64,000 bases of DNA from Ascidiella aspersa (lineage: Eukaryota), in NCBI GenBank assembly GCA_963924565.1, contig OZ004607.1:15934001-15998000 (forward strand). Direction: 5' to 3'. The notes beneath the pieces were generated by a model. That model was not told the origin of the DNA. It worked only from the letters and a program-made list of their open reading frames with translations, and did no database searches. Made by a program: the position numbers and the translations under genes. Positions 1-64,000 of the stretch are shown in pieces; position 1 is the stretch's first letter, and every line of letters starts with the position of its first letter.

Positions 1-294
1 ACTGAAAACCGTTAGCGCAACAAAAGTTTTGCACGTTTGAGCGATTTTTCGCGGCTGACTACATTTTACGTTGGTTTTACATAAAATGCACGGCTATGAC
101 CGCAACTGAGCGGAAAACTGCGTGGGGGATAAATCCCAACCTGGGTCGAACCTGAGTTTGGCTTAATTTCTTTTGTCCCACAATTAGGCCTATGTACGGT
201 AAAGTCGTGTTGATTTTTTGATAGGTGCCTGGCGGTCCCAGAAAATTGTCTCGCGGACCCCAAAAGGACAGAGGATCCTAGTTTGAGAACACTG
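1..294. mobile_element. Right end of a hAT (Charlie-like) MITE, truncated by the window edge
   Basis: Ends ...CGCGGACCCC...GTTTGAGAACACTG, the same terminus type as the other CAG(T/G)G-ended MITEs in this window. Confidence 0.55.
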
Positions 295-406
295 GTTTAA
301 ATCCTATTTTGTTTGAATCTAAAACATTCATATTTTTAATTTCATTTGCAGTGCATTATAAAATGCATCTTTGAATATTTTTTGATATTGTAAATTAAAT
401 TAAATT

Positions 407-3400
407 ATGTTAAGAAAATTAAAACATGTGGGAAAGAAGGCTTGCAAATATAAGTTTACCATCGCCCTGAACCATCTTGATGTCCATGGAACCAAAGCAT
501 GGTAATTAAATATATTCTAATAAAGTTATTGGATTTTGACCTGAAAGAAACCATTTTTTCAGATCTTTCACCCTCCCTCTCGTAATATGTGTCATGGCCA
601 CAAAAATGTGCTTTCACAAAATACTTTCAATATGTAATGATCTGCATTATATAGGCAGTGTGTAATGATCTGCATTATTATAGGCAGTGCAGATTAATAG
701 AAACATCACACAAACAGTGCAAATAGGCTCTTAAAGGTAAAACTGAAAAAAAATTGAATATATGAAATCTGTTGTTTTCTTTAACTAAATGTTAGTTTGA
801 CAATGGAATTATGTAAAATCACATAGCATATCAAAGTTCAAAATTCGAAGTGGTGGCTAGGTTGTTTGTGTTAAAAAAAGCGTTTTTTTCTTAGTAAGTC
901 GTTACCAAGGCCCGCAAGGTTTATGGCATTAAACCTGGTTTATTTGATTATTATGATAATACCCATTCTGTGCTGTAAAACAATAAATGTGGTATTAAGT
1001 GTAGGTTTTGTATTTGCAGGCAACCGTTTAAGCTTGCAATAGTATGCACAAGAAGAAAGAAGAGGATTTCTGGAAAAGTAATTTCAAACATACATACATT
1101 CATACTTATTTATATTTATAGTTTTCTAATTTTACTTGTTGAACTATTTTTTTAAATTTCTACTATACATGAAACTAGACAAAATATCTGCCATTGCGCA
1201 TGTTTAATAGGGCATTTACCAGTATAAAAGTATGTCACATAAACTTGGATTAATAACAAAATGCATAGCAATAAATGCTGCATTTTTCTTGGTCAACATC
1301 AAAGAAACCATGAAGCTGTGACCCATTATAACACTATTAGCTTTTCTTGTGTCATCTCGGTGTAATGGGATGGTTTCCACCACTAGAGGCCTTGTATAAA
1401 ACAATGGTTGTCCATTGTTCTAAATTATGTGTCTTTGTGCTTCGTTGTTGTCAAATCTTTTTTGGAACTGACTATTTAAATATGCTTTAATTAATGTAAT
1501 TTATCAGTTTTTATTTGTAATAACTTAAAATACTGCTAACGAGAGGGCCTTAAACATGTACTGTTGCAACTTCAAACTTGTAGTAAAAATGGAGTTTAAA
1601 AGTAAAACATGAAGTATTTGTTCAACTTTGAATCATAAATAAAATATAATTACAAATATTTAAGGTAAGCTAGTTTTGGACAAACCGAAACAAGTATTTT
1701 TATGACCACTTTTACTCAGGTTTGTAAACTTTTTTATAGTTTTATGAGGGAATATTGTAATGTTTTGTAGTAACTACTCTTTTTAAAACTATAACTTAGT
1801 GTAGGAAACTATTTCTGGTTTGGTTTCTTACATGTACTCCAGTGTCATTTTACGAAGGCAAATAAACATAGCCAGCAATGTTATGCAAGCTTGTTCCTAT
1901 GGCTGAAAAGGCATTTCAAGGCATATTTTAGCTACAAAACTGAGTTCTTTAATCTTGATAAACCTTAATTTGTGGAACAATTCAAGGACAGTTTATGGAG
2001 TTATTAGTTTTTAATGTTACAAACAACTGCAGTGAATCTCATCCTAATCGATATGAGGCAAAGAATAGCTTTTTTGGATACAGTAACCGTGATATCATCA
2101 TAATTGTAATACAGGGTTGTTCCTAAGCAAAAATTTACACTCGCCAGCGGGGCGAGCGCTTATCAATCAGCACTCGCCCGGACAAAATAACACTCGCCAA
2201 ATTTGTTGGCACGTCGCCTGCCCATTTACGTCCTAGCGAGGTCATTTATTGGGCTATCGTTAAGCTGTCTTTTGGTTTCTATACGTAAACATTAGTTTTT
2301 CTAAAAGTCTGGTCGTTTATTTTCATGCGTGGATGAACAAATTAACGACCCATAAAGCAGTTTACGCTTAAAACAATTTTGTTTTAGCCGAAATATTTTA
2401 TAAAATCTTTAGTAAAAAAATAACACTGACAATTTAGTAGCCACAGCCTACCTGTTTTCCTTTTTTCTAAAACTATTAACCACTGCAGCAATGACGTCTT
2501 TGGTTTGCCGGTAAACGTTTTTTTTTAACGGGACAAAGAATCATTATTACGATCATACAACGGGACAGAGAGTCCTTATTACGAGCTTTGAACATGACTT
2601 CCATTGACCTTATTAATTGTGTAGTGCTGAATGTATTTGTGTCTTTAGTGTTTAAGGAAATAACTGGCGTTAAGTAATATTTGGCTTAGTAGTGGTGCTT
2701 TAACACAAGTTGTCCTGACCTACACCAACTAATTAAATTTCTCGCCAGTCGGGCAAGTGGGTGTCAATCAGCACTCGCCAGGAGCAATTTGTACTCGCAT
2801 TGGCGAGCGGGCGAGTGCTTAAGCCCAACCCTATAATATGAAATTTAGTAGAATGTATTTACTAGGTTTGCTAAGTTTAAATTTAACTAATTTCTTTAAA
2901 TCGCAGCGCTTTGACCAACTGTATTTTATTTTGTTTTGAACAACTGATCACGTATTGTAAAGTTTAATAAAACGAGCATATGACATTGAGGACATGATTA
3001 AATTTTCATTTAAATGCGTAAAAAAAACAGAAAAAAATAATCCACCATTAATGGTACCTAGGACTATTGACTTAAGACTCTTAAGGGATCGTAAAATTGC
3101 AAAAAAAAGTTCAAGAATACAAAATATGTCAACTTTTTGTGGATTTGGGTCATTTAACTATTAAACATTCCCCCTCTTAGATGTTGTACATACATTACAT
3201 GTGTATTTCGTTGATTTAGGTAATTGTTTTATGTTAATTTGATGTAACTGTGCTGCAAGTGAAAGAGGTTGCCGGACACTGTTTTTATGTAATATAATGT
3301 GACAACATCATTTTTTTAACAACAAAACACTTACACCTCAGTCACAAACAGCAAATTTGTCACCCATAACTATATCATATAAAACTTAAAAATGCTATGC

Positions 3401-3916
3401 CATTTATTTGACCAGCAGTTCTAAGTAGGTTTTACACCCGCTATATAAAGCACTGATAGCAATAAAATATTGAAATTGATTTCATTCCATTAACTGTGAA
3501 TGTTTTCCTCTTTAGGCACAGAGCTGGCGACCAAGTCTGGAAAACCCATATAATGGTGTTGTGACCTGGTCAGGACACAATCAGGAAGCTCTTGAAATAC
3601 ATGTCACCTTTTTCAGGGAGCAATCGGGACAATCTTTTGAGCCAAAAGATTGGGTTTTTGTTTTGGAAAATGTAATTTAAGTGTTTACAATGATGTATTG
3701 ATTTTCATTATACATTCCAACTGGCTTGTTACAGGAAACTCGGAATGGCAAACGAAAACCAATAGCAACTGTTCGAATGGACATGTGTAAATATATATTG
3801 GATGTCCCATCCCCGCAACCCATTGAAGTGCAGATGAAACCTCTGAACAGAAAGCTGCTATCAGCTACTTTGAAGTTTACACTTACTTGTATATTCATGT
3901 CTGAAAAACTTGCCAC
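407..3916 (+). CDS. EHBP1: EHBP1 N-terminal C2 (NT-C2) domain, exons 1-4
   Basis: Exons 407-501, 1020-1077, 3516-3671 and 3735-3916 translate to [21 protein letters not shown]...[21 protein letters not shown], matching the EHBP1 NT-C2 pattern. Confidence 0.92.
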
Positions 3917-6900
3917 GTAAGTTGACTTGTCCTTGAGTTTATTGGCTTTTGAGCATTTCTCTGTTTTTAAGCATAACTAACTATTAATAATTATTGTATA
4001 GTGAGGCTGACTTAGCTTCAATGGCTGGCAGCACAACCAGTGAAGACACAATCCACTTGGGCGATATTGATATTGCTAATGTGCATGACTTTGATGATTC
4101 TGAAGGTAAGTTAGTAAACAGAGCTATATCCTTTGTTTTGCAATACTGTCCCTACATTATCACCAATGTAACATTGTGTGATTGTTCATGATTTTTGTTC
4201 ATGGTTATTTTTTGTCATTGCATTCTCTTTTGTTTTCTTAGTTGAAGGAAGTTCACGTGGTAGCACTTTAGATGGCCACACAACAAAAACCTCAAACAAC
4301 ATTCAGCGAGAGTTGCATGACTTGACACAACAAATAGAGTCTTTTAAATTCCCAATGAGTGATTTAGACACATCTTCACAAAAAACATCTTCTGCAGTTG
4401 ATGTCATTGACGGTTGTAGCTTCATAAAAATGTTTATTTTTTGTGAAATATATAATCATGAAGCGTTTGACAATATGCGTTGTACATAGTTTAAAAGAAA
4501 AATGCATGAATTTATAGACAATCGTTTAGTTATGTCAGTTAGGTAGACTATTAACGATGTTTTTATTTAGGCGTTTTTTTTAATTTTTTGTCGTTATTGT
4601 TTAATTTCCTATATTACAACATCACAACTTTCTTTCAAAGTGTCTAGTCAACTGAAGAGCTTTTTTCATAATTAAAAAAAAATCTGTTTTAACATCCACT
4701 GGTGACGAAAATGGTTTTCTGGTCCAACCTAAATTGTTTAAAATTAAAAATTAGTTGTTAGGGAGAGGCCACAGGCCAAATGCCTATACACATAAGGTAG
4801 TGTTTGTTTCTCCAATATCTTGAACTTTGTCATTTTATCGCTATAATGATTTTCTGAGGTATTATTACTTTGTGTTAAAAGGTTTTTAACACAATTTTCT
4901 TCATTATAACTTACAAAAAAACAATTTTATGTTTTATATAATTTATTAACTTCTTATTAGCTTAACAAGTGATGTATTTACATTGCTGTCCAATACACTG
5001 TTTTTAAAAGTTCAAACTCCTATTTTGGCAAATTAATGTGTTGATGCTTTAAAACTGCTGAGTTTTCTTAATTGTTTAGCTGTCAAGAACCATGCGTGAA
5101 GTACTTAACTAATTTATAACCTTTTACAGTACAAAGTGCAAAGTCAGGGAGTAGGCATACAAGTACAAGCAGTGTGCCCTCCGAGAAAACTTCTACCAGT
5201 CATGGCTCTAGTAATGACAATAAAAGGTTTGTGTCCCTTTGAAGTTTAATATTTATAGCTTCCCTTTATATGAATGATGACCTCCTTCTTTTCACTTTAA
5301 AAACAAATCTCACATAAAATCAAGATAGAGCTTAAATTTATTGAGGTATAGCATTTTATAATCTAAAAATAATACTTAAAAGGCCAAAAATTACTAATTT
5401 ATATTTCATTCACCATGCAGAAATAAAAAATGAGTTTACCGTATTTATTCTTTAGAATAGATGCTTCAACTTTGATTGTGGAAAACGATGTTCCAGATAA
5501 CATGCCTCATTCTAAAGAAAAAAGGTTAAGCCAATCATCCGAAGGTGACCAGAAACATTTAATCATTTTTTTGTGTGTAAACGGTACAATTTAAGTGTCT
5601 ACAACTGTTTCTTGACTCAAACCTATGCCTAACTAAATTTATTGGAATTTTTGCATGAATATAATGGTATATGTGTTCTCCACAAAATAACCTACATCCA
5701 TTTCCTAATGGAAGACTAGGCACTCATTGGCAGGTGTTTTTAGTGTCCACCAAAATCCATTTGTATATATGCTCAAATCCTGCACGCTTGTTTGGTTAAC
5801 CTGTCTTGCCAAATTTTGGTGTAAATATTGGTATATTGACACTGTTGTTTTCCTTTTAGTTTTTGATATTTTTCTTATTCCTTCTATTATATATTATGAT
5901 GAAGCATTTGTGCTTGCTTAGTTGTTTTGGTTAATTGCAGTGTCACATCAGGAGTTGTCCTGAGTATGTTGACAACTTGTTTATATTGCCATCATCTAGT
6001 TTTTCAGCTACCATTTTTTACAGTTTGGGCTACTTTTGATTTGTATTTATTACTTTTTGTCACCCGTTTTTATTAGTCTTTTTATGTTATGAATTCTGCA
6101 TAAATGTGCAACAAAAGTTGAATCTTGCACGAAAAATGCCACTATTTGTTTAAAATAGTTAACTTTAATTTAGATTTTAGAGGGGTATGTGAACATTGTT
6201 GGAAATATTGGGAATTTTTAAGGGTAGCATTGACCCAAAAGCTCATCATTAAAATACGTAAAACATTTGTATAAAACACTTACAATGTTTTTTTTTGCTA
6301 ATTAAAGCTTTAAACCCTAACCCAAATATAGTGCGTTATTGTAATAATTATTTGACACTGGGGAAAAAGCCCAAACTCGGGTAGGCATAAGATAACTTCT
6401 CGTCCAGGGTATATAGGATTGTTACGTCACAAATTGGTGTATTGGAACCTAAAGTTTTTATTAGTTTTTAATCTTAAGGTGCTAAATGCCAGGCAGCAAA
6501 CTCAATACAAGATCCGGAGATTAGTATCCAAAAGCAGAAAATTCTGCCTGTCTGGTTTTGTTTTTACCGTTGCAACTTTTGACTTGTGCAATTTGTGCTT
6601 TTAATTGACGTTTTACTTTCCCAGCATAGTCGCAAAGGCAATGTGCTACACACGTAACTTGAAGCTGCATGGTATTTCAGGATTGTGCTAGTGCTCACCT
6701 TACATTTTGCAGTATCAGACAGTTGCTTGTTTTATGACATGATGTTATGACATAAATATGTGTTGGCATGTCAACTCTAAAACTTTCAAAGGTGTTATGT
6801 TGCAATTTTAAGTAACATTCTATCTTGACAACCTCTTAATTTAACAACAGTCTTGTAACCCAAATGATTGTCCCAACCCACATATAATAAAGAAGGGAAC

Positions 6901-9900
6901 GCTGTTGACTCTACTATTTTGCCGTGTTTGATACTACTATATACATCTATTACAGCTTCCCATTCGTCGACTCCTAAGCTTAAACGGAGACTGCGACCTT
7001 CAGTAGACTTCTTACCCCAGTTGCAATCTGAAGAAAGTGAAAATTTACAACAGGTTTGAACTACGTATACAGAATGATATTTAACCTTTGTAGGCGAACA
7101 AACAATAAGACCTAAAAAGCAACGATGCCTAAAGCAGAAAAATCTATAATACCATAGTATTAGGCCCAAGAGCATAAAAAAACAAATACCCATATCCACG
7201 ACAGATTAAGATCTAAAATCCTCTGAATAAGACCTAAATCTGTCGGGACTCGGGATACAGCTTAAATTCATTGAAATAAAGCCAAAATAGACAAATTTAG
7301 GCCTGAAACTGCAAGGAGAGGATATGGAATGATTGGGGGCCGTCTGGCATCGATTGACAGTTTTGGTGTCAACGTTTAAGCGCCGTAGTTTTATAGACGT
7401 TGTTGGGATTTGTAACTCGATTTTTTGGCCGATTTGGGGTTAAGGGTGGAGTTACAAAATGGGTTATTAAGGGAATTTGTGATGTACTTGGGGGTTGGGT
7501 TTGTTGTTAGGTGAAATTTGTATAAGCATGATTCTGACATCTGACTGGACTTATTTCGATTTATACATTATTATGACTATAAGGTATCAGTCCTATTTTG
7601 GTCTTATTTCGAACTGTGTTTTATTGCGACAGTGATGTTGTTCTTATTTCAGTCTTTTGGCTGGAATCCCTTTGTAGGTCTTTGAAATTTTTTTTACATG
7701 TTATTAAACATTATGCATAAATATAAAATATATTTTGGGCACAGAATTAGTACCATATTGAAAATAGTAAAAAAAACAGTGTTTATATAAAAGTTTTAAA
7801 AATGTTACAACCTCATTTAGATTGATCAACCTTCATCAGTTGGAAATTCACCAGCCACAGACAATCAGAAGGCACTCCTTAGGTGGTGCCAGAGAGTTAC
7901 TGCTGGACACCAGGGAGTAAAGGTCACTAACTTTACAACGTCCTGGCGAAACGGGTTGGCACTTTGTGCCATACTTCATCACTATAAACCCGATTTAATG
8001 TAAGCTAAAATATAAATGTAATCACTGTGTTTAAAATCCTAAAATATTCATATTAAATAAATGCGCTCTATTTTTTACATCCTACGTTTATCGTGTTTTT
8101 TCCCTAAGTTTACTGGTGAAGACTCGGAGGTTACCTTACTCTGAAACTCGTTACCAAACATTTCCTTTTATTTACCTCGCATTAGTTTATACAGAACAAA
8201 ATAGATGCCTATTTATCAGCATCGTTTAGATATGGCACACTTACTAATTTACTTGTGTTATCTTATAATATTTAAAACACCCAACATTTCATGTTAAAAT
8301 TTACCGAAAATCGTTTCCGGATGTTTTTTTTTCGTGAAAAATATAATCATGAAGCGTTTGACAATATGCGTTGTACATAGTTTAAAAGACCATTTTTTTA
8401 ACATTGCGCTGAAGAAGAAAAATGCATGAAATTATAGACAATCGTTAGTTATGTCAGTTAGGTACACTTTTAACGATTTTTTTATTTAGGCGTTTTTTTA
8501 TTTTTTGTTGTTGATGTTTAATTTCCTATATTACAACATCACAACTTTCTTTCAAAGTGTCTAGTCAACTGAAGAGCTTTTTTCATAATTAAAAAAAATC
8601 TGTTGTTTTAACATCCTCTGGTGACGTAAATGGTTTTCTGGTCCAACCTAAATTGTTTAAGCTTCTCTTAAGGTGTTTTTTTAACGTTGTGCTTTTGCAG
8701 AGACTATACAAACTTGAAATCGTTAGATGGGAAGCAGAATATAAAAAAGGTAAATATGTTCGGATTAGGCAAGGTATTGTTTTTATGTTTAACGTGCTGA
8801 AATATACATGCATACACAACACATCCGTTAACAACAACTGAAATCTAGCACTACAGGAGTCGCCCTTTTATTCCCCTTTTTAACGATAACTGCACATATC
8901 ATAGTTTTGAAGACTAACCGAATCAGTCGTTCCTTAAAAAAATTAGTGCAAGCAAGGCAGAGGCGTAGCGAGGGTATTTTGCGCCCGGGGGCAAACTTTA
9001 AATTTGGCGTCCCCTCCTCCATGTTCAATCACATTTTTTTATTGAATTAACATATTATACCGTACTTTATACGGAAACAGTTAAGAAGCGTTTTAGTTAT
9101 ACAAACTACACGTATGACTCACCTAGTCACTGTCAAACATGAATGATTAACAACTATAGATTATTTTTCACGTCATCGAAATCTGTTGTTTCCAATGTTT
9201 CTCTTTCAACTCTAAGAATAGCAAAATCTTTGAGACGATCCTGTCCCATTGATGCACGGCGTTGCGCGCAGATACGACAAAATAAGTTTCAATTTGCTGA
9301 ACGACCACTCACAACTTGCAATTGAAACTGCTATTGTTAGCAGAATTTGTAGTGAACATCGCATATTTGGAAATACGTCATCATCATAAAACACAATAAA
9401 ACCAACAAACTCTAAAGGAGTTCGGTTACTGAGCAGCATTCGGCAATCACCAATTTCAATGAAAAGATCGTTGTCATTGATGTTCGTGTCGTAGAAATTT
9501 GCAAAATCTGCACAATTTCGACGCATTGCATCCTCATCTGTGTCAGATAGAAGAGTCTTAACGTCCAACAAATATCCAAATTTATTGTTCAGGTCTTTTA
9601 GTCGTGAAAAAACGTGTTGACATCTCATATTGAAGCCTATGAAATACATTCTTCATAACGCGCAGAATTTCTTCTTCAGCTCAATCCCCAGATTGAGTAT
9701 TTTGTTTTGGCCTTTTTTACAGCAGCTTGGCTCAAACCATCACGAAATGAGTCTTGGCTTTTATAGTGATTTTAATGGTTTAGTTTGGTGTTCATTTTGT
9801 TTTTTATGATGTCCTATACTTTACATTAAAATTGCACGTGTAGGTGACTGAAGACATAGTTCATGGATTTGCGATTTGCGAACTTCGCTACTAATTTTTA

Positions 9901-12900
9901 ATAGTTTTTCAGTTGTTGGACTATAATTGCTACTTTTACGACCGATTCTAGGGCTATGTTTAGTCGGAACAATTATACCATATAAGTGTGCAATTGGGTT
10001 TGGCACCACTATTACGCCTGTACAAACTCTGTTTTTTTGCCCAACGATTGAAACTTCTGAAAAGTTCTCGTTTATTTTCTTGTTTTTTTTCAGTTGTATT
10101 TAGCACAATTGAGTCTCTGTGAGTACCATTGCATGTTTTCGAAGAAAAACGGTCCTATGTAAATTATAGTTTGGCTAACTTATATATAAACGATAAAAGT
10201 CATCCCTTTTTCAACTATTTTATATATAACAGGCTAGAAACACGGAGACACGAACCCTTTTTTAGCTAATTTAACCAAATAAGCAGAACTTTTTCACGCT
10301 ACGTGCGACCAACGTACACTTTACTCTTTTTTATGTTGTCTAACTAATATGTAATTCCAAAATACCGAATTGATTTTCGTAGGGGGAGCGAAGCGCAGGA
10401 CAATTATCAAAGGGGGCGCGGTTTAATAAAGGTTAAGAACACTAAGCTAGACGAAACCAGCTGCACGCAGAATCAGTATCTTGGCTGCTGTGATGGCTGG
10501 TAATAGCATAAGTCTGGGTGTGGGTTGCGTATCAGATGACGTCTGCCACAGCCGCTGGTGCGATCTTGCTTGTAATCGTTTTTTGCCCTTGTTGTGAAAA
10601 GTTTGTAAGCCTCATTTTGGCGCCCCTCTACCTTGGCGCCCGGGGACATATGTACCCCCCCGCACCCCCCCTAGCTACTCCTCTGAAGCAAGGTCAGGCT
10701 TGAGAAAAATTAGCCTGTGGTAAGCCGGCACCGTCGCTCTACCAACTGAACTACACAGACTTAACCGGAACCGGAAAGCAAGTCAAACAAAAACCATGGC
10801 ACCATTGTCGGTTGCATCTTCATTTTGAAGGAGTTCTACTATATAAAGTCACCGACAAGTTTTTTTACGTGCCTGATCGCATGAAAACTGTTTACCTGAT
10901 CGGCTGATTGGGTTAGTTTTCCCGAGGAATTAAGGAAGCTCTCCCCGTTTCATTTAAGAAATTATTTTATGTTTTATACCTGTTTTTATAAACGGTCTTA
11001 ACATCATCTTTATGTTTATTGTATGTTGAATTACCGTATTGCTTTATAATGTTTAAGGCTTTCGATGGATTCAGATCTCTTGGCTTACCTTTTCTACAAA
11101 ACCGAACAACATCTTCAATATCTGATAAAAGTAGCCTTATCTTCTACCTTAGCAAGATAAGAGAAGCTTTTGAACAAGATGCAGGAGACCAGGTACTTTT
11201 TTTTTCTTGTGTTTGGTTAATGGCACTAGTCATTTTATTTGTTCGGTTATTTTCTATATTTTTTATACTTTTCACGCAGAATGGATCACTGTCACAATTG
11301 TCGAACCGCCCCAACCTCCTGAACAGTCCCGTACTTTGTCAAATGGCAAGGGTGAAACTCCTTTCTGACCTGGAAGAAAAGGAGGATGAAGATGACGTCT
11401 TCTCGGCTGCTCTTGATGAGGTCCTTGAGCAGGAGAGTGAAACCTTATCAGAGCAGTTCAGTCCCGAAGCTAGCACTTGTGCGTTTAGGTCCTCTAACAC
11501 CTCTGTAACTTGCCCAGTCGCTGTTAATGCCGAGCCGAAGATTTTACCTGGTGTTACTTCGAACTCTGTAACTTCTGTTGACAAAATAAGCAACCAATCG
11601 TCGGACAATGTTGCCGACATTAAGCTCGAAACAACCTCTTTCGCCCCTGAAATGAAAGCTGAAGAGGTCAGTTTCGATGTTAAAGAAGATATTACACAAT
11701 GCGTGTCATTAAACTTCTACCCCGAAAATAATTCTACTCCCATTGACACACATACCCCGTCTGTGCATTACGATAATACTGACGTCGTTCAGTCGGCCAC
11801 CACTTCAAACTTGTGCGAAGATCAAAATTCCACAAGATTGAGTTTGGTTGCAAATAAAGGTATAGACTCCCCGACTGCCATTAACAATTGTAATTCGCTT
11901 GGTAATCTATTGGAGAAAGTAGAAGTACCCTCAAACGAAGTTCCAGTATTTGAACTCCATGTAGATGATGCTTATTCTAATGAAAATTTGTCGGAAAGTC
12001 CTGATGTTATAGATGGAAGGGAAAGTGTTGATGTCACGAACAATTCAAGTCCTGACACATCTCCAAAACTAACTAAAGTTGGAAATGGTGTTGCCAAGGT
12101 TTGGAATTGTTGGTGTTTTGTAGTGATTTGTCAGTGTAAAGGCTTTCCGTGAGGATAAAAATATATAACAATTATTATTATAATTTGGATTGCTTGTCTA
12201 CATACTATATGTGCTGGTGAATATCTGCGGTGGGTAAACTTTTTATACGGCGAAAGCCCTTTAATTTTCTGATGGATGACCCTATTTAGTTTTAACACTA
12301 AAAAATAATTCCTATTAACATTACAATGAAATCAGTTAACTATCTACACGAGCTGTAAAACATTAACTTCGTCCCATTAACTTAATTGTTAGTTCTCCAG
12401 CTCCTCTCAATCAACTTAAATCTTACTTGCAAACCTTAGCAGTTTGAGAACCACTGGCCTAGCTTATGTGTTAGGCAACTGTGTGGTGTGCATTGTACTT
12501 TTGTGTGTTATTAGCGTGGAATGCAAGTTTGTGCTTTGTTGATGCGTGTTGAATGCTTGTGTTTTTAAGTTGTTTTCTTCTGATAATTAAAATATTTTTT
12601 TTTATCATACCTTTACGCCATACTTAATATATAGATATGTTCCGCTAAAGCGCAACAGTATTCCTGTTCTGAACCCGTTCCGTTTGAACCTGCCGTGTTT
12701 GATTCGAACCTGAACCAACACCAATCATTCAACGAAGAAGAAACTGTACGACTGAAGGCGGACGATCCCCTGCAAGAGACTGTCGAGCAGTTATTGGTAA
12801 TTTTTACGAATATAAAGTTATATATTAATCAAGCAAACGGGCAGCATGATTTATTTTTAATAAGTTAACACAATATTTGCTCATTCAAAAAATGTAATCT

Positions 12901-15900
12901 ACTTTTACGTATAAAAATAAATCAAATCACCTTGCCCCCAATAAATTCAATTTTCAAATCTATTAACTTGAAATATGTGTGAATTATAGAGTTGAATATA
13001 ACGGACTCTGACTACAGTTCAGCAATTAGCTGTTATTAACGTATTTAGTTGTTATTAACAATTTGCTGTTCGTAATTTAAAACCGGCTATTAACACAAAA
13101 TAACTTTAACTGGTACTTATATAAGTTACGACGATTAACGAATATAGTGTTTCTTTACATCTGTTTAATTTAACTTCTACGTGGACTTACGATTGATGAT
13201 TTAAGAATGCTGTTTTGAGAAATACACTTTAAAAGAACAAAAAAGTTCATACACGGCTTACCAGTTAAAACTTGTGGCATTCGCCCGATCTATTGAGCCT
13301 CTGGCCCGATATAACCCTGGCGCTAGTTATCCAACGCAAAATTCGTTAAACCCAACACAGTTAATAAAACGTTTCCAGCGAATATTATTCGGCAGATTAA
13401 AGTGTTACTATTGCTGACGCTAAATCGCGGTGTGCAAAAAAATTAGGCTTCGTTTGTTTCTGTGAAAGGAGTATATCGAAGAAATATATTACTATAATAT
13501 ACTAAAACAACTGTTTAAATGACTAAGTAAACGGTTTCCTTTAGCGCACTTGGCTCAGAATCAGACGTATGACTATTTTTTATAGCGAAATAGATCCCAA
13601 GCCAGTTCAAAATCAAAATGATTTTGCAATGATGGTGCATCATTCGCGGTGCAGATTACTTCAACATTTTTATTTTAGTTATGTTTCCTAAATTGCGAAA
13701 TTAAACTGATTGAGTGGGTACAGCTACGCGCTTTAGGAGGTACTCACTGCTTTGCCCTTTCATTAAACCAGATCGTTTTCATATGCAGAAAGCATCCGCT
13801 GAACGAAGTAAAAAGACGAAGACGATGGAACTTATAGAGAAAGCAAAGGCTGATGCGTTGGCTTCTGCACAGGTTACAGACCTTTTTTTTTCTTTTTCCC
13901 AAAGTTTTACTAGACTATCCCGCCATTTTTTAAATGGCAGCTTATTGCGACACGCCCAGTCAGGCTTACCTTCAGCCACGCCTGATAGGGTTGTTGAGAT
14001 TTTGAAATTTTTAAAAAGTTTAGCTAATCGAAGTTTTTCCCATGGTTTGGACCTTAAAAATAGGATTGACGAAAAAAAATTTAAATTTGGGTCATGATTT
14101 CGCCCTCCTCAAAGCCCCCAAAGTTTAGCAGTTAAAATCATCAAAATATGGGAATTCCCCTATTACGAAAACTTGCTAAATTTGCTCTATTGTTACCAAA
14201 CGGTGGCAAATAGTATTGTAAAATGTTATTTGTAATACATCAACAACAAATACACATATTTAACACAAAGGAGCATTGAAAATTAGCTAAAAAAACTTTT
14301 TTTGCAACGATTGTATTTTTTAAAGTCTGGAAACTATCGCCGGTGTTCTTCTACGACTTGCAGGAGGCTAGCATGCTGCTGTGCATCATCAGTGATGTTT
14401 GCTGAATAATCAGTATTTACCTTGACCATTCTCTCAGCAGCATCATAACAACTTGACAGTATTTACAAAATTTTCTGCAACTTGGTAGTCTTTATCTTGC
14501 GGCCAGTCACAAACTGGAAGCCTCAGCCAGTTGCACTGAATGTCAAGAGATAAAAAAAGAAACCAGGACTCCTAGCCGACTAAATTTTCAATTCTGGTGC
14601 ATCCTGTTTCTTTTGAACGCATTACTGGCAACTCCAGGGGAAATTTACTTGGGTATTGATTGGGTGTATCTAAAGTTTTTCTTGCCAATGCCGATTTCCT
14701 ATCTTCGTCCATAGTAGGGTGAGAACTGAACATAGAAAACAATACAGTTTCTGCATTTATGTACCAATGATCAACTTTAGCAGCTTGTTGTAGGCAACCT
14801 ACTGAATACTCTTTCATAGTTTGACAGCCAAAACGTCAGGTATTTATTAAAGATTCGGAACCAATACCTGTTTTTACCTAAGCTGAAACATAAAACAAGG
14901 CAATAAACTGGTTGATGCGCTGCCGGTGGTTTACAAAATCTTGTTCGTAGCCCATATGTTACATCCACATGAACATTGTTTGGCAGTATAGGACCTGGCT
15001 CATCCATCGAGCACTGCATGTAGCACCAGGTTTGCCAAACAATGTTCATGTGGATGTAACAGATAGGCTACGAACTATATTTTGTAAACCACCGGCAGCG
15101 CAACAACCAGTTTATTGCCTTGTTTTATGTTTCAGCTTGGTAAAAACAGGTATTGGTTCCAAATCTTTAAAAAATACCTGACAATTTACAAACCATGAAA
15201 GAGTGTTCAAAATATGACAACCAGGTGGCATAGGTTGCCTACAACAAGCTGCTGAAGTTCATCATTGGTACATAAATAAAGAAACTGTATTGTTTTCTAT
15301 GTTCAGTTAACACCCTACTATGGACGAAGATAGGAAAGCGGCATTGGCAAGAAAAGTTTGGATACATCCAATAGCCAAGTAAAGTTTCCCTGGACTTGCC
15401 AGTGATGCGTTCAAAAGAGCACCACAATTGAAAATTCAGTCGGCTAGGTGTCCTGGTTTCTTTTTTCCCCCTAAACGAAGCAACTGGCCGCAAGATAAAG
15501 ACTACCAAGTTGCAGAACATTTTGTAAATACTGTCAAGTTGTTATGATGCTGCTGAGAGAATGGTCAAGTTAAACACTGATTACCCAGCAAACATCACTG
15601 ATGATGCACGGCAGCATGCTAGCCTCCTGCAAGTCGTAGAAGAACACCGGCGATAGTTTCCAGAATTTAAAAAAACAATCGTTGCAAAAAAATATTTTTT
15701 AGCTAATTTTCAATGCTTCTTTGTGTTGAATATGTGTATTTGTTGTTGATGTATTACAAATAACATTTTACAATACTATTTGCCACCGTTTAGTAACAAT
15801 AGAGCCAATTTAGCAAGTTTTCGTAATAGGGGAATTCCCATATTTCGATGATTTAACTGCTAAACTTTGGGGGCTTTGAGGAGGGCGAAATCATAACCCA

Positions 15901-18900
15901 AATTTAAAATTTTTTCGGTCAATCCTATTTTTAAGGTCCAAACCATGGGAAAAACTTCGTTTAGCTAAACTTTTCAAAAAATTTCAAAATCTGAACAACC
16001 CTGTCGCCTGACGACAGGGTTCTGTATTTGATCGGTGAAGTTTTACTTCCGGTCGAAGTTAAGTTTACTACAGGTCGAAATGTTTTACTACAGGTCGCAA
16101 TTTTTTTAGTGGCATCCTGTCAGGGCGATGCATATAAGGTATACGTTTGCGTTTCGATTTATGATCGAAATCGCACGCTATTCGACTCGCAAAGCCAACA
16201 TCTTTCCGCGTGGCTGCCGCCGTGACCTTGGAGTGCCCTCTGTAATCCCGTACTTTATTGGAGGGCTGGGGCCCGTTGATATGTGTCCTGCACTGGTTTG
16301 TTGGACAGAGATGTCTTGACAGCACGTCCGGCTGACCACTTGGCCGCGGATTCGGTTTCACTTAATGCTCTCCTAACTAGTTTGTTTTTGTAGCGCGTTA
16401 ATTTGCCACTTTATCAGTTAAAGCGTGACACACGGGCAGGCGCCAAGAGAGTCCAGTGATCACCCCGTTAATGCACGTTTAGTATTGCGATAACTTTTCT
16501 TTACTTCACCAACGAAACGAAGTCGAATTCTCCTCCAATCAGAGTCGATGCAGTTCAAATAACCTCGTGTCCACACGGAGTCAAGCTGCTATGTACTCTG
16601 CCACGGTCATTGATCTAATCCTATTACTGAGAGTTCACGAACTCTTACCTGTCACTCATTCACATTGGCAAGGGGTCTCGGGGTTGCCTGCCTTACTTGT
16701 GACGTCAACGTGGTTAAGGCTGATCAAAGTTTCCTATTACCAGCGGTCTATAAGTTATTTTTGGTCTGTCTACAACTTTGCAACTTGAACTGAATCGCAA
16801 AGGTTTGTTTGTGTTTAGTAGTATTGCCGTCAGTGAAACACTTTCTCACGGTATTTTGTTGTTGTGCTATTCGCGGTCACCCAGTAAATACCTGTAGAAT
16901 ATCGTTAACTAAATGTGTTGTAGCACTTGTTTCTTGTTTGTTGCAGAGCCCCAAGCGGGAAGTAAGCGAACGAGCTCAGAAGTTGATTGACGAAGCTCGC
17001 GCCACATTGGGGAGAACTGACAAACCAATCAAGCAACTGCCTAAAGACGATCAAGGTAGGTCTGGTTGACAAGAACCTCCAAACACAGAGCCCATGTCTA
17101 TATTTGCGTCTGGCATTCGAGGCCACCTTTAAACAAGCACCTTCCTGTGTTTCAGGCTCGCCATCGCTCGGCGCCCAGTCATGCGCATCTGAAACGTCAA
17201 CAAAACGACATTCTACTGACGGACGCGGCGCGCCTTTCAACGGGATCGGCGCGATTCCAGCAACAGCCAAGCAGTCGGAATCGGATAGCGTTGTAAACGC
17301 GCTGGAGAACAGCAGTTCCGCTTCGCTGTCCAAAAGCAATAGCTCGAGTGGCTACGAGTCGCAAACACGTGACACCACCGACGAGAGTCTGTGCGAACAC
17401 GCCAACGGCACAATTGACGCAAACCCTCCTGTTGAGCGCCCCATCGGCGAAACAAACTTAGGCGGTGGTGAGTCCCTCAAAGGCGCCGCAGATCCAATTG
17501 ATGACGCATCCGAAATAAAATCGCGTGATCTGGAGCCAAGCGAAACCGAGGTGCCCCATGTTGGTTCTTCGCCACTACTCAGCTACCATCCCCTGCAGTC
17601 ACCGCTTCACGAAATCGTGTCACCTCTCAACCCATTTCTTGCAGAAGACAGTGATAAGATTCATGTGGCAGATGGAGAAGGCAAAGGTATAGTTTCGCCC
17701 TAAAGCAAATGCAAAAAATCCTATTTTTACATTTAATACAGCATCATTTTCAGGTTTCGTGATGAATGTTGATATTGTTTCCGATGATCTTGATTTGCGA
17801 AGTTCCGAAAGTAATGTCACCCCGTCACTTCAAGGTTGCTATAATTAAAATGTGGATTACTTTACTAATCATTATTTTAGTTATAAACTGTTCTTTGGCA
17901 TTGCTATGTATTTATCTATATCAGGGGTCGGCAACCTTTTTCTAGTTGCGGGCCCAAACCAAACTCAGAAAGGTCTCTGTGGGCCGCACAAAATGTTAAC
18001 TAAGAATTGTGTTATTTTCATGTTAGAACACCTAGGAATCAGGCGGGACTGGGATATTTTTTGCTCATAAAAACGTGTTTATTACATTTACAGAGGCAAT
18101 AAAGTGTTGACGCAAAGGGCGAAAAAAACGTTTGTTTGGTTACAAATTTGAGTCCACATGTTCTTCATCCATACTACTAATGAAAAGTGTAATAAAACTA
18201 CCTTGATGAATCGCGGTAACATTTAAAGTTAATCTAGCTGTGTTTGTTGTTAACCGTTAGTCGAGGCCCACCTGGCGAGCGAAGCGAGCGCGAATTTTTT
18301 GGGGTATACCGGTATTTATTTTAATTTATTGAAGTTTTTATTACATTGCCGAAAATAAAAAATAAAAAATGTTAAAAAATATATGTCCAATATTTTTTAA
18401 TATGTTTTCCGTGACGCACTGGTCAGTCTTCCACGGCGCAACGGTAAAGAACCGCTGATCTAGTTGAAAAGGCAGAATTAAAACGTAAACAAACCGGACG
18501 TAGGATAAACATTCGCGCGAAGCGCGAAGATTTTTTGCAATTACGTGGTTAAAATAATCAAAACGTTTGTGAAATAGACTCATGTCTAATTTGTCAAAGA
18601 GGCGGCGGGCCGGATGAATTACATCGGCGGACCGGATCTGGCCCGCGGGCCGTAGGTTGCCGACCCCTGATCTATAGTATATACTACCTATATTGCTTAG
18701 CAAGCACCCTACTTTTTTTTAATCGTCCAATAATTTGTTCTATATCAACTGCCATAGCACAGCTTTTGTAAAAACCACACGTGGCAAACAATGGTCGCAC
18801 CCCTGCTCATGTTAGCCTTGTACACCTTAAATGCAACCGTGCCCTTATTGGTAAAGTATAGCAATCACGCCTAACAATTATAATAATTTTAAGATAAAAA

Positions 18901-21900
18901 GTTTGTAGTTGGTTGTAACCTTTGTTTTTGTGTTGTTTTGACCAATGGCCACCCTTGGTCAGTAGGGTTGTAGTAACTTATCACGTATCTGAATATTTTG
19001 TTGAAGGCGAAGGTATTGACTTCGACACCAACGCATTAAGTCCAAAACCACAGGTTGAGATGCGAAGGAGTCATGCAGGATCAGCTTCTTTGGGTACGAC
19101 CTTTTTATTAGTGCTTAAAGAAAACTAGAAAATATGAATTAGGGGCCTCTTGAAAAGTATATGCTGACGGAGAATGTTATATTAAGCGTGGCTCCAACTA
19201 AGTAACATTGAAGTAAGTCATGAATCAATAGCAGTAAACTGTGTGGGAACAGATAAACAAGATTTTAGATTTATATATATCCTAACAACTGTCACTATCT
19301 TCAATGTAAATATTACTAGCTCATGCTTTATACCTAACGTCTACTTGACTTTGACGCTCAAATTAAAATATGCTATCTTTGTTTGTTTTTTGCCGTCGTT
19401 TTTGATTAAATTTGCAATAAATAGTAACATAGTAGGTTCAATGATTTTTGTTTTAGAATCTGTGCCTAATCCAAAACTGACAGTGGAGGGTTTTTTTTCA
19501 AATAACAGGATCTAAAAGAAACTAAAAATGTTTAAAAATATCTAAAACAATGCTAGTTCAAATAAAGATATTTTTTGTTATTTTGATGTTGTTTGGTTTT
19601 GTTAGGATTTTTATTTGGTATACATCGTAACAATAGGTCGATCTCAAAAGAAGGTAAATTTTCTTTATTTCACTAGTTTTGTATGCATAACAATTTTATA
19701 GTTGACCGACTTTCGGTGGCCAGCACGTCAGACCTTCATCGTAGATTGAGCACTGCTCTACAGAACAAAGATGGATCAACAATCAATGTTCTTCTTACCG
19801 AGGTGGGCAGAATGCAATTATTATAATCCATTAACATAATGTTTCGTGGTATTTTGACATTAACAACTGGTTTACAATCATTTAAAATCCATTACGTGTT
19901 GCATTTGAAGCTGCGTACAAAAATTTTCTTCATTTATTGTTTTAAAGCTCGAGAAAGAACGATTATCGCTGGAGAAAGAACAGAAATTGGTTGAGGAAAG
20001 ATCCGCTGAAGTTCAGTTGGAGCTCCAGGATCTTAAGTCAACTAGTAAGTTTAATATTCCACACGGAGAAATAACATTAGCGCCAAACACGTAGGAAACA
20101 ACGCTAGCGTCAGCCCTACCAGCTAAATTATGCGCAACCACGTGGTGGCGTGCGTAGTACATCCTTATCTCAAAATAAATATTTCTCCCGTGGAAAATTG
20201 GTCGCGTGTCTCAGACAAAAAATAAACAGTTCTTTTTCCCGATTTTTTTAAAAAGGGCCAGGCGTTTTTTGTGTTTAAAGGCGTGTATTTACCTTAGTTA
20301 TCTTCTTGGTGCAATATTGGATTGACGTCTTCGAAAACTTGAGATATGTGTCGTGTTTGCAACTAATTCCAATTTTATTACGGTAAAAAAAATATATATT
20401 TTTATGAAAGGCAGTGTTTGATATTAAGGTATAATATATACATTACGGATGTGGAGTTGCATTTGGAAGGAGATGCAGTTGCGACCGTTTTGTCGCACAT
20501 ATGTGACCCATTCAAATGCGCACTTTCATATTCGACCTCATTAAAATTTTACGCTAATCTCGTAATGTTATACGACCTAATCCGACCACAGAAGTAGGCG
20601 ATTCGGTTTCACTAATCTGCTCCGATCGTTCACCGCTTTCAAGCGCTTTCCTTAATTGAAAATACTGGCCGCACTTAATTGGCCCTGCCCTGGTCTGCGT
20701 GATGCATTATTAAGCGTTAAAAGCGCTTGCACGTGCCCCTAGTTAACTTGACCATTGTATAATTGCGATTCAGTGTAAGGCCGCTCATCGATTTTATCCT
20801 GATTTTCTACATCGGTCACAACACAGCAACTTTTCGGGACCGGTATGTTAAAACAATGGAGCATTCATTTTATAAAGCATTCTACCGAATTCCTTTATTT
20901 TTGGTTTTACTATTACTTTGTTTTAACATACATCGACATCCATACTTAATCCAGTCATTTCCTGAAGTATCTTCTTACCGTTAAAATGATAATGTTTTAC
21001 GATCCACTACGTCTCGTCCCAGAGCAAACATTCACACTGAGGTCGTGTTGGTACTTGCCTATCTACCTTGTAAAGCTTAAATCCACAATACAAGATGCGG
21101 TTAGTACTCGCCCTATCCGCCTTACAGCAGATCCCTGATCCCGTTATTGCAGGCACGTCCCTGTCTGCTAAGCCCCATATCAAGGTTTTTATCTTCTCCG
21201 ACGCACCTGCAGCTGTCTTAATTCATCGCCCTATAGCAGTTATGCACACACCCTTGCCCGTTTGCTGTAATCGCAAGCGGTCTATTCCAACCAGGCGCCT
21301 TACTGCCATGAAAATCCTTGATCCGATTTGGGTGGTTTTCGTTGAAAATTATAATCGGCTCCGTCGATCTACTTTTGCTCCTAAATCCCCTTACCACAAC
21401 TATCTGTCCTTTAAATGTGTTTCACTTGTACGCTTGGCGCGCCAGTGGAGTAAGGCAACTACAGAAGGTGCATTGAATAGTCTGGTCAAGATGGGTACTA
21501 GATCCCTTATTTAAACTGTCTCATTTAAAAAATATTTTTGTTATTTTGTGACTCAGTTGGCTTTAGCCGGTACCAGTTATAACGATTGTGTAAAATGAGA
21601 CTTTTTGGTGATTGTGAAATATTAGGCGGAAAAATGCTGCGGATTTAAGTTTAAATCTATACCAGGTTTTTAATTCTTAAGAATTATTAAAGTTTAATTC
21701 AAGACAAAATGGCGGCAACGTTCCGACTGTTGGAAGTAAAGTCCTTTCTCTGCTGTGCTAGTCAAGCGATATCGGAAAGATGGCGAATTGTTATGTAGGT
21801 GGAATGTTGTATGTTTACCGTGTTAACTGACGTCGATATGATCGGCACTTCAAACGTTGCCAGGTGTGTGTTTCTCTCGTCGACTTTTGTTAAGTAGTGG

Positions 21901-24900
21901 GGTGTCGCTGGTTTGCGTGCGGTGACTTGCAAACCTCGCCGCCTCGAAATTGTCGCGGTCATACGAGAAAGTATTTACTTTAGAAAAAAGAGCAACAACC
22001 AAACTGTGGCAATTTTCTCAGCCATCCGCTATTTTGCTCTTCTCCACCCAATTTCGATTTCCCCCACTCGTGACGCACTTCGGTTCGGACAGGGAGCGAG
22101 GGACGATTGAAATATCAACTTTCGAAAAGTGCATCCCGCCTTTTTCGTGCCCCCTCTTCTTCCTATCGACTTGTCGCGAATTCGACGTTTTTCGATGCTA
22201 TCTCAAGCGCCCTGTCAGCTCCAAGGTCGACCCCGTGTCAGTCAGGATTAAGGGACCTCGACTTGCGCTTGCAATCTATGCCCACCTTTCAAACACCAGC
22301 TTTACAAACGGAAAAGCGCGTAGCAGCAAGCTATGTTATGTGTGTATTCTTGTGACAACTGGCACACAACCATTTTACGCGGCTTCAATCATGACACAAG
22401 ACTTTAATTTCGCCTGTTGTTTTGGAAAGTGGATGCGCGATACAGTGGATCTTGGCAGCTTGCCCAAAGACCCATTAATTTCGAGAGAATTTATTTTGTC
22501 TTTTCTCCCCACCCGGTGGACACGCAAAATATAAGTCAGCTTTTAGAAAGTAAAATTGCAGCATTTTGTTGGGCATGGAACAGTCGTCTCCTTATTATGT
22601 TGGTCAGATAACTTGGTCTTTGCTGATAAAAACAGTTATTTTAACTCTTTGTAACGCAGTCTATAGGATTCTATAATATATTATACATTTATAGAGAATC
22701 ATAGGGATTGCAAAATGTTTTGTTATTCGTAATTTAAATATCTGTTTTGCAGTACATATCGACATAAACTTGATAAAAAAAATATTTATGGACAATTTGT
22801 AAAAAATATTTTTCCTACCCAATGAAAACTGATCCTCTTTCAACATGAGCATATATGTAGTTGGTAATTTCGACTCCATGGACACTAGGTGTCACTAGTC
22901 GACTTTAGCGGATAACATGCAGTAAGTGAACTTGGAACGGAGATCGTAGAGGTGATAATGTCAAGGCCAGCATGCCACTTGTCGGCCATTTTATCGATTC
23001 ACTCGACGAACACGGTTTTGTAATTACCAAGTCCGCGTTTTTTCTTGTTCACCTATAAATTTAAACAACACCCTTGCTGGACGCACTCTGTACCTTTCGG
23101 AGTGCAGTTCGCAGCATTTCCTTTCTCCAAGGAAATTCGAAACACTTGCAGATTATTCCAATCCCTTTATCGGGCGCTAATCTGATCTGCAAAGCTTCAC
23201 TAACAAATGCTATTCCGCGGGACCAAATCGGTTTCGAGAATGCTGTGTTGCCCAGGCCTACTGTTTGTTGTTCTACGTTACGCCCATTGCTGATAGAAGC
23301 AGCTGCAACGTCCACGCGCTTCTTACAACCAGGACAGAAAAAGATTGTGGAAGTTACTCGCCTTGTTGTGTTCTTGTGTTTTGATGTGTTGTGCCTTTAA
23401 CCGGGCGCGATTCATTCAAGTCACGGGCCTGTCTGTGTCGCTGACAGTGCGACAATGCCTTGTTGGTCTAGCAGCTGTCGGGCCGCGCCCGGGCACTTTA
23501 TTCGCGGTGCGAGCATATGCGCCCCGGCCCGTCTCCACCTTTCCATCAGATGTCGCAGCAAGTTGTATAACAGGACTTCATTTCGCTTGTGCTGGAAACG
23601 TGGCGCCGCTGGTGCGTGGGTGGTCGCCAGAATGCCTTCATTCCAGCATTCTTAACGCTCCTCTTGTCGACGAGTTGCCTGTGTGTCCGGCTCCTGCTGT
23701 CCGTTTGGAATGACCGCCTCCCTTGTAGCCGCTGTGGTCGTCCAGAGTGACCTGTCAGCCCATTAAGTAGGCGTGTCGATTGCTTGTTCGTTGCTGCCCG
23801 TGTTGACGTATTGAACCTTCTTCATTTAACAATCAATTTGGCATCGTCATTTTGAAATGCTCAAAACTTATATTTTTGTAACTCGGATACGTTATGAGTA
23901 GTGCAATTATATTTCGTTTATTACAAACATATCTAAAATATCAGTACGGTTGCTTGCCATAATGTTTAATATTGTAGATCGTATACAGTAAGCTTTTCTA
24001 TTGTGTTGTTACTACGAAACATTGCTGTGGTGCATCGTCGTAATTCACAAAAAATAAACAAAAAAGCGTTTTCTCGATGAACATCGTGGGGCAGTTCGCG
24101 TGAGAGCGAGCTATCATTGCTTTAACCGGTGAGCTGGTTCAATTACAGTGATGCGAGGCACAGCATCGACATTTCATTCCGCCGTAATCTCTCCATCTGC
24201 AGCCCTTCGTAAAGCGACACCGTCAGGGCATCAGCCACCACAGACCGGGCGTCACTTGTTCTAATGCAAGTTATGTTGAGATTCGCGTAATAAATTCGTA
24301 ATGTTTTATTGTGATGCCTTGTTCAGCGCTTCTTATTTGTTTCTTCTATTCGTTATGCGAGCCTTTGTTGCAATCCCGCAGGCCGCAAGTAATGTAAAAG
24401 GGTAGGATGTTACGCATTTTTCAACTAAATGTAGCTTAAAAGCCCAACTATTATTTTAAATGGATTAATGACCATCAGTTGTAATTAAATTATTTCAGAA
24501 ACATATCGATTTATGCAGCTTAAGGTTTTCAAGTTACAAGCACATTGCTTGTTTAACTGCATGAAATTTTAATCAAGTTTTGTTGGAATACTGAAATTAA
24601 TAAGAACTTGTCTATGATGACGTCACCTTTATTTGGTGTAGCGGTGAATCACTGGCATGTTGTGAACGTTTCGTGGACGTTTGAATGCGCTGTTCGTGAG
24701 ATTTTTGTCCGCCCAAGCTAATCCACATCCGACAGAACACGTCATCGCACCTCTCAAAGGCGCCGCTAGATTTTTACTAGAACGCAAGCTCCATGGTGAA
24801 ATATATCACATGGGAAATTTATTGCGATTTACTCTGATTACCTAAATTTTTATCGCTTGTGTAATAGCAGTATCAAAAGTTTTTAATTTATATATAATGT

Positions 24901-27900
24901 TTTTTTTCATGAATCGGTGTTTCACGTAAAATGTATATATTTTTAAAATGCGTGTTTGGATGCCTATCTCTCATATTCCGTGTACCGATACGATCTCACT
25001 TTATATCCACAATATGGTTGTGGTTATTGTGGAGTAAACTTTTTCTCCCTGCGCCACATGCGGGTTAAACCGATGCAGCTCCTTGTCATACATAAAGTGC
25101 CTTGTCTTGCATAATATCGGGGTTGTTTCGTTATTTGCATAACATGTGATATCGGTTTGGTTGGTTTGTCGATATAACATAAAAAACTGTTTTGCCCAGT
25201 GTCAAATAACGGCTCCAGGCGATATGGTGGATCACTTGTTAAAGGTTGAAGTTAATTTCAACACCAACGTGATTTCGTTGATGTACATTACAATCCCCTT
25301 GACGCGATCAATTTGCTGGCGGTGAAACGAATTTTTACAAAGTGGTGATGGATCGCTAAAAAAAATCAATACACGTTGTCCGCAGATGTGCCAACGTGCT
25401 GTTTGACTCAATGTGCCAACCACTGCCCTCGCCCCTCTAGAACCCTCAATAGCGGCATCAGGCGCCATCATTGCCCGTCCTTGTCGAGTTTATGGCTGGT
25501 TTGATTCTTGTTGCTGTTTTCTTTTCACACCTCGACTGTGATGGATGGCTCGGTTCCCACGCCTGTTGACTTGTATCGCGCTTCTCTCGTCTGCCCACCG
25601 ACCCTACACACCAGCACTCTCCTACATGCGCCCTTTGTGACGCCACACAGGCCATTCAAAGAAAGGCGCGCACCTCTCCACGTCGGGGTGGCGACCACTG
25701 CCCGTTTAAACATTGCCGCCCGGGATTCAACAGCCCGCGCCAAGTTTTAGTCATACCACTTTTCTAATAGGAAGCCTGAATGAGCGTGAACTTGACTGCG
25801 GCATGTCACAAAGCATACAGGGTAATTCCGGACGAATTGCGTTAACTAGTTCATTTTTTCTTTTGCGACTTTTAATTCAACGCCACGTATTGAGTACTAA
25901 AGCCCCTAACCGACACACGCGCTTGACTGTTTTTTGAAAATTGCAATAGGCTTAATATAAAAGTAAGTTTTGTGATTAAAAATTACTTTAATTATTTCCA
26001 GGTAGTCGTGGTGGAAAAGAACGCGAGGGACAACTCATGCAGGAGTGGTTTCAACTTGTTCATAAGAAGAACGCCATACTAAGGCAACAAGATCAACTCG
26101 CGCTAATGTAAGTATTTGTTTTTCCTGTTCCATTATTTGCAAAAATTATCTACTTTTACCTTTTAGGTTGTTCCAAGTGAGTTTGTTTAAAACGGATATT
26201 AGGTTTGCTTTATTTCTGTAAGGTGTATTATTGAAGTTTTTTACTTTAAAAAATTGTATATTCGTGTTCCCTATAAAGTAAATAATTTTTTGGGGGTTCA
26301 AAGCTGCACACAACTGATGCGGTGATAGTTGTGATTTTATTAAGCCTCGGAATGTTGAACTTTGCTGATACGGCATTAACCCAATTTTGCTGCCTACTCT
26401 TGAATTAACTGCGCATTCACTGGCTTTTGGCGGGAAAAGCCTGATCTTCAACGATATGGGAAGAAATTCCCGATGGGAAAAGCCGCCTGGATAAAACTTT
26501 TCGGACTCGCAAATGCACCACACGAGATAGGATGAAACGGCGGGGCTGGAACTAATCCAGTTACGGACCGGTTAAAACTTGTGCCGCATAAAATGAATTG
26601 CGCTCGTCACGAGGCACACTCATGCGCAAACGCACACTTGTGCACTGTTCATCCAAGCGACACGTGATCAACGCTGTGCTGACGACGAATGCATCTCTAT
26701 TTATTTGTTCGCTATCAAACTTGGGCTTAAGCCGGACGTGCATGGGAGCGAAGCTGGCACCTTGCAGCCAGTTCCTTGCGCCGTTTATTGGGATTGTCGG
26801 AAGTGGCTTGTGGAGAAAGCCCCCAATGACGAGCGGTGTGCGTAACTGCCCCTCGTCAAACGAGCAAGGGTCACGATTCGTTTGATAACCCCGCGTCTTT
26901 CATTTGCACTGCCCGAAGGCCGATTTGAACGACGCTACTTGTTTGTTTGCGTCATAATCCCGTGTTTGATTTTGCAGGGAAGAAGAGCAAGAAATACTGG
27001 AAAAGGTCGACCGAATTCACAAAGAACTCATTCCGCTTATGGAAATCGAAGGTAAGATCTAGGTTTAAACAGTACGTTCGATATGTCATTGGAGTATGCA
27101 GAATTATAACAAGTGTTATCAGTTCTATTATTTAACAAAGTTTACAATTTCGATCTAAGAAATATTATTACGAATGGCATATCTGTAAAATAGTTCGTTT
27201 CAATAATAAATTGGTGTGCAACCAAAAAACACTTCCCAATTACGACCAGCTGTATCCACCTACTTGTTCATCCTGAACAATTTCTTATCCCCGCTGTTTG
27301 ATTCAAAATGGACGAAGGCTTCCACAGAACCCAATGCCACTCTTGGTGACAACAAGTGTCGGCTAGTGCGAACCGGTAAAACCGATCCCTTGTGCCGGTC
27401 AACGGCCTCGTGTGTACAGCTTACATCTCACGTGTTTAATTAAATCCGGACTCGTGCTTTCGCGCTGCTTGTACAAAACAAACGCTCGGTAAATACTTCT
27501 TGCCGTTCTCGTCATTCATCTCGCCCAAAAAACGCTTAGTGGTTGATTGCGGCAGCCTAAGCCGGCGTCCATGCTAGTCGCTTCGTGCACGCCGCCACTG
27601 GCCCGCCCCACATCGCTGCTTATACTTGCACAATGCACATATATGGCTTCCATGAAACGGGCCGGGAATTCCCCGTCTCTCGCTTTGCCATCGTTAACCT
27701 GCCCAACACAGCAAACCTTATGTCTGCCTAATTTGAATTGAAACTGCTGCAAAAAGATTACACAAAATGCATGTGTTATCCAATCCAGCCGACTTCCGAC
27801 CGGCTTCGTGTTAGTTTAAGATTTGCAATGAACAGTGCCTTTGTTCACGCGGCAAGAGAATTTGGTGAAGGATTTTTTCTCGTTTTGTTAAATACTTCGT

Positions 27901-30900
27901 CATCGAGACATGGAAATTTTTATGACGATTCTTTTATAACTGAACCTAAATATTTTCCGCTTTTTCCACGTCCCCAAATAGGACTTGACTAAAATGGACT
28001 TTGCTCTTGGCTAGCCGCACTCACAGCGCGGGTCGTCTAAATCGCATTATTCCGTGCTATTACAAGCACTTTACCTGATTATCGGCAGTAATGTTCATAG
28101 TTTCTCCTTATCACCCACGATCGCCCTTGATCTTTAAGCTTAAAGTTGCTGTGCATCAACACAGCAACTTGGTGGTGGGTCGGGCGCTCGATTCGGGTCG
28201 GATGTTCTTTTCCCATCCACCGTCTACTGCCACCGCCGTCGTCGCCAGAGCTCAAAGCCACGTTCAAGTCTTCACAAATCGGATTACAATTGGCGGATCA
28301 AAGCTATCGGGCCAATCTTGCATTCATCTGTGTACACCTTCCATATAGAAAGACGCTGAGGGCGTCGTGGGATATAAGCCGAGGCTTAATTCACTTGCTT
28401 CAGCCCAGCTAAGCTCAACGGCTGTGTGTCGCGCGCCTCCAGTCCTGATTATGATCTACGGATTGTTTTGATCGACGCAGTCTTCTTTGTCGCAACCTTG
28501 TCACACAAGTTAAAAAAGTGGTGTGGCGCGCGGTAGCAGGTCGACATTCCTTCGCGAGTTGACATTTGCTTGTTTCGATTGATATTTGGCATTCGGTCGC
28601 GTGGCAGCTCATCCTGGCACTGACGTACCCGTCTTCAGCTGGTTTTTCCCGGTTTTTGACGTCACGACAAACATCGGCGGCAATAAGTCTATGAGCTCTG
28701 TTTACTATTTCGACTTTGACTGTCGCCGACGTTCGCCGTGGTGCGCATCACGTAACATTTTTGTGAGTGACCGCTCTTAATCGGTAAATTTAATTCCGAT
28801 TCACTCGAGAGTCTGTTTAATTTACTCGGTTATGAAGCAATTCGCTTCACGGTGATCTGGATACAAGTCGATCGATCTCGACTTTTTGTCTTTTTTTTGA
28901 AACCTTTTAAAACGCCGATCAAAGATTCGAGTATCGGAATCTGAACGACCAAGCTCCGCGCAGCTTCCGTCGTCTTCTGCGCCTGCCTCGGTGCCACCAT
29001 CTTTTCTTGGAAATGTTTTTCGCCAACGATGCCGGCGCGATTCTGGGTAGCTCGCGGTCGTGTGCATCGCGTCGCCCAGTCCCCGCCGAACCGCGCGCCT
29101 TGTTTTATACATAAACAAACGCGCCGTTATGTATATCGTTTCGTGTTTGTTTGTGTTTGGCCAATGGCTCGCAAAGCGCCGTGTCGAGACTCGAATACGG
29201 CCCGTTTATGCCTAAATAACATGGCGAATTCTGTAATTAATTTCGTGCTGGATTGTGCAGCGCCGAACAAGGATTGCGTTGTGCCGTCGACCGGCGAAAA
29301 GTGTCTGGTCATATTCCGCCAGTGACAAACTCAACAGTCGAGCAATGACTTTATGTCGGACATATAGGGTGCCAATTTTCCTATCACGTAGTCTCAGTTT
29401 TAAGTTGGGTTTTATCCAAATTTTCTCCTGTTGTTGATAATCGCCAATCCGATTCCTCGAAAGCGTCTTACGGTCACTCACTCTTGCATTGTTTTAGCGA
29501 TAAATGGCAGATTTCAATGCGCAGCCCATTGTTCTCATCAGCATAATTGCGCGTTCCGAGAAAGGCGTGGACATTTCTTGGTCAACGCTTGTGGTCGGAT
29601 CCCACAAAAAGCCCACTCTATCCGGGCCCGGCGACTGACGGTGGTGCGACATTAACGCGCAGATCGTTTTGTATATGTTTGTATTAAAATAGAATCTGGT
29701 TTTCGTTGAAAAACTTGCGGCGAGAAAATAGCATGGCATCAGCAGTCGCACAGGCGTTTAATTAGTCGCTTTCCCGCGGGCGTGGCTCCATTCTTGCGCT
29801 GCGGTTGCTTCTAATAAGCACGTTCATCCGCCGCTCGCCTAACATCGACTCGCAACAAGAGCAGCAAAGTTCGACCATTGGCCGCCGCTTGCCGCCTGCT
29901 TTTCTGCCGCCCGCTTTTGCCAGCCAGCGATAAGCTGCAGCGCACTGGGCGCGTTTGTTTGGCTTGTGCCCGCGTCGTGCCATTTGTTTATGATGTAGAG
30001 AGCCTCAGTAACTTGAACTTGTTAGTGATATCTGTCAGCGAACATTGTACCTCGTCCATCACATATGCTTCTACTGCTTGACAACGTTTGAAAAAAGTCT
30101 GTTGCGTCGATGTCATTGTCACAAGGCGCTATGTGAGAGACCTCCCCTGTGACGAGGCAACTTCTTTATTTGAATAATATATTTCTATCGACGTTCGTTG
30201 TTATCACAATCACAATTTATTTTTTTATTTGTGTCCCATGAACTCTTTGCACCAAAAACTACCATAAACAAGTCATTTTATGTCAAAAATAAATCAATTT
30301 ATATAAAGAAGCAGTCGTGTTCCAGTACTAGTTTTGGATCTAATCAAAGTTGTGGATTTTTGACAAATGTCCTGCACATATAACACTCTTATAAACTTTT
30401 TAGACCTCAATAAAGTTCAAGAAGATGTAACTATTTGCTTAAGTAAATTAATTAAACGGCAGATTCACCTTCGTATTTTTAGCCAACATGTGGCAGTAAA
30501 ATGTAATCGCAAATCTAAATATAAACTACAACACCAAATCTACTTCTAACGCAGGGGTTCTTAAACTGGGGTCCATGGACCCCCTTGGGGGTCCGTGAAC
30601 TAGTTTTAGGGCGTCCATGAAGGCCTATTTGAAATATTAGTGTATATTTTAAAAGTTACCATTTTCTCAAAGAAAACAGTTTAATCAATAATAAAACGGA
30701 TTTGCACTGTATATATTTAGACTTCATTTCACTTTCACATTTTTGGACCGAAATCAGCAGATTTATGAAGTTTATTTGTATTGTGACATCATTTTTGAAT
30801 TTTTTTCCGCTACCGTGGTCAACGCAAGGCCAAAAAAAATGTTAGGGGTCCGCGGTAAAAAAAAGTTTAAGAACCTCTGTTCTAACGTGATTAACAGCCT

Positions 30901-31831
30901 ACAAAAACACCTTTTTGTACATTAAAACTAGCTTAGTTCCTCGACTACGGAGCGCAACTTTTTCTGATTCTTTGAACTTTTCTCGAAGATTAATTTTTGA
31001 AAAGTGCCACCAACGGAAAACTTTGTCTTGTGTTTGAGGGAGTTATAATTCGAGAGGGTAGTTATGTATCAGCTCCCCTTTATTTTATCTTCCAGACGTG
31101 ATGAAAACGCTGGCGCAACAAGAACGCGAGCAGATTCTCCTGGAGGAAAAGTTCCGCTTAGTTAACGAGCGCGACCGAATCATGCAGGACATGAACGAAA
31201 AGGAGCAGATGTAAGTCATTTTTAGACTATTTTACATGCCTTATATTTGTCCCCGTGGTTAATTGCATTGCTCTTCCAAGGTAATTGTAACCCTTTCTCA
31301 ACTTATTTCGATATCTTCTTTACCTTAGGAAGTGGGACTATATGGTGCGCTTTAAGTGGATGTTAGGCGAGTGTAAGCTTTGTGCAACCCTCCGTTTATT
31401 AAGATTACTAACAAAGTTTTAAAACATTTCAATTTAATGTTTTTGTTTCATTAAAGACACATACGTAAGCTAAATTATTATCAACTGTTCATTCAATTAG
31501 TTGGTTGATGCGTAATCCTCGGAAAAATTCACATTGTTCGAAAACAATTTGTGAAATATTAATGTATAAAACGTGAACAAACAAGATATTCAATTTTGTG
31601 AAAATTGACAGAACAGACCCATGATGGTATAATTGCGCTGTAAATAAATAAGTTAATTTCAGAAAATATAACCCATAAATTGATTATATGTATTAAAAAG
31701 TTGCTCCTCTAGTAGTATTATGTTATATTTGTTTTTCCAGGGCGCTAGACGAAGAGGAACGACTCCAGACGAGTTTAGGTGAGAACATGTCCAAGGTGAT
31801 CAAGGACGACGAAAAGTGTGTGGTTATGTAA
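407..31831 (+). CDS. EHBP1: EH domain-binding protein 1 (NT-C2, calponin-homology, bMERB, C-terminal CAAX), multi-exon
   Basis: Frame-consistent GT-AG exons: 407-501, 1020-1077, 3516-3671, 3735-3916, 4002-4105, 4242-4412, 5130-5226, 5456-5544, 6956-7053, 7821-7999, 8701-8749, 11058-11192, 11280-12098, 12635-12796, 13789-13872, 16947-17055, 17156-17686, 17754(or 17742)-17834, 19007-19093, 19606-19653, 19702-19802, 19948-20044, 26002-26107, 26978-27051, 31096-31210, 31741-31831. Translation includes [49 protein letters not shown] (NT-C2), [42 protein letters not shown] (CH), [17 protein letters not shown] (bMERB), and ends DDEKCVVM* (CAAX). The low-complexity middle exons are less certain. Confidence 0.93.
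633..690. repeat. Short tandem duplication (~28-30 bp x2)
   Basis: TGTAATGATCTGCATTAT(T)ATAGGCAGTG occurs twice in tandem. Confidence 0.8.
2112..2833. mobile_element. Non-autonomous TIR DNA transposon with subterminal ACTCGCC repeats
   Basis: Termini CAGGGTTG...CAACCCTA; many ACTCGCC/GGCGAG motifs clustered at both ends; flanked by TAATA on both sides. Confidence 0.75.
4430..4741 (+). repeat. Interspersed ~310-340 bp repeat, copy 1
   Basis: Near-identical to 8321-8660 (ATAATCATGAAGCGTTTGACAATATGCG ... GGTCCAACCTAAATTGTTTAA). Confidence 0.9.
7095..7668. mobile_element. Probable non-autonomous DNA transposon with a 10-bp flanking direct repeat
   Basis: CCTTTGTAGG at 7085-7094 and 7669-7678. 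Internal AATAAGACC-type repeats on the left are mirrored by GGTCTTATTTC-type repeats on the right. Confidence 0.55.
7821..11192 (+). CDS. EHBP1: EHBP1 calponin-homology domain exons
   Basis: Exons 7821-7999, 8701-8749 and 11058-11192: [28 protein letters not shown]...[13 protein letters not shown]...[13 protein letters not shown]. Confidence 0.93.
8321..8660 (+). repeat. Interspersed ~310-340 bp repeat, copy 2
   Basis: Direct copy of 4430-4741 with an extra ~27 bp internal segment. Confidence 0.9.
8800..10762 (-). mobile_element. Old copy of the tRNA-like repeat, split in two by the hAT insertion
   Basis: The reverse complement of 10694-10762 is TAGTTCAGTTGGTAGAGCGACGGTGCCGGCTT..CAGGCTAATTTTTC, matching 58610-58695. 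The reverse complement of ~8800-8957 continues the match (GATTCGGT.AGTCT; GCTAGAT.TCAGTT). Confidence 0.75.
8958..10685 (-). mobile_element. Internally deleted hAT transposon with a transposase C-terminal dimerisation fragment
   Basis: TIRs CAGAGGCGTAGC / GCTACTCCTCTG. Perfect 8-bp TSD AAGCAAGG (8950-8957, 10686-10693). Minus-strand ORF 9212-9649 reads [36 protein letters not shown], the hAT dimerisation motif. Confidence 0.93.
13986..16003. mobile_element. ~2 kb fold-back palindrome made of two inverted copies of a DNA-transposon 3' end
   Basis: 13986-14985 is the reverse complement of 15033-16003, with a ~47 bp spacer. Termini are TAGGGTTGTT / AACAACCCTG. Flanks ACGCCTGA / TCGCCTGA form a 7/8 TSD. 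Each arm carries decayed transposase-like C-terminal coding ([11 protein letters not shown]..; [28 protein letters not shown]). Confidence 0.9.
17922..18669. mobile_element. hAT (Charlie-like) MITE
   Basis: TIRs CAGGGGTCGGCAACCT / AGGTTGCCGACCCCTG; TSD ATCTATAT / ATCTATAG; GCGGGCC subterminal motifs. Confidence 0.9.
19948..31831 (+). CDS. EHBP1: EHBP1 bMERB (Rab-binding) domain and CAAX box, last five exons separated by long introns
   Basis: [15 protein letters not shown] / [21 protein letters not shown] / [19 protein letters not shown] / [21 protein letters not shown] / KCVVM-stop. Confidence 0.92.
30552..30879. mobile_element. hAT (Charlie-like) MITE
   Basis: TIRs CAGGGGTTCTTAAACT / AGTTTAAGAACCTCTG; perfect 8-bp TSD TTCTAACG. 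Confidence 0.92.
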
Positions 31832-32404
31832 GCTTTGCTTGAATGTTAGCAAAGGCGGTAAAAGTGACATTTTCTGAAGTTCATTTATTCTTCGTAAAAT
31901 GCCCTAATGTTTGCCAATCTCGAAACAAATCGAGCATTTTACAATCTCGTTGCCAATCTCCTGCCAGAATCGTCGTTTTCGTGCTGGTTTTCCTTACGTG
32001 TTAAATTGCCTAAAGTTCTCTGAAAAGGTGCGAACATGTATTCGCACAAGTGTTGCTCCACAGTCCTTGCTTCAAATCGAAGTTCCTTACAACGGTAATC
32101 CTGCCGGCAACGTGGCTGCGTTTTGTGTTGTTCCAGCCCATATAACAATGAGCCTATCAAGTGCGTCCTTGCACTCTGATTTCTTGCGCTCATTGCTATT
32201 GTTGTGCACCATAATCGCATGTATGTTTCACATATATGCTCGCTCGCAGCCTTTTCGTGCAATTTTCTTGAATTGTTTGTATGTGTTTTACTCGTCGTAT
32301 TTTTTCTTATTCGCGACCCTGCATTCCATACTGCGATGCAAGTTTGCCCTTGTATGCTACAACCAACTTTTGTAGCAACACTCAAGCGTAAAAACTAATG
32401 TTTG

Positions 32405-32410
32405 AATAAA
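32405..32410 (+). terminator. Candidate polyadenylation signal of EHBP1
   Basis: AATAAA ~570 nt after the stop codon, followed by T/GT-rich sequence. Confidence 0.45.
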
Positions 32411-35400
32411 GCGCATTGCAGTATTGCGATAAACAGTATTTGACAGGCGCCATGAATTCTATCAATTAGGTGTTTACTGGATTGGTAATGTGTTATTTGA
32501 TTTTACATTTCTTCTCAATTTTTTAATTGTATGTGTTATATCGTGCTTGCAATGTTGTATTACGTGCATTTATTTCTTTTTAAGATGTCTATATTGCGTT
32601 CTCAATCAGAAGCGCGGAAATAAAAAGAAAGCCATGATGAATCAAATGTTTGCTATTTGTGGGGTGCATTCCATTAGCTTTCTCTAGCAGACAAGAATAG
32701 GCTGAGGCAGCATCACCTATCGCGTCAAAGACTCGATATATCTTATTCCGCTGTTTATTGCCAACACAAACGAGATCAGCCCCTATAATCACCTAAAGAC
32801 TCTGTTGATCACCTTGCGGCTTTCCCCTCCCAACTCCTGGACAGTGAATCACTCGCTTGTAGTACGTTACACGAAAACAGGCGCCCTCGAAATGTGTGAC
32901 GTCACCTGGAGGGGATTTTGGCAATGACCGCGAGCCGCCGAAAAGGTTTCAAACGGACAAGAGTCTTGCGCTAAGCACCCTGAACCTAAACAGTAACAGA
33001 AAAGAGAGACTCGTTTTGTACATATAGATAAACGCGTCTTAGTAGGGTATTAGCATAAACAATTGCTCGTATCTCAGGATTTATCTCCGTATGCGAGAAA
33101 TCGGTTTCTCTGGACTGCCCTACAATTACCAAGCAGGAACAGCTAGAAGTTACGATTTTTTAAGTTGTACTTTTTATTATTTTGTCAGTTTTTAGGTTTT
33201 GTTTGGTAATTGTGGTTACACGTATTGCCGGCTAGTTTGAGGGCAACCTACAACTAAAAAAACGTTGAGCTTTCATCGAGAAAAAATCGTGAGGTGCGAC
33301 GCTGTAAAGCTAAACAACGCCGTACCAATCACAGGACGTGGAAAACACTGTTTACCTATATGCCGAGAGGAGTCGCAGGAACGACAACGCGTAGTTCTTT
33401 AATTACTGCCTGTCAAGCGGGATTTGAGACTTTCTATTCCATTTATTGGTAGGCCGAATCTTTTAACCACGATAAGTTAAATGTGCCACCATGCTTCGTG
33501 CCACATACTTAGGCGGATTATAGCGCGCACGGCCACGCATTTGTTTATGACACTTGTAACAGTGGCATGTTATGCACTGGAACAATTATGGTAATGATAT
33601 ACCCAGAAGGTCTTGCGCATAAAAACGTGTTTGCATTACGCGGTTCCTTCGTTAACGGCCACAATAGCGCTGTGACCACCCTCCCAAATTAGTTTAAAGA
33701 AACCGACAGCTTCTGAAGCAAATTTGACCACCTCTTGAACAGTCGCTGTTTAATTGTACGCACAAGTGTCGGACACCTCTGGGTCGGCGCTACTGTAGTT
33801 TCCGCACGTGCGGGCAAAACTTGTTTTTCTTGCAAAGTTGTTTTCTACGTTTGATTCTCGAATACGCTGAAAGGGAGTCGTTTACACGTGCCGACACAAC
33901 GTTTGTCTTTCTGATTAGCGACGAGATATTTTAACAGTGCTGAAACCTGACTACGTCACAATAGTACCCCACGCTGATATCGCATTGAAGTTTCAAAAAC
34001 TATACGTTTTTCACTTTACTATATCACGAAACTAAAAAAATGACTTTCTTTTATTACGCAATTCAATTACTAAATTAGTTAGGCGTAATATGCATTTGGC
34101 CTTTATATTTACATGGTAAACAGCAGTTTACAATAAGTTAGCAATAAATCACTCGTTGATGATGGTGCGCACATAACAGATGGATAAGATAGCGCATTCG
34201 GAACCATATGCCCTCTCTTATGTAGAGTCCATACCGAAAGGACAATTATAAACCACAAATCCGGATTAAGGTGTCAAATGTTAATGGATCTTCAACATGG
34301 TTGGACTTTAAAAGGATCCCGGTACTAACATGCAATTCAATACGTAGATAAGAAATGGTTTATCGTTGTTTCTTACCTTCAATTCCTCTGAGAACAGACC
34401 CCATATATGCTTTCCGAAATACCCTTGTACAAAATGGCGCGGTTTTAAGCACAAACAGAATATTTTATTTTTTCTAATATCTGAACCTTGTTTTACTGAA
34501 TATCTAAACTTACTTTTTCCCTTTTATGCTAAAATATTTTGTTTAGTGTATTAAAAAAACACTTGGATACATTTAGATGAAAGGGCCCGTATGTTTCTGT
34601 ATTGCACAAACGTCGGCCCCAAACTCTTGCGTTAAGGCGATTAGGCGGGCGGACGAGAAATCACTGTTTGAGTAAGTAAGCAGCCGGCGTTTAGAAGCAT
34701 TCAGACCACTCGCAAATAATATTTGGTCAACTTAAAAAAACAACTTCTCGGCAGTTTATTTTGTTTCTTTGTCAGTACAAGCTACTAACGGCTATAGCGT
34801 AAGAGTTATTTTATTGTAAATTAATTGTGGATTTGCTTCGTAGCTGATACGTTAAATTGGCGACAGAGTTCAAGCCCACAAACATAACTGTTAACCACGG
34901 GAGTTAGTTATAACTGAAAAGTACAGAATTTTTGAAGTCCGCGATATATCGGATTAAGGTGCAAGGGACGCCCACGACATAAGATCTTGAGTTAAGATTT
35001 TCTTTTTATTTATGCACAGTTACAAATTAGTAAAGATTTTCGAACAGACAAAGGATTTCTTTAAAAGAATAATTACTGATTCGCACGCCCATCGTCCCAT
35101 TCACAAGGCGGGGGGCGTTTACCCAGTTTTCGGCACGCGCACTTTCGCCGCAACTGCTTTAGACATCATTTGCTCGAATTATTGAAAACAAAGGTCGCTC
35201 TTGTCGGCAACCAATCGTGAGGGATTTAACGAATGTGGTCGATTACCGTTGAAATTAATCTCTCTTTTCTGTTGCGCAATTTGCAGCGATCTTTTGTTCT
35301 ATTTTGGAAAACTGGTTTTGTGCAGCGCGTGCCAGAGTGACGATCGCGTAAAACAAATACAAACGACCAGGTCCTGCAGAGATTATGCAGCCTGCTGGTT

Positions 35401-38400
35401 TGCGTTAAATCTGTATGTTGTACAACAAGGGTAAATATACACTCTTCGTTATTTTCTCACATAAACTAAAACGCCCATAAATATTGGTGTAAATATTGAA
35501 AAAAAAACATGACAACATTAAAATGAAATTAATTTAGAAATTCTGGTTCTGATTTAAAACATGTCTTGTCACATTTATAAAAAAAAACTTATGTTGTGTT
35601 CCACTTAAACATAGCCGCAAATATCCCGTTGTTGTTTATACTTGTAGCGATCAGCTTAAAATATACATTTTTAAACACTAAATTAGTTTTAATTACCATC
35701 AGTGGCAGCGCTTTCGAGGTGAATGTGCGGTAAATGACAAATATATTTAAATCTGCTTCAATTGGAATCTTATGAAGCGTCCAAAATCTTTTGGGAAGGA
35801 TCGTTGTACAACACAAATAAAATTGCAAAATGTTAACTTTAATTTACAAAAAACAGCTTTTAAGAAACCAATACAAAATGTAAACGTTGAAAACCGGCAT
35901 TTGAAGCATCTAACAAACCTGCAGATACCAGAATGGATTTTCCATCGCAAAAACTGTTTGTTGTGATTGATCGTTATCTAGTGAAATTTCAAAAACAAAA
36001 TGGCTGACTTGTAATTTAATATATCATTTAAAACTTTGTCTTGAGTCTTATTTGGTCGGTATTATAATAGCATGTACTTTAAACAACTTAATTTGCAACA
36101 TGGAAAGTAAAAGAAACTAAATTGCGTGTTGTCCAATAGGTGCTGAGTAAACGCGATGGCAGGGCGCTTAGTGTTGTTTATCTTTTAAGGCGTCTGCTTT
36201 TGGTGTAGAGATGAGCACATAAACAAACAGCAGATATTTTACCTTGCTCAAATCTTCAATGTCATTCTAGTTCGTTTCAGAGGATCTCTTTCAGAAAGCT
36301 ATTCCATCGTTGTAGTGACATCCTTCTAGGCAAGCGCTTTGTATAGAAAAAGAGCAAATCAGCAATTTAAATATTTCATCAATGGTCATATTTTGTATCG
36401 GAAGCAAGCTCTGAAAGATTTACTGTGATAAACAAGTTGTGTGGAAAGATGAAAAGTGTTATATTTGCTGAATTAAACAGACCACCGACCACGAAGGAGA
36501 ATATTCAGTTTAACAGGATTTTGTCGTCTAATTTGAGCTATGGGAAAACTCCCGGCACTAATTTGTCACTTGGGTGCGTTTAGGCATTAGAAAATCGAAT
36601 GCATAATCCGCTCAACGAGATAGAGTTTTACTAATTGATATTTCAAAGCCGTCGCGTATACGGCCGGTGTGGGGAGGTATAATATTGTGAAGTAGTAGCA
36701 ATCGAGCAACCGTTTTACGCCATCTGTTGAGAAAGTAAGCGAATAATAAACAAACACGATAACCCGACGACGATGTGTTGTGATGTAATGAGAAACATAG
36801 TAAATCGCTAAAACTGTTTTCGCGTATATTAACTCTAATGTTTAAAAGAGGTGACGTGATTTGTTTTTCAATCACTCCGTCCCAGAATGTGAACGCACAC
36901 TGGTTTTGAACAAATAACTTTGTTGCGACAATTTTAATATTAAATGGCGCCAATTTGTGATTTGTTTGGGTTAAAATTCGTTGTCAAAAAAATCGTAAAC
37001 CTATAAGGCATAACTTGTCCAAACAAGTACCGCCCTTTTGCGACCGCATGGCGCCAGTTTTCTTCAACCGCTTGCTTGTACCAAAATGTCTCTACGTTTT
37101 CTGTCAAACATTTTTTTTTTAAATAAGCAAAATAATTGTCAACTTACCAACCTTACCAACCTTATCATATGAGTATATTCACCTCTAACTGGTTAACGGC
37201 GTTCTCGTCATATACGTTGCAAAACTGTTCAGCCCACCGCCGATAGTTTAAACTGGACAAAATTATTAGTTTAAAAAAAATAATAATTCAAAACTCAAAA
37301 AAATGTTTTATAGGTCGTACGAACGAATCGTTTTTATATTATTTTTAGGTCCATAAGTTGTGCAATTTGCAACAAATAAAAACTGATTTGTTTGACGAAA
37401 AGTTAATTATTTAAGTAGAAATGTTGGAGTAAAACATAGTTAATCCAACGATAAAAAAGGTTCTAGATTAAAATTACATACAGTCAAAGTATATTTCGAT
37501 AAAAATCGTTTCGACACGTATTACGTATTTCGTAATTTTGCAAAATATTTTATGTTTACGGTCTTTTGCCATGCAACTAAATAATTGACATCCCACTGTG
37601 CACAACTTGTTCGCTTGCAAACAACGTGTGCTGATAATTGGCCAAATTATCTCGCACTGGGTAATCATGTGGTTTGTTTAATTACTAAAAAAGCAGTTAT
37701 ACACAGTCATCGACATAGTGCCTCGAAATCATTTGTCCCGAAAATCGGCAACCTATGCTGTTGGCACTTGAGATGAACTTGTTATTAATTCGGTGGTGTG
37801 AACGTGCGCGCATTTGATGCCAAATCCTTCTTGGAAATAGCGAATCAATCGAAGGCCGACGCATTTTGCGAGGAATGTTTTAGTTTAATTCAAATGTGTT
37901 GTAATTGCTACGCTCCCATTTAAGCGACTGCGCCTCTTCGAAGGAGAATTTCTTTAGCTGGGCAGCAGACTTTAATCGCATTTCATAAGTTTATCAATAC
38001 GATTTACAAGCAAATTCGTGCTTACGGTACAAACAAACATGGGCTGGGAGGTTGGCGAAATCAGAATCGTAATATTGTTACTGTACACAACAATGTCACG
38101 AAAATCTGCGCAAAACAATATATTTTGCGCTATAGAAATTGAAAACACCGAGTGATTATTTAATGTAACTACTAATATCAGCAACTAATACTTCATCATT
38201 TAATAGCATCTCTTTACATTGAACGATTTATTTGGTAAAATATTTATTTTTTATTTTTTTAAAGCTTTGAAGCATGTTTAGCAAAAATATAAGAGTCGTT
38301 TCCTTGCTATACCCTCGGTATGAAAGACGATTTTAAAGAAGTCCCAAGGGACTTGTATTTTGTGTAAGGTGAGATTAAAAACAGGCTATATATCTACTAT

Positions 38401-41400
38401 GAAATATGTGAAGTTTAAAATAAATTTTCCGTTAGGACGAAAGTAGGGTGCGTGTGAATTTAATGGCTAAGTAGAGCATACCATCATGTGTATTCTCTTG
38501 AGATAGTTGTTTTGTATTTACGGTAACTTTTGTGATGTGTGCGAAATCGTTAGAAGGAATTGTTCTGGCATTGTGCTAGTATAGTTGCGACACGCAACTT
38601 ATTCTTAAAAAAGCAGTAGCATACAATTTTATTGTAAAAGCAGTAGCAATGCAATACGATTGACGTTGTTGGTCATTCAATGCAGAGGAGATTACTCGAA
38701 TTCGATTTGCGCTATACAGACCCGCACGATGCGAGTAGTAGATGCACGCAGCGACACGGAATGGGATATTGAGGCCAAGGAGATTAGGTGCGCATTATCG
38801 TACAAGAGAATATTGCATTCCCGTTGTGGGATTAATATCCATTGCGGTTGTCTGTTTCATGCTAAGATTTGTCGCCGGCCGATCGTTCAAGCAGGAAACA
38901 ATTTTCAACGGACACGCGGTTTAATCAGCTTGTTCCAATTTAAAAATTCGATACTGCCACTATTTTTGCATGGGTTGTAATCTAACGGTATACAAACTAT
39001 ATACAGTTCCATTTATGTAAATAGTGTTTTAAAATTGTGCACATTTAAATATTTCAACGATAGATTTACGTATTTTTATAATATATAAGATTAACATTAT
39101 GAAGCTCAGTGCGAAACACATAAACCCGTTAAGGGGAAGGCAACCAAGACTGCTGGGATTCAGCATCTCGCATTCGCTGGTTAAGTTTATTCGCCTTTGG
39201 AAAGCATAGGCAGAGGTGCGAAAATTTCGAAGTACATGCTTGTGTGAATGGACCTGATGGAGTGGTCCACTTGTGGGCCTGCGATTTTTGTTTCTCTTAA
39301 ATATGGATCGGCTTGGGAACGAGTCCAGTGTCAAAACAACGACCTTCTTGACTGGCGCTCTGTTCGCACGTTGTTTTTTAAGCCAACTCCAATTTTCACA
39401 CGTCTGAAGTAGTTCCAATCCAGTCCACTTCACGTGAAACTACCTCAACAGTTCGCCTGGTTCTCCTTGGTTTAACCAAAACTAAGAAGCCAATCGTATA
39501 TTTTATGTCCAAAATTTTGAAATAATGGGACTGAATTTAATTAACGTACATGTGCACAAGATATGTCAGGTTCATAGAAAGGTGTTAACCAGAAAGGGCA
39601 TTTAAAATAACTTTGAACAACAGCTAGTACACACACACATCGGGTTGCATGCAATTTCACAGCTTGTCGCTCTCCGGATGATAAAAGAGCCCTAGGCCCC
39701 AGCACGCAAGCCGGTCGAGTACACTTGACTTTTCCGAGCTCTGTGCCCAGTCTCGTTCGACGTGTCAATCTTCGTGAAAACAATGAGTGGGATGACACAG
39801 AGCAAACCCCTTTTCATCTCGTAAATCGACTCAGTTTTGTCACTGTCACTGATGAAAATCGAAAATGTGATTCTTTAGTTTTCAGCACTTTCAGCGACTT
39901 AGAGCAATCTCAAATGAGAGCGAATTTACAATAAAAAATCAACGGTCAAACATATATAAACCACGTTCAAGATTTTTTAAAGGTAACGGATTGGTAACAA
40001 TATAATCGCGTAATGAAATCATTGAATTTAATACAACATTGGATCATATCGTTCCATGCCAACCATTGTCCGCTTTTACACGCGAAATAAATAAACTCGA
40101 GAAGTTTTTCTTTACTTCGATTAAAATCGCCGGTATTTAATTTGGCACATAGGTCGAGAGGTGCGCAGTGTCACACTGATCATATGGAGCAAGACGGCAG
40201 CTAGAGGCGCACTGAAACGAAAAACGCGCTTTAGAAAAGGCCAGTCGAGCTCCGGTGCTCTTAGAGCGGTGAGCTTTATGGCCGAAGATTATCCTCACTT
40301 CGCTTGTGGAAGGTCGCGCGAACGTAACAGCGTTTTAGATCAACTTTATGATAATTAGAGAGGATAAAACAAGGAGAGGATAAAATATGTCTAGATATAG
40401 AAACAGATAAGGCAAGACAATGTTGAATAACTCTAAGAAAATATCAGTGTTTGCTTTGTTATTTTATGCTTAGTTTTGTGCTATACAAAATTTACCAAAT
40501 TGTTTTCAGAAATAAACTATATGGCCCTATAAATCGTATTCTCCTATTTTTTTTACGGAAATGGCATTGAAAAAAAGACCTTATAATTTTATTTTTTAAT
40601 GCAAAAAACATATTCTTCTTTAACTTAGCTTGTTTGACTTAATCGATTTCTTTATTGGTGCATAGATGAAATTCAAAACTGTACAAATTGGCAGTTTTAA
40701 ACAAGTTTTTGAAAACAAGAATAGAACACGAATTCCCAAAAGTTTTTTTTTGATACAAGAAATAAAGGTTGTCACATTATTTTGTTATGAAGCGCTTTGT
40801 CTTCGGATGTGCGAAGATTGTAAGCTGGTAGACTTGATTAACTGAATTAGTTTTAAACAGTATTTGCGTTCGACTTGACAAGGGCGTTTGAAAGTGTGGC
40901 ATTGTCTTGCGGTAACGAGTTTAAGTGGAAATCTTCGCGGCGTTGAATCGCCACTCGTGTGTGTGGTGAGCTAATTATAAGCCCGCGTTATAGAAACTTT
41001 TACATTCGCCGGTGTAATATGTCATGCTTTTAATTATATGCTGTCCTTGGCCATACACGCGCCCGCGGCAGCAAGCGATAATTCTGCGCCTTCATCGCTC
41101 TGTTGTCCGCACAAATTCAAGTAGGTCCTCAGCTCATGTGATAAACAGATCGAAGCGCCCGAATTCGGCAGAATAGCCAGAATAGCCAGACTAGGCAGGT
41201 TTTAAAGTTGACTTTTTTTGGAAAACTATACGCAGTAAAACTGTCTTAAAAAATGAAAATAGTTAAGTAAAATAAACGGTACAGTTTAAGGACATATACT
41301 GAGCCATATAATTGTTAAAGTTACGTTTAGTGTGTCAGATATTATCTATTAATATTTTTGCTCGTTAAGTGTTCTTTTTTTGCGAAGTGCTTCTCTAGCT

Positions 41401-44400
41401 CCTTTCATCGTCTTTATTTTCATGTGCCGGGAAGCCTGCACGATCTTCCCGCGTAGACGACCAGGATGGAGCCGTGGTGAATAGCCCCGCGACAAAATGG
41501 TGGTCAGCAGGTTGATTTTGTTCTTACCGATGTGTATTGAAAATGTGGCACCAACACTATTAATATGTTCTATTGCTAGGCAAAAAAGTGCGATTTCTTA
41601 AAAACCTTTCTCTTTATAACAAAAAACATGGGCAAACAATGTAATACCATTAAATTTCAATTTAGCATAGTAATATTCATAAAAACATAAAAATTAATTT
41701 CTGTTTTAAAATAGTTTAAAATACACTCATTTTTAGGATGTTTTCTGTTCAGTTTTTTATCGTTTTTCGGTTTATTTGTATAGGCCACTTTAAATCAGGA
41801 TCCAATTACACTATAGCGCCGATCGCTTTGATCTCACATGCTTCTGCCATTTTCCACCCGACAGTTCACAGTATTTTTGAAACGACAACTATTCGGGAGT
41901 CTTGCGTGAAATTAATCCTGTTTTCACGCGCTCCGCCATAAAAAAGCTGACGTTCGGTCAGTCCAGAGCACCCTGATAAACTTATACTTTGCGATGTCGC
42001 AGGTTGAGCAGTAGTTGTGTGAGTAACACATTTAAAGATATGTATAAATACTGCATGGTCCTATTTAATGGCAATGCTTGAACTTGACTCTTGTTTTTTT
42101 TTAATATAAATTACACGGCGTCCCTTATAAAAGTAAAGCTTGGAATTTTATCTTTAGAAATAGTGCCTCGGGTGTTTTGCCGTCAGGTGATGCCTCGCAC
42201 TTCATATTTAGTTCACGGTATGGATGAGTTACATGCCAAACAGTATATTTGTAAAATGTGTGAAAGTTTGACCGAAGTCCGTTCTTAAATCTTGTTGAAT
42301 TTTGCAATTATCATATTAAAATTGCAATTAACCTGTATGTTTAGTATTTCTACTCTTACCACAAACAAAACAGTTTTGGAACAAATTTATGCGAATTTTA
42401 TTTTCCGTGGTAGAAAATTGCCAAACGAAAGTCAATCCACCATGTCTTCAGTGCCTACCTGGCCATGTATAGCTTTCAGGTAATCAAAGGCAATTGATTT
42501 GGATCGACACTTCTAAGTGATGTCGACCTTTAGGCGAGAGAAGGGGGAGAAGGTGCATGTTGACTTGCTTTTACCTTGCTCCAAAAAGCGCCGTCCTGTC
42601 TCTTTTTTTAAAAGGTAGTTGTTTTGTATCGAACATGGCGGCAATTTTTCGCTCTCACATGAGCCTGGGTCAACGTGTTACTGAACCGTGAACAGGCAAC
42701 ATTGCCGAATGAAAATATTTTCTATGAAAATTGGCCTTCGTTGAGTGCAAGCATGGCAAAGCTACCCTTGCCTAACAAGCGGATGATCACTTCTCGCCCA
42801 CATAGCAAAAAAGGCGCTTATTAATAAAATATGAACAGGGCACAAGCGATGAATATCTGCCGCGAAACGCCCAGCGTACGCTTGAGTTGCTTCGGCGCCG
42901 CTCTCTCCAAGTTGGGGTGCTGTATTCTCCCAGGCTGTCTCTGTCTCTAGACACCGATCGATCATAATTAATCACTGTCCTACGACCGTATGACATCTAA
43001 AGTACGTCGTTTCGCAGTTTTTAAAAAGCGTTAAGGGATTTGTTGTCACAGCAATGCCTAAAATATTTGTAAGTTGGCATCTACGCGTGATTGGGACACG
43101 CGCCTGCAGAACACAACTTTGTACCTCAAGACAGCAGATATAATTCGAAAATGTATGTAATTATAAACAACACAATATCCAGAAGTAATTTCACCCAACA
43201 ACAACATTCTTATGTTCCAGCTGGTTAGCATATACGTAACTGTCTTTAAAATGTACTTTTAATATTTTGTGGTCAGGCTTCCATTGTGGTCAGTAAATGG
43301 TTAAAGTGGGGGCCTGCCCTTGTTTACTTTGGCCTGCGCGCGAGGCAGACAGAACTTCAATTGAGCTCTATATATTTCACTTGCTTCAGCAGCACCAGCA
43401 CTTGAGCAGGCAGATGTAGAAGAGAATATCTCAAACACAGCACTCACAAATCCAAATGTGTTTAAAGTTTTCAGAAAAGTTTTAGGATACCGATGTGAAC
43501 AAAATCAAGATGTATAGTAAGTATACGATTTAAATTGAGAAAATAGTTCTGCAGATAAGTATTTTTTGCGATCTCTATTTTATCAAACTCGCACCTCAAG
43601 AAACTCGTTTTATTTTTTATTTCGCTTTGTCTGCAACAATGAACTGGTGAGCAACTGTTTCTGCCATATCCATTGGACTGTTCTTGTGTTGTGTGTAATT
43701 CAAACAGCTTGTTTTTTTTCTTTATTGCCGAGGTTTAACGGTGTGATTAACTATTATTGAAGACTTGTTAAAAGTTATTGTGAATTTTTTATTTTTGCTT
43801 TAATTTTAGGCATACGAATCCTGGCCACACTTATAATCTATATAATTTTTGTTGCCGAAAGTACGTTCTATAAACAGGTTTCGTTTAGTGTTGGTTCTAA
43901 ATTATTTTAGAAATTGCTTTAAAGCAATTCAAAAAATATAGATAATACGTCACCTTCCCTGGTGTACATAAAAAAATCATGTTTTTAAAAAAGCCTGGAT
44001 CATTACCTCTTTGGCAGTGGTGATGCAATATGTACGCCGCAAAGAATTTTTGCATTATCTGACAAAATGGCACCTTTTTATTAGTCACTTTGAAAGGAAA
44101 CATTCGTTTTATATTCCTAATATTCGAACAAAATATAAATTTATGTTTAATAACTAAAAGAGCTGTGTTGGAATTTAGACAAGATTTATTTTACCTTTGG
44201 GTTCTTGTATTGGCAGTGTAAATGCAAAACAACTGAAAAATGGCGGCGCGTATAGTTGATAAGGACAAAACATGGTTTAAATTATCTATGGTTAAATAAC
44301 TTGAGCAACTAACAATTCAATTATTTCCTCGTGGAAATAAGTGTTTTTGTATTTATTAGCAGCTTATTTCAGCTGTTGCCTTTATGGTTATACTTACTGA

Positions 44401-46589
44401 CTCAACTTAAAATGGTAAATTAATTTTGAGGGGTTAGTTGTCAGTGCTATTAAAGCTTAAATTAAAAGAATTAAAAATATTAATTTTTTGGTAATGTTTT
44501 ATTGGCATATAGTAATGAATGGCGTAGTATGACCTAAAATAGATCTTTCAATGGTGGTCCTGTCTGACCAATTACAAGGTATAAAGTATAATAGTTGGAT
44601 GGACATTATATATAAATAAACTTCAAGTTGGTTTAATTCAGCAAATGATAAAAAAAAAAACTATTTTGCTTGGGTTTTTCTGTTTATGAGAATATTTAGT
44701 TTTATCCAACATGACATAGAAATGTCTGAAATGTGTAATTTGGCAAGAGTTATCCGTTAGTTTTGGTTATTTTTTTTTTATGTATTTAACATATCAACTG
44801 ATGTATTTTAAATTTCATCAGCGTAAAATTGGTTTTATCTTTACAAAAAATGAAGGATAGTTTGCAATAAGTGACAGCAGAATGTTGTTTTGGGGTAGCG
44901 CTGATGCTAATGCCCTCAAGACTTTATGGTTTACATATAAATTTCAGGCAATTTAGTACTTTTTGTAGCTAGTTTCGCTCGGACGGTGTGACGAGCACGC
45001 GAGTGCAAAATATTCGGACATTGTGTGAGAGCACAACAGCAGCGAGATGGTTATATTCACATCAGCGAACCCCGCTGTTTCATGTCCGCTCGAATGCTTG
45101 CGAACCACTGGGCATGACGTGTTTGACAGATATCGCACAAAGCAAGAAACCGCCTGTCACGCTGTCACACACAGCACGATGAGCTCAGAGCAAAAAAACG
45201 AACAAACTCCCTTTCAACGTATTTTTGTGACGTTCACAGGTTACTCACGTTTCCTAACCACAACCATAATCATTTAAAAAACCTAAATAAACGACAATTT
45301 GCTTTGTAATTTCGACTAGTATCTGAAAATTACCTTGTTACATAATGAACTAAAAGTAAACACACGAAAGATGACATTAATATTTGTGAAAATCAACAAA
45401 ATATAATGTTGTAACCCATAAGGTCGTAGAAGGAATTTTTCTTGACAATGTGATTGTTTTACGGTGAAGTCGTTTGCCTCGAGCAGATGTAGCGAGACAT
45501 TAAACAGCATCGGTGATTGGACAAAGCTGTAGACTGGCTCCCCCTTATTACGAAAATATCAGCGGGACATTATACAAAGTTATTACTCCTACCCACTGCT
45601 AGCGGGCTGTCGTGCGCCCGCTGTAAGTCGGCATCCACAGAGTGGCACAGCGGCATATAACTGCTCAACGCGGCCAATTTGTTCTTTGCAGTTCTTTTGT
45701 TAGAGGGATTAGTTGGTTGTGCGACTGCACATCTCCTCCAGGCAACAACTCAGATCACACACGAAGCAAGCTAATTGCCTCGTTTCGTACCTATCATTTC
45801 ATCGTATCATAAACCTTATGTGGCAAATATCTCAAGAGCATCTGAAATCAAACTATGGTTTACGTAAGATGTTTTTACTTCCATTGTCTTTTGGCCAATC
45901 TTATAGCTAAAATAAAACGATTTAAAGAAATCATATAAGATTTTCTTTCGTGTAATTTTGAACACATTATCACATGTAAACAACGGTCACAATGTCCTTT
46001 CGGCCTAAGGTCAAAACACTCCGCAATTATTTAGGTAACAAACCGTAGTTTTGCACGTTTGAAATTATAATAAATAACTGTCTATAAACAAAGAGATATA
46101 CAAACACAAATCGAACGTGTGTTACTTTATTACTTTATTAGTGAAGTTCATTTATTGATAAAACGACTATTTTATGGTTGAAAAATCAAGAAAAGGCACT
46201 TTATTAGTGTCAAAAAAGCAAAGGCATCGATCAAATCGAAAGAAAAGTGTCATAATGTTAAATATTATGCAAATTGTACAAATATTGTAGTTTTCCTATT
46301 GCAAAGTTTAAGTACTACAATATTAAAACGGCGACCGGGTGTTCGGCGCCATTTTGTTTTTGCGTTGAACTTGATGCTAAGCGCATTTTTACTCGCGTAG
46401 CACGTAACTATTTTTCTAACTAAATTATTAAAACCTCAAGCTGTCGTATCGGTATCGTGGGGTTATTTAACTTTTCAGGGATTATTGTAATTATATGTTG
46501 GGTCTGGGTCGTTCCATTTCTACGACAAATTGTCGTTTGTTGATTTAATGCGAAGCGGTGTCGATTATTTGCAAACGCAGAACACACGA

Positions 46590-46920
46590 GCGATAACAAG
46601 AAGTGATTGGTGTCGGCTTGTGGCAATTGTTTTATCATTAGGCTACCGCTGTGCATCCGCTGCTATCACGGTGTTTGCTGGATCACCGAGATAACTACTA
46701 CATCCGCTTCTGCGTGCTGCAGCTATTACCTGGCACTTGCGTAATTTCCTATTCGTCAGCGCATTGGCCGAAGTGCCAAGTTTGCAGCGAAATAAGACCC
46801 AACCTTATCAGGTGCAAGTGGAAGTTTTGGCAATTAACTGGAGCAAATGTCGTTCGCACTAACGACACTTTCGCCAAGTCACAGATAAGTTATCGTTGGG
46901 TTCACTTCCATAAGATTAAT
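46590..46920. promoter_or_regulatory. Candidate Otx early neural enhancer (GATA + ETS cluster, a-element-like)
   Basis: GATA cores at ~46591, 46633, 46690, 46805, 46883 and 46890. ETS cores GGAAGT 46820, ACTTCC 46904 and ACATCC 46700. About 3 kb upstream of the Otx ATG. Confidence 0.5.
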
Positions 46921-49794
46921 TTTTGCTTGGTTAGTTAAATCAAATGACCATAAACAATCCAACCTCCAGTTGCTATCGCTGTCATGATCAAGATTCCTAT
47001 TTTTCTATATATTATTCAATACCATACATGTCGTTTCTGAAGTCACCTTATGGCGCATAATTGATGACGACTTAAATTTCCTATTTGCGCTAAATGTAAT
47101 TGATTTTACATACCGACATGTCTCGTGTGTAGTCTGTGTTTGTGCGGTTGCAGACAAATTAACCAGAAACGCCGTTTTCGATTTGTTCATTGCTCAGTTA
47201 TGTTTGACCAGTCTGTCGCTTTGAACCCTGCATGTCGCGGGCGCGAATCATGGCCGGTGACCAAATATGACGAAAACTGAGTCCAACGTTGCAAACTTAA
47301 CAAGCACGATATTGCCGAGTGTTGTTGTCCCGAAAATTGTATTCACCGACGGTTATTTTGTGCACTTCGACATTGCAGAGTAATAACGTCGAGTGGTCAG
47401 CCTGGCTTTGCTTGTCGACACAGGTTTGAAGCAGTTCCGTACTTGAACAGCTTTGTCTCGTGTGTCTGGGGTAATTTAACCTCCAAAGGCTTTCAATGAC
47501 CAGTAAAAGATCCGCAACAGCGAGTAGTCAAGTGTCCAATAGCATTTACATCGTTTTAAAAACTTTGATTTAACCCCATCTGGGGCATCGAAAATAGCCC
47601 ATTTTTGCGATGACCTAAAGCAAGGTTTGTGGCAATTAGAGGGCTGCGATAATAGAACATGGACGTCCCAGCTGAACGCCCAATTTTATTTTATGTAAGG
47701 CCCGGAAGGACAATGGCACAGTGGGTTGTTGCACCTGCCGAGTGCCATTTTCGGTGCGCCATTTGTGGGCAACATCTTTCGTATATCGCTCGTTAGCGTC
47801 GATTCTCACCCTTGTGGAAATCTCGGACAATTCCTGTCTGGCCTTCTTCAATTCACACTCTTCGTTGTTTGTTTCTTTCTTTTCTCTCCGCGACCGCCCG
47901 GCGCGCGCTCTCGTTTTGTTTCTTTTTTCATGCAGCTCAATTTTCCAATCCCCTCCCCTTTTTCCATCGCCTATTTAATCACTTGAAATGGGCTTAAACT
48001 GAGTGCAAGTGCTTGGAGTTTTATTACTCTCTCGGATATCCTCGTGACAACATATCAGTCTTATCCGATTGTGACGCAAGAGTTGGATTAGATGCAGTTT
48101 TAATCGCCTTTAGTTTCCATCAAACATTGGAATGTTATTCAAGTTTAGAAATTGCAGAAGTACGTTAGAAATCTCTCAAGAAATTTACCATTTATGGATT
48201 TTCGTTAGTGAATTTTTCAGTGTCACAGAAAATGATTGTTAGGATTATTAAGTGCCAGAAAAAAAGGATTTGCTTTAAGCTATAGTGTAGTTAGAACCGG
48301 CTTTCAGGGGCAGATCAACGAATTTTTCGAAAGAAGTAGAAAAATAACGAATTTTATTTTCTTCTTATTTTTTTTAATATTGATGTACTACTATCAATGT
48401 TCTTTGTATAAAATTTAACAAGCCAATAAAACATTTCTTGTTTTAACGATTAATTATTATTATTATCGGTATCAAGGAGTTGCATAAAAATGCAAAAGTT
48501 GTTTTATTCGTGATAAAAACAATTATTATTTTTTAGCATTCCATTTAGAAAATTTAAAATCTTTAAATAATCCTTGAACTTGAACATTTGCTTGTCAAAT
48601 ATTCGTGGGAGAACAAAGAGCATATCCTGCTAAGGAGTTACAGGTAAGCAAATTAAAATAAATAGTTTTAAAATATAAGTGCTGTAAGGTCACTGAATTT
48701 TTATTAATATTTACTTCAAAGATTATTTTACCACTAGTATTCTATTATTTGGAACCTAGGATTAATCTTTACCACACATATTTTTGTATATGGATAGATC
48801 GCTATTTTCGCTTATTTTTTCCCCAAAAATTAATAACTTTAAGTAATGTAATATGCTTGTTTTTGGCAAGCAAACGATAAAAAAATATGTTTGATTTTTG
48901 ATAAATGCAAAATTATTTTATTGAACGTTTCGGCAACCACCATTTCTCCCCTTTGCCCTGCTATATATTATAATGGACATATTAACCCATTGTTATAAAG
49001 TTTACAGTGTTTAAGTCATTTGTTTTGGGAAAATTCTGCAAATGAATAGGCATCACATTGTTAATAAACAAGTTGCATAGTGCGTTGGGCGTTTGTTTAT
49101 TTGATTATATGACACGCGAGTCGGACTGTTGCGTGAAAACGCGCAGCTTTGGTCTTAACTCCGATAAGATCAGGTATTGGCTATTGGACAGCGTGAGAAG
49201 AAATCTCACTTGATTGCAAGTGGTGATTTAAAAGTACAGTCCGCATGGGAATTAAACAAACATAATCGAACGCAAACATATTTTTGAAAACGAAATTTAA
49301 ATCGTTTTTTTTTTATGCCAGAAAAGTGAGCGTTATATGTTCGAACGTAGGCAACATGTTTGTTTTGTATCAATAGAAATTTGTTGGCCACCATAACGCG
49401 ATAACATTATACAAGGGATAAGCCTACTAATCTTATGACAGGGCGCTTATTATATGCGATCGACGTTGTAATGCTCACCTACACGATTTCGGTTTGTGTT
49501 TTAATTCGCTATGGCGCGTGTGATTCCTTCGCCTCATTATCACGCCACAAGGTGTATTGTCTTGGTTTGTTTACTTTTGAGCCGGTGGATGTTGCACCGG
49601 CTTTCCAAGGCCGCATCTACGCGTGATGCAATTAAGAGCAAAAACAATACCGTTTCGAAACTAGAACAAATTGCACTGGGCTTTTGTATAGATAGGAGGT
49701 TGTAGGTTGTACCTTGGGCAAGTTGTTATAGGTTCACCGATGTTATATTTTTATCTTTTGATACTTTATACGCAGAACTTGGATATCAAGAAAA

Positions 49795-52606
49795 ATGTCT
49801 TATCTTAAGTCACCACATTACGCCATGAACGGTCTCGGATTGGGACATGATATGAATCTTTTGCACCCAACCGTTACTTATCCTGGTAAGGCTGCTGTTT
49901 GATATATTTAGACTACAACAAAGATTTTTTTTAATAGTTTAACGTATTATATATTTCAATTGTGACTGTGTTAGTATAGTAGTTAAAAAAAATCTAACTA
50001 AATTTTTTTTTTGTTTTTCTTTTTTTTTGCTGCTTCAAAATGATCATCACAATCAACTTTATAAACATCAGGAGATTCGGCAGCTTGCTATTTTCAACGT
50101 AAGTTTGTTAAATTGTGTAACAACTGTGTTTACTTTTAATATAAATTTCATTGTAAAAAAATAAAATTTGAGATTATTTAAATTATAAACATATAGTTAA
50201 ATGGAAATGTTTTATAGGAATCCAAGGAATGCACCAAGGAGCGAAAAATATGCAGTTTGGAGCTCCACCAGTTTACAGTAAGTGTGTGTTAAACAGTTGT
50301 CAGCTAATAAAAAACATTAAACGTTATCTGAATATTTTTTAAATAAATTATTAAAGATTATTTTTACTGAAAACAGTACTCTTGTCTTAGCAAAGCATTG
50401 TGATTTCGACAAGTTATTTGTATTGTTTGAGCAAAGCAACAAGTGCAAGCAATGGTATCCTCCCGCAGGTACAACTCGCAAACAGCGCAGGGAGAGAACA
50501 ACATTCACCCGAGCGCAGCTGGACATCCTTGAAGCATTGTTTGGCAAGACCAGATATCCGGACATCTTCATGCGGGAGGAAGTGGCGTTAAAAATAAACC
50601 TACCAGAATCTCGAGTGCAGGTGAGCCGATGTTTCTGCTTTCATCACCTTTCCTGTCACCTTGTTCTTGTAAATATAAAGACAGGGTTCCGGATAACCAT
50701 GATTACTAAAGTATTCCAATAAAAAACACGATAAAGCAGTAATTCATTGAATTATTCGTTTGTCAAACCTAAAAAAAGATTTACGAAATTTTTAAGGCGA
50801 TGTTTAACACCCTTTACTTATAAATCGAATGTTTTGAGCTCAAATTCTTGTGCTTTACTTTTCTCGGAGTTGTATGTATATGGGAACATGTGGGTCGAAG
50901 AACGATTATTCCACTTACGTTGCGGATTATCCGTGCACCGAATAATATGTTTATCCCCGCTGCGTAATACCCTTTCACTGCTGCACGTCACTCACAGTCG
51001 CATGCATTCGCACGTCGCCCTACCCCGTTTCTCTGCGCTGCGACGCCGGGCGTTCATTGTTCAGTCAAGGCCGCGTGTGCGAATTGGCGAACTGCGGGAT
51101 TGGCGCACAGAAAATCCAAAATGGGGGAAAGCTGTATCAGCATGAGCGTGATTAATTTACAGTGGCGTTCGCGTTGCAGACTGTGGGAAAACTTGAATAC
51201 CAGCGAGTTATTAAATACTTGCCGTTCATACCCCATGGCGCTATATCAGCCTACTGCCCATGTTTGTGTTTCCCACGTTGTGCATTAAAGCGAAGGCCTA
51301 AAAATATTAAAACTCTTAAGTGAAATACCCTAATTAAAAGTAAAACGGGCTAGGTTTTTGACACTATAAGACAGTGGTTCTCAACCGGGGTGCCGCGGCA
51401 CTCTAGGGTGCCATTTTTTACGCTCAAGGGTGACGAGAAATATTTCAAAATCTTTGGGATTCCATTTTTTTCTCTATTAGTGAGCTTCTTGTTTTTAATC
51501 TCATTTATTGTAACGTTTTAATCTTTAGTTAATCAATTCAGCAAAAATACGAGCAAGGGTGCCGCGAACTATCGGTTAGGTGCCGCAAGCCAAAAAAGGT
51601 TGCGACACAGTGCAATCACACCAATGTTTTGATTTCCCAGGTTTGGTTCAAAAACCGCCGCGCAAAATGCAGACAACAAGTGCAACAACAACAACAAAAG
51701 CAAAAATCGACCAGCAGCGGCAGTAGCAACAGCAATACCAACAGCAGCGGAAGTAGCAGCTTGACGGCAACAAGTACAAACAGCAACAACAATAACAAAA
51801 AGAAAAGCCCCCCAACAACTCCAACCCCAACAAGCAATGGGCCAGCCGCCAGCACATCGCCGTTTCAATCTGCCCAGCAACAACCAACCCAAGCGCCCAT
51901 ACAGCCAAACCATTTGTCTCTGCCTCAAGCACATTCCTCGTCACCAGTTCCTGACTCACCAGCGTCGTCTAGTGGACAGTCCGTGCCCTCTGTTTCATCA
52001 TCTGCTATGATCAACGGTAGTGGATCGACCGTTGCAACACATCAGCAAAGTATGCATGGCCACAGCGGCGGAAATATAGTACAGAACAACAACTCTGGAA
52101 ATATTTGGAGCCCGGCTTCAGTTTCTCCAGGAGCAAGCAGTGACGGTGCGGGTCATGTTGGAGCGATCGGAGGATACGCAGGTGCGCCATCTACAAGCAG
52201 CTCGCCATACATGGCTGCATCAGCTGCCGTTGCCAATGCTACACACTCTCCTTATGCATCGTCCAGCAACGCCCAAGCGGCGGCAGGTGGTTATCACGCG
52301 CAGAACTACCCTTCCTCTCACTCTTACTTCGGCTCTATGGAGACCTACTTGCCGTCGATGCCCTTCCACGCAGGTGGATATGCCAGTGGGATGAGCGACA
52401 TGTCTATGGTCGGACAACAAAATACGCACCACGTCGCTCACCACGCTGCCTCAATGCAACCGCACGGTGCCGCTCATCACCAATTCATATCACAGCCGTA
52501 CCCGTACCACGCGAGCGGCGCAGGTGCCATCAATTCTTATTCGTCAGTGTCTGATTGTATTGACTACAAGGATCAAACCCAGGGATGGAAATTCCAAGTT
52601 TTGTAA
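49795..52606 (+). CDS. Otx: Orthodenticle homeobox protein Otx
   Basis: Exons 49795-49885 ([30 protein letters not shown]), 50072-50098, 50218-50277, 50469-50620 ([48 protein letters not shown]) and 51641-52606 ([13 protein letters not shown] with K50; IWSPAS motif; C-terminal tail [17 protein letters not shown]). Confidence 0.98.
51372..51612. mobile_element. Decayed hAT MITE in the Otx homeobox intron
   Basis: Starts CAGTGGTTCTCAACC and ends GGTTGCGACACAGTG; GGGTGCCGC subterminal repeats; TSD not recognisable. Confidence 0.75.
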
Positions 52607-54420
52607 AGTCAGGAAATGTGACGTAAAATTGCAATGAGATTCACTGAACAAGTCAAAGAATCGCGCGACAGAGTGTGTGCGCGAAACGGTGTCAGCTGCA
52701 AGTGATATGGCGCGATGTTTGGGAATTCCGGTAATCCCAACTTGCGCAAACTTCAATAAATCGTAAAATAAACAAAAATTAACCAAACTATAAGACGAGG
52801 TGCTCTGAATTAAATACAGACGGGAAGTAACGTCAAGTCAACATTGTTTCATAATATACCCCTCTGCTTTATCATGTTTTTGTTGTTGTCCGTTTTTGTA
52901 ATTCTCCCCTTGTGCGCTCTTTTCTTTTAATTAGTGATATTTAACATATTTACCATTGTTGATTTCTGTGCAAACTTATTTCGGAATTTTTGTGCTCTTT
53001 TTCTTCGAAATTTTAGTACTGTATCAGCTGATTTTTGAAAAGAAAATGCTGCTTTTTAGTTTTGTACTGCTATTTCAATATTTGATTTAAAATATGACCC
53101 CGATTTACCCACCCACATACAAATGGTCGCTGGTAATATTTATATTCAGCTATAGTCATTTTATTTGGATTACTAACTATCACTCTATTAGCTTTTTATT
53201 GATTACTTGACCTCGATGAACTGATTAAAGCGTAACGATAGGCTATATAGCAACCTAACGTGTATGTTGAAGGAAATTGTATTGCTCTTCGTGTCCTTAA
53301 AGCTTTTTTGTGCTCATATAACATATTTGACATTTTTTCCCTGATTTTGTGTTTGTTGAACTGTTAATTTTTGTCCTCGCATAAAGACGATTAAGGCGCA
53401 CTTTCTCAAACTTTGGGTTACAAGTATTAAAGAGTTCGCTGTACAAATCAGTTTATGTGCAATAAAGATTCATGCTTACTAGAAGACAAACAAATCCCAA
53501 AAACCATTGTACGCACAATATAAGTACTATTAAAAGATTTAAATTTTAAAATATAATGTCTTTGGTAAAACAGCAGTGTTGTGAACGTTCAAAATAACGT
53601 GTAAGTTTGTTTTTTTCAATAAATTACACATCTTTATGACTTTTGTTATTTTTTTGATAAATATGACTTGCAGAAAACCAGAATTAAAACCCATGAGCAT
53701 TGGGCAGGTTACCGGTACCACATTTGCCAAGACCAAAGAATAAGCACGCTACTGATAACTCGGGCGGATCCACGATTTTTTAAGGGGCATCCACAAATAC
53801 AAATAATCCTAAAAACACGTGTTGTTCTCTGCGCTCTTAATTACGCAAAGAGCTGAAAATTCCGTTTATTTAGTTGATTGGGCAAAACTTTGTTTTTAAA
53901 ATGAGACGTGACGCCATCGGACAGGGTTCACCCAATTTTTTTTTGTACTTTTGAATATGTGGCGGTGTGCGATTTTAAGGGTATATTGGCATTTTTTAAA
54001 ACTTCTTACAATGCTTTCTCATAATCCATATAGTTGTAAATACTGTTTAATGAGCTGAGCTGAAAAAGCCCCCCAAAATAGTTCAAAAAATAAGAGCCTT
54101 TTACCATTTTAATAACTTCAATGAAAACAAACAGCACAGCTTAACATTGCCAATGTGAGCTCTTAACACCCACTCGCGCGAGTTTTTTGTTGAGGAATAA
54201 AACATCCTATATAATATGCTATTTCCTACCGCTATGTTGGAGTATAAAAAAGTTTTACTGGTTTCTCGTGAAAATAAGCTGATGATGAGAAAATCACTGA
54301 AGCGATTCAGGGGAATCCCTTTGTGGTGAAAACTTTGTTGCTGCAAATTGCCATAAAATTGCTTGTTTGTTAATGCAGAAACAGTTTTGCTGCTAGCGCT
54401 GTTTACGATTACGCAACCGG

Positions 54421-57400
54421 ATGATGGAAACTGAAGTGAAAAACGTAGGTGTTTGTTCTAAGATAAGGGAAATTAGCTAGTTAATTTGCACATTTCTTGA
54501 TGTAGTTTTGAGATTTGTATGTACTTCGTAAATGATAAATTATAAGACAAAAAAAAAGCTAAAACCATCCGCCGATCACCATGACAGGTTTATAGCGGTT
54601 ATGCCAAAATGTTTAAGTTACACTGTACAAACCAATAATATAAAGACATTTATTATATTATAGATTGGTAGCAATACTTTCGCACCCTAACCCAAACAAT
54701 ATGCATTGTGGTATGCGGTATTATTATCATTTTTTTTTGCATAAGTTTTCACGTACAATAGTGAAAGAGCGGCTAAACTTTAAGCCCGTTTGGAAAGTAT
54801 GACAATCACAAGGATGTCTAATAGGTACATAACTTAAAAAACAGGATAATTGGGCACACCAAATCTCAACACTGGTATCCTGCCTGCTAATCTAATCACA
54901 AATATAGGTGCATTTTCTAACTTTTTTTGTAGCAAGTTTGTCTACTAAAAATTACAACTGCACTTTTTATAAATGGACCATCAGTGTTACACGAAAATTA
55001 TCAGTATGTGATCTTGGAAACTGTTTGTAATAGGCTTGTTGGCCTTGAATGCACCATTTTCGAATATATATACATTTTAATTTAGAAAAGTATAACCTAC
55101 CGGTAAAATATTTAAATCATGTTATACTGTGGAATATCCCCTTTACTATTTAGTTGTTTGTGCAAACAGGATGCTTTCCCCTCTAGGATGTGCCCACTTT
55201 ATGGCTGTGACAATATTCCGGGCATCACATCTATTTAAAGAACATTCAGCCCGGCTATCTCAAAGACTAGAGTATTTTGTCCTTTAAAACATTTTATTCA
55301 AATGAATAATCATTTAATTTACCAATATTTTTATACCCAAAACCTTTGTTTAGATTTTTAACTTCAAACAATTCCTAAATTTTTCTGCTGCAATGGAAAC
55401 TAACATCAACGATTTAATTATTGCAAGTGCCAACCTTTATTTTAATGTTTGTAATGCCAAAATAAGTAAAGAAATTTTATACCGTAAAAATCCCCACCCA
55501 TTTCAAAAAAGTAGCAGACATTTAAAAAAAAAGTTTCAGCCTGGTATTCCTAAAAAAAGGTTTTATAACTTTTAATAATCTTTATACCTATTTAAAAGTT
55601 ATGGTATGTTCACTCATATTTCTAAATAGTTTATAGGTTATTAACAAATTTAACTATGAAGCAATTAGTGCATATAAGTATGTAACAATTTTTATTACTA
55701 AGCAGAAACAGAAGATATTCATATGCTTGAAACCCATAAAATACTAGAATAATTTTTTGGTATTTTGTTTTAGTATTATTGACTTAGTTTACATTGTATA
55801 AATTAATGTTTGTTGCTGCTGAGACAAAAAATTAACCAAAAAAATAGCAAGCATAATTGTAAGATTTTATAATGCTATTTAAAAGCTTGCAATATAGTGT
55901 CCAGTAATCCCCTATTATAAGGGAGTAGAAATATGTTTGAGGTTATAAAATTGAAAGTTAAGTATTGTAATACAACAAAGGATTTGCGCCTTGGTGCATT
56001 TATTTATCAAATGCTCCTTTAGTTGCTCATGTGTGGTTTGTTAAATAACATATATTTTTGTTGGTGTGCTGCCATTTTTTAAGATCAGTTAGCGTGCAGC
56101 ATGTCAAAAAATGGTTACTGCTTAATGTGCAACCCCTTTATTTTTGTTTTCCCTTTAATAGTACTAAATGTGATTGTTGTTTTAGGATGGACAAAAGCAG
56201 ATTATTGTTGGTATCTGTGCAATGGCAAAGAAGACCAAGTCTAAACCTATGCAGGAAATTCTGAATCGACTACACATGTTTGAATATATATCAATAGATG
56301 TATTTGATGAAGATATAATTCTAGATAAGCCTGTCACAGAATGGCCTCTTTGTGATTGTTTAATTTCATTTCAGTCTACAGGTAAGAAAAAACATTTATT
56401 ATTTTTTATACTGGGTTAATTGTCTCTCGTCAGGATATTTGTGCAAAGCTTGTGCAAATTGTTTTCTTTTATTTAAATGATGTTGTATTTAGGTTTTCCA
56501 CTGGGAAAAGCTGTTGAATACACAAAACTGCGTCAACCATTTCTAATAAATGACCTTGAAGAACAATTTCACTTACAAGATAGGCGAATAGTGTATAAAA
56601 CTCTACAGCAACATGGTATTGAAACACCAAGATATGCTGTCTGTGATCGAAGCACAGGAAAAGGTTTTAAATATTATTATTGTTGTTGTTAGTGACATAT
56701 TTAATCCAAAAAACGGAAACTTTTTTAGAATGCCATTTTGAGGAGTATGAAGATCACATTGTTGTTGGTAATGAAGTTTTTCATAAACCGTTTGTTGAAA
56801 AGCCTGTTGATGCTGAAAATCATAATATCAACATTTATTATCCTTCTTCTGCTGGTGGAGGATGTCAAAAACTCTTCAGAAAAGTATGCATTTAAATTTT
56901 GGCGGACATCTATTATACCAAGGCGTACTTAAACTTTTGACATTGGGTTCTTAGGAAATTTAATTTTCCAGATGTCTTTTCAGATTGGAAATCGTAGCAG
57001 TCAGTATTCAACGCAAAGTTGTGTTAGAAGGACTGGCTCTTACCTTTATGAGGACTTTATGCCAACTGATGGAACTGATGTAAAGGTTAGCAAACAATGA
57101 ATAGCTCATTTTATGAAACATATTCCTAAATTGAAGTTTTATGCTAATGACTGTTTAAAAAAACTTTATTTTAATTATAGTTCAACGGGATGTTTAAAGA
57201 ACAATATTTAGATTAAAATTAAAATCGGATTAAAAAAAACAAAACAAATGTTTTTTTACTTAAAAATGTAACTATTTTTTACACTAAGTTTAACAAAAAT
57301 GATTGTTTCTAAAAACAGGGCCAAGATATATATCTTAAAACTATTTTTTTATTATTTTAACATCCAGGTATACACTGTTGGTGCAGATTATGCACATGCA

Positions 57401-60400
57401 GAAGCACGGAAGTCGCCAGCTCTTGACGGTAAAGTAGAAAGAGACAGTGATGGTAAAGAAGTGAGATTTCCAGTGATCCTTTCAGCAAAGGAGAAGTTAA
57501 TTGCTAGACAAGTTTGCCTTGCATTTAAGGTGTGCAATGTTCCTCATGATTTTCCCTTAATTATTTTTTTCTTTTTTGAAGTTTAAATTTTGTATTTGCA
57601 GCAAACTGTTTGTGGATTTGATTTTTTGAGAGCACATGGAAAGTCTTTTGTATGTGATGTTAATGGATTTAGCTTTGTTAAGAATTCCATGAAATATTAT
57701 GATGACTGTGCTAAAGTTTTAGGGTGAGAACCATTTTTTTCGCTTAGATTAGTGGTTCCCAACCAGTTTAGTTCTGTTTACCCATCTAGTCGATATTCAA
57801 ATCTAATTCCCCCTACGAATTTGTTTTGCTAAATATCGTTAACATTAATATTTTCATGTAATTCTTAGAACAGAACTTAAACCCTCGATTATAAGCTGTA
57901 AAGCCTCTATACAAGAACTTTATTTTTCTAACATAGCACATAGCACAGATCCCCCCCCCCTTCGTTGGGAACCACTGCCTTAGAGCACCCGACAAAGATT
58001 ATGAAAGTTTTACACAAGTTATTTTGAGTCTAACTATTACATTTGTTGTGCAGAAATATTATCATGAGAGACTTGGCACCTCAATTTTTAATTCCTTGGC
58101 AAATTTCATCAGATACTGAAGACATTCCAATTGTCCCAACAACTTCAGGAACTATGTAAAAATCATGCATACCAATATATTTTATCAGGATTTGATCAAA
58201 ATGAGTTTTCTTGTTTAACATTTTTAGGATGGAATTGAGGTGTGTAATTGCTGTTATTCGCCATGGTGACCGTACGCCAAAACAAAAAATGAAAATGGAA
58301 GTAAGGCATCAAAAGTAAGAAAGCATTTTTATTTACATGTTTTGTCATCTATAGGTGTTATGTTGATTGTAGTCTTTATTCAATTTTATGTTTTTTAGGA
58401 GAAATTAACCCTACTGTTTTATATTCTTAGCCTATATACTGTAGTGAATATATGTAGATAAAAAAGTGAAAAACAAGCTTATACAGCAAGGGTGGCCAAA
58501 ACCACAGAAAGGTCTTTGCAAGCCGAACTGTATAGACTTTACACATCTTGTTATAACAACCACCACTACTGTTAATTAGGGATAACTCTAGGACTAGGGT
58601 TTCTGAGCCTGCATAGCTCAGTTGGTAGAGCGACGGTCCCGGCTTGACCGGAGGTCGTGAGTTCGAACCTCACTGCAGGCTAGTTGTTTTTCTAGTCTGC
58701 TCTGCTTGCATCATAGATCAACAGATTCGGTGAGTCTGCGATGGCTTTCGGTGTACTAATTATACGTAAGCCGTAGTCGTTGGTCAAAAAGCAGCTTCGA
58801 AGGGCTAGATCTCAGTTATTAACACACATATGTGTGAATGTTTCATTGAATAAATGATATGGTACTGTGGATCCCCTTCTATGAGGTTGCTTGTACTAAC
58901 AGATTGAGCAAGCATTGGCGCATGGTTGTTTTCTCGACTTGCTCCCTTCTGAGCCTGCATAGCTCAGTTGGTAGAGCGACGGTCCCGGCTTGACCGGAGG
59001 TCGTGAGTTCGAAACTCACTGCAGGCTAGTTGTTTTTCTAGTCTGCTCTGCTTGCATCATAGATCAACAGATTCGGTGAGTCTGCGATGGCTTGCATTGT
59101 ACTAATTATACGTAAGCCGTAGTCGTTGGTCAAAAAGCAGCTTCGAAGGGCTAGATCTCAGTTATTAACACACATATGTGTTAATGTTTCATTGAATATG
59201 ACTAGGGTATGCTATTTTTCAGGGGTCTAACTACTTGTACCTTCGTTGCAGGAACAAGATTTTCACAAAGCAGCAAATAATTTGCTTTTACTTAGTTGAA
59301 GAGGCCAGAAAATATGAAATGGCCTTGTGCCCAGTTTGCAAAATAGGTCACAGGCCGCATGATTTGCATTGGCGGACTGGATCTGGCCCACGGGCCGTTT
59401 GTTGCCCACCTCTGTTTAACAGTATAATTGAATATTGTGTCGCTAAACTTAAATATCAATATTTTTATTTTTAGGTTTTTCGATCTTTTCACAAAATACA
59501 ATGGTCATAAAACTGGAAAATTAAAGTTAAAACGTCCCAAACAGCTGCAGGAGGTTTTGGATGTGGCAAGATGTCTACTTGCTGAACCTGAAACCATTGT
59601 TCAAGAGAAACTACACAAACTTGAGCAACTGAAAAATGTTTTGGAAATGTAAATAAATGATTTTTTTGGTTTGTCTATCCTTTGTTAAACTATCCACACC
59701 CGGGGCATCAGACATGCTGCCGTGCATGACCATTTCAGGCGGCTTTTTTTTAAACCGCTTAAGTTTTTTGCAAGTCTTGTGCAAATGAAGCTGTTTCAGT
59801 TTTAGGCTGGTATTCTGTAAAATGTGTGAAAAATTTTCAACACGCCAATACTTAAATTTGGCAATTTAAACCTAAATGTTTTCTATAAACTTGGTTAGTT
59901 GGCCTGTTGTAGATTGAGGAATTAGGTCTAAACAAGGTGCCCCATTGCCGCCATTCACACACATGTGGCCAGCCAAAAAAGTGTTCACAGCATGTTACTG
60001 TCTACCACCCAGCTAAGAGAAGAAGAAGAAGATTGAATATGTATGCTTATCTATTGTAAATTAAGCGTAGGGCAGATGAATAAATTTAATTGATTGAAAA
60101 ACGATTTTTTTTCTACATTCTGTTGTTGCAGCCAGCTCACATATTCAAATGACTTCATGTGTTAGTAAGAATTAAGTTTGACACCCCTATTCTACATAAC
60201 TGTGTTGTATAGCTGTTAAGATTTTATAGATACATATTGTCTATTTCATAAATGTAGGTATGGCCATTTTTCTGGAATAAATCGAAAAGTTCAATTCAAA
60301 TACATGTCATCTCGCAATATGACATCAAGTTCAGAAGATGGTGAGTGTACTAATATTTAAAAGGAAATAAGTATTATACTGTTTTATAGCAACTAATTTC

Positions 60401-60714
60401 AGTAAGATATAACATTAACTAAATAACTTTTATAATAATATAAAAACAGCATTTCCTTGCTTGATATTTGTTTTTTTAAAAACAACATATGTTAAAAAAA
60501 CATACTTGATTAATTAAGTAGAAACTGGTGTAAAAGAAAAATATTTATTTTATTTTAGCGTTGAATATTTATTTTTAAATTTAAGATTTGCAATCATACA
60601 CTGGACCCTCTCTACTTTTAATATTGAAGTGGGGAGGGGAACTTACACCTGCTGGTAGAAAACAAGCTGAGGAGCTGGGTCAAGCTTTTCGCTGCATGTA
60701 TCCTGGTGGTCAAG
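54421..60714 (+). CDS. PPIP5K: Diphosphoinositol-pentakisphosphate kinase PPIP5K/VIP, 5' part; gene continues beyond the window
   Basis: Exons: probable first exon 54421-54444 (MMETEVKN, less certain), then 56186-56381, 56493-56663, 56729-56883, 56984-57085, 57368-57529, 57602-57723, 58054-58155, 58228-58314, 59475-59648, 60258-60340 and 60586-60714. Motifs include [73 protein letters not shown], the phosphatase motif [10 protein letters not shown], and [10 protein letters not shown]. Confidence 0.96.
57750..57977. mobile_element. hAT MITE
   Basis: TAGTGGTTCCCAAC / GTTGGGAACCACTG; flanks GCTTAGAT / CCTTAGAG. Confidence 0.8.
58601..59199 (+). mobile_element. tRNA-derived (SINE-like) repeat inserted as a 1.7-mer of a 346-bp unit
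   Basis: Unit 1 is 58601-58946 and unit 2 is 58947-59199 (3'-truncated); they are nearly identical. The whole array is flanked by the 9-bp direct repeat GACTAGGGT. Confidence 0.88.
58607..58680 (+). ncRNA. tRNA-like cloverleaf with Pol III A/B boxes (non-canonical anticodon arm); second copy at 58953-59026
   Basis: Acceptor stem GCCTGCA/TGCAGGC, D stem GCTC/GAGC, T arm GTGAG-TTCGAAC-CTCAC, and stem CGGTC/GACCG with loop CCGGCTT. TTTTT follows at 58687-58691. Confidence 0.7.
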
Positions 60715-61949
60715 GTAAATATAGTTTTTTGCGATGCCAGAAATTTTCTGTTCTAATGTTACTTAATGCAAACAGTCTGATTGTATTTGGAAAAAAGGCA
60801 GTTTTCTATTCTGTGCTTCACAAGCCAAGCCAACATTTTTTGACAATGTAGAGCTATATATTCGTTAATTTAGGAAATTTAACATTCCAATTTTATTCTG
60901 CTTTGTGTTAAGGTTTAATTTAGTTTTACATGTTTTTAAGTATATATTTACTTACCATGTATATATGTCCACCGAATTTAACAAGCAATTTTTCAATTAC
61001 TTACAAAAAAAAATGTTTTCATTAACTTTTGTACAGATCCTTAACATCGGTGCCCATAATATGGTTTTCATTGAATTTTTTAATCACATTTCAATACCAC
61101 TATACTTCTTGATATCATTTTTTATACTCAAAATGCAGTAAAGCATTGACTCAGGGTCAGCCATTAAAAAATTGTGATTCACAGTAAGAAATGTTACGAG
61201 GAGTAAGTAATGTAGTTTAAGTATAAAAGTTGGATACTGTTATCACTGGTTTTATTCCTTATTTATAAATGCCTTTCTAACAGCATTATGTGTGCAAATA
61301 AGTTCAGATATGCCAATAAAAAATGTGAATACCGATCTTCAAACATTTAAGTTTAGCAACTAAAAACACTGCCTGAGTGTTTGATAGACTACCAAATCCC
61401 AAAAGATTGCAAGTATAACTGCAGCTGTTAGTTAGGAAAATAAAACAAGCATTACCATAACAGCCACACCCTGCCTCGACTTGAAAAGTGTGGCACCTAA
61501 TTTTATCAGTTTTTATTCTTATTACACCAATAGTTATACTTACAATTTTGTTGTCTTCTTTCTTTTGATTGTGTTGCAACTTTTTGTAGTACTTGAGACA
61601 ATTGAGTAGTTTAACTATTTGCGATCTCTCCCACTATTAATGCAATATGGGTAAATTTCATTTGCTCATGCAAAACAAAAGTTTATTCTTTTTAAAAATA
61701 GTTCAAATGTTGATAATTATGTGTCCGTTTGTTTAAGATCAGGTAAAACATTTAAAAAAAATTATCTCTTTTCTAGCAACTTTTTTAGAAACAGAACATG
61801 CAATACCCCAAAATTGTTACCATTTACAGAGATAATCCAGAACTTTGTTTTCCAAAATATTTTTAGTTAAATATTTACCTTCTAATTTATATAATATAAA
61901 CTGCTGCTACCAGGCATAATAACAATAACCAAAACTGCTCCTCTGGTAA

Positions 61950-62985
61950 TTGTAATTGTTAACCAATGTTTCGGCAACCTGTTCAAATTGCCTTCTTTAG
62001 GGTGAATAACACTGAACGCTTGTAGTACAATATATGGAAAAAAAACAATGGAAGAAAAAACGCGAGGAACAACATATTAAAACAAAATGCAAAAACTAAT
62101 ATCAACTAAAGTAGGTGTTTGTAGCATGCTAAGAGCTTCATATCTGTTTTGATGTTCATGGTGTTACACTTCTTGTGAATGTTCCAACATTCCAGAAATA
62201 ATATTTTTCCATAGTCTAACTATCGTGGCATTATAGAGCCTGCACCAAAATTAATTGAAGAGCCTTGGGAGGTTTTGTATGGTTCGAAAGGGCAGACTTT
62301 TTTGCGCCATTCTTCGCAACATTCCTTTGGTGTTATTTTCTGCAATCTTAAACAACCTTCCGATATACACCAAACTACAATCTGCACAGGGGATAGAATA
62401 TGCAATCCTTGTTGGTCAAAGAAAATTATGTGGTCTTTTGAGTGACTCTGAGGCTTGTAGAAAAGTATTGGTAGGTTGCATACCAACCGCTAAACCGAAG
62501 TCTCTCAACGCCGTAAGACTTTGATTAGTTTTAATATGCAGATTGTATTTTGATGTATATCGGGAAGACCAAAGGTCGTTAAAGAATCGTCTAAAGAACA
62601 CCAATGGGATATTGTGAAGAATGACATGAAAGTCTGCACTTTTATACCCACAATATCCCCCAAGGCTACAAATGATTCGGTACAGTATCTTTAATAACAC
62701 TAGAGTCAGACTATGGGAAAATATCATTATTGAAATCATGAAACATTCACAAGAAGGGTAACATGATGAAAATCAAAACAGATGTGATGCTCTCAGCAAG
62801 TTAAAAACACCTGCTCAAGGACTAGAGGCTATTTGTGATCGCAATTTTTTTCTTATTGTGTTGTTCCTCAAGTTTTTTCTTCCATTTTTTCCTTTGTGTT
62901 TTTCCATATATTGTATTATGAAAGGTTGGTGTCATTCACCTTGAAAGAAGGCAAACTGAATATGTTGCCGAAACGTTTGTTAACT
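61950..62985 (-). mobile_element. Penelope-like retroelement remnant (GIY-YIG endonuclease end) with an inverted pseudo-LTR
   Basis: Minus-strand translation AYSIPCADCSLVYIG...SSINF...KILFLECWNIHKKCNTMNIKTD. Segment ~61960-62225 recurs, inverted and diverged, at ~62705-62985. Confidence 0.82.
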
Positions 62986-63149
62986 AGCTGTTTTGGTTTA
63001 CTATTATTTGCTTATGTATTCATATTGTAGTCAAAAAATTAAATTACAAATGTTTAACCTTCTAAACAACATGATGTGTTAGTTAAGTAGTCAAATATTA
63101 TGCTGTACTAGATACAAATTTACTATTGCTATTAATGCGTTACCTATAC

Positions 63150-63900
63150 TTCATGTTGCACTTGCACTGAGTATATGATATTGGAAATCACCTTGACCCT
63201 TACAAGATGACATAACCTTGCTTATTATTGACGTTAAGTTGAACCTTGAGTAACCTCTGTAGTACTTGGGAAGATTTCAATGGAAGTTACTATTTAATTT
63301 AATGCGTTTAAGGGAATTCTAAAATCTCTGCACCTGTCATTACACGTTAGCTGATTGCACAATAACACTTGATTGACACTTAATTGTTAGATGAAGGTTA
63401 TTGCAAAGTAATTCACCGCCTGAAATAAACCTGTCACCACACTACATGTCTACATTTGAAGAAAGCACAGTAATAGTTCGCCACCGCTATAGGCCTTAAT
63501 CCAAACTTGGCACTTCAGTATTTACTTTAAGTCACACCTTTGGTGGTAAAACAAAGAAATTTTATTGGTTCCAATTACCCAATATAAATAACCAAATTAG
63601 ATTTAAATCTAACAATCGATAACTTTACTTGGAACATCCCTCATCAAATCTAACTATCCATAATTTCACTTGGAACACCCCTCATCAGTACCTTCCTTCT
63701 TCTTACCCTTTTATTTCTTGTGTCACCAAGTTTTTTTAAAACTTTTTATGATGTGCATGGGTGTACAATTATGTTTTGTGACTTGGAAATCATGAAAGCA
63801 CCACACAACACAAAGAGCAAACTGTATGATTAATAGAAAATTTTCAAGTAATATGGCAAAGTGTACTTAATAACCACTGCCTTTAAATGTATATCTTACC
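63150..63900 (-). mobile_element. Possible highly decayed LINE fragments
   Basis: Only faint motif echoes (e.g. KFGL..GELLLCF, similar to an APE endonuclease; an LETIE*FNYL RT-thumb-like patch lies separately at ~61590). No intact ORF. Confidence 0.25.
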
Positions 63901-64000
63901 ATCACTTTTCTAATACTACTTATTGTTTTCTTTCTTTTCTCTCCTTATTCTGCTACTGACTCCCCTTCTTCATCTTTATCTCTTCGCCATTCTTTTTTAA

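Follow-up and report, generated by a model that had tools for sequence, protein, structure and literature searches.

The DNA analysed here, a 64-kb stretch to which we refer as the window, carries on its plus strand a host gene with two recognizable domains upstream of a transposon-derived palindrome (Table 1). The NT-C2 match (E 9e-5) falls below Pfam's cut-off, and the CH match reaches E 7e-14. No C-terminal EHBP1 domain was detected in the five downstream ORFs that were scanned, and the label 'EHBP1-type' therefore stands for NT-C2 plus CH. The palindrome lies within an intron of this gene, beginning 113 bp past the donor and stopping 943 bp ahead of the acceptor, and four RNA reads with two start points are spliced across it in frame. 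The initial annotation had placed the element in a transcribed EHBP1 intron; transcription and splicing were confirmed, and the identity of the gene holds as EHBP1-type only.

Table 1. Positions of the host exons, the intron and the parts of the palindrome within the window.
Feature	Position	Strand	Evidence
Host NT-C2 exons (EHBP1/EEIG1 type)	3516..3917	+	
Host CH-domain exon	7821..8000	+	
Upstream host exon	13789..13872	+	
Host intron, GT..AG, 3074 bp	13873..16946	+	spliced RNA reads
Left copy of the target site duplication (TSD), ACGCCTGA	13978..13985	+	
Left arm ('S'), formed by the right (3') end of a putatively hATm-like element, terminus TAGGGTTGTT	13986..14985	-	
Broken transposase C-terminal remnant (P0001 residues 449-691), uninterrupted across the centre	14316..15033	-	
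47-bp centre, present once and prolonging the transposase sequence	14986..15032	-	
ACCTGG, first half of the 6-bp inverted repeat in the centre, candidate microhomology	14993..14998	+	
CCAGGT, second half of the 6-bp inverted repeat; adjoins the family-wide junction 15032/15033	15026..15031	+	
Right arm ('C'), repeating the right end of the left arm; transposase remnant at 15033-15686	15033..16003	+	
Right TSD copy, TCGCCTGA	16004..16011	+	

Self-BLAST of the whole window returned a single 2-kb inverted match (13984-16005). The element itself measures 2018 bp, and in the alignment of its two arms 888 columns are identical, 62 hold substitutions and 71 hold gaps, the within-copy arm identity being 93%. 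The spacing of 47 nt is the distance between the innermost paired blocks, and the flanking duplications agree at seven of their eight bases. A search by tblastn with the full-length relative P0001 as query identified transposase remnants in both arms, one on the minus strand (E 2e-43) and one on the plus strand (residues 465-694, E 5e-15). The description proposed initially, with arms of about 1 kb, a 47-bp spacer, an 8-bp TSD and the same transposon end and transposase C-terminus on either side, was thus borne out in all its parts. The transposase reading of the left arm extends for 16 residues into the centre on the minus strand; as the 47 bp prolong this reading, foreign DNA was ruled out as the source of the centre. 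A Pfam search of the four transposase remnant pieces matched no family. Terminal inverted repeats of the foldback (FB/Galileo) type are present, at about 1 kb each, and no direct-repeat family of 20 nt or more occurs inside a single arm, foldback-type tandem repeats being absent from the arms of the window element. A foldback element has reportedly been found in Ciona.

The class of the element was approached through its relatives. The structural model of P0001 (mean pLDDT 78.6) gave Hermes in all of the top 10 Foldseek rows, with a best E of 7e-7, and a PDB sequence search with the same protein gave nothing significant. Among 42 related database proteins the WD, FDT and CxxH columns are conserved, as are D250, D317 and C346/H349 of an RNase H-type DDE transposase, residues that belong to the relatives examined and not to the broken remnant, which is 35% identical to P0001. 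None of four related transposases matched the dimerisation domain PF05699 at E up to 1. The termini read TAGGGTT, agreeing with six of the seven bases of the hATm consensus TAGGGTG and carrying T instead of G at the seventh. The TSDs of the window family are 8 bp long, and those of a sister family in the same genome measure 9 bp in 11 pairs and 8 bp in 12. The predicted fold, the conserved residues and the 8-bp TSDs fit a member of the hAT superfamily, and the TAGGGT termini together with the mixed 8/9-bp TSDs fit an hATm-like one; the lack of PF05699 matches and the deviating seventh base speak against this placement. Both ends of the window element align to the right-end subterminal sequence of conventional sister elements and not to their left-end sequence, which supports the initial proposal of two right ends.

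Genome searches showed that the window element is one of many. A search of the 75 contigs (308.6 Mb) of the genome with the right arm, in which 40 of 132 candidates were scored, gave at least 75 matches, many of them arranged as inverted pairs, and a 22-base terminal pattern gave 77 matches against none for its reversed control. Because part of the candidates was scored, all copy counts given here are lower bounds. At least 13 elements, on seven large contigs, have an identical central junction, and they sort into four subfamilies that are about 85-96% identical. The closest sibling of the window copy is 96.3% identical to it in each arm (3.7% different). Of 18 tabulated two-ended copies, 14 are flanked by an 8-bp TSD with at most one mismatch, every TSD being different; one more has a 10-bp duplication matching at 9 of 10 bases, and in the remaining three, all old, the flanks did not match as cut. 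In the arm alignment, a segment of about 21 bp is missing from 13 of 13 S arms, including that of the window copy, and kept in all 12 C arms that cover the site. One junction, separate TSDs and a common S-arm deletion together indicate a single origin of the palindrome and its movement as one unit, as had been suspected from the single TSD; the proposed search for copies with the same spacer and different TSDs thus found them.

Two other explanations bear on these copies. Each palindrome could have formed separately in place, by two neighbouring insertions or a local rearrangement, and the arms within a copy are indeed on average more alike than arms across subfamilies. We regard this as highly improbable, given the one junction in 13 copies, the S-arm deletion common to them and the one TSD round the whole unit. 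That the palindrome is a mirror read created by the assembly has a practically negligible chance: the differences between the arms are inherited variants found family-wide, seven contigs hold copies, and independent contigs cross a junction and the centre. In detail, the left junction is crossed by unassembled contigs from a second sample that show no difference there, and the centre is spanned by a contig of another study; reads and contigs of other samples show the family to be multi-copy. Run X1 was left out of this independent support, as it may be the source of the assembly. No joint expected for an empty site was detected in the runs and contigs compared, the contigs being able to show presence only.

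Older and shorter relatives place the 2-kb form within a longer history. Older copies, about 70-75% identical to the window element, have arms that are some 130-140 bp longer and a centre of about 280 bp that reads as the middle of the transposase; the turning point of the older palindrome lies midway through the catalytic domain. At the other extreme, forms with central deletions and intact duplications measure 1436, 1169, 915 and 164 bp; derivatives of 164-198 bp occupy four neighbouring loci on contig C5, at least two of which have the same duplication. The initial annotation had seen in the window copy a fold-back or MITE caught in the making. This is contradicted by the age of the family, with its four subfamilies and at least 13 copies, and by the older, longer palindrome that precedes the window copy. 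Of the label, fold-back is apt in view of the 1-kb terminal repeats, and MITE does not apply, as such elements stay under about 600-800 bp at high copy number and the present one has 2018 bp and tens of copies.

The young junction adjoins a 6-bp inverted repeat, which is 5 bp long in the older copies. Such repeats are expected by chance at 3% (6 bp) and 9.7% (5 bp) of positions, and at this level of 3-10% the microhomology step gains weak support. Fitting the junction to the microhomology moreover takes a further loss of 6 bp, under a deletion and a fresh fold-back alike. These two routes, a deletion across the old centre or a new fold-back at the inverted repeat, predict the same product; trees in which all young arms form one clade, separate from the old arms, fit deletion plus conversion as well as a fresh fold-back. 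The 2-kb form may be a central deletion of the older palindrome, and an origin through repair or template switching, as first suggested, is plausible. A different pair, TTTGGCA/TGCCAAA, was considered as the native inverted repeat and dropped, as older copies read TTGTAG ahead of ACCTGG.

To describe the relation between the arms, variable sites were classified for each pair of elements according to whether the four arms group by element, by arm type or crosswise, the last class serving as a homoplasy control. In pairs between subfamilies, element-shared sites exceeded this control in six of six disjoint pairs (40:2, 38:2, 26:3, 24:0, 23:2 and 7:0). In pairs of closest siblings, the sites are mostly inherited by arm, again in six of six. 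For the window element, the counts (element:arm:crosswise) were 40:7:2 against C9a of a different subfamily and 0:22:0 against its closest sibling C4a. Over 78 pairs, which are not independent of each other, the totals were 1276:673:119, and the sister family, the product of one burst, gave 74:4452:44 as a control (17 of 34 copies used). Moreover, 11 alleles found in both arms of the window element are lacking in nine elements from other subfamilies; near the centre, nine sites of its S arm have C-type alleles. The simplest reading of these patterns would be arm-to-arm conversion that was partial, took place in the founder lineages of each wave and was slight thereafter; the arms thus likely overwrite one another through gene conversion.

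The sister family gave insight into how often right-right forms appear. It includes a near-intact transposase (locus L052, on G000:C4), to which the window family is about 67-71% similar at the DNA level, in short pieces. At least 67 sister loci, collected by protein searches and from the first 100 of 132 listed terminal matches, were classified: 34 right-right, 5 left-right, none left-left, 17 single-ended and 11 unassigned. The right-right derivative is about 2.39 kb long and has arms of unequal length, one long and one short, on either side of a LINE fragment, and another, differently built fold-back of this family is found at L055. In the sister family, loss of the left end has occurred independently of the window family. 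Over 140 bp its two normal ends agree at about 80%, a likeness that may explain the tolerance of symmetry; beyond about 140 bp the ends of the left-right copies are distinct.

In the case of the window family, the search for a conventional parent among the fetched loci found none. No matching upstream terminus was detected at 21 single-ended loci, N-terminal transposase was absent behind 16 odd termini, and none of the 20 loci fetched (of 28 protein matches to the middle part of the sister transposase) had a 5' half joined to a window-type arm. An asymmetric parent not having been found, the parent might instead be an hATm element of the usual kind whose inverted repeats are very long; 'two right ends' would then be its normal state and the 2-kb form a plain internal deletion. 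Repeats of 417 and 575 bp in hATm-6, as given in the available part of its description (PMC6004678), speak for such a parent. We nevertheless consider it quite improbable: the arms include some 650-700 bp of transposase coding sequence, the older form folds in the middle of the catalytic domain and leaves no room for a promoter or the 5' half, and the sister family has conventional left-right copies whose ends diverge as just described.

Altogether, the window element is very probably one copy of a dispersed, gene-less family of hAT type that carries two right ends and has moved as one unit, likely with the help of a transposase from another source; gene conversion likely overwrites the one arm with the sequence of the other. 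In the order of events that we propose, an inverted copy of the right end would first have replaced the left part of the parent, giving a palindrome of about 2.7 kb with a centre of about 280 bp. The 2.0-kb form with its 47-bp centre would then have arisen once, by a deletion across the 280-bp centre or by a new fold-back at the 5-6-bp inverted microhomology, and been amplified in several waves. When an arm broke in the founding lineages of these waves, the opposite arm likely served for its repair. Further central deletions would have given the forms of 1.4, 1.2, 0.9 and 0.16-0.2 kb. The resulting forms, graded in size from 2.7 kb down to 164 bp, are relevant to the beginnings of palindromic MITEs, and the site classes make arm-to-arm conversion in a mobile palindrome accessible with a built-in control.

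A wider generalization is tentative and, in our estimate, rather doubtful. This hAT lineage might have dropped the left/right asymmetry of the Hermes type, so that the right end alone would be the preferred substrate and right-end fold-backs would recur, out-multiply their parents, stay symmetric via arm repair tied to transposition and shrink to palindromic MITEs. If true, hATm elements would in general be able to acquire long perfect terminal repeats in this way, and host introns would be seeded with ready-made transposase hairpins.

The pre-mRNA is predicted to fold into a hairpin of about 1 kb. For the central 1.4 kb the predicted fold reaches -1004.5 kcal/mol, with 16 perfect duplex runs of at least 21 bp (560 bp in total, the longest 63), in agreement with the ability to form a long hairpin that had been claimed; such folding follows from the palindromic structure and is no evidence of use. 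In raw run X10, from an unmatched individual, 43 RNA reads fall over 3.9 kb, and most of those over the element have the variants of other copies; A>G accounts for 5 of 31 changed places in these reads, which have no matched DNA. Mu killer is an inverted transposon duplication in a transcribed unit, a single locus with measured siRNAs. The intron copy could likewise be a host-driven silencer, a 'killer' locus whose hairpin would be processed to siRNAs directed at the family or serve as an ADAR substrate. Transcription and splicing of the intron place the inverted transposon sequence within a transcript, and the predicted fold with its perfect runs speaks for such a role; moreover, inverted Ac duplications yield siRNAs and silence Ac in the available part of that study (10.1101/2020.01.07.897926). 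Against this, the window copy has decayed like its siblings (arm identity 93%, siblings 80-94%), with no extra conservation of its arms, and an intact target transposase of the window family was not found, the sister DNA being similar only in the short pieces mentioned. We therefore hold a silencing role to be unlikely. Taken singly, the intron copy is ordinary and likely a tolerated passenger. The Ac composite insertions that silence Ac/Ds, likewise inverted duplications in a transcribed unit, are, as far as that account goes, single loci with measured siRNAs, whereas the window family is mobile, multi-copy and known from sequence (10.1101/2020.01.07.897926).

In the literature searched, neither a natural hAT family with two right ends nor the present ascidian element was found described, a weak result since most subscription journals and Repbase Reports lay outside that search. 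The available part of the hATm description gives 8- or 9-bp TSDs, TAGGGT termini followed by T/A runs and some long terminal repeats, and its list of termini includes other deviants from the consensus TAGGGTG (PMC6004678). The window family differs in the T at the seventh base and in the lack of PF05699 matches among related transposases, and a right-right fold-back family is not mentioned for hATm in that part (PMC6004678).

The architecture itself is already known from Galileo. In D. mojavensis, the portion of the report at hand describes non-autonomous '2RT' copies of about 2 kb, whose terminal repeats of more than 1 kb result from copying the inner sequence of one end, mostly the 5' region, and for which repair from the opposite repeat was proposed (PMC3573991). 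Copy 147 of D. willistoni has more than 500 bp from the ORF's last segment in both repeats (PMC4168063), and such recruitment is called unique to Galileo by its authors in the parts available (PMC4168063; PMC3573991). As far as these accounts go, the window family resembles Galileo in its extended terminal repeats, its non-autonomy, its size of about 2 kb and the recruitment of the ORF end into both repeats. Galileo, however, belongs to the P superfamily, whereas the window family is of hAT type, always duplicates the 3' end, has amplified as whole families and allows conversion to be counted by site. What goes beyond Galileo is thus the hAT setting, right-right amplification in two families, the lack of left-left forms and countable conversion.

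With Hermes, the ascidian family has in common the predicted transposase fold (in the relative P0001) and the 8-bp TSD. According to the available part of the Hermes study, a donor with two right ends (RE/RE) showed no activity in HEK293T cells, and the asymmetry of the ends was called important (PMC10368747). In contrast, right-right is the dominant mobile form in the ascidian families, which, to the extent that this account can be generalized, makes them a natural exception. Two independent right-right families that spread to tens of copies therefore offer a natural test of the Hermes-derived rule that hAT transposition needs two unlike ends, and the same genome holds a near-intact sister transposase together with left-right and right-right substrates.

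In the case of the sister family, related hATm-like elements of the same genome, the right-right copies are about 95% identical to one another and are flanked by target-site duplications of 8 bp and 9 bp, mixed. Their centre is a 3' LINE fragment of about 860 bp with a reverse-transcriptase-like stretch, found whole or in part in all 34 loci. An additional right-end fold-back of this family (L055/L210) differs in construction from the other right-right elements. The near-intact transposase entry at L052, with an open stretch of 411 codons and few breaks, is accompanied by conventional left-right deletion copies (L134, L192), and these three loci represent a candidate helper lineage.

In the window family, the copy at L006 has a flanking duplication of 10 bp (9/10 match) rather than 8 bp, and an insertion of about 350 bp close to its centre. 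Among the old copies, the type of arm following the centre differs in L065 from that in L053 and L066, as if the centre had been flipped or converted. The small palindromic derivatives lie in a locally duplicated region, and the duplication ACAGACGC is common to L088 and L103.

Coordinates of elements and repeats in the window and at fetched loci
Feature	Location	Strand	Details
Sister-family right-right element	L155:1921-4294		~2.39 kb; 33 other loci, e.g. L056, L172, L182
Additional sister-family fold-back	L055/L210:2545-5062
Near-intact hATm-like transposase	L052:1622-5060		G000:C4 near 17.765 Mb
Window-family copy with 10-bp duplication	L006:140-2487
Palindromic derivatives	L088:5576-5739; L103, L104, L106		164-198 bp; contig C5, 23.75-23.80 Mb
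Element of separate TAGGG-ended family	L051:4458-5256		799 bp; 8-bp duplication, 7/8 match
Separate hAT remnant	window:9212-9652	-	PF05699 match, E 2e-5
Additional inverted repeat, more decayed	window:61958-62984		arms ~450 bp, 74% alike
Direct repeat	window:58601-58852 and 58947-59198		252 bp, 98%
Direct repeat	window:4430-4741 and 8321-8660		~340 bp, 86%

Within the window, the separate hAT remnant lies in a different intron of the same EHBP1-type gene as the fold-back. In organism C, which carries a different label, comparison of sequencing run X7 with window:13500-16600 showed that the orthologous exon and intron flank are present, and that the summed depth is far higher over the window-family ends.
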